Shown here one piece after another: positions 1 to 64,000 of a stretch of DNA of 64,000 bases. Positions within the stretch are counted from its first letter, which is position 1; the number at the start of each line of letters is the position of its first letter. The notes beneath the pieces were generated by a model. The model saw only the letters and a list, made by a program, of their open reading frames with translations. It had not been told where the DNA came from and did no database searches. The stretch comes from Curvularia clavata (Eukaryota). The DNA lies in the NCBI GenBank assembly GCA_023920165.1, contig CP089275.1, forward strand, positions 1,240,001 through 1,304,000, written 5' to 3'. Both the position numbers and the translations under genes were made by a program.

Positions 1-1848
1 TGAGAGCCGCCGGCGGTGTGGGGTTCACGATGTGTCTTGTCCGCCTCACGAGCTCTTCTCCTTGCTCCTCAGGAAATATCGGAGTCATACCTGGCAGGTT
101 CTGCTGATTAATTCTGGCTTTGCTTCTGGCACACATTTTTTTTGGAAAGAGTCCGGTCTTTGGCTACCTCCCAGAAGCGGTGATACTACTCACGTTTCGG
201 CAGTTTGAAGCATGTGATCAAATGGAGATACTCTGAGGTCCATCCGTCGTGTTACACTACATAAGGAATACGAGGACGCATTGCCATGCTTTCTGCAGGG
301 ACTTGGAATGCATTGGTATCCATCGTTTGGTAAACCCATGATGCGTATGCATAACACGATGACTGACATCGCGACATAGCTGCGTGCTTGTATTGTCTCG
401 GTATATTCAGGAGCAGAGCTCAGGCACCCGAACAGCAAGTCACGAGCTCACGTGGTTCTGATCCGTCCATGCCAAACAACGAGATGGAGGGCGACTACAA
501 CCTGGGGACAGTTCATGTAAATGAGCTTAGACAAGCCATACATACAGCGCCGCGTAGTGTCCTGGGTTTCGAAAAGAGTAAGGGATCGGTATTCGCCTGC
601 CGAAATGTGGACCGTAGCGCACAGTTGACTGGTCATCCTACGCATTTCCTACCACTACTCTAATTCCACTGGACTAGGCGCAAGCACTTCTGGAAACCCA
701 TCTCAATCTTGATTGGAACAAGGAGGGTCGACATTTGGAGGTCAGCCTTGTCATTGACTTCCTGTTGCGAGGGCTGCAAAGACATGGGACATCCAACCCG
801 ACTCTCTGTTCTCCATATCTGTTGCTTGAGGCCGAGAAAGCGCAGCTGTGATTAACAATTAGCAGGACCGAGTTGGGCGTATTTGAAAAAGCCTTTTTGG
901 CGGTTTGTCGAGCCGTGGCATCAGAAACGTCGAAGCTCATACACGCAAAAGCGAGGGAGATAGTCCGAGGCAAGAGAAATCCAGCCAACTTCAAAACATA
1001 TACAAAGACGGACAAGATACCATATACAGCAATCACTGCCTAGTCGGCATGTGGCTGGTACACGCACTGTTATAGTTACTGGCAGGATTAACAGTCCATC
1101 ACGTGAGGCCGCGACAAGGTCTCTGTGGCTTCGGTGAGGAAAGCCGACGGAACTGACCGGCCACCAGTAGCAAGTCAGCATGCAAGACACGCGTTCGACG
1201 ACGAGTGACGGGAAATGGGCGACAACAGAGACGGCTAGAGGGTAGGTCAACTGCCGTTAGCGAGTTTGTAGCGCAAGGTCCTGGGTACGAGACTGGAAAT
1301 GAAACAGTGCTTTGGGCACGCGCAACCCCGCGGAGCTTCTGTTGATGCTTTCTGCTGGATGATGGCCGGTCGGGAGATGACCGGGAAATGCCCGCACGTG
1401 GGAAAAAAGAAATGCCTGGGCTGTGACAGCCGCGCGGTGTTGGGTCGACCTCGGTATTATTGGTGTCATGTTGTTGATAGTGGTGTGTTTAGTGCTGGCG
1501 GCCGTAGACAGCCTCCCTATTATTGGGCCCAGCCACCACAGGAGACCGCGGAATTGCATCATTCCATCGTAGTCGACCAGCGCAGCACCGTGTCAAATCT
1601 TGCATATTGTTGACCCTGTTTTCCTTTTGCATCCTCGCTGACCGGTTGTCGACATTTGCAAAGCTGCGCTTCCCCTCCTGTCGCTCTTTACAATTGTGTG
1701 CAGCGCAATCGCAGCTTGATCCACGTCCCCCACAACACAACCACCGCCGGCTTCTCCGGCCACCACGACCCCGGACGACCAACCCCAAACACAGCCCAAG
1801 CGCAACAAAACAAATCCACTGCAGCGTCGCGCACCTTCAATTCCGACC

Positions 1849-2500
1849 ATGCCGGCCTTCCACCAGCAGCTGGATGCCCTTGCGGCGCAAATAGACACCA
1901 AGGTGGCCCGCGATGCCATTCTAACGCCTCGACAGCCTCTCATGGACGCGCCTGCAATCGCCTTCGATTCGCCCAAGGCGGCATCCATGGCCAAGCGCCA
2001 GAACGTAATTTACACCCAACAAGGCATAATACCCACCTACTACGACTTGTCAGGGCCAGAGCCTGGCACAGTCGTCGGCATCGTCCTAGGTAGTGTCGCT
2101 GGTTTTCTCCTCATATGCTGGCTGCTGCAATCGCTTGTAAACTCCTCGCGGGGGAGCGGAACCAGGACAGCAATGGCGGGAGAAGAGGAGATTGTAGTAC
2201 GCCGGCCGCGCCGAAATTCCCACGGCGCCCGGTCGTCACGCCGCCGCTCCGAAGTACGCGAAATCAGCAGGAGCCCAAGGACATCAGGCGGACGGTCGCA
2301 GGTTATAGTTGAAGAGAGGCGGCAGCCAGTGAGGGCGAGGAGCATCGTTGTGGAAGAGCGACATCGCGTACCCGGTGACAATGTAGTCGAGGTTATTGAA
2401 GAACACGAAGACTACCGCGAGAGGAGAGGAACCCGCAGGTATCGGTAAGTAGCCAACTGTCTGTGTTCATACTGTGTGCTTGACTGACATACCTAGATAA
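1849..2500 (+). CDS. Hypothetical single-pass membrane protein with Arg/Ser-rich tail
   Basis: 199-aa ORF 1849-2448 with one hydrophobic segment (GTVVGIVLGSVAGFLLICWLL) followed by an R/S/E-rich tail. A probable terminal intron 2445-2496 moves the stop to 2498-2500 without changing the protein. Confidence 0.8.
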
Positions 2501-3451
2501 ACTGGTACTACAAGTCTGCCTGGCATGGCTTCCATGCTCCTCTCGCCCACCCACATATCCTACTTCCGACTGCACTACACGCAGCCACAGCTGTCAGGCA
2601 CACCACCGATACATACCCGATACCCCCCCATATTTTCCGTTTCGAAATGTTTGCTCGTCATGTTTTTTATTTTCCGCACTTAGTTTCCCTTCGTCTCTCT
2701 CAGGTCGTGTGCCATAATATGCTGTGTTCCTAGCACTAGGTGTTCAGGTGGGAGCGTCCGGGTATAGGGCACAAAAGCTCTATGTATCACGAAGCAGATA
2801 TGATTTATCACGCGCCATGTATAGCGATGCACGCCTCCATTTCAGGCACTCTGGGGCAATGAAGTTAGCTCATGTTTGTAAGTACGTAGTACACAATATG
2901 TGAGCAAATGTGATAGTGTTGTACCTTGAAAAAAATCATGAACTAGATGAGCGACCGAAATTATTAGCGTAGAGCATCTCGTCGTACTTGAGTCTAGATG
3001 TAACAGGGCCGCCTTTTCGCTAGTCCGACATCGCAGTCACCTGCTGCTGTCATGCTCACCCACAATCCAATCCTATGGTTTGCCCCACACCGCCAACTTG
3101 TAAATACCTTTTTGCCATGATATACTGGCAGCTTGTGTATTTTGTGTTGCAGGGGCAAGACGAAGAATGGTCTCTCGACACGGTGCTTCTCATAAGTAGA
3201 TAGACACACACATCCTATAGCACTCAATCTAAGAATTTCATTCATACATCCTTTTGCCTGTATGTTCAACATCCACTATCGGCCAACTATCCGACTAGCT
3301 TTTCTACAAGGCGTACTTGACATATGCGCTATCTGCTTCCGGTTAGCTTAAACCCTACCCTAGCGTGCTCTTGAACTTCGATGTACTAATGGCCACCCCG
3401 CAGTGTTTCCTCCCATTGATATGCCGTCATTGTACTCAATTCACTACCACT

Positions 3452-6019
3452 ATGAATGAGGGATCTAGAGTCTTTGCGGGTGATCTAGACCTGTTCTTCT
3501 CGCTCCAGAACAGCCACACCGATCTGTCCCACGGATTCCACGATGGCATCTACGCTGACTTGTCCGAAGCGCTGATGGCGGCGAATACGGCTTCTTCCAA
3601 CTTCAATAATCACTGCATCACGGAACAAACCTTTCAGGACTTTTCAAACAACTCAACTGCCTCGTCATCACCCTTTACTCCCAGTCCTGCTATCCTAAGG
3701 CCCAAGCTGGGAAGTCGTTTTTCAAGAGAAGTCATCCGTACTTTAAAGGATTGGCTTGCGGTTCACCAGCAGCACCCATATCCAAGCGAAAATGAGATGC
3801 TTATTCTGCAAAGTAGAACTGGGCTCAACAAAGCACAGCTTACAAACTGGTTTGCAAATGCGCGGCGAAGGGGCAAGGTGCAAAGCGTGCGCGCAGGGTC
3901 ACCTAAAGCCCGTGAGAAACCTACGTCTCCCATAGACATAATCCAACGGCCTGGTACCCCCGCAGTCAGGAGTTCCCTCAACTACAAGGATCCAATGCAA
4001 AGATGGGTCGAGTCGCCTCCCGAGCATGAACCTGCTGCTGCAAGTGATATTGCCCGAGCCATGGCGTCCACTTCCCGTAAGTCTTCCCTCGTACTAGTAG
4101 CCATCTCGACCCCATTTGATCGTTACTAATTCTTCTCAGGGGAAGATGGTGCCGGAGGAATTGACCATGTCCAATCGTGGCATTCACCCTACGCGAGGTC
4201 ATCAGCAAGCAGTACCAGAACATCGCAATCAAGTGAATTCTCGGGCCACTGCTCTTCCGGATCTCAGACTTCGTTAAAGCTGCGGCGTGCGCCACGCAAG
4301 AAACGAGCGAGTAGGCGACGTCGGCTGGAGAAAGAACCTGTCACTACTTCATTCCTAATGCCTTACCAATGTACATTCTGTACAGAGGTATTCAGAACAA
4401 AGTATGATTGGCAGCGGCACGAGAAATCGCTCCATCTGCCACTTGAACGATGGATATGTGGATTAAATGGCCCTCGCTCTACAAAAGACAAACCAGAAGA
4501 ACAATGCTGTGTTTTTTGCGGAAAAGTTGCACCCGACGATACTCATGTTGAGGCGCACCACTACTCGGCATGCCAGGAGCGCAATCTTCGTGAAAGGACG
4601 TTTCACCGAAAAGACCACCTAGTTCAGCATTTGCGACTTGTTCATGGAGTCGAATTTTCAGAGTGGTCAATGTCTTCTTGGATGTTACCTATACCTGACG
4701 TGCGGTCTAGATGTGGATTCTGCGGCATTGTAATGAAGACTTGGTTGGAAAGGACCGACCATCTCGCAGATCACTTCAAATCCGGAACGACCATGGCCAG
4801 CTGGCAAGGAGATTGGGGTTTCGATAGCTTTATTGAGCCTCTGTTAGAGACGGCGATGCCTCCAGGTAAAAAACATCAGATTACCGTTTGATTCCGCATA
4901 CCAACTAACATACTATCAGAACTCATCGAATGGGAAAGACGCACTCTGATACCTATGAAAGGCAGCGATCCGTCCTGGGGTACCCCGCCGAATGCGTACG
5001 AGCTACTCAAAGTCGAGACAGAATTTTTTATTCAACGCTATTTCGATGAGAACGGGCACCTGCCTGACAACGATGCTATACAGCTTGAGGCTTGCCGCAT
5101 CATCTTTGCTGCCGAGGCTGTCTCTGCCAGGTGCTTCCCAGGAACGGAGAAGCAGCATCAAGCGTCTTGGTTGTGTGATCTGGTCATGTCATCACCGACA
5201 CTGACTGAACGCGCTAGATTCCAGCCAATGCGATCAGCCCGTGAAAGCCGACATTTTCCGTTGAAGATCAACGCCAAAGGGCATTTGTTCGAGCACTGCC
5301 CTATGGAAGCGCGGCTTCTCAGTTTTGTCATGGAACAAGCACAATCGGGATCTGTGCCCAATGATGCACAACTGAACAACGAAGCATGTCAGATTGTGAG
5401 ACAGATGGAGCAAGAATCGAGCACACCTTCGGACGTATTTGCCAACTGGGTCGTGAAGGGTATTTACTCGGCGGGAAATTGGCTATCAAACTTTAAGCAA
5501 CGAGCATTGATATTTGATGCGGTAGAGACCACGGGAATTTCTTTGGCAGCCGCAACTGGTGCGTGGTCTGGCTCATCATGGGCACAGGTACCTCATCCGG
5601 ATGCTGTAGGATCAGCATCAGAAACCACAAACCCCTCGCAACAGACACAAGACTTCTTCAAGCCACTTCCAGCTTTTACGGAAGATGGTTCTACCTTGTC
5701 TTCGCCAACGACTCAGCCCAACACCAACGGTCCCCTACGAACGCTACTACCCGATGATGCAAACTTCTACCGCATCTTCGACCTCGACATGAGACGCTGG
5801 GCAGCATCCACTCTATCACCCAAGAATCCGAATTGCCATGTACCGTCCGACGAGGAGATACAACACCAAGCGCGCTGGATCATGTATGATGGTGACGACC
5901 CATGGAACCAGACTCCTGCCGACTTTCCGGTTTGGTTGTCGCGCTTCAAAAAGGAGGTTGGAATTACAACGGACGTCGAAGCCGTTGATCCTAAGGACTT
6001 GACGGCATCGACACAATGA
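3452..6019 (+). CDS. Homeobox (TALE/KN-type) plus C2H2 zinc-finger transcription factor
   Basis: Homeodomain ...LKDWLAVHQQHPYPS...QLTNWFANARRR and C2H2-type motifs YQCTFC...WQRHEKSLH, FHRKDHLVQHLRLVH and CGFCG...HLADHF. Exons 3452-4076, 4140-4865 and 4920-6019 join in frame through GT-AG introns with CTAAT/CTAAC branch points. Alternative in-frame ATG at 3389. Confidence 0.9.
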
Positions 6020-8698
6020 ATAAGGGACTTCAGAGGGAGAAGGTAGGGAATAGTCTCAGTCTGAGTGACTAGACTGAAGCGTGAAATCGGTATGGTAGAA
6101 GCGTTCAAAAAATGGGGCTTGGGACCGGGATTCAAGACTCCACCTAACACGACAGCCGATGCGCACTGATTTAATGAGACAGATGACGAGGGCTGGAGCA
6201 CATGTGATTATGAGCGTAGTAGACGGATAAATTCTAAAGCTTTAAACATCAGGTTCTTGACCCAGCGCCACACAGCCTCTTGACAGAGTGCTCACACAGC
6301 ACCATATCACAATCGAACCACAATGCAACTGTGGATATTCAAAATCCAGATTTGGCACAGCCTCCAGCCTTCTACGTCGTTGTCCTGATTCAATTCGCGC
6401 ACAGATGCCATGTCGGAAGAACAATAGACGCATCGAGACGTGTATGGCTTGCAGACATCTCGTAATTAGCGTCGCTTGGCATCAACTAATCCGCATTACC
6501 CCAGAGCTCCATCTCCACACCCCATCACGTTCCACGTGAAGCCGCTCAAAGACATGATATCTCCTCCTGTTCACCTTCGAAAAAATAAAAAATTACATTG
6601 CTTGCAAAGCGATGCTCAGGCAAACAGCCACGACCTCGCTTTTCTGGTGGTTATATCACTTTCGCAGCTTCTTCGCAACAACCACAGCGCAGCGACCCTC
6701 ACTGGGGTTGGCCTGAGCCTTACCCAAAATAGGATACCATCCGACAAGCGGGAAGTCCTGGTCATGAGCGACACAGGCATAGGGCCAAATGGCTTCAAAA
6801 GAAGCGGTTCATTAGGCAAAAGAAACGGCTGTCGGCTGTACCGTCACGGGACCGTACCATTCATTGGTTGATCAGCACCTCCCTTTTGTTGCAAATCTCC
6901 ACACACGGGAGAATGGACTCCGAACGAAATCATATAAGAGGCCCTGCTCCCCGTGGGGATTAAGACTGTTTGGCATTCTCGAAATTCTAGCCCCCGTTGT
7001 TGGCACACATCAGAGCAGACATATCATGTGCCATCGTCGCATGCAGCATACCGGTTAATAATAAGGATGGAAGCACTCTGTCACGCCATGGTACGTCCCA
7101 AAAGCTGCCCATGTTTTACCGACACTCACCCAATCCCCGCCATTTGTCTCCGCGGTTGGGCACGCGAGAACTGGGCTGACTATCACAGTGATATCTGGAG
7201 ACACGTACGGGGGCACTCCACCTCTGCACGAGAAAAAATCCGTCATCCCACACTGCCGTATCTGTCTCCAGGTACCCCGTCGGTCACCCCGAACATTTGC
7301 CGGACTCAAATTTTATTCCAGGGACCATGACCTGGATACCGGCAATTGTCACGATACTCGCCCCGCCATGCGGTCACCAGGCTCCACTACGACCCTCTTT
7401 TTTGCGAAATCTTCAGGAACCTGGCTTGAGGTTTTTCTTCTTGATGAAGCGAGGCGGGCCGCTAGCGCTGCAACCTCGGAGTCGGAGATGAAGTTTTCAC
7501 CCTATACGTCGGCCAAGACCGGCGCGCGTCTGGGCAGGTGCAACACTCCCGCAATGGCATTGTTGCGATTGAGCTGCCTTTTCTTCCAGAAAACCGATAT
7601 TCCACGGATATGGGATTGATTGCAGCGAGTCTCCACCTATGCTGTTGTGCGTTGAAAAACATGCAGCAGACGATCCACAGGGTACCAGTTGAAGGACACC
7701 ATTTGGAGAAATTGTGGCGAACGTTCCACCTCTGCACCGGATGCAGCACGTTGACTGCATTAGTCGCCCGAAAAACGATATCCATGTCTCGAACCACTTG
7801 CTAGCGCATTGCCGGCCTTCCGATTCCGACGTTCAACGAATGATTGAGGCTCTGCGGTAGTTATCCGTGCCGTCGGGTCTGTGCACGTCACCTCGCCTGC
7901 AGCGTGTTATGTCATCGGAGCCACTTGGTCGCCTCATCTGAACAACAGACGAATCTTAACCCCGACACTAATTGCAGAACCAATGGCTGACATTGTCCAA
8001 TTGGTGTGACGCGCGACTACCACTGGCAGACTAGACGATCGCAACGGTCGTCTGGTTCTCGCTCGTCACTGTTCTTCTTAGTTCCAAGAGGGGAAGACTA
8101 TACACACACACTGCCAGTTCCTTTCGGCACTCGAATTGGTCAGCACAGTTGGCGCCTTTCATGGTCATTCGAGCGCTACTGCGAAATGAAAAACGTAGTG
8201 TTCAGGTGCAACACCCTCGGTGGGCCGATCACTACGCTATCAATGTCCGTGCATTCTGGCGTCCAACTGCTGTCCGATGTTGAGCGGTTGAGAAATTTTA
8301 CGACCGGCAGACCTCCGCTTCAAGCTCTCTCGTGAGAGGCTGCCCCATGGACAGCTCCAGACTGGGAATGGGGTGTCATCACCTGCCCCGTCTTCTCCGG
8401 CTCGTGCGACCTCTGTCTCCTCTCGCCTCCATGCCTAGGGCGTTCTGGAAAAAGTTGGTCTTGTGGACACACGAATGAACCTGACACTGGGGCTCCACTG
8501 TCAATAGGCTCTCTGAACCCCGTCTCCGCGTACTTTCGCTATTTATACGGTTCGGCCTCCCCCTCTGAATCCACACTGGTCTCCTCTTCTCCAGCTTCTC
8601 TCCAGCTCAGTCTCCTCGAGAAGCCAACTTCTAGCTGCGGACCAGCTATTACTTAATTCACCAACTCTTGAATATACCTTTAATAACCAACTTCCAAC

Positions 8699-10520
8699 AT
8701 GCCAGCCTTCTCGCGATTCTTCAACAAGAAGGCTAAGGCCGACGGAGTCCCTGAAAAGGGTACTCCCGAAAGCGTCACTCCTGCTGGTACACCAGCCAGG
8801 GGTAACTCCGATGCCATGCACGCTGCAGACATCGAGCCAAAGGGTCGAGTACCCGCCATCGCCATCATCCTTGGCGCTGTTGCCAGTATCGGTGGTTTCA
8901 TGTTCGGCTACGAGTCCGGACAGATTTCCGGTTTCCTTGAAATGGCTGATTTCAAGGAGCGCTTTGGCGATGAGGGCAAGTTCTCACCTGTTCGCTCAGG
9001 TGCTATTGTCGGTCTCCTTGCGTAAGTTTTTCATTAAGAGAATTTCGGAGGCTTTCTCTAACAATCATACAGCGTCGGTACCCTTTTCGGATGCTTGGGC
9101 TCAGCTCCTCTTGCTGACACCTTCGGTCGCCGTCTCACCATCTCCTTCTCCGCCTTTTTCTACATCATCGGCGTGATTATTGAGATCACTAGCAAGAATG
9201 TCTGGGTTCAGTTCGCAATGGGTCGTTTCGCTGCTGGTCTTGGTATCGGAGCTCTTTCGACTGTCGTACCTATGTACCAGTCTGAGTCTATTCCCAAGCG
9301 TATCCGTGGTGCCACTGTCTCTTCCTACCAGCTGTTCATTACCCTCGGTATCTGGACTGCCTACATGGTCAACTATGGCACTGAGAAGAGCTACAACAAC
9401 AGCGCTCAGTGGCGTATCCCCAACGGTCTGTCTGCTCTTTGGGCTATCCTTCTCGGTACCACCATCTTGCTCCTCCCAGAGTCGCCTCGTTACGCATACC
9501 GCAAGGGTAACGTTGAGGACGCTCGCGCAAACATGGCTCGTCTGAACGGCGTCGACCCTCACAGCGCCTTCATCGATGCTGAGATTGCCGAGATTCAGGA
9601 GAAGCTCGAGGCTGAAGCCGCCGGTGGTGACCACCCATGGTATGAGATCTTCACTGGTCCTCGTATGCTGTACCGTACTCTGCTCGGAATGGTTCTCCAG
9701 GCTGGTCAGCAACTTACCGGTGCCAACTACTTCTTCTACTACGGCACAACCATCTTCGCTGCCACTGGTCTTAGCAACTCCTACGTCACTTCCATTATCC
9801 TCGGAACTGTCAACGTCGTTGCTACCATCGCTGGTCTCTGGATTGTCGAGAATGTTGGCCGCCGCAAGGCTATGATGGCCGGTGCTGCTTGGATGGCTGT
9901 TTGCCTCTTCATCTACTCCTTCATTGGCCACTACCAGCTCGACCACCAGAACCCTCTCAGCACTCCCCAGGCCGGAAACATCATGATTGTCTTCACCTGC
10001 CTGTTCATTGCTGCTTTCGCCACCACCTGGGGACCCCTTGTGTGGGCCATTGTCGGAGAGCTCTACCCCGCCCGTTACCGTGCTACCTGCATGGGTCTTG
10101 CCGTAAGTTCACATCTAAACTTTAATTGTTCTACAAATGTACTAACAAGCTTTCCAGACCGCTTCCAACTGGCTCTTCAACTTCATCATCTCTTTCTGCT
10201 CCACTCTGATCACCGATCGCATCGACTACTTCTACGGTCTCGTCTTTGCCGTCTCCCTTGTCATCCTCTTCTTCGTCGTCTACTTCTTCATGATTGAGAC
10301 CAAGGGCCGCTCCCTCGAGGAGATCGACACCATGTATGTCCTGCACGTCAACCCCATCACCAGCAGCAAGTGGGACCCATCCACTCTCCAGAAGGATGGC
10401 CTTGTCGACACCGACCGCCTGCACATGGGCCCCGGCGGCCGTTCCTTCAGCAAGGCTGAGGAGAGCGGTACCCGCGGTGGCATCTTGGAGCCTGCCGAAA
10501 GGAACGAGATTCAAGTCTAA
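8699..10520 (+). CDS. MFS sugar porter (hexose transporter)
   Basis: Sugar-porter motifs GFMFGYESG, DTFGRR, PESPRY, QQLTGANYFFYY and IETKGRSLEEID. Introns 9022-9072 and 10103-10157. Strong C/T-ending codon bias suggests high expression. Confidence 0.95.
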
Positions 10521-11163
10521 GAGCGCATTGTTTTTCTGAAAAAGTGTTGAGCATTAAGTGTGTTTTTGGCATTTTAATGGCGCTTGAGCGATTTGCATAT
10601 ACCTTTGGATTTCGCAAATAGAGGGCTTGAAGAGGGAACGTGTATGAAACAAAAAGATATGATATATTTTCTGTAATGCATGAGATGTTTGTTCAAATGG
10701 ACTAGGCCTTGTTGGCAGCATTGAATTGAATGATTTGCTGAAGAAAATTTTGCTTTACAGTTGCGTCCTGGTTTGATGAAACTGCATTTGATGTTTATGC
10801 CATGTTGTCTTTACTCGTAAGAAACTCGCTCGGCGGATAAACTATATTAAGATATCTCGTTAGTAGTAAATGGGGTCGTGTAGGTCATACTGGTGGATCT
10901 CATTCCCTTACTAAAAGACTCGATTGGCAACTATGTTGCTGCATGATATTCCAAGATGCGAAGTCAACATTAGTGCATTTTACATTAAATTTCTCGCAGG
11001 CAAAAGTACAAATAGTAACTACCAGTGTTTACATGCAGCAGATTATTCCTCTCCGACAACCTGCTCTTTTTTCATCAATCGAACACCACTGGACATACAT
11101 TTTAACATTAATCGGTAACATATTAACAAAAATATCATACACTCGTCTCTACCTCTCCCACGC

Positions 11164-11685
11164 CTACAACCTCCGCACCTGCGATCTCGGATCCTTAGCC
11201 CCAATATCCCCACTCTCCCTCGCCCAACTCTCTCCGCCCTCCCCAGGCTTAATCACCCGATCCCTCTTCCCTTCGAGCTCTGGCTCCGCCGCCCACCTTT
11301 TCAACATGTCGATGCCCACACTATTCAGCGCCTTGACATGCGTCGCCTCGAGCTTCACTCTGGGCACATCGCGAATCTTATTGTCAATAGCACTTTTCCA
11401 CATGGAGGCTTCGAGGCAGACGCGTTGGCCCGGCTCGAGACCTATTTTGCGTAGGTCGGTGCCGAGGGAGCTGCTAAAATCGAGGAAAGAATTGGTGACA
11501 ATGGCGGCGATGGGGTTGTTAGAGTTACAGGTGCCGGTGGAGAGGGTGGGAGGGAGAGAAGAAGGCGCAGAGCGCTCGGAGGAGTGTTTGTGGAGGGGAG
11601 CGTTGAGGACTGAGGATGGTGTTAGATGGAGGGTTGAGGTGGTGTAGGGGGAGGGTGGGTGATGTACCGTTTTTTTGCTTGACAT
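11164..11685 (-). CDS. Divergent DUF2237-like protein
   Basis: 173-aa ORF. Segments SVLNAPL, AAIVTNSFLDFSSSLGTDL, GLEPGQRVCLEASMWK and PRVKLEATHVKAL match my recollection of the DUF2237 consensus. Confidence 0.65.
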   Translation of the reverse strand: MSSKKTVHHPPSPYTTSTLHLTPSSVLNAPLHKHSSERSAPSSLPPTLSTGTCNSNNPIAAIVTNSFLDFSSSLGTDLRKIGLEPGQRVCLEASMWKSAIDNKIRDVPRVKLEATHVKALNSVGIDMLKRWAAEPELEGKRDRVIKPGEGGESWARESGDIGAKDPRSQVRRL

Positions 11686-14130
11686 CGATGCTGCCTTGTT
11701 CGTTTTTACCGGACATCTTGTTTAATTCTTGAGGAAAGCGATATGAGGCTTTTTGGATTCCAGGCTGCGTTTCCCTGTCGTTTGGTGAAGTTCAATATTG
11801 CGTTTCAGGTTCAATGTAGCTTTCGATTGGAAGAGTGGTATCAGGTGCCGGAATTAGAAAGGTTAAAGTAAGAACTCAAAACTCTTCAATTCTTTGGTGC
11901 TCTATCCTGCGCCTCGACTTCCTTGACGCAAAGCAAATCGTAACAATGATGCTTTCATGACTCTTCCTCGGATCAATGTCCTGACGTCAATAGTATTAAC
12001 GGCATTAGTACCATCGTTCCAACAGTCTGACTTCATATTCTAGATATCGACTGCTCGAAGCCGAAGGCATACTGATGTTTTGCAAATTCCCAAAGTTGCC
12101 CATCGTCTTGGTGATCGATATCTAGAGTTGGAGACAGGCATCACCCACACCACGGCCCGGCATGTATATATTGCGCTAATACCAATTGGAACTAGCGCCT
12201 TGCTACTCCAACACTCCATCCTTCCATCCTCACCGCTTGCACGCGCCAGCAACGATCCTACAAGCAGACTAACACCATCGACACCATCGACAGCACTCCC
12301 CCCTGACACACCGCCAGTCGCCTGTTTCCGTTGCCTCAGCATCAAACCGCCTACGCAACACTCTCTTGGCACAATCCCTCCTGCCGTTGGCACATCGGCG
12401 CTGTGCAACACCGACATACCGATGCCGATGGATGCACACCTTCGCCCCGCCGCACTACGGCCCGTTCATTTAGGGAGGACGATGCAACAGCGGGATGATG
12501 AGCGGTCTTGTTGGAGTGAGCGAGAGACAGAGAGAGGGACACGCGTTCACGTGCGCGGCCCGCCTCATCACTTGCATCAATCCTGTTTTTGTGTCTAGAA
12601 AGGTTGTCGTTGTTGTCGTCGGCGGCGGCAAAACGAAGCTGAAGGATTGCCCGACTCGTGTGCACTTGCTTGATGCAAATCGCGCGATACGTTCCGACAA
12701 ATGTGCCGACTTACATACGCATGTACGTGCATATATGCAAGAATGGAAATTGGGAATTGCCCATCTTCGCCTTGTCTGTTTCTCGCCGTGTCTCACACAG
12801 GTCAAAGATGTTCAACCCCCCGGACCCCCCCGCACGAACCCATTTTCCTTTTCAGTCAAGCCAAAGCGTCATGACATGAGTCTTGTCGTTTGACTGTTTG
12901 ATTCCTTTTCGCCTTTCGTTTGGGTCCGTCGCGAGTCAGAATCAATGAATCAATGAACGAATGGCTTTGGCCACTAATAGGCCGCTTTAAGTACGTGCTG
13001 TGTGAAGTAGTTTGTGACACTTGGCTGTGTCTGCGAATCATGAAAAGGAATAATGCCTAGGTCACCACTGTGTTACTACGAGAGAGAGAAAGGAAAAGGC
13101 GAAGTACATATGCTAGTCCTGATAATCTGCTTCAGTATCAAATCTGCATGCAGCATATGAGCATACACCAAAGATATCGCTTAAAGTGTAAAAACGGTTT
13201 CCCTCTTCATCTCTTACCTCTACACCCTCTATCCCTGTCCCTCTGAGATTACACAGATTGCAGAAAAACAAATTGTACAAGAAGCAAGGAAAACGGAGAA
13301 CGTTAAGTGGCTGCCCGTTCATTGTTTTGTTTTGTTTTCCGCTCAGTAGGCTAAAACATACTTACACGTTGATCACCCGAGCATGAGTATTTTTCCTTTG
13401 TGTTTCTTTTTTGTTTGGAGAGGGAGGGGTAGCGCCATTTGCTCTTTAGAGCACACATGTAGACTCCCTAGCTGCAAAGAATCCCGGAGCGAGATACCCA
13501 GTAAGGACCAGGAGGAAGGGAAAAAACAAAAACAACAGTATATGCGGCAATGTAAGCAGCTGGAACTGCAGCGGCGCATTTGCTGCATTTGGTGCAGATG
13601 TAATGGTGATCTTAAAATTAGGGAACAGGGGTTGATGTACGTACTTCCACATATGTAATATGTATGTAGGTTAGGGTAAGGGATTTTATACAAAGACTGT
13701 ATGGTTGGGCGTTATGTTTATCTTGGTGTTCCTTTGTTTCGTGATTTGTCTTCGTTACCTCTGTGCGCTGACGTAGCTAGGATGCAAACCTTGGAGACCT
13801 ATCGTCTTGTAGAAAGACCGCAAAATGCAAGCTGTGACAGGGTAAAATGTGTGGATTTTTACAAAAGAGCATTGAGCTGCATGCTTGAACCTTGATAAGA
13901 CTATGCGCATACCCGGCGTATGCATACTGTATGTGAATGTTTATCGCCGTTGATGCCCCACTCCAAGTGCCAAGCATATATTGTGTTGCATCATCCCAAC
14001 GCACTTCTCCATCTATACCCGAGCAAAAGAGAAGAGGTGCCTGGCTTCATGCAATGCAATGCAATCCGCGGCCCTTCATCTGTATAATACATATCTGACT
14101 GCATACAGAACGCAGGAGTAGCTAGCTTCT

Positions 14131-16503
14131 TTATCCCTGCAGCCGCTGACGAATCTCAGCCACGACATTTCGGATACGAGGCTCCTTGACTTTCTGCTCA
14201 GCACGGGTGACAGCATCACCAATTTGCAGAATGTCGCGGCCAGCCTCACAAAAATCTGAGCCAAGACAGAGAAGCGTGCCAGTCGCCACCAGCGCACGGT
14301 AGACGGCTTCAGAGTCAGTAGCTGTAGTAAGCACCTTTGAAAGATCGTCCAGGAGCGACAGCGCGCGGTCCGCGTTGTTCTCGGAATTCAGGAGCACCGA
14401 GTAATTGATGTATAGCGTGGTGAGCGCAATGATCAAGTTGCGGTTGGTCGACCTAAGGAATGGTGATACCAAAGGATGGATGGTATCAAACTCTGTGCTG
14501 GCAACGAGTCTGCCCTTTTCAGTCTGCAGTAGATTGCTGAGACACCTTATTGCCATCATGGTGTTGTTGGGGGGAGATGACTCGCTAAAGACGCCAGATT
14601 CGACAAGGGCGGGTAACAAGCTTTGCTCAGGCGACACAAGGAATGCTGCTGGTTCCTCGAAGGCGAGGACTAGCCGCAGCAGATCGAGGGCAGGTAGTCG
14701 CTTCTCTGCCGGCCATTGAGTTGCTGCCTTGAGAAGCAGTTCGACACCAGTAATGTCGATTCCCTTGCTGTTTCCTTTCTCAAGCGCACTCACAGTTACA
14801 CTCAACTGCTCGATATCTGAAGGGTTCAGCGAAACACCCTTTTGACCATCGTCAACCAACGCTTGGTTAAACTCGGTGAGCTTCTTAAAGATGATCTTGT
14901 GATTACCAGCAGTGATGGGGAGGTAGTCCTTCTGTGGGAGTATCTTGGTTGCTGGCGGCGCAGCCTGCGGTTGCGAAGAGACTTGGTTAGCGTCTCCTGG
15001 GCGGTATCGTGCGTCTGTGCCCCATGGATCTGCACCTTGGGCGGTGCTCTGACCTAGCGTTGCACCTTGTGTGTTCTGAATGATGAAGTTTGCAACCTGG
15101 TCGAGATATGTCAGGGGTAGCTCGTTGTCCTCGATGAACTTGCGCGCGACTTCATAGTGGTTTTGGTTGAGGTTATAGGGCAGCTTCAATGGAGGCTTGC
15201 CATCTTCAATGTCAACGTCAAAGACATAGTCGTACTCTTTTCCGGCATACGAGACCTTGCGTCCACCGCTTCCGGCAGAATCGACTACAGTGCCAACATT
15301 TACCCACTGGTTCGCAGCAGCAGACCACTGATATGCCGAAACATTGCCGTTCATTTCCTTGATCATTTGAACCTGGCCCTCCTTTGTACCGGACCGCTGG
15401 GTGAGGAACTCAGGACCTGGTAGCTGTTCCTTGTTGATGTCGCCCACAGTCTGTTGTGGGATTGCTGATGCCTTGACATTATCGATGAACTGCTGAATCT
15501 CGGTCTCAGCAGCATATCGGGACTGGTCGCGAGTAAAGACGCGTGCAAGTTTATCACTCGCACCAGTGACGATATCGCCATTCTCTTGACACACAGCCAC
15601 CGACCACACCGAGATGGCTGGGTGGGTAATGGTCTGTATACATTGGTTGTTTTCCCATATGCGCACGGTCCGATCTTCGCCAGCACTCACAAGGCCACCG
15701 TTGGGGAGGACGGCGAGTGAGTAAATGAAGTTTTCATGCCCATGCAGCTCCGCCACCTGCTTTCCGGTAAGGGTCCATAAGCGAATGACAGCATCATTGC
15801 CAGCTGAGGCGAATTGGGCTCCCGAGGGGTGGTCCAATGGCAATCGACAGAGCGCGCGGACGACTTCGGGTGCTTGGAACGAGCGTACTGGTGATGCAGC
15901 ACCTGATATGTTGTAGACGCGGATTTGCTTGTCCGCACAGCCTGTAATGATAGTATTGGCATCGTAGGCAAGGACAGCCCATACCGACGCAGTGTGACCT
16001 TGTAGCACGGTAGACTCGCCCCACTTGCCAACCTCCCACAAGCGCGCTTCCATGTCCCAACTACCGCTGACAATGTATCTCCCGTCCTCACTGACGTCGA
16101 GTGCGCAGACATTGTTGCCGTGCCCTATCAGCAGTGCGTCGGCGTCAGCATCGAGGTTCTTGCTAGGCGAGCGGACATCGATGATCTGGTCTTTGCCGCC
16201 AGAGACAATGAGGCCCTCGGGGAAAGAGGATGAGGGTGGGACGACGGCGAGAGAATTGACGAATTCCTTGCCGTGTGTTTTTATGGAGCTATCCCATGCG
16301 GGCGGGGTTGTTGATTGCTGTGTCCAGGCACGAACGGTAAAGTCTCGCGATGCAGAGAAGATGGAGGCGGGAGAGGGGAAGACGACGCTGCGAACCTGGG
16401 CGGCGAGTTAGTTTGGTTGACTGGACAGGGCGTATATAGTCTAGGGTACGCTTACGTCGTCCTCGTGGCCGCGAAGAGTGGCTGATAGCTTGAAATCGGC
16501 CAT
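14131..16503 (-). CDS. DOA1: Ubiquitin homeostasis protein Doa1/Ufd3/Lub1 (PLAA homologue; WD40-PFU-PUL)
   Basis: Exon 1 16503-16456 (MADFKLSATLRGHEDD), intron 16455-16396, exon 2 16395-14131. WD40 repeats, PFU motif YAGKEYDYVFDVDIEDGKPPLKLPYN and a C-terminal helical PUL domain; 770 aa. Confidence 0.95.
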
Positions 16504-18553
16504 GATGAAGCTGCGCGGGGTCGCTCGGGGGTGGGGGAGCTGGGCAACGGGGGGCGAAGGTGGAAAGGGAAAAGCGCTAATTAGTCAAGCCAGACGCAAC
16601 GTGCAAATGCATACGCATGAGCGTCACGCGGTCGAGCAAAAGGCGGGTGTATGGGAGGCGGCGTGTGTTTGCGGTAGACTGGTGGTCATTGAAGCCATCA
16701 CCACTGTCGACGTCAACTTCTGGCGAGACGGGCGACCCACCTACCCCGGCCCATGCTTCCTTCCTCTTGCCGTTACTCTCCCGCCTTGGCCTTGGCAAAG
16801 CACAATGGTCGCCCGCCGCTCCTCAACACCACACTTGCGGCTTCACGATCTTTTATGAAACGCGTCTGGCACGGAAGCTGGCCCGCTGCCTTGGTCTCGA
16901 CCGAACTCGACCATGTCGTCTCGGCCGATAGCTGCGAACATGATGCCAGGGCATGCACAGAAGGCGTACGCCCCCACGCCCTTTGTTCTTCCTCAGCTGG
17001 TTCCCAGCCGCCGGGCAATGTCTAGACTGAGGACAATACAAAGTCTCGCCACCAAGCGACCAGATCAGATCTGTCTCCCGCCCGCTGGCCTGGAACGTGG
17101 CTTGCGGCTCGAGGCCAGTGCTGCGTCTGGCCGATTCGATATCTGGCACGTGTGGCACGTGAGGAACAGGACGCCATCAAGTGCAGTAGTCGCTGCTCGG
17201 AGACCGCGCAAGCATCAACCCAATCGTACCATACAAAACTTAATGCCTCTCGCCACGATTGTCGCTTCTCCGCTGTCAGGCCATGATCGCTTGCGGTTGC
17301 AGCGCCACAATGCGCCTCGATGGCTCTGCTCAACTCGCTCTCGCGCCATTGGCGTTGGTGGGCGACATTCCAGACCCACACCTGCATCGAACTGTATCGG
17401 AAGCTGAGCACCAAAGTCGACGTCGGCATAATTCCTTGGTCTCCTGTTCGTGGCAAGATGCAGCAACGTTTGGGATTTCCTTGGAGAAGCACAAAGATGC
17501 GCATCTGCCGCTGTGGCGCCTCACCACACCTACTCACCATGGGCCCAGATGCGCTCCCTTTCTCCCTTTCTCTGTGCTGCCGTCCCCTACCCCGCTTCGC
17601 TGGCACCATCGCGGAGTACGGGAGGCTTGTTTCGCCGACCGCCTAGAGTCAGTCAGTAGCGGCGGCAAAGGCTCTCGTGCGCAAAGCAAATGAGTCTGCA
17701 TCACCTTTTGCATGTCCCGGGTCAATTGTGTATGGTTGTGCTCTGCAGCCGCTTGTTTGGCTGGCCTCCACCTCTCCTGTGCCTCGCATGCATTCATGCC
17801 GCCCTCAGACGTCGCGTTCGGCATCGCACAACCAGCCGCTAGGCCATTAGGCTTTCGCGTGACAATGCTGACCCTGTCACTCCAGATGCGCTTGCAAGAA
17901 GTTGCCCAATCTGGTTGTAGCCCAGGGAACGCTACGCCCAAGCCAAGCCATTGGGACCATTTGGCGAAGCGTTGCGTGTCAGCTCAAATTTTGGGCCGCC
18001 GACGCAACGAAGGGACACCCTGTGACCGGCCTAGGACCGGTCCATGGACCAGCCCTTGTCATCCAAATGAGCGCGCCTCTTCGACTTGACGCCCGTGTGC
18101 CATGGCTGCCAGCATGCGGGCGGGCAGGCCTACAAGAGAGGCCTTGTCCCGCTCTGAAGCATTCACTTCTCTGCTCGCACCTCGATCTGCACTCAACCAC
18201 TGAGATCACAATAAGCTCTGGATAGTCGGCCCGGCCATTAGCTTCCTCCGCCGCCCTTGACGATCCGGCAAGTTTGGTCCCTTTGGCTCAGCCCTACCAC
18301 ACACTTGGACCCGCACGGCGCTTCCGTGAGATCATCGCCGACCCCTACGTACCCCTACGCACTGTTGCGTACGTAGCCATACCAGGGCTCAGTCACAACA
18401 ACGCTGCCGTTGGCCGCGACTCATTTTTTCCTTTTTAAAGCAGGGTCCCAGGAACATCTGCTTCAAAAAGCCTTCTCTCGCCAGCTTGAGTTGATCAAGA
18501 CATACACCAAGACTCTCGCCTCCATTCTAGCAATTTCACTCTATACTTGCACC

Positions 18554-19921
18554 ATGGATGCCCCCATGATTGAGCTGAAGTCTGCCCTGGCCTCGTAAGT
18601 AGTAGCCAAACATCTACCCAACTCCAGCTAAGTCTTTTCAGACTGTTTCAATCTAGCCAGTACTCAGATCTGACCATCGTTTGTGGAGCCAAAAGATACC
18701 CAGTACACCGTCTGCTTCTCGCAACCCGATCAACCTTTTTCGAGGGTGCCTGCCGCGGTGGCTTCAGAGAAGCAGAGACTGGAGTCATTGACCTGACCGA
18801 TGACGATGCCGAGGCTGTGGAACACATGATCCACTGTAAGCACCTAAACCACCATGGCAATCCCATGGGGTATGCTGACACATTTCAGACTTCTATCACA
18901 TGGACTACCTGACCAAGAAACCACTGTCGCGCCGCTCGTCGCAGCGATCAAACCGCCCAACATCACTACGATCGCCACGTCTCCCAAAGCAAACACCATC
19001 CAGGAAACTTTCTCTTGCAGCTAGCGAGGACCCGTTATTAGCGCTCGTGGCCGCCGCTATGCCGTTGACCCCTCCACCAAGCGAGCCGACGTTCCAGAAC
19101 ATCGATACCTCTACCAAGTTGCCCGCTTCCCCGACCGCCGAAGAATTTGTTGAAGATGACGATGTTGAGAGTGTGCACTCTGAGCCCGAGTTGGACACTG
19201 AGTCGACACACCTGATCACACATGCTAAGGTCTATGCAATCGCTGAGAAGTAAGTGCCACTTTCCTTGTGTCCTCAATTTCCTGTTTGCTTTTCCTCACC
19301 CTTGTCCCTGGCTTGCGGGGCCGCCTGCATCTGCATCTGCAGTGTTGCTTCCCGTGATGCTGTGCATCCCACGGCGTTTACAAACGCCGACCAACCCCGC
19401 CATGGCGTCACCAGCATCAGCACCATACCAATCAGCGACCCCGACGCGTTTCCCCCGTGTCACCGTCCCCCCGAATGCCCATCTCTGCTCTGTTTTTCTT
19501 TTCTGTCGACGACTGCAACACCGACCAATGACTGTCATTTCCAAGCCTCAAAAATGTGGTTTCGAAACAGAACGCGTCAGCTTCCTTCTGCCTCTGCATT
19601 CACCCAACCGTTGCGCATGACATACAGTAGCTAACAGTTCCTTGCAGATATGGCATTGCTGGTTTGAAAGAGCTTGCGCGTAGCAAGTTTGCCGATCAAA
19701 TCGACTTGCATCTCAGTAGCCCCGACTTTTCAGAGGCGTGCCAAGAGGCATACGAATCCACCTTCCACACGGACCGTGGCCTACGTGACGTTATCATTCA
19801 GGCTTTCCGCGCAAACCCTAGCCTCTCGCTACGCCCTGATGTTGAGAGTATGGTACGAGAAACGCCTGGTCTTGCTTTTGAACTCTTTCGAATGGCCAGC
19901 GGTTTGCCCGTCTCCTCGTGA
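18554..19921 (+). CDS. BTB/POZ domain protein
   Basis: Spliced frame gives YSDLTIVCGAKRYPVHRLLLATRSTFFEGACRGGFREAETGVIDL...HAKVYAIAEKYGIAGLKELARSKF. Introns 18595-18641, 18836-18888 and 19250-19647. Confidence 0.9.
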
Positions 19922-22900
19922 GACGTTGGTGGCACGTCTATCTCTAGCGTTCTGAACCCCCCCCCCCCCAATCAGTCCAAGGCCTTGTCAGCCTGTGGCA
20001 ATACCCGCATTGGAGAAACATGCATACTATCAGGGTGTCTCTTATATCTCGTTGGTTTTCTTTTGCCGCGGACAACACCCCTCCATCTCTTTGAGGCATC
20101 CCGCGAAGGCCCATCCTTGGAAGAAGGATAACTTGCGGCGATTGCGCACCACGATGCCTCGCAGTGGTCGTTGGCGTCTCTACGACACGCGTGACAACAG
20201 CCACATTCGGCCACCAGCGTCAAGCGGGGTACAGCTTGTCTTACAAGCTGCGTCGACCTACGCATGCGCTACAACAACCACACCTGGCTCTAAGCAGCCA
20301 GTCATATCCAGCTGTGGCACTGAGGATCGCCCAAGCTTCAGCTTGTAATTTTATTCTTCATACTCTTTTCTTTTCTTCTAGCCGTTCCTCTGGTAATCGT
20401 AGCGATATCACTTAGCGAAATTAGCCTATCTAGCTCACCAATGTAAACTCGAATCACTTGATGTGATCTGATTTCTTATCATGACTGGGATGTGTGCTCT
20501 TTGCTTGGAGTGATACCGATTTGCAAGTTGAAAGCCACTAAAAGCAAAGCCCTACAGCTGAGCAATTGTCGATATTGGCAGTTTCAAAAGGTACAGCGGT
20601 GTTATATCCCACGATAACGTCAAGAGAAAATGCAATTGCTACGTAAAACAATTACCTTACCGTGTTACAACAGCGTAGGCACCTGCCTTCGCTCTCTGAA
20701 ACAAGACGCCCTCCTTTCCCATCCAGTAGAAATTCATCGCCACATCAAATCCAGGCACAAGGTGCAGGAGTTGTGTATGTGGCTGAACAGCAGGCAACAC
20801 TTGTCGTATTTTCTTTTCTTTTCCTCCACTCCCTTCGATGCAGGGACGATCTGCACATGCGCGCCTCCCCCCCCCGTCTCCATACTCCGCGGCGGTCCGT
20901 CCCTGATTTACGGTCGTGTAACCTATTCGTCTCATCTTACTCTCACATCCACCCCTACACATGCATGTGTTGACGCATCCTCAATATTGGATCTTCATGA
21001 ATTGAGCTCAAAAAGGCAGTTCATTTCAGGCATTGATGTTCAACAAGAGATGCAGGTACATGCATGCAGAGGGGAGGAAGGGGGGGCTGAAAGTAGAAAT
21101 TTTTGCCACAGTAAAGCTGAACGGCTGAACTGCATAATCGATGATAGGACCAATTGGGCTAGAGATAGGGATCTGGTACTTTTGTGAGGTAGGTGGCGTC
21201 GCGTGCATAGCCGATGTAGTACAATGGATTTGTATAGTGGCGTAGCTGTAGGTAGAGATTTGGTACTCATAAAAAACTATGTACAGTACCTCAAATGCTC
21301 GACATGGCATCTTCATGGACTAGATTCTGTCGTTTTGTGGTTGTTTGTGGATTTTTAAATTTCGGCGGTGATTTTGTAGTCTTGGAGATCGAAATAAGAC
21401 GTATTTCGCAAACGTAGAATGAAGCTCCCCTGTCGTATGGGGGTTTTGTTGGGTTCAGGTGCGGTCTCCAGCAGAATTGATGTGATTTCGATGATTCACA
21501 GCCGGTGAAAAGGCGGATAGTGACAAGAGCCGAACGTCACTAGCCTGATGTTACAACGCGAATCTCGCATCTAGATCCTAAATCGACATTTGTGAGTAAA
21601 GCGTTCCAGGTCCTGGAGGATAGGGTTTTCCTTAGGAGATGAGAAGAGAAGCCTAGCCTAGACATGTGCATACAGAGGATCATACCAGATGGAAAGGACG
21701 AGGGGGAAGTAAGACGGAGGAATGTAAGGAAATGCATGAGGGAATTTGGATAGGAAGAGGGGGGAAGCACGGCCAAATCAGCGTGGTGTGAGTCCGATGG
21801 AATAGGTATCGAGAGACGAGGTATCAAGAGGAGACACTGCAATCTCTTGCTTTACCTACCAACCTACCTCAGGGACTCTTGAGTATCAAGCCGAAATTAT
21901 GAAGTTTATCCCTGGTCTTCTTGCCCTTGCCTTCCAGGCCACTGCTGTTCTTAGTACAGCTGCTCCTAATATCAGCCCGAAGCTGCCTACACCGCTCTGA
22001 TCGAAGAGTGCGATGCTCTTGGTACATGTATCTTGCATTCTTCCTCCTCAGTCCTCAAATTGCAGTCACATGTTTACTCATCCCGCCAACAGGTTATGAA
22101 AGTTCCCGAGGGCGCCGACCCATCCCAGTACCGCAAGTGCGCTGAGCATCCTCTTGACGAGAACCACTGCCTGTACAGCACATCGTACGAGCCGCTCGAG
22201 GCGTCGCTGCTCTGGTAAATATTGATGGAGGGCTTGTGTAAACTCGGTGATGGCAAATGGTGCTGGACGGCGGCTGGTGACGGAGGCGGCGAATGGCTTC
22301 AGCGTGCTACCTATAATGACTGCGACCCCAAAGCTGCTTGAGGAAAGGGCTGCTTCGGTAACAAGGCTTGTAGCTATGGATGGTAAGCGGAAGGATCACG
22401 GGACGCGGGCCGGCAGACGGGATGGGGTTGCTCATTTTGCTGGTATCTTGCCTGAATACGGAATTATTCAAGGACGGGGAGTAAAGCATAAGCTCGGGAA
22501 CGGTAACTTAGGTCTATGTTACTCTGACGGTTTAGCTACGACTCTGCTGTGGTGATATCGATGACATCTTCTATAAGTGTAACCTGTTCTTTCGCATGTG
22601 ATGCATGAACCAGAGTTTCTTTCCTATTTCTGAGGGTTTGGTCTCAATCGTATTTCACACCCGTGTTGTCGAGGCATTAGCAGCATGCAGTGACTATGTG
22701 AGGTTACCGTCCATTCGAACGGCGTTGAAACAGAGGTCAAGGCAACCGATCCAGTAGTTCCGAGGCTATTTCCCTGAAGTTTTCCTGCAGTGCAAGCATA
22801 CAGGTGAATAAAGTACGCCAAATCCAATCCAAGATTCATAGTTGCGACCAGAAGGTGAATCAACTTGTTTTGAGGTCCGTTTGGATGGAATTTCTCGAGT

Positions 22901-24207
22901 TCGGAGGACAGATACTGGTCGTTACAGGCATCATGATTTGCCTGTTCCTTCCGATTCTGATGTCGAAGATGGTCGCCAGGCTGAGGAGTTGCATCCCAAG
23001 TTTTTTTGGTGGAGTCGAATGTATCAAGATATCCAGTTGAACGGGCTCGAATGCGGACTTGCAAGCCCCCACGAAAACGGAAGTATCTATGGTTTTAGAT
23101 ACTCCGAGCCTGGTGCGGTACTTACAGATGTGGTATTCCGTTTCGATAACCTTGATACAGGGATGACTGTGTCTGTGGCATATTGCAGAGACTAGGACTG
23201 GGGGACATGCGAGCGAGTTTCGTTGAACTCTTGGACCATGCTTGCGCAGCAGTTCGAACGTAGCTCTGATTCGTGTGTTGAACCGGAGGGTCCGAATGCA
23301 TCCGAGTGGATATTTTTCGCATGATCTAGTTGTCCGAGATTTGTTCGTACCTAACAGATCAACAAAGGTACCTGTTTTCTCATGGTTTCTTCCATCATTC
23401 TGTGTTCAATCTATCCTGACGATTCCATTTCTTCATCAAAGCTCGTCCTTCCCATGTTTCCAGCTCATCGTAGGAATATTCGTATATCCAGGATCCAGGG
23501 TTGGAACATTTTAGGTGTTTGCGTCTGATCAGTGATGAAGGTACATCTGTGATATGTTCGAAACTTCGGTCAGCAGGCTTCGCACAAGTGGTCGAGGGTG
23601 GATTATAAGACGGTGATGACATTGGGGACCCGACGACGTCCGGGCGCTAATGTGGTTCGCGCTTACCACCTGCAGAAGCAAATTCTCCGCACTCCGGACA
23701 TGCTTCCCCGAGGGTCAAATGATGCAAACTGTTCTTCCAATCAAAGTTTGCGCCAGTCTGAAAATACTGGTTCTGGAGAATCTAGAAGGATATGTGGAAG
23801 TGTACACTTTGTGCAGCCCGACGCTGATTGGTCCTCACTTGATGTCGCTCAGGCACTCCCGCAACGGAACTGGAAAAAGGGGATCATAATGAAGTCATGA
23901 TATCTCAAGAATTTTCTCGAGATTAATTATATCATCGAAGAAAATCGGAAATGATATCAGCTTGAGTAACAACCCCCATCAGGACTAAAAAACTGTAGTC
24001 AAACTTTGAAAATTTCTGTCAAGATTGTCACTTATTCAACTGTTACTGTGAATGAGGGAAAAGAACCGAAAGAAGAGTGGACATCATTTTGAATTATCAT
24101 TAATGTTTATCATAGAGTCTTGATCTTGTCTCCGAGACTGATAACAAAGTCGAGATCAATCCGTCAATCGTAACCGTCTCCCGTAGCCATCATAGCAGAA
24201 TGCGCGC

Positions 24208-25284
24208 TTAAGAAGGAGGCGAGGTAGGCTCAGGGACGCCAGGAGGACAGTGCCTAAATATTCTGTTAGCTAAGGTCAGGTATAAGGAGTCGACAAATTT
24301 CTTACCAGTGGTCGTTGTGGGGCTCGCAGGCCTCAGCGGGTGAAGCTGCCCCGGTGGCTGAAGCAGATGCCGTGACAGAGGTAGCAGAGGCACTAGCAGA
24401 GGCAGAGGGAGTGGCGGAAGGAGCAGCAGCAGATGAGGCAGAAGAAGACTCCTCAGCCGCGGCGTAGCGACCAGGGCAACCAACACCAGGAACAGCAATG
24501 TCATAAGCATAGACCTCAAGCGCAAAGTACTGGATGGTGTCGCTGTCCCTGGCAGAGAAGGTTGCATTGTTCTTCGCAAGGTTGATGACACTGGGGTACT
24601 TCTCCTCTTCCTCGTTGGTATAATGCTCTACCACACCCTCACCGACAGGGGGAAGGTGGAGGAGACGGTGTATAAGATCAGAGGCCCAATAGAAGTTAGT
24701 AGGGCCGTTGGCGACATTGTAGCCATGCATGCACATGGCCTCGAGAGGCTTGCGGACTTGGTAGGAGAGGTCGCAAATGACGGTCTCTGACGAGGCGTTG
24801 GCTCCACGCCAGTGACCAGCCCAGCCTATTTCTTGTTAGTCACTGGCGAATCTTCTATTTGGGTGGAATGCTGCTTACCACTCTGGTGGCAGTTGCCGTC
24901 AATGTCATCGCATCGGAAGAGAATGCCCGCCTTGTCGCCGTCGGCGATCTTGGTGTACCAGCCGATTGGCTCACCGGTGGGAGAGTCGCCAAAGTATTTT
25001 GTGTAGATCTGGGACTCGTTGCCCCAGCGGAGGATGTGGTCGCGGGCATGACGGGCAAGGATGATTGCCTCGTCAAGACCTTTTTGGAGCATCGTGCGTT
25101 GAGTAGCATTGCAAGATGCATGGATGGGGAAGCTGTCGACAGCACCCGTGTTCCATGTGGAAGAACCGACAGCGATCTGCGCGTTTTCGCTGGTGGTGAT
25201 GGTAAAGGTGTCGCGGGGCGCGATAGGTCCAGCCATGACGGCGGAGGCTCCGAGGAGCACAAAGGCAGCAGCACGAACAGACAT
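24208..25284 (-). CDS. PRA1: Secreted zincophore, Pra1/Asp f 2 family (HRXXH domain)
   Basis: Signal peptide; motifs FPIHASCNATQ, HARDH, GWAGHWRG, HRLLH and QYFALEVYAYDIAVPGVGC; Ser/Ala linker; C-terminal CEPHNDHWHC. Exons 25284-24879, 24825-24306 and 24253-24208. Confidence 0.93.
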
Positions 25285-26496
25285 GGTGGAGTTGACTTGA
25301 GGCTCTTGATTGAGTCTTGGGTGTTGAGGTGAATTCAATGGAGGGCCCGAGACGCTGGATGCTGGACGAGGGTACTTGGAGTCAAACTGCAGGCTCTTTA
25401 TATCCCACCAGACTGCTCTCTTACTAGTGAACGATGCTCGTCTCGGTACTCACATACCGAGCTCGCTCTAGATAGAACCGCCGAGAACTTCTGGCAAAAA
25501 TGCCTCCGCCATGCAGGTGTATACCTGGTCTACCAGCAGTCTGGACAGGTCAATGCTACACTACATGGGCCTAGAGGAGAATTCAGTACTTGGCCTGACG
25601 TATAACCAGCGTGGTAGAGCTTGGCATTCAGCCGCGTGGGGAATGAGAGCACTGTTTATCCACTCAAGAGGTTGATTCGGGAGTGGTTAAGTACCATGAT
25701 GGGCGCCCAATAGAGAGAAATTCTCGCTCCCAAGAGACAGACTGCCGGGAAAGATGGCTCCATTAGGGAAAACCGACAGAATCATTGGGGGCCGTACACG
25801 TTTTTCGAAAAAGCTCTCACAAAATGCGTATTGTTGAGTGACATACTATCACGGTGCTGAAGAAATGGAGACAGTCACGCGCACCTGGAACGAGTCACAA
25901 AAGCTGTTGGTACACTAAACTCAATATACTGTCAAATGGCTTAGCGGAGTGTCATTGAGGTTTTCAAACCAGAAGAATGGATATGCAAACCAGGAATGCC
26001 CCCTAGTAGGGCCATTCTTTGGGCATGTCAACTGTCAACTGTCAGTGTAGTTTTGGTTACGGAGGCCGTAAGTGAGGACCCACTAATCCCACGATAGAGG
26101 ATCTCCACCAACACCCACCGCCAAGACGTGTACCACCTGCTTGCGGAGAAATGCCCGCATATCCACAGCATACGCTTAGCGGTATTGGGCTTGTCGAAAG
26201 ACAGAGAGCAGGCGGTGATTCGATGTGCGCCGAGACTTCGGTAAACGCCAAGGGAAATCATCCAACACGGTACTCAATGCCAAGCGCGGCCATGGCGCCT
26301 CCCGTATGCATGAGCAGGATTGAAAGGCATTTCTTAGGCTCGGGCGGCTCTGCGCCGTGTCTTCACGGCTCTTCTGCTCCGCTCCGCTCATACCACCGAG
26401 GCTTGCCTATAATATATCAGCCAGGCGCGCGGGTCTCCTTTCACCGCACAAAGACCAGTCGACTCTCTGATCAGGCACATTCGTTATTCTCAGACG
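25285..26496. promoter_or_regulatory. Bidirectional PRA1-ZRT1 promoter with six PacC/Rim101 GCCARG sites
   Basis: GCCARG at 25589 and 25620 (minus strand) and at 26120, 26247, 26279 and 26420 (plus strand). TATA-like elements at 25397-25402 (minus) and about 26408 (plus). Confidence 0.7.
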
Positions 26497-28105
26497 ATGC
26501 CCTCGACTATGCGTTCCGCCCTCTATACTGCGGCCCTGCTTTTTGCAGGCACCGTGGCTGCTCAGACGGCAACGGTGACCGTCACAAAACCCGTAGCCAA
26601 CCAGACAACGACAGTCTTCACTACAACTTCGGCTCCCACATTTACTGCCGTGTCGGACTGTCACCCTCACTCGACTGTTCTGTATGTGTCCTTTTCTAGG
26701 TTTGAAACGAAGCCACTAGGCTAACCTAGACAGATGGTGCATGGTTGGCAACGAGGAGTACCAGGTATCTGGACCTACGGCCACTGAGGAGTTCCAATCA
26801 CAATACACGGACTGTCACTCACATTCATCTGAAATGTAGGTATCGGTGACTTAGCGTAAGATATGGCACTAACCCGTTTAGGTACTGTGTCGATGACGCT
26901 GGCGAAGATGTAAAGATCCTCATCAATAACACAGAAGAATCGCACAGCACAGAAGAAGACTCGCATTCCCATGAGGAGCCCGAAGGAGGCTCTGCGAGTG
27001 AGTCCGGAACTGCTGGTCAGCACTGCCACGAACACGCTGGTATCCCCCACTGCGTTGGCGGAAGCTCTGGACCAGTATGCGAAGCCCCTGATCGTGATTA
27101 TAACATTGGTCTCCGGGTCGGTCTTCTCTTCGTCATTCTCGTCACAAGCGCTATCGGCGTCTTCACTCCAATCCTGACCAGGAAGTTCAACCTCGTTGGC
27201 GATGACAACATTGTTTTTGTCGTCTTGAAGCAGTTCGGTACTGGTATCGTCATCTCGACAGCTTTCGTTCATCTCTTTACCCACGCTGATCTCATGTTCT
27301 CGAATGAGTGCCTTGGCAGACTTCAATATGAGGGCACTACCGCTGCGATCTTCATGGCTGGTTTGTTTCTTTCCTTCTTGGTAGACTATCTTGGCGCCCG
27401 TTTTGTTCAGTGGCGCCAGGGCAAGCATGCAGGCAACAGCACCGAGGTGGCAGCTGTCACAGGCGACAGCAAGACCGGTGATGTCTCTTCTGCCCCCAGC
27501 TCGGATCATGGGTCTAGCCATGGCCATGGCGGGCATGCACATGGGCCTATGCACAAGGCTACGCCCATGGAAGAGAAGATCAATGTCATGAACCTTGAGG
27601 CCGGTATTATCTTCCATTCAATCCGTAAGTATACGCCGTTCTTCATACCGCTATCCAGCTAACACCTCTCTCAGTAATTGGCATCACCCTAGTCGTAGCT
27701 AGCGATGCCTTCTTCATTACCCTCTTCATTGTCATCCTCTTCCACCAAATGTTCGAAGGCATCGCACTCGGAACCTGCATTGCCGAGCTCCCTAAAGCCG
27801 CAGCAGGCACGTTGAACAAGCTCATCATGGCTGGTATCTTTGCGCTCATCACGCCCATTGGCATGGCTATTGGCATTGGCGTGCTCGACCACTTCAACGG
27901 CAGTGATCCTAGCACGCTTGTTGCTATCGGAACGCTCGATGCACTTTCGGCTGGTATTCTTGCATGGGTCGGTATTGTGGAGATGTTGGCGAGGGACTGG
28001 ATGCATGGCAAGCTCATGAACGCGAGTCTAACGAGAACCGTGTGTGCGATGATTGCCCTGATTGCTGGACTTATTCTCATGAGTGTGCTTGGCAAATGGG
28101 CATAA
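26497..28105 (+). CDS. zrfC: ZIP-family zinc transporter with extracellular His/Cys-rich N-terminus (Zrt1/ZrfC type)
   Basis: Signal peptide (ATG 26497 or 26509) and three CHxH-x5-C motifs. ZIP motifs KQFGTGIVISTAFVHL, EAGIIFHS and HQMFEGIALG, a His-rich loop, and C-terminal LGKWA. Introns 26682-26733, 26836-26881 and 27625-27674. Confidence 0.95.
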
Positions 28106-28269
28106 GAAGATTTTAGAGAAAAGGATCGGATTTTATGATGCCAAAGTCATGACTTTATGTAACTGCATTGAGAGGAGACGCATTTGGACCCGGTAGATAG
28201 ATAGTGTTATGGTTTATACTGACCTTGAATTACCCCTCGGCATCGTAGACACATAGCTAGCCAATGTGC

Positions 28270-29244
28270 CTACTCCACGATTGTTGCTTTCATACTCTGC
28301 TTTCCGAAGTTGTCCCAAATCTCTGCGTTCCACTCTCTAGAACCGTCTTCATTATGTTGGCCTATTGAGCCCTTCTTCAACAGTATGCGGTAAGGCTCTT
28401 CAACACATAACGGGCTCATGGCTCGATATGCTATGGAGGCCGGTGCGGCCTCCGTATCCCCGCTCTTACTAGTATCTCTCCAGAAATCCAACATGTTAAT
28501 CAAGTTCAGCGGTCCATGCACCACAGCATCACGGTGCCCTTCAACCTCCCTACACCACTCAGGCAAATAGTGTATCTTATGCCCATTAAACGTCAGCGCC
28601 GAAAAACGAAATAGCGAGGTTCGCGTCTGGCAGAAATCCCGCTGATACTCGCCCATTGGCAAAGCCACTTGTTCGGGCTTCTGCGGGGCTTTCATCGGAT
28701 TCTCAGGCGTGAGTTCACGTTGAAACACCCAATTACGACGATCGGTCAATGCAATTCCGTGGTCGTTCGAAAACGTCTTCTCAACTCCTACCACCAGCAT
28801 TTCTCCGCCGTTCTTGAGTTGCTTGGGCTCTGCGCTCAGGAGTTTGGTCGTCTCGCGGACTTCTTGGCCGACTCGCAGCAGTGCGTTGCGGTCTCTCGCC
28901 CATTTCAATTCGCCTCCAGCCCACATGCGCCTTGTAAAGGGGCTGAGGGGATTGACAGTGCGATCTGTGCCGTCTAAGCCCAATTCAGATTCGATAATGG
29001 AGGGTGTGAAGTAGACGAGATGGTAGCCTGGCGGAACGGGTGTTCCTGTTGGAGGCGGATTGAAAGATGATGGTGTGCGGTTTAATGTTATACTGAGAAG
29101 CTGGAGCTGGTTTGCATCGAGAAGCTGTTTCCGGATGGAGACTGGACCTTTCTGGAAGCGAGTGAGGAGTTCGTCGCATGCCTCGGATGCGGAGGCTTGG
29201 TTGCGAGATGTGGTTGTGAAGAGTCTACGGGCTAGGTGTGTCAT
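28270..29244 (-). CDS. Double hot-dog fold acyl-thioester dehydratase/hydratase (HTD2 / mesaconyl- or itaconyl-CoA hydratase-like), probably mitochondrial
   Basis: 324 aa with motifs PPGYHLVYF, RRMWAGG, LFRFSALTFNGHKIHY and VVHGPL. N-terminus is Arg/Thr-rich and lacks acidic residues, like a presequence. Confidence 0.85.
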   Translation of the reverse strand: MTHLARRLFTTTSRNQASASEACDELLTRFQKGPVSIRKQLLDANQLQLLSITLNRTPSSFNPPPTGTPVPPGYHLVYFTPSIIESELGLDGTDRTVNPLSPFTRRMWAGGELKWARDRNALLRVGQEVRETTKLLSAEPKQLKNGGEMLVVGVEKTFSNDHGIALTDRRNWVFQRELTPENPMKAPQKPEQVALPMGEYQRDFCQTRTSLFRFSALTFNGHKIHYLPEWCREVEGHRDAVVHGPLNLINMLDFWRDTSKSGDTEAAPASIAYRAMSPLCVEEPYRILLKKGSIGQHNEDGSREWNAEIWDNFGKQSMKATIVE

Positions 29245-29619
29245 GGCTGAAACCTCCTATTGGAACCGTAATTCTGTGATGTGAATGAATTTATCGACTT
29301 TGTACTGTAGCCGTTCATGATGAGCGGGTGGTGATGGTTCCAAGCCGACGCATAGCCGATATCGATAACAAGGTGCTTCACTCTCACGCACCTACGCCTG
29401 CCTGCGTCGGAAGAGGTGGAATAGCAAGATTACATCTCTTTGTTCTAGAATTCGCACTGTTCTCAACTTATTCGACACCAAGTCGCATAGAACGCGTTTG
29501 CTTGAAAATGCCCTGCTGATGATCCAGTCCCCACGAATTTGCCAAGCCTCCGCTGTCGCCAAGTCAAAACCTGATAACCGACTTCGGCTTCTTTCAAAAT
29601 TCACGCTTCGGCAAACAGC

Positions 29620-31778
29620 ATGTCTGAACGGCCGCGCAAGCGCGCAAAACTAGCATGTGTGACATGCAATGCACGGCGGGTGAAGTGCGATGTCACTGAT
29701 CGACAGCCTTGTACCAACTGTGTGGCCGGCGAGGTGCAGTGTGAAACCCGGGAATCCAAGCGCGGAAAGCACATTAGGAAGCCGCGGGGAGAGACCGAGG
29801 CACACAGCAAGACGTATGCCGGGATGCTCGTATGCTGCTCATCAAAGACGGAGGCTAACATAGCGATAGTCTACCAAATCCGCCGGCTTTCAGCCCGCAA
29901 CGACACGAGGACGAAGTCGCAGCATCGCACGTACTGGCTTCTCTGTCATCCAACTTCAATAGTCCCGTCAACACCCACGCGCCATCCACCAGCAACCAGT
30001 ATCAGTTTTCTGCCCCGTCAATATTAGCAGAACCACGAAACAACCAGTTGGGGACCGAAACTTCTCAGCAAGATGACGCAGTCTTCCTTGGCGAATCCAG
30101 CTCGTTGCGTTATGTGACCGGAGAGCCTACGGCGGCTGCAGCAGAGCGCCGCGAATGTTTCTTCCGCCACGCTGTTCCTCGCGCTGTACGAGCAGAAGCA
30201 CACGTACCGGAGTGGGAGACTGAGCGACGCGTTGCTAGGAAAAAGGCCTTGCAAGCAGAAGGCGTGTTTTCATTTCCTCCAGCCCATGTCCGACAAGAGT
30301 TGCTAGAAGCGTACTTCAAATGGTTCCACCCATATTTCGCGATCCTCGACGAAGACGAGTTCTGGAACTCCTACCACCGGTTTGAATTCTCTGGTCTGCT
30401 TCTACAGGCTATGTTGTTCATTGGCGTAATCCACTGCGATGAATCCACACTCACCAAACTCGGGTGGGGCAATCGCCATCGAGCCAAGTGGTTCTTCTAT
30501 ATCCGAGCAAAAGACATTTACGACGCAACTGTTGAAGCCAATAAGATCAACGTCATTCAGGCCTTGTTTCTGATGAGCTTTTGGAGGGCAGGTGCTTTGT
30601 TGGAGAAAGATGCGCGCCACTGGCTTGGGACAGCTATCAGCCTATCGGAAACACGGGCACTGCATCGTCGAGGGGGGAATGCAGAAGAAAAACTAACAAG
30701 GGTTAAGAGAAGGCTTTGGTGGGCCATCTACGTTCGTGAGAGACAATGTGCATCCGCTCTGGGTCTACCGTGCCGGATACGCGACAAAGATTGCGATGTA
30801 GAGCCTTTGTCATGCTCTGACTTTGCTTATGCGTTTCGATCATCAGCCCCGGCAGAAGAGCGCCATCGCTCGACTGCTTATGCAATAACTATGGTACAGT
30901 TGGCGGTGTTCCTCGGCCGCATAGTCGATGCTGGTTATCTACCCGGACGTACCCTTACACTCGAGGACACAACCAAACTTCGCGATGAGTTATACCAGTG
31001 GAGAGACAATCTTCCTAGCGCCATGCGACTGCACACAGATGCCGGGGACCCACCAAACTTCCAGGCTAGCATGCTTCATCTGGCGTACAATAATCTGCTC
31101 ATTCTTCTCCACCGACCCAGTTTCATCATGGACGAGAGCCGTAGCGCAGCAACCGAAGGCAACGTCGCTCTTCAGGCTGCGGCGCGCAACTCGCGTATAG
31201 TCGAGGACATGTTACCGGATGGAAACATCTGTCATGCGCAGATGCACGTCATCACAAATTTATTCAACACGCTCTGTATCCACGTCGTGAACTTTCGGCG
31301 CTCAAGCGGAAAGGTCAACCGCGCCCTGGCAGAGCACCGAGCAAAACTCTGCCTACTGGGGCTGCAGGAGCTGCAAAAGACATGGGAAGTAACAAACTGG
31401 GTTCTGGAGCTATTCTTTCATTATCTCGATCGCGACATGGCGTCTCGATTAACCATGGAGACGGACAAAACCGGCAGTAACCCGGATGCTGCAGCCCAGG
31501 CGTCTGATGCACCCGCAACGTCTTCTGGTATTCAGCACTCAGCGCAACAAGCTACTGACGGCAGTATAGCTCGCAATGTACAGCCTTCAGGAATAGTTAC
31601 GCCTTCGACAGCGAGCCCGAAGCCTTGGTCTTGGACGTTAGATGAGGCAGATCAGTATCTCTTTATGCAGATTGAAAACGACTTTGCGTTTGGTGAGGGT
31701 GGACTACAGCAGATGGGTCCGGACGAGTTGTTTAGTACTGGTGCGCCAGCGGATTTTGTCTATCGGTCGCAGGAGTAG
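29620..31778 (+). CDS. Zn2Cys6 transcription factor with fungal-specific TF domain (CTF1-beta/FarB-like class)
   Basis: ACVTCNARRVKCDVTDRQPCTNCVAGEVQC. Intron from 29814 to 29863 or 29869 (both in frame). Middle homology region RRLWWAIYVRERQCASALGLPCRI. Confidence 0.9.
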
Positions 31779-33502
31779 GTAGCAGGATGTATGAGGTGTG
31801 CGATACGTGAAGGAGTGAGAGTCAAGCCGTGAATGTAGTCACATGAAACTCTTAACAGGACAAATAAATTTGCATACAAAAGCAATAATCCCAATGAGCG
31901 CCAGCTACGCATCCTAAGGCAAAATACTCAACCATACCTCATTGTCCCTAACTCACCACAACGACCCAACACCACATTCCACCTCACCCCACAAACCCAA
32001 ACCCCCCTCCCCGCTGCCAGCAAACTACAAGCCATTCCATCACCCTGCGTCACCCACTCACACTACCAGCAACCCTCCCCTGTCCCTGTTCCCATCACGC
32101 TAACACCGGCACCTAAAAAAAGCAACTCAACACCTTTTCCACGCTAAAAAACCAGTGAAGTCATCCGAACCAAACTTTGCCATGCTCGAGGGGTTCACCG
32201 AACCCTGCATCGCCGAAACCCCCTTATGTATATAGACCCTTGTATCGTTAGATTGTACAAAGCATAGAGGAGTAACTAAGGTATGGCCCTGCATCTTTTT
32301 TTACTCTTGTCCTGCCTTTTTTCTTTTCCAAACACATTCGACCTGCTACACAGACAAGTACGTACATACGTAGCCATACATACAGCCTGCGCTAGACAAA
32401 AAGCTGCAAACTACCCTAGCTAGCGCAGAACAGTGAGTAATGTCGTACGTTGGGGGAAAATGAGTCCACGTGTCGGGCACCCCTGGGGCTAGACGTCATT
32501 GGCGTTATTTGGCGTCACTGGGGAGGGGAGGGGAGGGTATCACGCGCGTGTTTTGTACAGTAGGTATGTATGTGTGGTGAGGAATAGGGAGGGTGTGTGG
32601 GTATGGAATGGTGTAGAGAAGAGAGGACGATGAAAGGGCAGAATGCCAAGGCAGAGTAAGAGGGGGTGGGTGAAGGAGTCATGTAAGACATGGTAGGGTA
32701 GAGGGTGTTACCTCTTCGTTCTCCAAAGACAAAACAAACAAAAAAGAAGGAAAACAAATCCAAGTCTCATAAGTAGATCACGCGACAACCACTCACCATT
32801 TACAAACACACATAGAGAAACACCACTCGTGAAGAAAGAACTTTCATATTCTAATCTTACTCAAAAAAGTGGTCCAAAAAATGGAAACAGGCCAGCAAGC
32901 AGTAGAACGTAAAACTACATACACAAATGGCATTGCTTAACCCCCCATCCTATAATCTGTCTATCTATTTCCCCCCTCTGCGCCGTAGCTAATGCGAGAA
33001 AGACTAAACCAAAAAAAAAAAGGTAGCCATGCTAAAAGCGCTGGAAACCTCTATACCTGGTAGCAATAAAGGCGCTGCGGAATCGATACTTGCAAGACAT
33101 GTATGCCTTGGTAGTCTTTTCAAGTACTTTAGCTATATGTGGTTCTTGCTTGGGGAAATGCTGTCATGCCTGCGCCTGGTAATGAGAATGTGAGGGCTGT
33201 GTTGCCTGATATGCTCTTGCTGCGGCGGACTCGAATCAAATAACGATAACCAGACTTCAGTCTGTTGCCATGGAAGCCGGCTGAGGATGGGCGCACTGTT
33301 TGCATGTGTTGTTCCTGCTTGCTACCAGACGCTTAAAACTTCCGGTCCACGATACTGTTGCATAATTCTTTTGTCCACATCGTTTCCGGAAAGGACGCTT
33401 TTGTCTTTAGAACTAAGTTTTTCTTCGCCTCTTCGACATGAACGTGAGTGCATGTTCCAAACTAGAAAGCGCTTGGTTCCAATGCACAAGCTCGTTCATT
33501 CA

Positions 33503-36126
33503 TCACCTATCTCCGTTCTCGTACTTCTTGGACCGATCGCGGTCATCATAGTCGCTGTCATCATCGTAACGGCGACGACGCTCGCGTTCGTGATGGTAGC
33601 GGTCACGGTCGTCATCGCGATCGTCGTCATCATCATCGTCCCTGGAGCGGCGACTCCGCCTGTCGCGATCCTCTCTCTCTCGTCGCTCATGATCGTACTC
33701 GTTGTCTTCTAAACGGTTGTTAGCACTGGCTTTCTTACCAATTCATTCAGCAACTCACCTCGTGCCTCGCGAATCTTCCTCGTACGATCAGCGAGTTTCT
33801 GAATCTCTTCCTTCGTCAAGACTCTGAGTACGATCACGCAGTCCATCCGTTCTTCGAACCGTTCTTTGGCCTGCTCCAGGGCTTCTGGGTTGACCAGACG
33901 GCGATCAATCCTGGTCCAGCGAGCGCCAACAGGAATATCCTTGCCCTTGAGGGCGTCCTTGTGGGGCGCTACGCCTTCACGGATAGGCTCTGGGTCTTCA
34001 GGAAACTTGGCAGTAGGCTTGCGAAGAATACCCTTGACAGGGGCCACAGGCTCCTTGGGCGGTTCGACAATCTGCACGCTCTTGCTAGCAGGCTCTGTCT
34101 CCTTGTCGAGAGCCTCAGGCTCCTGCACCAAACCTCCGTTATGGGTGGCAGACGAACGTTCGTCAGGCCGAGAGCTGGGGGCATCCCTCGGAGGTGATGC
34201 ACGTGACTGCTCTTCTGGGCCTCTGGACCGGGACCTCTCACGTTCTTCCTTGCGTCTTCTTCGCTCCTTCTCCCGATCAGAATCACTCTCTCGGTCACGG
34301 TTGCTGCGGCTGGCACGCTCGGCCTCCTGCTGGATCCGTCTTCTGTACTCTTCGTCTGGATCCACAGCAGCTGGTTGCGGAGCAGGCTCCTTTCGCCTCT
34401 CAGCATCCCGGTCAACGTAGTGCCGTGGCCGCTCATCGCCACTACCTTCAGGTGAAGGAACCTTCCTAGAAGAAACCTTCTCCTTGTCGTCGTCCTCGTG
34501 CCGGCGATCACGATATTTGCGATCTGGCTCGGGATAGGGTGGGTAGTCAGGGGCGGCGATCTGGGCAGGAGCGGCGGGAGCGGTAGTAGGGGCGGCGGCA
34601 GCGACAGGGGCGACCGGCGCTGGTGCTAGTGAGTTACGACGGCCTTCGGGCTTCCTCTCACGTCGCTCGTCTGGACGATCTTGCCTATCACGCTCATCGT
34701 ACTCCTTTCGGCGCTCGCGTTCGCGTTCTCCAGAAGAATCTCGGTCACTGCCGCGCTCCTTTTCCCGAGCCTTCATGTAACCGGCGGCACCCAGGGTAGC
34801 AGCGACGCCAGCAACAGCGCCGGCGGCAGTTGGAACAAAACTACCATTGCTCTCATACTTGTCATGTTTGCCATGGTCGCGCTCACGTGGACGGCGGTCA
34901 TAGTCAGGAGCAGGGACATCGCGCTCACGGGAACTGCGAACTTCGGGCATGCGAGCCTCAGCACGCTCAGGCTGATAGTACGAGCTAGCAGGCTCCTGCT
35001 GCCTGGTTCGAAGAGGCTCTTGAGGGGGGTAAAGTGGTTGTCGGTCCAGAGCATGGTGGTCGTGGGCCAGGGTCGGGGGACCGGTGGCAATGCCGAATCC
35101 TCGAGAAGTGACGTCACGATCCTCGAAAGCGGTGGTGTGGCGTTTATTCTCAGCGTCGCGGCGTGCGTAGTCGTCGCGGTACGTATCACGGCGGTGCTCG
35201 CGAGGCTCCTGATGGACGGCGGCGGGGGCTCGAGAGCGTGTAGACGAGGAGCGACCAAGGTGTGCGTCGGGGTAGGGGTCGTACTTAGGAACGGGGGTTC
35301 TGTCAATCGAAGACGATCGGCCGTGAGCCCGTGGAGCGCTGTGAATTTTATCAAACCCTCGAGTTGATGGTGGGGGGCCGAGCTCGCGGGTAGAGGAGCG
35401 TGGTGGACGTTCGTTGATCATGCTTGTCGGGCGGGAACTGCGCTCTATACTGCCAGCACGGGGTCGTCGCCACGCAGGCTCTGTATCGCGGTACATGCTG
35501 GCTGGATCTGTGTAAGAATAGCCGTCGTTGCCCGTGTCCGAAAGACGTGGCACAGGTTTAGCATCGTGGTAGGTACGGCCACCGCTCGTGACGTTATAGC
35601 CCCTATCCGTATGGTGGCGTGAAGCGTCGACTTCTGCTACCAGCTTGGTCAAGTGGCTGGTGTCGTCAACGCTGTAGACCTTCTTATGGGATCGTGAAGA
35701 AGCTCCGGTAATGTACGTATCGCCCCGTTTGTCGTAGGAAGATGCCAAGGGGCTTCTGGGACGGTCGGCATGGCTGGAGGTGTGGGGCGAGTAGGGTGTG
35801 CGGAGCGGGAGGGATGTCTGGGGGAGGGCACTGGTGCTCACGTTGGGCCGACTCAGGTCGTTGGTGTTGCGCCGGGGGCGGGTTGTGTACGAGTCGTACT
35901 TGTAGTTGCTGGAGCGGGCAGCGGCCAGGGAGCTGGTGGGCTGGTTCCAGTATGGCGAATGGTAGGTCGAGGCAGCGGCCAAACGATCGACGCTCGCCCG
36001 TGGTGAGCTGGGACGGGCATAATACGACGAGTCGTAGTAGGGGTCAGCAAAGCCGCCGGTTGAGGCTCTTGCGGGATTGCCGTAGGCCCTTCGGGGAGAC
36101 GAGGGGCGGGTGTACCGCGAGTCCAT
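33503..36126 (-). CDS. Large Arg/Asp/Glu-rich disordered protein with a conserved fungal C-terminal domain
   Basis: Long ORF; start is ATG 36126 (MDSRYTRPSSP) or the in-frame ATG at 36303. C-terminal block KGILRKPTAKFPEDP...ARWTRIDRRLVNPEAL...CVIVLRVLTKEEIQ. Intron 33758-33709 leads to an RD-rich last exon ending at TGA 33505-33503. Confidence 0.85.
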
Positions 36127-37643
36127 GGTGCCCGACAACTTGACCGTCTTGATGTGCAGCGGCGTGGTTTTGGCAGCGGTTTTGGCAGCAGGCGTCGTGG
36201 CTAGGCTATTTCTACGCGGGGGAAGGGGCGGCGCAGCGGTGGGGGAATAAGTAGTGCCCCTTGGGCCCAGCGGGCTGGTGGGTAGGAGAACGCTGCCCAA
36301 CATGTTGTTAGTTCGGAGGTGAAACGGTCAGATCAGCAGAGGCAAGAGCAGGCGGGGGAGGAAGAAGAAGAGGCCGACATGGCACACAAACGAGGGCAAA
36401 CGAGACAGATTGGAAACTGGGAGACTGGCAAGAAAATGAAGCCGCAGCTTGACGTACATAAAAGCGTCTCAATGCCGGGCGAGTGCCGGGAGGGGGGGCC
36501 ACCGCACGAGTATCGTGGTTCGACGACGGCTAGGAGGCGCGAACCGGTTGCCGGCTGGGACGTACAGGCGGCGTGGGACAGAGCAGGAGCGCCCAAGTTT
36601 CCCACAACAAGTGGTGACGCCGAGGCGTGACAGGGGACGGGGGTGAGGATGGTGTGTGTCGAGGCGGTGCCCTGGGATGTGCCTGGGAGCGCTGTGCACA
36701 CAATAGTGGAGACTTGGCGAGGCAGCGAGTGAGGCGGGCACTGGGTATGTAGGGCGCCGGGGAAGGAAGGGCACGCGACGGCGGCGGGCAGCGGGCGGGC
36801 GTAAGGATGGATGTGCGGAGGATATGCGGTGAGGGTGGCTCTGTGTGTGTGCGTATGTATGTACGGCCTAGTATGCGTATGGGTGTGTGAGCGTGTATGG
36901 GAGAGAGGGCATGTACGAGGCGTGGGTTTGGGCTGTGAGAGGATGACAGCGCCAGTGGCCCGGTTGCGAGGTTGCACCTACTTCTGACGCACTATGTCAT
37001 CGCTCGCTCGCTTGGGCCCGTTTAGGCCAGGGTCCCCCGGCGCAGCTTTTTTTTCTTCTGCCCGCATTCGCTAGTCCGGGTCCGTCTACCTGTGTGCTTG
37101 TATTCTGCTTACCAAGTACATGTATAGCAGATATCACCACCCCATTCCATCTCCACTCCGCTACCAGGCTGCCCGCTGCTCTCGCCGCCCGCCACGCTTC
37201 ACTCTGGCCCGCGCTCCGGTTCTCGTGCTCCGCTGTGGCCCTCGCCTCGTTTCCAACCCGCCGTTACAGGTACATGGCCGTCCGTCAGGCAGCCATAGCC
37301 CTGCCCGTCGTCTGCTGCCCAGCCTCGCCCGCCGGGACAACCCCGTGACTTGCTCTGCAAAGGCTCGCCATGGGCGGCCCGAATCAATCGCCTGTTCGGT
37401 CACGATCTTCACTGTACGGACACGTTGTACTCATCCCTGCCTGTCATCGAACAAGACGACTTGTAACAGGCCGGCATGCGCGCGGTGCCCACTAAAACCT
37501 CATGATTTGGGCATCTTGCTACTGTACTAACTGTATTATCATTACCGAAACATGTCGCATTCCTACATACTACACTAACCCGCTACATGCGCTGCGACGT
37601 AAGCACTCGACGCCGCCTGCATGTGCTTTTTGCCATCGCTGCC

Positions 37644-39490
37644 CTATGCGTCCTCGATCTGCTCCACGCGCGCTGCCTTGCCCCCCGCGCCCTTGATCGA
37701 GCTGCCGTCGTCGGCAGTCGCATGATGATGCCGTAGCTGCTTGGCTCGTGATTTGCTAGGAATCGTATCCTGTATACATCCCTTGATAATGTTGCCCTCG
37801 AACAGCTCGCCAATCGACTCGAGACGCACACCCTTGGTCTCTGGCACGCAAAGGACCGTCCATACGCCCATGACTATACACAGCGACCCAAACAAAAGAA
37901 ATGTTCCGTACGTAATGTCCGCCAGCATCAGGGGCGTGATCTTTGCAATCACAAAGTTGAACAGCCATTGAGTCATGAGCGAGGCCGCCATGAGCAGCGA
38001 CCGCACCTGGTTCGGACTGCACTCAGACGCCAGCACAAATGGAATGGGTCCCCAGCCAAACGAGTAGAAGACAACAAACAGGTACACGCACACAATGGCA
38101 AAGATTGCGTTGCCGTCCAGATCGCCAGTCGGTGGGTGCACCGCTTGGTTGACGCCGATGTAGAACATGGCAAACGCCTGGCCGAGCGACCCGATGATCA
38201 GAGACCACTTGCGTCCGAGCTGTTCGGTAAACGCCATGAGTCCGATGGCCGTTACCACAATCTTGACGATGCCGTAGATACCAGTCGCCTAGTCACCACG
38301 TTAGCACCGTTTCACAACGTGTCTGCATACCGTTGCCACTTACAAATAGGCCCGATGATTTGCCAGTGAGGCCGATCTGCCGGAAAATCTGCGGGGCATA
38401 GTAGTTGATCCTGCTCAAGATTTAGTAAATTGTCCCTTGTTACAGCATTGGATACCCAAGATGCTTACGAGTTTGTGCCAGTCCACTGCTGCCAGAACAT
38501 GAGAATGACGACAAAGGACGAGCGGTAGAACATCTTCTTGCCAGAGACGGAAGCCTTGAGCTGGGCAATCAAGGGCATCTTCTCGTGGCCATTGAAGTCT
38601 GCAATAATCTCATCGAGCTCCTCAATAACCTCTGCGTCGTCGATGCTCTTGCCACGGACAGTAGCCAGTGCCTTGGCTGCGTCCTGGTACCGGTTCTTCT
38701 CCACGAGCCAGCGGGGCGACTCGTTCATGAACACGATGCCCGCTAGCAGGATAGCTCCGGGGAGCATCTGCAGAGCGAAAGGCACCCGCCATTTGGTGGG
38801 ATCCGTTGGGCTAGTAATATGCAGGGCAATGCCGTAGTTGACGAAAAAGGACAAACAGATACCGGTGACATTGAAAAGTTGCTGTTTTTGTCAGTCCGAT
38901 TCACATGAATAAATCCAAAAAAAAACATACCATGCATCCAATGCAACGTCCTCGAATCGCTCTGGGGGCGTTCTCTCCAATGTACGTAGGCACAACCGCA
39001 GAGATGAGGCCAACGCCAAATCCGCCAATCACTCGACCGACATAGAGCTGGGCGAGGTTCGACGTGCCAAGTCCGCACAGCGTCTGAATCAATGAACCAA
39101 TAATGAAGATGATATCAGCAATAATCAGTGCCCATTTGCGCCCAAATGTATCCGAGATGTAGAATGATGCCAACGCGCCGAAAAAGCAGCCCGCCTGCAG
39201 AACAGACACAATGTTTCCTTGGAGATTGGCAAAGTCTGGGCTGTTCTTGTCGAGGTTGAAGGAATGCTGGAACGAGTCCATGGTCAGGACGCCTAACAAG
39301 CCGTCAGCAAAAGTTCATTCCTCGCGAGGTACATCTAGGCAATGCCATGACACAGCCAACACGTACCTCCAATCAAGCCTGTATCCCAGCCAAACAACAT
39401 GCCACCAAACGAGGCCACCGCTGTAAGCAGGTAGGCTCGGCGGTATGTCTTAATGTCCGCCCAGACCTCTGCCATGTTGAGCTTAGCCAT
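37644..39490 (-). CDS. MFS sugar porter, quinate-permease-like
   Basis: Motifs GGMLFGWDTGLIGG, IVSVLQAGCFFGAL, ESPRWL, QQWTGTNS and PETKG. Four introns at about 39366-39293, 38930-38882, 38467-38411 and 38343-38289. Confidence 0.92.
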
Positions 39491-40843
39491 GATTCCTGTG
39501 CCGTGGTCGTCGTCGTCCAATGCGCGTCGTCGGCGGTAATGTCGTCAGCAGTAAGAGAAAAACGATGGAAAAAGAGGAAAGCCGCGGCGCGACACAAATA
39601 GCGGTCTAATCACCGTCTAGCGATGTTCAAGACGCAGGGATAGGCGGAATCGTTTCCTCGACCGAGATACTTCCAATCCGAGGGAGAGGAGCGCTGGATT
39701 CGGATTTAAATATGGCAGACCCAGTCGCACTTAAAAGAACGTCAACGCGCATCCACACCCAGGCGCTGAACTCCACCCCCATGCGACTTCAAACCCCGGA
39801 GAGACGACCAAAAAGCGAGCTTCGTTGGGCCTGCGTCTTGGCATTACCTACCACTGCGTCGGCACTCAGTTGCGGCTGCACACGGCTGACGGCTGGCGGC
39901 AATAAAAACATGTGACGTTTGCATACTCTACTCATGTTTCGCCTCTGGTGTGCGCGGGGAGGCGGCCAGACGAGAGAGGTAAACCGGTTTGGGGAGCTAG
40001 TTTCTCGTGGGGTCTCCACTCAATGCTGAGTTGTGTGGTTGGCGGGGCCCCGGTTCTGCACACCGCGGGTTTTTGGTGCGGAGGTTTAGCCGCACCGGGG
40101 ACTGGGGTCGCAGTGTCAAATGCCGGTCGGTGGGTTGCCCGTGGGAAGATGGGCGGGAAAGTGCATAGGGTGTCGGGCTGGTGCTGCGAGGGTCATTTTG
40201 CATTACTCTTTGACAACACGGGACTTGGTGTTGCTGTACAGATGGGACGTTGTAGAAGCTCGTCGTCGGGTAGAGAGATGCTGGTGGTGTGGCGGTGTGC
40301 TTGCTGCGGCATTTGGCGAGGGACTACGATCTGCATGCCTACCAACATACTGGTCACTCTTTCTCTCGGAATGTGGAGCGGCGCAATATCAACTATCTAA
40401 CAGCTGCCCGAATACTTTTACTGCTTGTTTCCAGGTTGCAGTACTCTGATTCAGAAGATGCCATCGTACGACGGTTCAAACACCGAGCAAGCCACAGAGT
40501 CGTGCGAGCTGAGCTCTTCTCCCACTCACGTGGCCCGCTCAAAGACCGACCCCAGATCCCACATTTCCTTCTCCGCAATTTGTTAAACCCCTCCGATGGG
40601 GAAATGGAGGCATGCATTCTCTCAACAGATTAGAGTTGTGTCCCGTGCTGATGTCATCAAGTGCCGGTCCTAGATGTCGATAGCGATGTTGTTATGCCTT
40701 GGGATAGTTAATGCACATTCGCTTTCACAACAAGTACTGAAATCTATACAACAAAATACGACAGAAAGATACACTCCAGACTCTACCATAATTCTTCAAT
40801 TAGTCTATCTAACATATCCAGTCCTATTCGCATGCAGCATCAT

Positions 40844-41971
40844 TTACATATTCGCCTTTTCCGTCTTCTGCTCCGGTACTTGCGTCAGAAGCTTATCGCT
40901 CGTAATAGCCGACTTGAGGTTATCCAGCACCAGGATCTCCATCTCGCGCTAGAATGTCATTAGCCCATCTGCAACCTAATCTCCCTGCATGAACACACGA
41001 AAAAAAAACATACCTGGGTTTCGAAAGTCGCTGTTCCAACGTGCGGCAGCAGTACCGCGTTCTCGCATTCCAGCAGTCCTGGGTGGATCTTGGGCTCCTC
41101 TTCGAACACGTCTAGGCCGACGGTCCATACCTTGCCGCTCTTGAGCGCGTCTACTAGCGCCGCCTCGTCAATCAGCGCGCCGCGTGCCGTGTTCACAATT
41201 ACCACACCGTCCTTCATCGCGTTAAATTGCTCCTTGCCGATAATGTGCTTGGTCGAAGGGTTGAGAGCGAGGTTCAAGCTGAGCACGTCCGATGTCTTGA
41301 GCAGCTCCTCAAAGCTCACATACTTTGCGCCGTTTTCCTCGCTGGCCGGCAGCTGGCGGCGGTTGTGATATTGAATCTTCATGCCGAATGCCTTCGCGCG
41401 GTGAGCTACGGCTGAGCCAATGCCGCCCATACCTAGGATACCGAGCGTCTTGTTCTTTGGGTCGTGTCCGAGCGAAAAGTTGCCGCGCCATTTTCCTAAT
41501 TTCACGTGTCAGTCGGAATATCCAGGAAGAGTTGGGCAATGGCAACCAACCGTTATTCACAGCCATGTACGATTGCTTAATGTTTCGCAGGGCGCCGAGC
41601 ATAAGCCAGATTGCGACGTCGGCAGTTGCGTCATTGACGGCGATTGGCGTACTCGACACCGAGATGCCCTTCTTTGTGCACGTCGCCACGTCAATGTTGT
41701 TGTATCCAGCGCCATTGTGGCAGATGTACTTTAGGCTCTTGGGCAACACATCCAGGAGCTCAGCGTTGAAGTCTCCGGTAATGGGGTTGGAATCGTTACT
41801 CCGGTAGAGGGCATAGACTCCGTCGAACTCGCCGCTCTTGCACCTGGAAATGAAGTCTTCGCGATTGCCATCGGGGTACTCGTGTAGCTTAGATGCGACC
41901 TGGGCACACTCCTGCCACTCTTTTTGAGCGTGTGCAAGTTTGCCAATTAGTAGCGCCGCTCGTTGAGACAT
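40844..41971 (-). CDS. D-isomer-specific 2-hydroxyacid dehydrogenase (glyoxylate reductase-like)
   Basis: Motifs HNGAGYNNID, LGILGMGGIG, VNTARG, GLDVFEEEP and LLPHVG. Introns 41550-41496 and about 41013-40949; stop TAA 40846-40844. Confidence 0.93.
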
Positions 41972-42952
41972 GATGGATATGTGTGTAAGACAAAGACAGC
42001 AAAGGAAGATTGGATCGAGTGCTGTCAGGACAGAGGGAAACGAAGAATAGAAAGCGACGAGTGGGCGGGAAATGTCACCTCCAGCAAAGCGGCATTTGGA
42101 TCCTTTTTATTGCGCGGCACTGCTCCGCCAGCGGAGCTTCTTTAACCGGCACATCTCGGACCGAGCTACCATCAAGCAGGGATATAATGCAGTGATTTAT
42201 TTAACTGGATATTTCCTTGGTCGTCATAAAACTACTTTATCTGCTGCACTCTGTTGTCGTGAATCTCTTGCGACAAGTCCTGGGTTGGCGATACTCGTAC
42301 CCCGCCACATTCCTCTGCCCCGCCATCGTCATGCACACTGATTCCACGCTCCGCGCCACAGATAAGCTGGCAAGACAAGGGCATGTAAGTCACGAGATGG
42401 GCTGTCTGACCAGACTTCCCATCGCCTTCGGTACGGATTTGCGTAGCAGCTTTTCATTTGATCACGAGGCGCCAGATTCCAAAGGGCCAACGTCATCGGT
42501 ATTTGATCCCCGCAACCTGACAAGTTCAAATGCCGAGAGTGGCACGTGAGCCACCTTTGTGGCTAATCAGTGCACCATACTCGATGAAGACAAGCGTGTT
42601 TTATAACCCATCGGGCGTTGGTCCAGCCCCGAGCCGACTCGAATTCTATTTCCGGTATCATCTGAATGACTGGTATGAGCTTAGGCAACAAGGCAACAGT
42701 CGAGGCAAGCTGCCTACTGTCGCCTGGCGCTGACACTGGCCCAAAGTGGAAATGCATGAGCAGAATTGTACTCACGTGACTGATATACACCATTTTACAA
42801 TCTATCGTCTCAAGATGGATCGGATATAAGATATTACATCGACTGCGATATAAATCACCAAATCCGCTACTTCAAAGTCATCAGAGACTCCAAGCATATC
42901 AGCAACTACTTTTTGAAACAAATCATCAACCCTCAACGTTCAACTTTCAACA

Positions 42953-44222
42953 ATGGAACTGAAAAACATCGCCATCCTCGGAGTACGTGAGCCTCCTATC
43001 CCTCCATCCGAACCCAACTTTCCTTCATTAACACTCTTCCCACCTTGACCATAGCCCGGAGGAAACGTCGGCACCGCCATCCTTGACGAACTCCTGCAGC
43101 CCTCCTCCTCCCCTCCTACCACCATTACCCTCATCACCCGTCCTACCTCCACCTACTCGCCACCCACCCCTCCCCCCAGCATTAGCACCACCCTCATCCA
43201 CAAAACCGTCGACTACACCTCCCTCAACTCCCTGACAACCGCCTTTTCCGCCCAAGATGCCATCGTCAATTGCATCACCGGCAGCGCAACACAATACAGC
43301 ACCTCACGCCTTATCCTCGATGCCGCTCTCGCCGCAGGTGTAAAGTTCTTCTTTGCCAATGAATTTGTGGGTAACATCCAAAGTAAGCGGTACGAGCGGC
43401 TGCCCGAGGAGTTTGTAGGTGCAAAGGTAAGGATGAGGAAGGAGTTGGAAGAATTGGGGAGAGAAGGAAAAATCAAGTGGACAAGTTTGAACGGGGGCCC
43501 ATTTGCAGATATGTGTATGTTATTCTTTCATTCCCTCTATTTTCATTCGAACAGAAAAGGGAAAGGCAAGTCTTGGTCTTGTAGAAAGATACAAGAGCAC
43601 TTGAAAACAACATCCCCCTTTTTCTACTTCTTTTTCAGCATCTGACAGATGGATAAACCCAGGGCTCATGAGAGGTCCTGCCGGCTTCTCCCTGCCTACA
43701 ACCCACGCCCGCATCTACGGCACCGGAAACACACCTTTATACTGGACGCCGCTCCCCACTATCGCGCGCGCCGCCGTCTATATGCTGCGGAACCCAGCAC
43801 CCATTACCAATCGCGCGATTCACATTTGTCCCTTTGTCACGCGCCGCGGAGAGCCGTCGTGTATCACGCAGCGAGTTCTGCTGCAGACACTCGAGGAACT
43901 TTTGGGAAAGAAGTTCTCGACCGAACAGGTTGATGTGGAGGTGATTTGGAAGAGGGCGTTGGATGTGCTGGAGAAGCACAAACAGGGTCAGCCTGGCGGA
44001 GAGCAGATTGCGCTTGCGGTTAAGGGGCTAGCAGTTAGTAACCAGTTCTATGAGGAGGATCAGGGAGAAGGGGGGGATGCGTTTAGTTGGTTGGTGGAGA
44101 ATGAAGTTGTAGGAGTGGAAGTCATGAGTGTGGAGGAGGCGGTGAGGGAGGCGGTGGAGAGGTATGGGAGGGACTGTAAGGTCGTGGAGGGGATGTACAG
44201 GGTTGAGGCTTGTGAGGGCTGA
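42953..44222 (+). CDS. NmrA-like / isoflavone reductase family NAD(P)-binding protein
   Basis: MELKNIAILG^PGGNVGTAIL (Rossmann Gly motif across intron 42983-43054), AGVKFFFANEF and WTSLNGGPFADM^W. Second intron 43515-43660. Confidence 0.85.
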
Positions 44223-44548
44223 GGAGAAGGGGGAAAGGAGTGAATTCTGGGAGAAGGGTTGTCTGTTGTCATGGAGAGTGATAGCCACTTTTGATAGAGT
44301 CTGGATCGAATCAGATTCTATACGAAGAGTAGAACCACGTTCTTCACGTCTTTTGAAAACAGCAAGTCGAAATAGTAGGAAGAATTTCCTATCATCATTG
44401 CATTCCAGACATGCATTCATTGCAATCAATAACGTATTTCTTTTGCTCTCATAATCGCTGCTTACTTCCCCTATGATACACCTCTCAACAGCGCTTTTTT
44501 CCAGATAGCGATGACAAAACTCTAATCACTACAAAATACAATGAGAGC

Positions 44549-47500
44549 CTATGAATGCGGCGGCCCTCTCCCCATGTTTTGTCCCCGATACTGCGGTGGG
44601 CCGTGCCCGTGACCTCCGTCATCCACCGTCATCGACTCCCAATCCCACTGGTACGTCACAGCTGTATACGGGTTCCCATAAAACAAGCTCATCTGCGGCT
44701 GACCAAACTCGTCTAATCCTGCGTTGGATCCAGGCAGGTAGTCAGAACTAGGAACATTGTTTTGGTAGAAGCTTGCGGTGTCAGGTTGCGAGAAGTAAGG
44801 CATTCGGTTGGCTGCTTCGGAGCCAGGCCATGTGTTGTCTATGGGCTGCAAAGAATGCGGGTGGGTGGGCATTTGATAAGCCTGTGGCAAACCAGGCTCT
44901 TGCTGAAATGTCTCTAGTTCCTGCGGTATGCGTTTTTCTGCTGAGCGTATATGGGGCATATGTCTTTTGGCGGCTTCGTCTGAGCTTTGCTTGCTAAGGA
45001 CCTTGGTAACGACATTATATGCGCCCTTACTTACTGCATCAACAGTTTGCATGGACTCCAGCCATTTAATAAGTTTGTCGACACATGATGTTATGTGAGA
45101 CTTGTCAAATGTCAAGTGGACACAGTCTAATGAGAGCTCAATCAAAAGGACGGTGAGGGCTTGCATAACTACGTTCCGTGAGTTAGCTTGGATTATTACG
45201 CGATGCTGTTGAAATAACCTACTCATATGGGTGGCACACCACCAGGGACCGTTTTCATAATACCAAGCCGAGTTCGGGGGATCGGGTAAGAGAGCGGAGA
45301 TATTGAGGGCTGCACCAATACAAGCATCGGCAGTTTTCTGGATAAAACGAGAAGACTCTTCGCTTTGCCCTTGTGTTCGCTCGTCGATTTTGCAGAGACA
45401 TGGACGAGTAATGCATATCTTAGCGTTATAGTAGTAGAGATAGAGCAGCAAGCTTTCGCGATCCAGACTGTGACCCATTGAAGCAGCGACAGCAATAGAC
45501 GGTCCCTGGGGTAGGGATTGCAAGGCCCAAGTCTGAAGCTCTTCGGAGAATGAGGTGATCATGGTTTGTGCAGCTTTCCAGGATTGTGTAGACTTTCGTG
45601 GTGAGTATAGGCCGGAAAGGATTTTGCCCATGAGAATGTCGAGCCTTACATAGGCTGTAGGGAAGCTGTCCAATTGATGGCCAGCGCTTTGCCCACCAGA
45701 TGAGGAAAAGGAGCTACCGCTGAATGACGAAGAGGCGGTAAAAATATTAGGGGCTGTAGATCTGCGCAACTTCGGTTCCACTCCAGCTCTAACATCTTCT
45801 GGCGGGGGCACTGTACAGTCCTTGGCTGACATTGCACGAGGCCGACCTAGTATTGTAGTAAGAACGCACTCGACAGAGTTGAGTGCCCACCACAGCTCTG
45901 CCAGTGATTTTCTTCTGTCGTGGTGGATAGACGGATTGTCGTATCGAAGGTGGAGCCCTGCGGCTTGGGCGTGACGGATAGCCATACCGATCATGAACCA
46001 GGCCCTGGATGACGTCTCAGCAAGCTTCCACATAACAGGATTGGGGGCTTTTCACCCTGACCCTAGACATACCTGCTAACATGACCGATTGTGAGGTAGT
46101 AGAAGGAAAGAAGTCCAATCGCCTAGACACATTTAGAAGGGTACGTTCAGTACTATGACCTGCTCACCTGTATCAGACGCTGATCTGGATGTGATGCGAT
46201 AGATTTCATGTTCTGGAACTGCAGTAGATGAATCGCTCTCCACATGTAGACTAGATGGTCGCGATCATCGACTCGCCACTCGGAGCCGACCAAATGTGAG
46301 TACCGCGCACCAATGGCAAATACGAGGTTCATGCCAGCCCTCCATTTACGACACACATTTAGGGTATCTTTAGTCTCAGCTCCATTGAAGTAGACCTGCA
46401 ATTGTTGCTCAAACTCATCGTCAATGAGCTTGAACGGACTGTGCACTGCATGTTTGTAGTAGCCGAACAGTCTCTGGGCCGTACTAGCAGAGGGCAAAAT
46501 GTTGGGGTCTCCAATATCAATGTCGATATTGGTCTTGTCGAGGTAGAAGTAGTAGCTTGTGGCAGAGTTCTGGTTGCCTTGTGTGTGACTACTTTTCTGT
46601 TGACGCCCATGCGATGCACCAGCATACGCGCTGGAGGTGTCTGCACTGGAACCAGGTGGCCTGTATGCCATATTGGGAGGTTCTCCTTCGTTCTGTTCGA
46701 CTTTGGCCTCGAGTGCGCGTAGCCATTGCGCGTGAGAGTTACGGCCCATGAAGCCCGCACTATCCAACTCGCTGTTACGCAAGAAGTCCTCTTGAACAAA
46801 GTCCAGATCGTCGTTTGAGCCAGCGGAAGCCGATATATGCGCTTCTCCAGCGTCTACAGAAGGGGAGCTTGTAGCGTCGTCGTCGAAATAGGAGGCCTGT
46901 CTCTGGCGCTTGGATTGTGATGCGAGTGGTGCTGTGGAAGTCGGGACAGGGGGCGTGTCACCTTCAAACGATGCCAATGTGTCTTCGACCTTCTTCTTGC
47001 CTTTCTCGTCCAGTTGGCTACTGACCTCAATCAGAAGTTCGGTCAGGATTTTTGTCTTCTGTATTGCTCTTTCTTCTGTGTTAGCAGAAAGTAAGGGGCA
47101 AGTGGTATGAGGACTACACACCCTCGGAGTCGGTCCCTGCGTTCCTGCTCATAGTGGCAGGCATGGTCCTGACCCTGACGCTGGCAGTTGATACAACGGG
47201 GGCGATCACCGGAACATTTGATTTCTATTTTTGGTCAGCGAGCTCTGTTTTCCGGTTCTATACAGAGAGCTCATTCAACTTCGCGAAGAAGCTATCTTGC
47301 AAGAAAGAAGATTCGAGAGAGGCCCACTTCGCTTGCGACATTGGGTGCACTATCGGTTGTCAGCTCCGGCCCAATAACTGTCGGCAAGTCCAGAACTCAC
47401 AGCTTTGCTTACTACGTCAGTGCGTGGACGTTGAGGTCGCACTGGAACGGTCAAAGAGTAATGGGTGTTCTGCAGCCGTGGAATGGCCACCTTTGCATCT

Positions 47501-47556
47501 GACCTGGTTGAGGAGCTGCGGCGCTCAGGCGGATACTGCCACTGCGTGTTCTTCAT
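44549..47556 (-). CDS. Zn2Cys6 transcription factor with fungal-specific TF domain
   Basis: Spliced KA^CTQCRKRK^IKCSGDRPRCINCQRQGQDHAC assembled from small exons at 47556-47120. Downstream ORFs 46153-47121 and 44549-46033 carry RAWFMIGMAIRHAQAAGLH, LWWAL and ILGRP. Several further introns. Confidence 0.88.
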
Positions 47557-48826
47557 GTGACAAAGACCAGACTGGAAGGTTACTGAAGGAGAGATGGTGG
47601 CATATCGCTGGGCAAGCTCAGATGAGGAGCTAGGGGCTAGGGGCTAGAACGTGAAGCGTACATGCAGTAACAGAGAGAGCCAACTGCGCAACAATGAAGT
47701 ACACATGCGCTCGGCCCAGATAATACTGGGTACAGGATGAGATGAGTTTGGGAGCGAGAAACGTTGTGATTGGTCTGGATACTCGTGCCGCAGCCAATCA
47801 TAGGCTTCTTAGCTATGTCACGTGTCGGCAAAATAAGGTAGGCTGAACAGCAACATGAGCTACCGCCGATTGTGGCAGGCTTGAGCAGCCAATTTTAGTA
47901 CCAGGAAGTTTCAAGCGGTTCGCCTTGGTTTAACTTGCTGACATGCTGTTCTCGAGTGTCAAACGCCTCATCAAGACGTCTGCGGGGTCTCAAGTGCCGA
48001 GAGGACCCACAGTTCCATCTGCGTCCCCCAGGGTTGTTTTAAGAATATAGTTCATATGTATCCTGATACTCTTGCTTCTGGTCTCGTGAGGTATCCAACT
48101 AGTATGTTTTGATCCAAGATCGTGCTACCTCAGTATCTCGTCAATGTGGGATCAATCGGGATAAATTCGAGAGAGCAGCGCTTGTGCCAGTTCGTCCATG
48201 GGCGAGTTGACCGCGGTCAAGAAACAATGATGAACCGTGTCAGTAAGCAAAGCTATCAGAGACGTGACTTTGGCAATCGGGCTGATCCACCATACTTTGA
48301 CAACAAAAAGAAAAACACAAAGCATTGGCCCCAAGTCGGTAAAGGAAGCGCTGCTCTTTCAAACTAGCCGCCTCGGTAGATTCGATGCGAAATTCCGCAT
48401 AGGCCCTGTGTATCACGGAGCTTTGTACCGAGTGGCGTTACTAACCGAGTTTGGCCGGGAAAGTGGACGGTGGCGGCTTCTGCGGGATGTATTTATGGTC
48501 TACAAGGCCGTCTTAGGAGATAGTTCCGCAAGTTTGTCGGAGCTTTGGGTGAATTGGGGTTTACAAGTTAGTATTTATGAGGCGAACTCTGCCAAGTCTA
48601 ACACTGCACGCATCCATTAGTAGAAACACTGTTTCGCATCTAGTACTGCGACTCGGGATAGCATGAGTAGTGGATGAATCCTTTACCTATGGGCTTCTAT
48701 GGATGGTCTTTGATAATGCAGGACCGCGCGTAAGGCGCATAGCGATACAGATTCATGGACTGGAATCCACTTTTCTGTCTACCTACTGTAGGTTGCTGCA
48801 TATTTTGCATAATATAGGGCAGCCAA

Positions 48827-49795
48827 TTATTGAGCCTTTTGCTTCCTTTGCTGTGCTTGCTGTTGGAGTTTCTTTTCACGCTTCTCTGCGATGCGGTGGA
48901 ATATGCTGCCATCGTACACAGCGCGAACGTCCTCCTGGGGAAACATTAGCGAATGTCAAATTCGGAAGCGTAGTTTTTCCTAGAAAAGCTACAAACCTTT
49001 ATCATCCGACCGTCTTCAGGCCACAGCATGAGGTACGTGGCGGTCCCTAGTATTACCATCTGTAAGTATACTGTTGTTTCCATCTCGTAGCAGAGGGCAG
49101 TACGCACACTCAAAAATAAACCCACAGCAGCCGATGGGATCGTTAATATTCCGCTGTCCTATCAATGTGTTCTTCAAATCCTGGACGGTAAGGTAGTCCC
49201 GTCCATCAGCATACTTGGTGAAAATTTCCTCGAACTTGGAGGGTATGAATCGTCCCTCAGTGTCGAATGTTCCCGTGTCGCTTCCATGTCTCGCTCTATG
49301 GACGTTCTTCAGAAACAGACGAAAATAAGGGTCTGGTAGCCATCCCGGAGAGGTCGGATAGGAGAAATTGATGTGGATGACTAGGACGGCGAAAGCGGAG
49401 AAGAGAAAACCAACACCCAGGCGATAGAAGCCAACGAATGTGTCCTGGGGCCAGATAATGCCATCGCCATCACGGTCGAAGAAGTCGCAATGTTGTTGAA
49501 GGACGGTTTGGTGAGAGTGATTCTTGGCCCAATCGTCTTCTGTACTTCCTTGAGGCTTGTCGATTGAAGGTGCAAGGTTCGCCCGTGCTACCGCTGTGTA
49601 TTTTGTTATGAGTCGAATTGCGTGTTGATTTTGCGGTTGTCTGGAGAGCTTACCTGGGTGTGGGAGTTCAGATTGCTTGTCGTTGAACCATGGTTTCCTC
49701 TCCGCGGTGACAGGTACCTCGGGTATCGCGTACACAGGTACGCCATCTTCCATATTTCCTGACTCCATGGAACTATCATCTATTTTTGCAATCAT
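48827..49795 (-). CDS. Caleosin / peroxygenase (EF-hand lipid-droplet protein)
   Basis: VLQQHCDFFDRDGDGIIWPQDT (catalytic His plus EF-hand), proline knot FSYPTSPGWLPDP, HGSDTG and EGRFIP. Later exons WTATYLMLWPEDGRMIK and EDVRAVYDGSIF; stop 48829-48827. Confidence 0.92.
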
Positions 49796-50617
49796 GACGA
49801 AGACTTGTTATTCCAATTCTACGGCTAGGAAGAACAGCTGCTGAACGAGTTCAAACAACAAAACTTCAATTCATGTTTGCCTATCCATCTCGACTTGTAC
49901 GCATCACGGAAAATGCCAGTGCATGCTCCCATTGGATCGGAGGATCACCATGACGTCAACGACTGTCCGCGAAGGAAGCTTGGTATGGTTTTGCGCGCTC
50001 TTAGGAGTGAAAGCGGACTTGCTACGAACTGTTCTCTGACTTGGATGCGCTATAATGATTGCGTAGAGTTGCGGTGAGCCTGGTGGCAAGGCGGTAAAAC
50101 TGTTATGGCCACTTGACGTCCGCACAGTGCAGCCGGGCTTGTCAGGATGGCGGCTCGACAGCCAATTATCGTATGGACATTTGCGATAAAGACGGACAAG
50201 GCTATGGTTGGATCGCCAGAGACGCGGCAGGCCAAGCGCATGCTGGAATGCCTGCCATTGCGCATCTCTCTCACAGTTCTCAAGTCGCATTTATTTACGG
50301 GGTCAAAGTTCGGAATAGCTTTTCCTAACAGCCCTAGAGGTTTCCGGTTATCCGGCAAGCATGCTGTCTTGTGATTAGCTGTATGCCATCCAGTATATCT
50401 ATTCGCCCTTGTGAATCTCACTGCAAGAGCCTCAATTTGGCTAGCGCAATCTCACAGATGAACGACGCGCATGCACGGGACCGCGGGAACACGCGCCTGA
50501 GAACGTCGCGCGGCAACACCACCACCCTTTTCCTGATGCAGCGCCTGTATTGACACCCCGGACGACTTGATGATTTCTACGAATCCTGATATGCTCTGAA
50601 ATGATCACGTAAACGCA

Positions 50618-52753
50618 ATGTCGTCGCCTTTGCCGGATTTCCTTTCGTCCCAATTTTCCATTACATCGCCGCGTCGCACTCCCAAATCCAAGTTCACGTA
50701 CAAACAACTACACCAACTTAAATCCTACAGCACGCAGACCCCGCTTCGTGTGATTGCCCATGTCGATCTCGACGCATTCTACGCCCAGTGCGAAACAGTT
50801 CGTCTTGGAATCGATCCCTCCAAGCCCCTTGCTGTTCAGCAATGGCAGGGCCTCATAGCCATCAACTACCCCGCTCGCGCATTCGGTCTTAGCCGTCACG
50901 TCACGTCAGCTGAGGCGTTGAAGCAATGTCCTGAGCTTATACTGCAACACGTTGCCACATGGAAGGAAGGGGATGAGAACTGGGCATACCACGAAAACAG
51001 TTTCCGTGACATGGCAACACATAAAGTCAGTTTGGACCCATATCGCAAGGAAAGCCGCAAGATTCTGAAATGCATCAAAGAGAGCCTGCCGGACAACGAA
51101 CAACGTGTGGAAAAAGCGAGCATTGACGAAGTTTTCATGGACCTCAGTGCACAGGTTCACACAACACTGTTGGAGAGATATCCCGAGTTGAGAGGGCCGG
51201 CGCCCTATGACGACCCGACGGAGCCGTTGCCAAGAGTTCCAACAACAGTACTCGACTGGGCAGCTGACGCCCTTGTCGGAACGGGCGAAGAGGATGGAGA
51301 GGATAAAGATCCAGACTGGGACGATGTGTGCATGGTGATTGCATCTGAGATTGTTCGGGACGTGAGGAAGAATATCAAAGAAACACTTGGTTACACATGC
51401 TCTGGTGGTGTTGCCAGAAACAAGATGCTTGCAAAGCTGGGGTCAGGATACAAGAAGCCAAACCAGCAAACCGTAATTCGAAACCGCGCAGTCAAGCATT
51501 TCCTGTCAGATATGAAGTTTACAAAAATTCGAATGCTTGGAGGCAAGTTGGGCGACGAGGTCGTCTCCACTTTTGGCACAGACAAAGTCAAAGATCTCAT
51601 GGAGCAGCCATTGGATCAACTGAAGAAGCTGGGTGACGACACCGGAAGCTGGTTGTACTCCATCATCAGAGGCGAGGACAACAGCGAGGTGAACCCACGG
51701 ATACAGATAAAGAGCATGCTATCAGCAAAGTCCTTTCGCCCCGCCATCAACTCTTTTGAGCAAGGGGTGCGCTGGCTGCGCATTTTCGTTGCAGATATTT
51801 TCTCAAGATGTGTGGAAGAAGGTGTTCTGGAGAACAAGCGGCGACCGAAAACCATCAATCTTCATCATCGGCAAGGTACACAGACACGAAGTCGCCAAGC
51901 ACCAATCCCCCAGGGAAAGCCTCTGTCTGAAGTAGTCTTGTTCGATCTTGCGAAGAATTTACTAGCACAAATTGTCGTCGACGGAAGAGCATGGCCTTGC
52001 GCTAACCTCTCATTAAGTGTTGGCGGTTTCGAAGACGGCATCACGAACAATAAAGGCATCGGCGGCTTTTTGGTACGAGGCGAGGAAGCAAAAGCCATGA
52101 TGTCGGCAGGCAGAGCGATAGGTGGTAGTAGTGAGCCACCAACAAAGCGAAGACGAACGAAAGGCAACATTGCAAACTTTTTCGGCCCTCGGGACGAAAA
52201 GAAAAACGACTTTGATGCAGCGAGAGCAGTCTTACTAAAAGCACATGCCGAGTCCACCAAAGACGAGTCAGAAGACGACATGGGTCCTCCAGAAGATGAG
52301 GACATCGTATCTGGACACGATGAGCCCACACGGCCATCTACGCCACCTCCCAATCAAGAGAGCCCATACGCAGACGCATACATGCCCAACACACCACCAT
52401 CAGCCCAACCGCAGTCAGTCTCGCGCTCTCCCCTTCACGACACCAAAACCCCTCTCCAACATCACACAAACCTTTCTTCCTCCTCTCGACAAAAAACAAT
52501 CGATACCTACTTCTGTCCCCGGTGCAATATCCACCTGCCGCCTCACGAGAAGCCTGAGCACGACGATTACCACTTTGCTCTCGATCTGTCGCGCGAAATG
52601 CGCCAGGAAGACCGGACAGTCACACTACCGCCGTCTGTGGGCGCAAAGAAAGGTGCGGGTGCATCGAAACCTTCTAGAGGACGCGGGAGGCCGCCTGGTG
52701 GGGAGGGCGTGGAAAAGGGGCAGGCTAGGTTGGCTTTTGGAAAGGGTTCGTGA
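50618..52753 (+). CDS. RAD30: DNA polymerase eta (Y-family translesion polymerase)
   Basis: Motifs IAHVDLDAFYAQCE, AVQQW, IAINYPAR, ASIDE and KPNQQT, with a C-terminal UBZ-like finger CPRC...EHDDYHFALDL. Intronless, 711 aa. Confidence 0.96.
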   Translation: MSSPLPDFLSSQFSITSPRRTPKSKFTYKQLHQLKSYSTQTPLRVIAHVDLDAFYAQCETVRLGIDPSKPLAVQQWQGLIAINYPARAFGLSRHVTSAEALKQCPELILQHVATWKEGDENWAYHENSFRDMATHKVSLDPYRKESRKILKCIKESLPDNEQRVEKASIDEVFMDLSAQVHTTLLERYPELRGPAPYDDPTEPLPRVPTTVLDWAADALVGTGEEDGEDKDPDWDDVCMVIASEIVRDVRKNIKETLGYTCSGGVARNKMLAKLGSGYKKPNQQTVIRNRAVKHFLSDMKFTKIRMLGGKLGDEVVSTFGTDKVKDLMEQPLDQLKKLGDDTGSWLYSIIRGEDNSEVNPRIQIKSMLSAKSFRPAINSFEQGVRWLRIFVADIFSRCVEEGVLENKRRPKTINLHHRQGTQTRSRQAPIPQGKPLSEVVLFDLAKNLLAQIVVDGRAWPCANLSLSVGGFEDGITNNKGIGGFLVRGEEAKAMMSAGRAIGGSSEPPTKRRRTKGNIANFFGPRDEKKNDFDAARAVLLKAHAESTKDESEDDMGPPEDEDIVSGHDEPTRPSTPPPNQESPYADAYMPNTPPSAQPQSVSRSPLHDTKTPLQHHTNLSSSSRQKTIDTYFCPRCNIHLPPHEKPEHDDYHFALDLSREMRQEDRTVTLPPSVGAKKGAGASKPSRGRGRPPGGEGVEKGQARLAFGKGS

Positions 52754-52931
52754 GGAAGGTTGGGAAGGAGTGTTGTATGATTGGGGTTTTTGAATGTTTT
52801 ACTTCCTGGGTATGAACGTGGTATTATGATTATCATTTCTTCGGGGAACTCTTCTTACTTTACTCTTGACTATGAACTTTTCAGTCAAGATGCTGCTTCC
52901 TCAATCAATTACAACATCCTTCACTTCTCTC

Positions 52932-54846
52932 CTACACAACCTCAAACTCCAGGCGTATCCTCGGCACCTCCGTGCTGCCCTCGGGCATGGTGTACGTAAA
53001 GTTCCAAAATTCAAAGTCGCTAAATGAATGTTAGCTTTTCTTTCTCCTTACTTCATAACTCCGCGTTATAAAACAACGACAAATATAGGGAAAGTAGATA
53101 GAGGGAGACTTACTTGATCACCTTGCCCTCCCCCCCAAACAGCCCATTAAACGTCACTTTGTATTCCAAATCCACCGTGCCCGACACATTCCTCACCTTA
53201 AGTCCCTGCACATCCTCCCACCTCTCCACCGTCCTCTTGGCCCCCCACCCATTCGTCGCCACCAAAAACGAAAAGCCATTTTCCGCATTGCCATTCGGAT
53301 ATGTTAGGTCCAGAACCCCCGGCTCAACAACAGCTTTCAGCGCCTTGGTCTGTGCATACAGACTCATCCAGCCCACGCTTGCGTCTTTGCCTGTACCGCG
53401 AGACCACTGTACCACCGCAGGGTTAAAAGAATTCTGATTGATGCTGGGACCGCCGACGACATTTTCAGAGAAGGTAGTTGCGCCAATGGTCAAGTTGGGG
53501 GATAGCCACGAGGAGATGTTGCGCGGGTAGGTGTCGTAGGGGGGAGAGAAGGCGGAGGTGGAGACGGAGTGGGTGCCGGGGAAGGAGAAGAGAGAAGATA
53601 GGGTATCGGCAGGGACGAGGGAGTTGTGATAAGGGGCGAGGATTGCGATGAGAGGGGAGATGGCGAAGTCGTCTTTGTGGCCCATGGCATAAGGCTGCCA
53701 GGTGTTAGTTGTTGATTGTTCTCCTTTGTGTGTGGGGGAAACATACCTTCTCATTAATCGGCGCCTTCTCCTTCCCCACCAGGGTCCACATATGCAGCGC
53801 CAAAATACTCAAGTACCGATTCATGTCGAATCCGTACGAGCGGTCCCACGGGCCAGCTACGTTTTTCAAATTCGCATTGTATAGCTGGCCCAGCACGCTC
53901 CACGTATCGCGTATCATTTGTGGTCCATATTTGCCCATGATACTTTCCTCGGGCTTCAAGTACTTTGCCCATAGCGTGAGTGCATACAGAGACACGCCGG
54001 CGTACGTGCCTGAATTGAATTCAGACAGCGTGTTGTCGCGCGTGAAGAGGTCGATAATGTCTTTGGCGTAGGCTTCGCCTGCGGTCGTCATGTTGGCGTC
54101 GTTGAGGCGACGGCCAATGTATCCAGATACGAAGGCACGCATAATGGATGGATTGCTGTACGCGGGATACAGATTGTCGTCGTCAACACCGCCGACGCGG
54201 TAGCTGTCACCGATGGTGGTGTTGAACAAACTCTCAAGCATGTAGGCTTGTGTGTCTTGAGGAAGGAGATGTGGGAATTCCTCAAGCATCAAGACAAACG
54301 TGGTACCAATAAAGCCACGCCAGTTCGGGTCCCACGAGTTGTAGATGGAAGCTGGGTACTGCGGAGTTCCGACATAAGGTTCTTCGGGGTACTTTTGGTA
54401 GTCGCCGAACCTTGGGGTTTGTGTGTTAGTGAAACGGTACTTTGTAGTTCCACGAGTCTCGTCTGAAAAGCATGTCGTTCCCCAAGACGGTAAGAAACTC
54501 AACGACTGCTACCAACGTACCACTGCTCACTCTCATTCTTAAACTGCCCTTGAATAATGTTCGTCACAATCCGAACCGCCTGGTCTACATCGTCGTTCTT
54601 GTTTCGTGCCAACAAGCCCGCAGCATACCAAGCGCTCGACCTCGTATCATGCACCAGCGCAGAGGCATCCAAGTCGAACAGATAGCCCCTTTCGCTGTCA
54701 TAGTACATGTCCATCCAGTCCATTGACTCCTGCAGCAAGTTGGCCGTGAAGCCCGCCGTGTCATTGCGTGGAACGAGGTCGCGTGCTGCGAACACACATG
54801 GTGCCAGAATGGCCGATGCAGCCGTCAGCCTCGAGAATGCAATCAT
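52932..54846 (-). CDS. Secreted protein of unknown function (WDPNWRGFIG family)
   Basis: Signal peptide; motifs HDTRSSAWYAAGLLARN, WDPNWRGFIG, LSEFNSGTYAGV and AGPWDRSYGFDM; N-glycosylation sequons. Three introns join ORFs 54499-54846, 53705-54502, 53110-53754 and a last exon ending at TAG 52934-52932. Confidence 0.85.
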
Positions 54847-56459
54847 GTCGGATACAAGAGCAGAAAAAAAAGCGACAAAGCGATCTTCACATCACAAGAA
54901 AAAAACGGTCGCGCATCATGGCGTATGTGTATGTACCTGCATACATACATAAGGGCTTGGTCCAATCGGTCCAAGCAACCAAGGAATACGAGGACCTTTA
55001 CCCGACCGAGGCCGTTACTTGGAACGAAAGGAGGGGTTTCGGTACTTGATACGGCGAGATAACGGCTCCCTGTTTCCTATCTGTACATTGGGTTGTAGAT
55101 CTTGGTAGTAGGTAGCATTGGCACCGGATAATTTTGTAGTTGGTGGTCTAGGTAGTTCGAAAGAGGAATGTCACAATGCATGACTCGTGTGCTAGGAAAA
55201 CGGTGACGAGACGAAATGACCAACCACATGTCTCGGACCACGGACCTTTGGGGGACACTCAGGTTTTTGCCATGTTATCTGGCGAGACTATAGCATTTTT
55301 GCATCCGTGCAAAAAATGATAGACGCACGCACGCCCGCTTAAGGGCCGACCCGCCCAAAGCGATAAGATGGTTGGGCCCTTTTTTTTTCCGGTCGAGATA
55401 CGCAGTACAATCGCCACGATTTTGACAAGCACGTGTCGTTTAGTCACGTGCTTGCTGCTAGCGTGCATGCATAAACCCTTGTACACGCCTTACAAGCTCC
55501 ATCCTGGTAGACTAATCCAATGTGGCCATCTTCAAGTCATGCGAAGCGCAACCGAGGTCGAGTGTCAGCATGAAGGCGTGAAGGGAAGCTGCCAGACAGA
55601 TTGTGCAGACAATAAAGTGGACTTCGCAGCGTTGACGCAGATCAGCGGGCGGGCATAAAATCCGATGTTTATCACGAGTCATTGCAGCGCGTGCTAAGGG
55701 TGTGGTGAAAACCTTAAGCCAACTCAGGTTGCTCCGGTCAAGGACACGGCGCAGACAAACACGAAAGGATCGCAAAACGATGGAGCAAGTCAGGGTAGTC
55801 AAACAACACAGCAGAGTGATCTGCACTGGCAATTGGTTTATGCATGCTCGTTTTGCATGTGTAAATAACCGTTCATTCGTTAACATCGATATCGCAACGT
55901 CCAGGTCGCAGGTATATACATTGCATGGAAAGCAAGATCCGGGAATAGATGCAACTACCAGGATAGCCATGGCCATCATTGCAATGAATGTCCTGCTGGA
56001 AAGAGGTGGAAAATCCCATGGCAATAAATGGTTGCGCACACACCCCGCTAGTCAAAAAAGCCTATAGATGAGGAATGAGAGACGCCGCCCAACTTCCCAG
56101 ATAACATACACATGAACATCAAAAACGCAAAAAGGAAGAGAAAAAAACCAGATGGACAAATTTCCATGGGTGATTCCAACAGCGTGGAAGATGAAATGGC
56201 TCATGGCTTCAGATCCTCAGGTTTGATAAAAACGGTTCTCCATCCGGATAGGAAATTTTTTTGTTGGAAATGGATTAACTCCCGAAGAGGGGTTCGGAGG
56301 GGAAACTCCCAGAAAGACGGCAGATGGCCCATTAAAATATTAGGGGGTGGCCAGACTCCAGAGCACCATCCAGCAGCTTGGAAAGAAAGGGTATCTATCT
56401 CCTGGCTCTCGGTAGATGGAGGCGGGAACAACAACAAGGCCCAAAGATAGCAGTCACGT

Positions 56460-57520
56460 CTATCTTGTACTGTACCTGGAGGTGCCAGACTGTGGGTTGC
56501 GTGACGCCTGAGGTTGTTGTGAGATGGGATATTCTGCGCACAGCTTGTTAGTTGTGTGGTGTGCAGTCATGAAAGTTACTTACGCCGACCATCCGAGGCA
56601 ATGTAGTAGCCTGGAGCGGCTGCTGTGGCACTACGGAGGGGCTTAGCGATAGACCAAAAAGGGCTCGTCATAGTAACCAAAATACCTTGAGGCAGCGTAG
56701 GGAGTGGACTGCGAGGGCGCCTGGCGTCCATAGGGATCAGGAGTGGCAGCTGGATATGCAGCGTAGGGGGATTGTGCCGGGTAGTCCCGTCCTCCGGGTT
56801 GGGGGTATGCCGAGTAGGGGTCCGCCGGTGATGTCCTGGGCGCAGCGGCCGCGGGCGAGGGCTGGTAACCCGGATGTGAGCTTCCATAAGTGGATGTGGG
56901 TGTAGTGGTGTAGTGAGGGTCGCTGCTGTAGCTGCCCGAGCCGTATGCGGGAGTCCTCGAGGCCGTCGATTGGCGCGTCTGGTCGTAGGGGTCGGCTGCG
57001 GCGTGCGAGGAGCCATGGTCGTAGGGTTTTGTCGGACCCCAATGCTGGCGAGCAGCATGTGTGCGAGAGTCCTGATAAGCCACTAATGAAGCGTTAGGGC
57101 CGGCTGATACCTTTGTAGTGCGCACTTGTGGACTGTGGCTACCTCCGCGGCCCGTTTCGCCGGGCTGTCTTTCCTGCTGCCAGCGTTGGGAATCCATTTT
57201 CAAGTCTTGTATCATTTGCTGTGGTGAGCAAGTCAGTATTGTGCGTGTGGGTGCGTGGGTGCGCGCGTGCGCAAGTCTGGCAGACATACCGATGTGAGGG
57301 TGCGATACGCCGTTATCCAGTAGCCTGCCTGGCCCTATGCAGCATGTCAGTATTGCTCGGTAACGTATTGGCGGCGTATTCAAGTGCGGACCTGGTATTC
57401 TCCGGTGCCTGTGCCAGGCCTGACGAGCGCATCTGGGCCCAGATAGCGCTGGATGTCGGCCGTGATTACTTCTCGGGCGATGCCATCTCCAGGCACAAAC
57501 CACTGATTTGCGCGCGACAT
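56460..57520 (-). CDS. rfeG: RfeG-like regulatory protein
   Basis: Spliced N-terminus MSRANQWFVPGDGIAREVITADIQRYLGPDALVRPG...GYWITAYRTLTS^QMIQDLKMDSQRW matches the RfeG signature. Tyr/Pro/Gln-rich tail; four or five introns; stop TAG 56462-56460. Confidence 0.85.
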
Positions 57521-58239
57521 GGTTGGTAGTGGGGGAGATGGATATGTGAGGTGATGAAAAGAAAGATGACGCTGTCGTCACTGCCAGAAGGGGGGGAGGG
57601 GGGTGGAGTGAGCCAAGCTATGGGAGCTAAGACAGACAAAGAGGGCAGCTCAGTGGAGGGGAAGCCAGGAGATTGTCCAGAAGGATGCAACAGAGACTAG
57701 CCACGTCGGAATGACGGTGCAGCAGCAGGCTTGGGTTGAGTCCAGAAGAGGGAAGCTATCAAGTCCAAGGGATGTCCAGGAGAGCTGATGGAAGATGCAG
57801 CGGGCAGGAGCGGGGAAGAGGGATTGGACCAATATACCGGCACTTGGGAGGCGTGTGGCCTGTAACAGAGTGGACCTTTTGACGGCGTGGCTGCCGGAGA
57901 CCGTTTTTGGATACCGTAAGAGGATGGGATGGGATGGATGCAGGTTCCTGGAGATGGGGGGGTGTGTGTGTGCCCGAGGATCACGACAACAGGGAGATCC
58001 GGGTGGATACTAGAGACTATGCGAGAGGCGATATTGCGCGCTTTCGCAGGCTACGTTTGCGACGAAGGATGAAGAGGTTGCGACAGAGCCGCAGGGTGAG
58101 GGAATGGGCGCAGTGGGTGCGGGGTGATTGGCCGATGATGACAGGCTCAGCAGGCGCTGGGCGCAGATATGCACGTCAGTCGGTTGGGGGAAGGGGGGAG
58201 AAACAGGCTGTTCGGGCAGCAAGGTCGCGAAGCAGAGAG

Positions 58240-58362
58240 CTTGTTGGTGATGGTGGTGGTGGTGATGATGTCGACTGGGTGCAGCAGCAGCCGTGGTAGT
58301 GTAGTAGCAAGCAAGCGGACAGGCAAGCAAGCAGGCAGGCGGGCGGGCGGGCAAGCAGGCAG
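58240..58362. repeat. Compound microsatellite (GGT/GAT)n and (GCAA/GCAG/GCGG)n upstream of rfeG
   Basis: ttgttggtgatggtggtggtggtgatgatg and gcaagcaagcaggcaggcgggcgggcgggcaagcaggc, read directly. Confidence 0.7.
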
Positions 58363-61121
58363 AAAGAGAAGGAAAAGACTAAAAAGGACGGGCGCCCGGA
58401 CGGCAGGCGAACTAGTAATTATTCGCGTGGGCTCGAGGCAAAAAAGGCCCCCATAGAAAAAGGCTTCTTGGGTAGCAAGCGCAAAATGCGTGCGTGTGGG
58501 GACAGCAGACAGGGCCCTGCCATGGCGCCGCTTGGGCATCAACTCAACCACCCCGACGCCTGACGGTCAGCACCGCACTGCACCGCCTTTTGCGACGAGT
58601 CACCAATCGACTAAAGTAGACTTTGAGATGGTCGCCCGCGGTATCGCCTCGTCGTGCGTACCATCTGTCCGTGGCCTTCGGGCCCAGCCGAGCGACAGAT
58701 TCGGCCATGGGTTGGTGACACATTGGCTCTGCTCTGCTACTCGACCGAGCCCACCCACTGTGCCCGTCGCCGGTACAAGCCGCACTGCCAGCCCTAGTGA
58801 CGTTGGACGCTTCACCGACAGCGTTCCAGTGCGCTCCAGCCCCAGCGACGACGCTGCTGCGCTGCCTATAGGATCTCGTCCCTCCTACCGCGACAATGCC
58901 ACCCACTCGTGCTGCTCCCCCGTCGTGGCCGCTTGCTATTAGTCGGCCTCAGTCCCCCACTGCCCAACTGCACTGCACGCCCACGCTGCCGCCCATCCTG
59001 CCGCCCTCATCGTCAGGTCAGGCACCAGGTGATGCGTGACGCGCCCGGCGCAGTGTCTACATATGCCATATGCGCCATGGGCCATGCGACGTCAACCATG
59101 CCATGGCTCGGGCTAGCCACAAGCACGTGACCTCGCCTGCCACCATAACCGCACCCTCTCGTCATGCCATGCTCTGCTGCCCAAGCCTTGCATCCCATAC
59201 CACCACCCACGTCACCCACGTCACCCTTACACTCGCTCCCGTCGCCGTCGTTTGCCCGTATAATCGCCGCCGCGAACCTCTCCAGGGTTTTTCGCTGTTG
59301 TCCTGCATATTCGACACACCTACTCGCTTCACCAAAAAACACATGGAACACCCCGTCCAAAACAGGCGCCTGCACAACTCACAATCGCGACCTCTGCACT
59401 CTGCCCTGCCAACACCTACACCGCATATGTACCACGGGCTTGGCCCGCTCCCAGATACCACCCTTTGTTCCCTGAGACCCCTTTGTCCCAAGTCCGCTGC
59501 TCTCTCTCAACCTTAAGCCCTCTCACGTGGCCGGAGCCTCCAGCTTCCGTCATCTCACCCGCTCCTTGGACACCCTCTTGGGCGCCGATGCTACCGACGT
59601 GTCGTACCCGGCCCGAATGCTCCCGGAGCATGCCTTCCCCATATGCCGCGGGGTTGCTGAGGGTAATTGCTCAGTAAATTGCCTTGATAACTGGCCACGC
59701 CCAAACCCTCGACCCAACACGCCTCTTTCTGCTTTCCTACTCGATATGGATTTCCCCGCCGGCTTGCATGCTTTATCTTGAGCAAAATGCACCCTCATGC
59801 TAACCTACAGTACTATATCCCGCATTCGAGCACTTCTTGAACACTCTCTTCGTTATCTATACCTGCCGGCCGAGAACAAGACCAAGCCTTGACAGGAACC
59901 GCTGGCCGTCGTTACCCAGGCACTGGAGCCCAAAAAAGGCCGATCGCTAGTCGACTTATCCTCCACACCAGCCGTATAATGACGTTTGGCCAGCGGCACG
60001 AATCCCCAGATCCCGTCCAGCTGACGTATTCACACATTCCGCTTGAAACGTCCTTCTACATGCCTATTTTGTTTGCCGGCGCGAAGAGCTCCATCTCACT
60101 TGGTTGGCATGTTCGGCACGTACGTGATAAGTCCACGACGCGACGCGCCCATCGCTGCCCGAGCTCATCCGCCTCACCGCTCCATGAGCGTTCTTGCCTC
60201 GAATCAGACGCTGACCATTATATCTGCCTCTAAGCTTAACCGTCATGCAGGCATGTGCTTGTTACCCAGGCTCTTCATTGGCCTTTTGACAAACTAAAAA
60301 ATGATCGATTAGGTAATGCTGTATTCATTGTCAAACCCAACTTCTCCCGAACCAGGAGACTTGGTGCCCGAAAAGGGGGTGTGTCCCGTGACTAACAAAC
60401 TCGTGAGATGTGTAGGTAAGAATGCTGAAGATACGGGGGAATAGAGGAACATGGTAGAAGGAGAAGAAGAAGGTTTAAATATTCTATCATCTATCATAAA
60501 ACAATCAAACTTGAGTTTTGTCTTCAAATCAAGTCCTGTAAAACTTGATCAGATCGTACCTACATATCTCTCTCTCTGTCCATTCTCGTTACCCCCACGA
60601 GTTCCAAACTCGTACATGCACAAATTCCCTCAATCATTTCCCTGGATATTACTACTTCCCCCGCCCTTCCATCAATCCATCCATCCAATCATTACAAACC
60701 ACATCCATCAATCCTCTCTCGCTCTCCGCGCGCTCATGTGTGTATTCCATATTCGCAATTTCGTTGTAACTAAAAAAGAACCTCAACAAAAGGGGGGTAT
60801 CTGGGGCATTGGGTACTGAGGGGTATATCTTTCATCTTTTTCGTGGTACTGTTCTCCTCTCTCACCCTCAAAAAAAGGGGTGGAGTGGAAAGTGGAAGAG
60901 TGGAAAAAACAAACATAACGTAAGGTCTGTGTAGACCTCCTTTCATGATAATAAGAAAGAAACAAAAAAAAGGGGTGGGGGTTTGAGGGCATCGCTATTC
61001 ATTTTTCATACGCGTCGTCAATTTTTGCGTTTTTTTTTTTCGTTAATCGGTTCGATGGTTTGTAGATTCCTTTGTTCAATCTCGTCAGGGGAACAAAGAA
61101 AGAAATAGGCATGTCGAGCAC

Positions 61122-63434
61122 TCAATAAAGTGGCTGGTACTCTGCGCCCGCCCACGTCTCCAACCGCGTCAACGCAGACAACATGTGGCGGGAGATCTGC
61201 CTCGAGATCCATGAGTCGCTCATGCCAATGGGTATCACGCCGAAGAGATGGCGTCCGTTGCCGTAAGCGCCGTACCGGCTCGCTACACTGTTGCCGTGTC
61301 CAACACTGACACCCACGCCGTTGGCGTAGCGCCATTCGTCGAGCTGCATGTACAAGTGTAGACAGAGGAGTGCGAGGAGGGTGGTTAGGATGGGAAGTAT
61401 CCAGTCGGTCGGACGGCTGGGCTTGGTGTTTGCGTCGGTGGCAAGCGCTGGAGGTGCTGGTTCAACTTCTTTTTCCACGGGCAGCTCGATAATAGTCTGT
61501 ACTCCTGTGCTAGCGGTCGGGTGCTTGGGCTCCACTTTGGCAACAATCTGTTCGATAGGTTCGACTTCGTGTGTCGTCTCGATGCACACAATTTCATTAC
61601 TCTGTGGCGGCCTTGGGCTTTCGGGCACTGTCTGGGTGCCCTTGGTGGTAGTCGTCATGATCTTCCGTTGATCCGCCTTGGGCTCGACAGGAGCGATCTC
61701 AACAGCAAAAGTGGCCGAAACCTCTGAATTGGCTGCTGGGGCGTCAATGATTTCGAATGGCTCAATCGGTGCTGTGCTGACAGTCGCGTAATCGAGCAAC
61801 TGGCTTGCAAGCGCAGGCGCGTCTGTTTGAGTAGGTGATTCGGTGGTGGCGGCCTCAACAGGAGTATGAGGAGTTGTGCTGATAGTCGCATGGTGGATGA
61901 ACTCGGTCGAGAGCACAGGGACATCCGTCTGGGTAGGCGAGCTCGAGGTTGAGATCTCGCGTACAATGGGTATCGTGCTGCCGGCTTCCCTCACACTCAC
62001 TGTCAATGTCGCGACATCAGGTACTCTTGGTACAATGTTGGCAATCTCGCGCTCGTTAACGGTGTTCTGTGGAGCCTGTGCGGGAGCTTTGGGCGCGAAG
62101 CTGGCAACCTCACGCTCGTTCAAGGTATTTTGCGGAGCTGGTGTAGGAGCTTTGGGGGCAAAGCTGGCAATCTCCTGCGCATGGATACTCGAGAGAGGGG
62201 CGCGAGCAGGTTCAATGGGTTCCGTGTTTGCCATCTCCTGCACCATCAGCGCATGTGTGGGCACAGTCGCAGCCACAGGCTCTGTGCTGGTGCTCTCACG
62301 AACAACTAACTCATGTGTAGGCACCGTCGCGGCAATAGGTTCAGTGCTTGCCATTTCGCGCACAGTCAACGCGTGCGTAGGGACAACCGCAGCAATAGGC
62401 TCGGTGCTGGTACTCTCATGAATAACCAACGCATGTGTAGGTACCGCCGCAGCAACCGGTTCAGTGCTGGTACTCTCGCTGACATTGATAGTGCAAGCCG
62501 TAACCGGCGCGGGTTCCTTAGGCTCGAGACTCCCAGCTTCACGCACATCAACGGTAAGCTGTGGCGCATGCGCAGCGACCGGCGAGATGCTGGCAGCCTC
62601 TTGAGTATGGAGGGACGAACGCGGTTGGACAGTCGGCGCAATGGGCGCATACGTGAGCGGTGTCTCCTCAATATGCGAATAGTCGTTCCACGGAATTTCG
62701 TAAAACTCATTATCCTCGATAGCCGAAAGCTCAGCCTCCAGCGAGTCGAAGCCAATAGCGCCAATATGCCGGTCATCGTCGACAGGCGAGGCAGCCTTAC
62801 TCCTAGCAATAGCATCGGCAGTGTGGTAATTGATCTGTCTCTCCTTCTGCACTTGCATCTCGAGATGACTGATGCGCTCGTCTTTGACCATAATGGTGCG
62901 CTCATGTTCCTGAATCTGTTCGCGCATTGCGGCAATGTCGTTTTCGAACTCGCCAGCGTGGTCGAGCATCTTTTGCGCGTCCTCCAGCTCCGCTTGCAGC
63001 ATCTCGATGCGCTCCTCCGACTCCTGCCATTGTTGCTTCAGGTCCTCGAGCTGGAGCTCGATGTCCCTCCTGTCGGCGAGAGCCTCATCGCGGTCGCTGA
63101 TTACAGAGCGGTGTGCGAAGCGCGCCTGGTCGAGATCGGCGTAGAGTGTTTGGACGCGCCCTTCAGCATCTTTGGTGGCTGCTCGTTCGTATTCGAGCTT
63201 GCTCGTCAGCTTCTCGATTTGCGCCTGCAGAGACGCATTCTTTTCCTCCTCTTTCTTCAACGCATCTGAGCTACCCCGGACCTCGTTGTTGGCGACGCGC
63301 AGCGAGTACTCGGCTTTTGACAACTCATCCCTCAGTAAATTAACATCTCGCCTCAAATCCTCCGACTCTCTTGTCAGGTCCACAATACGGTTGTAGTCCT
63401 CCTCCTCCTTACGTTGGTAGTCTTTTTCCTCCAT
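61122..63434 (-). CDS. Coiled-coil protein with about 20-aa tandem repeats and a C-terminal transmembrane helix
   Basis: 770-aa ORF: about 200 aa of E/K/L heptad coiled coil, a repeat region, then hydrophobic WILPILTTLLALLCLHLYM. True 5' end uncertain. Confidence 0.85.
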   Translation of the reverse strand: MEEKDYQRKEEEDYNRIVDLTRESEDLRRDVNLLRDELSKAEYSLRVANNEVRGSSDALKKEEEKNASLQAQIEKLTSKLEYERAATKDAEGRVQTLYADLDQARFAHRSVISDRDEALADRRDIELQLEDLKQQWQESEERIEMLQAELEDAQKMLDHAGEFENDIAAMREQIQEHERTIMVKDERISHLEMQVQKERQINYHTADAIARSKAASPVDDDRHIGAIGFDSLEAELSAIEDNEFYEIPWNDYSHIEETPLTYAPIAPTVQPRSSLHTQEAASISPVAAHAPQLTVDVREAGSLEPKEPAPVTACTINVSESTSTEPVAAAVPTHALVIHESTSTEPIAAVVPTHALTVREMASTEPIAATVPTHELVVRESTSTEPVAATVPTHALMVQEMANTEPIEPARAPLSSIHAQEIASFAPKAPTPAPQNTLNEREVASFAPKAPAQAPQNTVNEREIANIVPRVPDVATLTVSVREAGSTIPIVREISTSSSPTQTDVPVLSTEFIHHATISTTPHTPVEAATTESPTQTDAPALASQLLDYATVSTAPIEPFEIIDAPAANSEVSATFAVEIAPVEPKADQRKIMTTTTKGTQTVPESPRPPQSNEIVCIETTHEVEPIEQIVAKVEPKHPTASTGVQTIIELPVEKEVEPAPPALATDANTKPSRPTDWILPILTTLLALLCLHLYMQLDEWRYANGVGVSVGHGNSVASRYGAYGNGRHLFGVIPIGMSDSWISRQISRHMLSALTRLETWAGAEYQPLY
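61960..62620 (-). repeat. Coding tandem repeat, about 60-bp (20-aa) unit, about 10 degenerate copies
   Basis: Units PTHALVIHESTSTEPIAAVV / PTHALTVREMASTEPIAATV / PTHELVVRESTSTEPVAATV / PTHALMVQEMANTEPIEPAR; 60-nt periodicity visible at 62221-62520. Confidence 0.9.
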
Positions 63435-64000
63435 CACGGCGCAACTTGGGGGGTTTCCTCACCGCAATCGCAACCTCGAAGTCTTTATGCGGTGGCTAGC
63501 TTCTTTGTTGGCACTGTTCAACGCGCTAAGTCGCCGCGTCCGGCGCTAGCCCCAGCGCTAGGCTCCACACTGGGCGGGAAGACTTCCCTGCTCAAAGCGC
63601 ACGCGTGGTACCTTTCACTAGTGAGAACAGCTGATTGCAGAATTCAACAAGACATGCAGTAAATGCACTGACATACTATCGGAGTAGTAGTTAGTGTCTT
63701 TTAATTAAGCCGAACGCATCTATATGAAGGATGCCTTTGCGTCATGCACAGAAAAGCATAATTCTAGTTGAGGCAAGACGATGCGAATGAAGGAGACGTG
63801 GGCATTGCATGCATGCAGCACAAAATGCAAGGCATAGTTAATTACATTAGGCATTTCATTTATTGACTTGGTAGTCGGGCACCTTACTGTATTTTCTCTC
63901 CACGTCTCCGTACGCCTAGGTCTTCCAACCTAAATTCGTCTTTTCTTGCGCAAAGCTGATGTAAAGGCGGAACACGATATCCACGCCCATCCAGCCCTCT

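Follow-up and report, generated by a model that had tools for sequence, protein, structure and literature searches.

The 64,000-nucleotide stretch of DNA analysed here (the window) contains a conserved fungal zinc-scavenging locus of a Bipolaris-like Pleosporales fungus, in which a Pra1/Aspf2-type zincophore gene and a ZrfC/Zrt1-type ZIP zinc transporter gene lie head to head. The Cys/His units of the transporter ectodomain have very probably arisen by exon duplication of an intron-bounded segment, followed by intron losses. In the zincophore, a different kind of zinc unit (type B) would have replaced the canonical tail, and the source of the intron inside it is left between two options. We regard this combined explanation as likely.

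The Pra1 gene occupies positions 24210..25284 on the minus strand (exons 25284..24879, 24825..24306 and 24253..24210, stop included) and the ZrfC gene positions 26497..28105 on the plus strand (exons 26497-26681, 26734-26835, 26882-27624 and 27675-28105), both delimited by splicing and translation and by joints in RNA contigs. Their start codons, at 25284 and 26497, point apart, and the same divergent arrangement occurs in 23 of 46 related loci. The spliced Pra1-like protein (323 aa) contains the HRXXH domain PF13933, with Pfam matches on both large exons (E 2.1e-42 and 7.9e-55), and is 89% identical over 248 columns to a protein of Bipolaris victoriae. The spliced ZIP protein (486 aa) contains the ZIP domain PF02535, matched on exons 3 and 4 (E 1.6e-19 and 8.2e-23), and shares 83% identity with a protein of Bipolaris sorokiniana. 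Going by the literature on orthologues, the window Pra1 is presumably secreted, binds zinc and re-associates with the transporter, and published peptide work suggests zinc binding by ZrfC-type sites as well; zinc would be handed over between the Pra1 tail and the transporter.

Logan contigs from four runs of four studies were compared with positions 24100-28200, parts of which are uncovered in some runs, and all five introns of both genes have exact splice joints in these RNA-derived contigs. One run (X6) is a recorded RNA library with zero differing letters relative to the window, and another (X9) is a 90-99% relative with splice joints identical to those of the window. According to the contigs spliced ZrfC RNA exists, and the transporter may, as is typical of its type, be induced when zinc is scarce at neutral or alkaline pH. 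The ZrfC ectodomain carries three motifs, CHPHSTVLWC (aa 55), CHSHSSEMYC (aa 89) and CHEHAGIPHC (aa 144). Intron 1 (26682..26733, plus strand, 52 nt; skipped in X2, X6 and X9) interrupts codon 8 of CHPHSTVL^WC in phase 2 (the caret marks the intron), and intron 2 (26836..26881, plus strand, 46 nt; skipped in X6 and X9) does the same in CHSHSSEM^YC. Between them lies an exon of 102 nt (26734..26835, plus strand), symmetric in phase 2-2, which codes for the closing WC of motif 1, a linker and codons 1-8 of motif 2. The third, membrane-proximal motif (27024..27053, plus strand) is unsplit in the window, and intron 3 (27625..27674, plus strand, 50 nt, phase 1; skipped in X6) lies in the membrane domain and is unrelated to the motifs. 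In Pra1, intron 1 (24826..24878, minus strand, 53 nt, phase 1; skipped in X1, X6 and X9) falls within the Gly codon before WAGHW, while intron 2 (24254..24305, minus strand, 52 nt, phase 2; skipped in X1 and X6) splits the Trp codon of CEPHNDHW^HC as TG^GTAAGA...TTTAG^G. Its retention would yield TGG TAA, a stop directly after Trp. All three motif introns thus cut after nucleotide 23 of a 30-nt motif, that is, in codon 8 and in phase 2. An earlier note had proposed the introns 24305-24254, 26682-26733 and 26836-26881, their common codon and phase in three C-x2-H-x5-C motifs, and the symmetric 102-nt exon from the letters alone, and independent splicing bears out each of these.

The transporter motifs are widespread in relatives. 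At least two CHxHx5C motifs were present in 117 of 120 ZrfC-type homologues, the first two commonly 34-36 residues apart, and some homologues carry 4-6. The last motif is mostly CHFHAGVEHC, and three module classes can be told apart by conserved flanks that are distinct from each other. A metagenome scan returned 46 loci in 29 distinct ZrfC groups, which are placed only by their nearest named proteins (among others from Pleosporales, Penicillium at 89%, and Pseudogymnoascus-like and Tricharina-like Pezizomycetes relatives). Among the 91 CHxHx5C motifs of the 29 distinct loci, 54 are contiguous and 37 split, and all 37 splits fall after nucleotide 23. At least one split motif occurs in 18 of the 29 groups, with up to four paralogous copies split, including one Eurotiomycete-like locus in which all four motifs are. 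The equivalent of the third motif is split at the same nucleotide in loci L027/28, L030-32, L035, L036-38, L042, L043 and L045. An exon equivalent to that of the window measures 102 nt in all nine distinct Dothideomycete-like loci with two introns (L001, L022, L023, L025, L027, L030, L033, L035 and L037). The introns, 46-113 nt long in the metagenome loci, have canonical donors (GTAAGT in 7, GTGAGT in 6, GTATGT in 5, and others). Once they alone are removed, a single ORF begins at a Met that resembles a signal-peptide start and runs on into the membrane domain, with no other ectodomain intron needed. The conserved site spans Dothideomycetes and Eurotiomycetes-like, Leotiomycetes-like and Pezizomycetes-like loci, and the yeast-like ZrfC loci of the scan are without introns. 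The motif scanner is limited to splits whose joining gives back C[HQ]xHx5C. Split candidates at offsets 1, 13, 16, 18, 21, 27 and 28 were dismissed as artefacts on visual inspection, since either a contiguous or nucleotide-23 solution existed for the same start or the peptide was implausible; they comprised joins resembling exon skipping, TG^Y at the ends of contiguous motifs and GTNGAG within GVEH codons.

The ZrfC ectodomain is built of tandem units of ~34-36 residues with one CHxHx5C site each, in which a short phase-2 intron can cut every motif at codon 8 and an internal exon encodes 'xC - linker - CHxHxxx(x)'. Such a unit was most likely multiplied by tandem duplication of the intron-bounded segment, with individual motif introns later lost in many lineages. 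Under uniform placement, a second ZrfC intron would fall at the matching site of either other motif with a chance of ~2/1460, a figure that is not a formal p-value given that the observation was chosen after the fact. In an AlphaFold2 model of a close ZrfC homologue, a beta hairpin is predicted at each motif (pLDDT 75-86 for motifs 1 and 2), and the structural repeat of the model, in which a third strand joins the hairpin, is shifted relative to the exon unit.

The tails of Pra1 proteins are of two types. Type A, the canonical CHTHxxGxxHC with x6 spacing, is carried by most Pra1 proteins; its motif was unsplit in eight of eight distinct loci, and in three of these a phase-0 intron precedes the first Cys by one codon. 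Type B reads CxxHxDHWHC-PxGVxEPTxPP, with x5 spacing, and is conserved among the long Pra1 matches (29 of 67), all named ones coming from Pleosporales families. The window Pra1 is without the canonical CHTHxxGxxHC and has instead the type-B motif CEPHNDHWHC (24247..24328, minus strand, aa 302), encoded by 23 nt, the intron and 7 nt and followed by PPGVPEPTSPPS and the stop. The C-x2-H-x5-C spacing attributed to Pra1 in the earlier note stands for the window tail, but the usual Pra1 motif is C-x2-H-x6-C, with 11 residues. The type-B unit is split after nucleotide 23 in the window and in three of four other distinct type-B loci (L027/28, L030-32 and L035, at the same site), and an Alternaria conjuncta-like locus (L022/24) has type B without the intron. 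Gene models ending in ...DHW (Exserohilum, Plenodomus, Macroventuria and two Logan ORFs) fit this intron, as does one in-frame read-through Pra1 model. The x5 tail and the nucleotide-23 intron occur together in Pleosporineae only, and the Pleosporineae with type B make up one clade (100/98) surrounded by Dothideomycetes with type A. Mapping the introns across relatives thus gave a position that is constant in ZrfC and a Pra1 match in Pleosporineae type B alone.

We infer that type B may be a mobile zinc unit in its own right, which took the place of the canonical tail at the root of Pleosporineae. Searches for the unit elsewhere gave little: a genome contig scan with the Pra1 alignment produced 20 pattern matches and zero relatives, a query of the ESM Atlas with the type-B tail (PF13933 skipped) returned no usable match, and an insensitive homologue search with the Protomyces tail (residues 246-287) yielded five candidates and two matches, both Pra1. 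Neither motif corresponds to a Pfam family, and matches of the motifs to DUF2284 (E 0.1-0.4) were weak and taken as chance.

Where the type-B intron came from is the point on which the two leading readings part. That it was gained on its own has, in our estimate, an even chance or a slightly better one; the fuller version, in which an independent, lineage-specific gain struck a pre-existing type-B motif and the match with the ZrfC position is coincidental, we put at even. It agrees with the nesting of the intron-bearing clade among type-A lineages and with type-B tails outside Pleosporineae that apparently do not have the intron, namely those of a metagenome protein that is Protomyces-like and of a Colletotrichum-like genome contig, where the absence would follow from contiguous ORF-style protein calls. 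Loss affects the 3'-most intron most readily, which makes absences elsewhere weak evidence. Sequence homology with the ZrfC modules also went unsupported: when 31 unique type-B tails were scored against the three ZrfC module classes by PSSM with the anchors omitted, they did not rise above shuffles (fractions 0.19, 0.53 and 0.08). Nor were the Pra1 and ZrfC intron sequences of four genomes alike (z -1.0 to 1.3), a comparison that says little on old events, for which intron sequence likeness was rejected as a test. Against a gain of its own stands the exact match of codon and phase, which random placement makes improbable: the chance that either of the two Pra1 introns hits the single matching site in ~970 nt is ~2/970, again uniform placement arithmetic and not a formal p-value.

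Inheritance of the type-B intron from a ZrfC-type module is the other option, and we hold it to be a serious possibility that falls short of probable. The same holds for the full hypothesis that one C-x2-H-x5-C unit with a codon-8, phase-2 intron gave rise to both the ZrfC repeats and the Pra1 type-B tail. Spacing, intron codon and phase are identical in both genes, the low chance of the Pra1 match speaks for it too, and a donor was at hand in the ZrfC intron, given its age and wide distribution. After the last Cys, Gly at +3 and Glu at +6 agree with the consensus of ZrfC module 1, and the comparison of predicted structures proposed in the earlier note gave hairpins for both ZrfC motifs and the Pra1 type-B tail, the latter short and modelled at pLDDT 80-85. 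That such units do move is suggested by the patchy distribution of type-B tails among Pra1 lineages and by a like unit repeated in a secreted, non-Pra1 Beauveria protein, itself another possible donor. On the other hand, the likeness of type B to ZrfC modules outside the C/H/C anchors is not above shuffles, and type B is without the conserved His at motif position 2 that the listed ZrfC-type motifs share with a single exception (CQLH in P0049). The matching intron is confined to Pleosporineae type B, the canonical Pra1 motif is never split in the eight distinct loci, and the coincidence was chosen after the fact. The earlier idea of one homologous module spread by exon duplication or shuffling is hence well supported within the transporter, but its extension between the genes has only partial support. 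The still wider proposal, that one ancient zinc-hairpin unit acted as a mobile exon-bounded module seeding ZrfC repeats, the Pra1 type-B tail and free-standing repeat proteins like BBA_01910, appears unlikely to us.

Far less probable is a repeated parallel insertion of all motif introns, those of ZrfC included, by a motif coding sequence that attracts introns. The motif is short and conserved, and a sequence-directed process would strike the same place each time. However, the exon context at 36 ZrfC junctions is unlike the proto-splice site AG^G (1 of 36 has a G at position -1, and codon 8 varies), and the 54 contiguous motifs are of comparable sequence and without an intron. Exon duplication is the most likely origin of the ZrfC units because the position is identical in all paralogous copies and in several classes while the exon context does not resemble a splice site. 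Mispredicted splice sites, with the common position an annotation artefact, can be set aside given exact joints in up to three runs per intron, including the library identical to the window, and spliced proteins that agree with annotated homologues across the junctions.

Few clear-cut examples of exon duplication or exon shuffling are known from fungi. The ZrfC ectodomain would be such a case of exon duplication, in which up to four zinc sites keep one intron position across fungal classes. Two kinds of Pra1 zinc tail are set apart, the canonical CHTHxxGxxHC, which is on its own terminal mini-exon in some lineages, and the conserved type B with its Pro-rich extension, which motif-based surveys may have scored as 'motif lost'. 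No other step of this uptake system, which is linked to virulence, is as poorly understood as the presumed hand-over of zinc by the Pra1 tail to the ectodomain of the transporter, and predicted hairpin-type units that are related on both sides, together with the constrained residues, give concrete peptides and tail swaps for testing. If a single ancient mobile module were indeed at the root, ligand and receptor would literally have a common metal-handling part.

Tandem exon duplication of symmetric-phase exons is a general mechanism, and the window ZrfC resembles it in its internal exon of 102 nt in phase 2-2 and in an intron position that recurs per repeat. Unlike in the typical case, the exon boundaries cut the zinc motif instead of falling between structural units. 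In our literature search, which covered its sources in part and had Amich et al. 2010 (PMC2837988) outside its scope, no description of this intron-per-motif architecture was found.

As a locus, the window pair is like aspf2-zrfC of Aspergillus fumigatus and PRA1-ZRT1 (ZRT101) of Candida albicans: a divergent pair with a common upstream region, encoding a secreted HRXXH-domain protein and a ZIP transporter whose N-terminal ectodomain is rich in Cys and His. The synteny of the zincophore/transporter pair and its age are treated in PMC3386192, as far as the accessible part of that paper goes, and zinc-binding peptides, PNCHTHEGGQLHCT of Aspf2 and KKCHFHAGVEHCVDDNNHDA of Zrt1, are given in the available portion of PMC9780748. 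In contrast to both systems, the window Pra1 ends in an x5 type-B tail with a 12-residue Pro-rich extension instead of CHTHxxGxxHC, and the membrane-proximal motif of the window transporter is CHEHAGIPHC. According to the sections available of a recent survey (Nat Commun 2025, PMC12663325), in which the words intron and exon have 0 occurrences, the C-terminal CHTHXXGXXHC motif was gained in Dikarya, coinciding with synteny to the transporter gene, and some ascomycetes 'lost' it. The Pra1 family as published there permits loss of this motif, so the window protein is not excluded from membership, and type-B tails may be among the 'lost' cases. Finally, BBA_01910 of Beauveria bassiana is secreted and uncharacterised, and contains two repeats of the CEPHEDHWHCPAGVP type for which zinc binding is predicted (PMC12099005). 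Unlike Pra1, it is described, in the part of that paper at hand, as a repeat protein that falls outside the known families, with a Pra1-type domain unmentioned; like the window Pra1 tail, it has the type-B unit, in the repeats given there, almost letter for letter.

The two divergent genes found by manual splicing of 23000-29500 are a Pra1/Aspf2-type gene on the minus strand (25284..24879, 24825..24306, 24253..24210; 323 aa) and a ZIP transporter gene (zrfC) on the plus strand (26497-26681, 26734-26835, 26882-27624, 27675-28105; 486 aa). Both large Pra1 exons match Pfam HRXXH (PF13933), transporter exons 3 and 4 match Zip (PF02535), and the nearest named proteins for both genes are from Bipolaris (83% identity of a B. 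sorokiniana protein to transporter exon 3; 89% identity of B. victoriae to the Pra1 domain over 248 columns), which places the window in a fungus of the Pleosporaceae. As the earlier note had placed them, three motifs are interrupted after nucleotide 23, in codon 8 and phase 2: CEPHNDHW/HC in Pra1 (intron 24305..24254, minus strand), and CHPHSTVL/WC (26682-26733) and CHSHSSEM/YC (26836-26881) on the plus strand in the transporter. The exon separating the two transporter introns is symmetric (102 nt), and a third transporter motif, CHEHAGIPHC, has no intron. All introns have GT..AG ends, and a CTAAC-type branch site is present in all five introns read in the window. When contigs from four public runs of four studies were aligned to 24100-28200, all five joints were seen, with one to three runs supporting each: removal of the Pra1 motif intron is seen in X1 and X6, the first transporter motif intron in X2, X6 and X9, and the second in X6 and X9. 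X6 is a recorded RNA library with sequence identical to the window, and X9 is a relative (90-99% identity) using identical joints.

One contig of run X1 (3757 nt, minus strand) spans the entire zrfC gene (window 25454-28200) with its introns retained and extends into the intergenic region, at a depth of 33, compared with 4.6 for the X1 contig of the Pra1 mRNA. A 52-nt intergenic minus-strand intron (GTGGGT...ACAG) is removed in X1 and also in X2, joining 26084 to 26031 and skipping 26032-26083. The X1 contig has the appearance of a non-coding transcript, antisense or upstream, that covers zrfC and the promoter shared by the two genes; contigs do not establish the strand or that the RNA is one molecule, and such a candidate could have a regulatory role.

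Exon duplication in the transporter is well supported. Among 120 ZrfC-type proteins found using exon 3 as query, 117 have at least two CHxHx5C motifs (range 1 to 6). Motifs 1 and 2 are commonly 34-36 residues apart, the final motif is mostly CHFHAGVEHC, and the three module classes each have their own conserved flanks. For gene structures, JGI metagenome contigs were scanned with an alignment of these proteins, giving 46 loci (29 distinct groups), in which we recorded contiguous motifs and every GT..AG pair of 35-160 nt restoring a motif at any of 29 internal positions. The scan gave 91 motifs, 54 contiguous and 37 split, with the split falling after nucleotide 23 in 37/37 after candidates at other offsets had been dropped by eye (a judgement call) because they overlapped a contiguous or nucleotide-23 solution or gave an implausible peptide. 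These introns have canonical donors and are 46-113 nt long, mostly 46-56. At loci reaching the 5' end, their excision alone leaves a single frame open that starts at a signal-peptide-like Met and reaches the first membrane helices, so no further ectodomain intron is needed. Splits occur at every paralogous motif position, including the membrane-proximal one, which is unsplit in the window and split in L027/28, L030-32, L035, L036-38, L042, L043 and L045. By nearest named protein, intron-bearing loci include Pleosporales, one Patellaria-like locus, a locus 89% identical to Penicillium, a Eurotiomycete-like locus with 4/4 motifs split, a Pseudogymnoascus-like locus and two Tricharina-like loci (Pezizomycetes); the yeast-like loci of the scan have no introns. 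In 9/9 distinct Dothideomycete-like loci with both introns, the internal exon has the window's length of 102 nt. A proto-splice site context was not found at the 36 junctions examined (G at position -1 in 1/36). Most economically, these data are read as tandem duplication of an intron-bounded unit early in or before Pezizomycotina, followed by piecemeal intron loss. The constant position in every split, in every paralogous copy and across several fungal classes thus strongly supports the earlier note's proposal that the motifs spread within the transporter by exon duplication. In the AlphaFold2 prediction for the homologue from B. sorokiniana, each motif lies in a beta hairpin (strands 53-60/63-68 and 88-94/97-101, pLDDT 75-86; 147-151/154-158, lower confidence); the intron lies in the second hairpin strand, so the exon units are offset from the structural units.

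Pra1 homologues, collected by a full HMMER search with exon 2 and, for longer proteins, by a word-indexed search, have two kinds of C-terminus. Type A, CHTHxxGxxHC at the extreme C-terminus, occurs in 71/216 stored proteins, and type B, CxxHx[DN]HWHC followed by PxGVxEPTxPP, in 40/216; among the 67 long matches, 29 are type B. Both together occur in 0/216. The usual Pra1 motif in literature and databases is C-x2-H-x6-C (type A), and the C-x2-H-x5-C spacing read earlier is particular to the tail of this lineage. Every named type-B long match belongs to Pleosporales families of Pleosporineae (Bipolaris, Exserohilum, Curvularia, Decorospora, Clathrospora, Didymellaceae, Phaeosphaeriaceae, Plenodomus, Cucurbitaria, Coniothyrium, Dothidotthia), and type A was found in Periconia, Westerdykella, Cladosporium, Elasticomyces, Colletotrichum, Exophiala and others. 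When the domain alone was used for a maximum-likelihood tree, the type-B Pleosporineae came out as one clade (100/98) that is nested among type-A lineages. Distant type-B proteins are those of Protomyces lactucae-debilis and a metagenome protein at 76% identity, one with a domain 68-74% identical to Colletotrichum, and two more unplaced fragments. P0175, P0337, P0275/P0171, P0129 and P0206 (from Protomyces, a Colletotrichum-like fungus and two unplaced sources) have near-identical type-B tails on Pra1 domains just 40-50% identical to those of Pleosporineae. Their tails are more conserved than their domains and patchily distributed, which suggests, from sequence comparison, that tails were exchanged repeatedly or that type B is an alternative form of long standing. 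Judging from odd N-termini and sources rather than DNA, type-B proteins outside Pleosporineae look like unspliced ORF calls straight through DHWHC. Some ZrfC ectodomains also hold off-length or degenerate units, e.g. the 11-mers CHTDSDGTEHC, similar to the type-A motif, and CHEHDGEGVRC in L021. The 11-mer CHAHGATEIFC occurs in L008, the 9-mer CHSHSTTYC in L002, and CHVDGSVSYC / CHMDHSVSYC in L010 and L013. Given the x6-type 11-mers, the x6 form is not exclusive to Pra1.

A head-to-head Pra1 gene is present at 23/46 loci, four of which (L005, L020, L021, L033) end with the contig before the tail. Like the window, L027/28, L030-32 and L035 have a type-B motif interrupted after nucleotide 23; in L022/24 (transporter 97% identical to Alternaria conjuncta) the type-B motif is contiguous. 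No split lies inside the type-A motif (0/8 distinct loci); in 3/8 a phase-0 intron precedes the first Cys by exactly one codon (minus strand of L009, 7592..7542, Penicillium-like L042, 980..929, and L043, 645..599) and 5/8 have none there. This intron leaves the entire CHTHxxGxxHC on a terminal mini-exon of 13-20 codons, which fits a late motif addition as a separate exon. Across the scanned loci, the intron position is constant in split ZrfC motifs and, in Pra1, seen only in Pleosporineae type B. In the type-B intron (window 24254-24305; L027, L030, L035), GTAAG directly follows TG; the unspliced message reads Trp, stop (TGG TAA) and would give a protein without the final His-Cys and Pro-rich end. 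Among public gene models, several break off after Trp exactly as this predicts (...DHW in Exserohilum, Plenodomus, Macroventuria and two Logan ORFs) and are thus compatible with the nucleotide-23 intron; one model reads through it in frame.

On balance, we give an even or slightly better chance to independent gain of the Pra1 intron, and a rather less than even chance to shared descent of motif plus intron in the Pra1 and ZrfC units, the ligand-receptor link of the earlier note. Type B also aligns, plausibly by eye, with type A if a gap of one residue is allowed (C..H.D..HC). Spacing, codon and phase of the two units are identical and the adjoining gene is an old potential donor, but the Pra1 motif intron is observed in one clade only and the intron sequences are unrelated. 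Type-B Gly at +3 and Glu at +6 agree with the ZrfC module-1 consensus, yet 31 unique type-B tails, three anchor residues excluded, did not match ZrfC module profiles above their own shuffles (0.19, 0.53, 0.08), and the motif-position-2 His of nearly all ZrfC-type motifs is absent from type B. In favour, a hairpin is predicted for the type-B tail as well (pLDDT 80-85), and there is evidence that units of this kind move between proteins.

The words 'intron' and 'exon' are absent from the 2025 structural paper (PMC12663325), and literature searching, with Amich et al. 2010 and the 2025 supplements outside its scope, turned up no account of the intron-per-motif architecture, nor of type B as a tail found in Pra1. 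The exon-duplication reading of the transporter appears to be new to the literature. A full-text search for DHWHC returned one paper (PMC12099005), which describes Beauveria bassiana BBA_01910, a 209-aa secreted protein with two CEPHEDHWHCPAGVP-type repeats and predicted zinc binding; judged on these repeats, type B looks like a free-standing unit also present outside Pra1. As a locus, this is the aspf2-zrfC / PRA1-ZRT1 system already described in PMC3386192, PMC9780748 and PMC12663325, the last of which places the gain of the Pra1 C-terminal motif in Dikarya, coincident with the rise of synteny.
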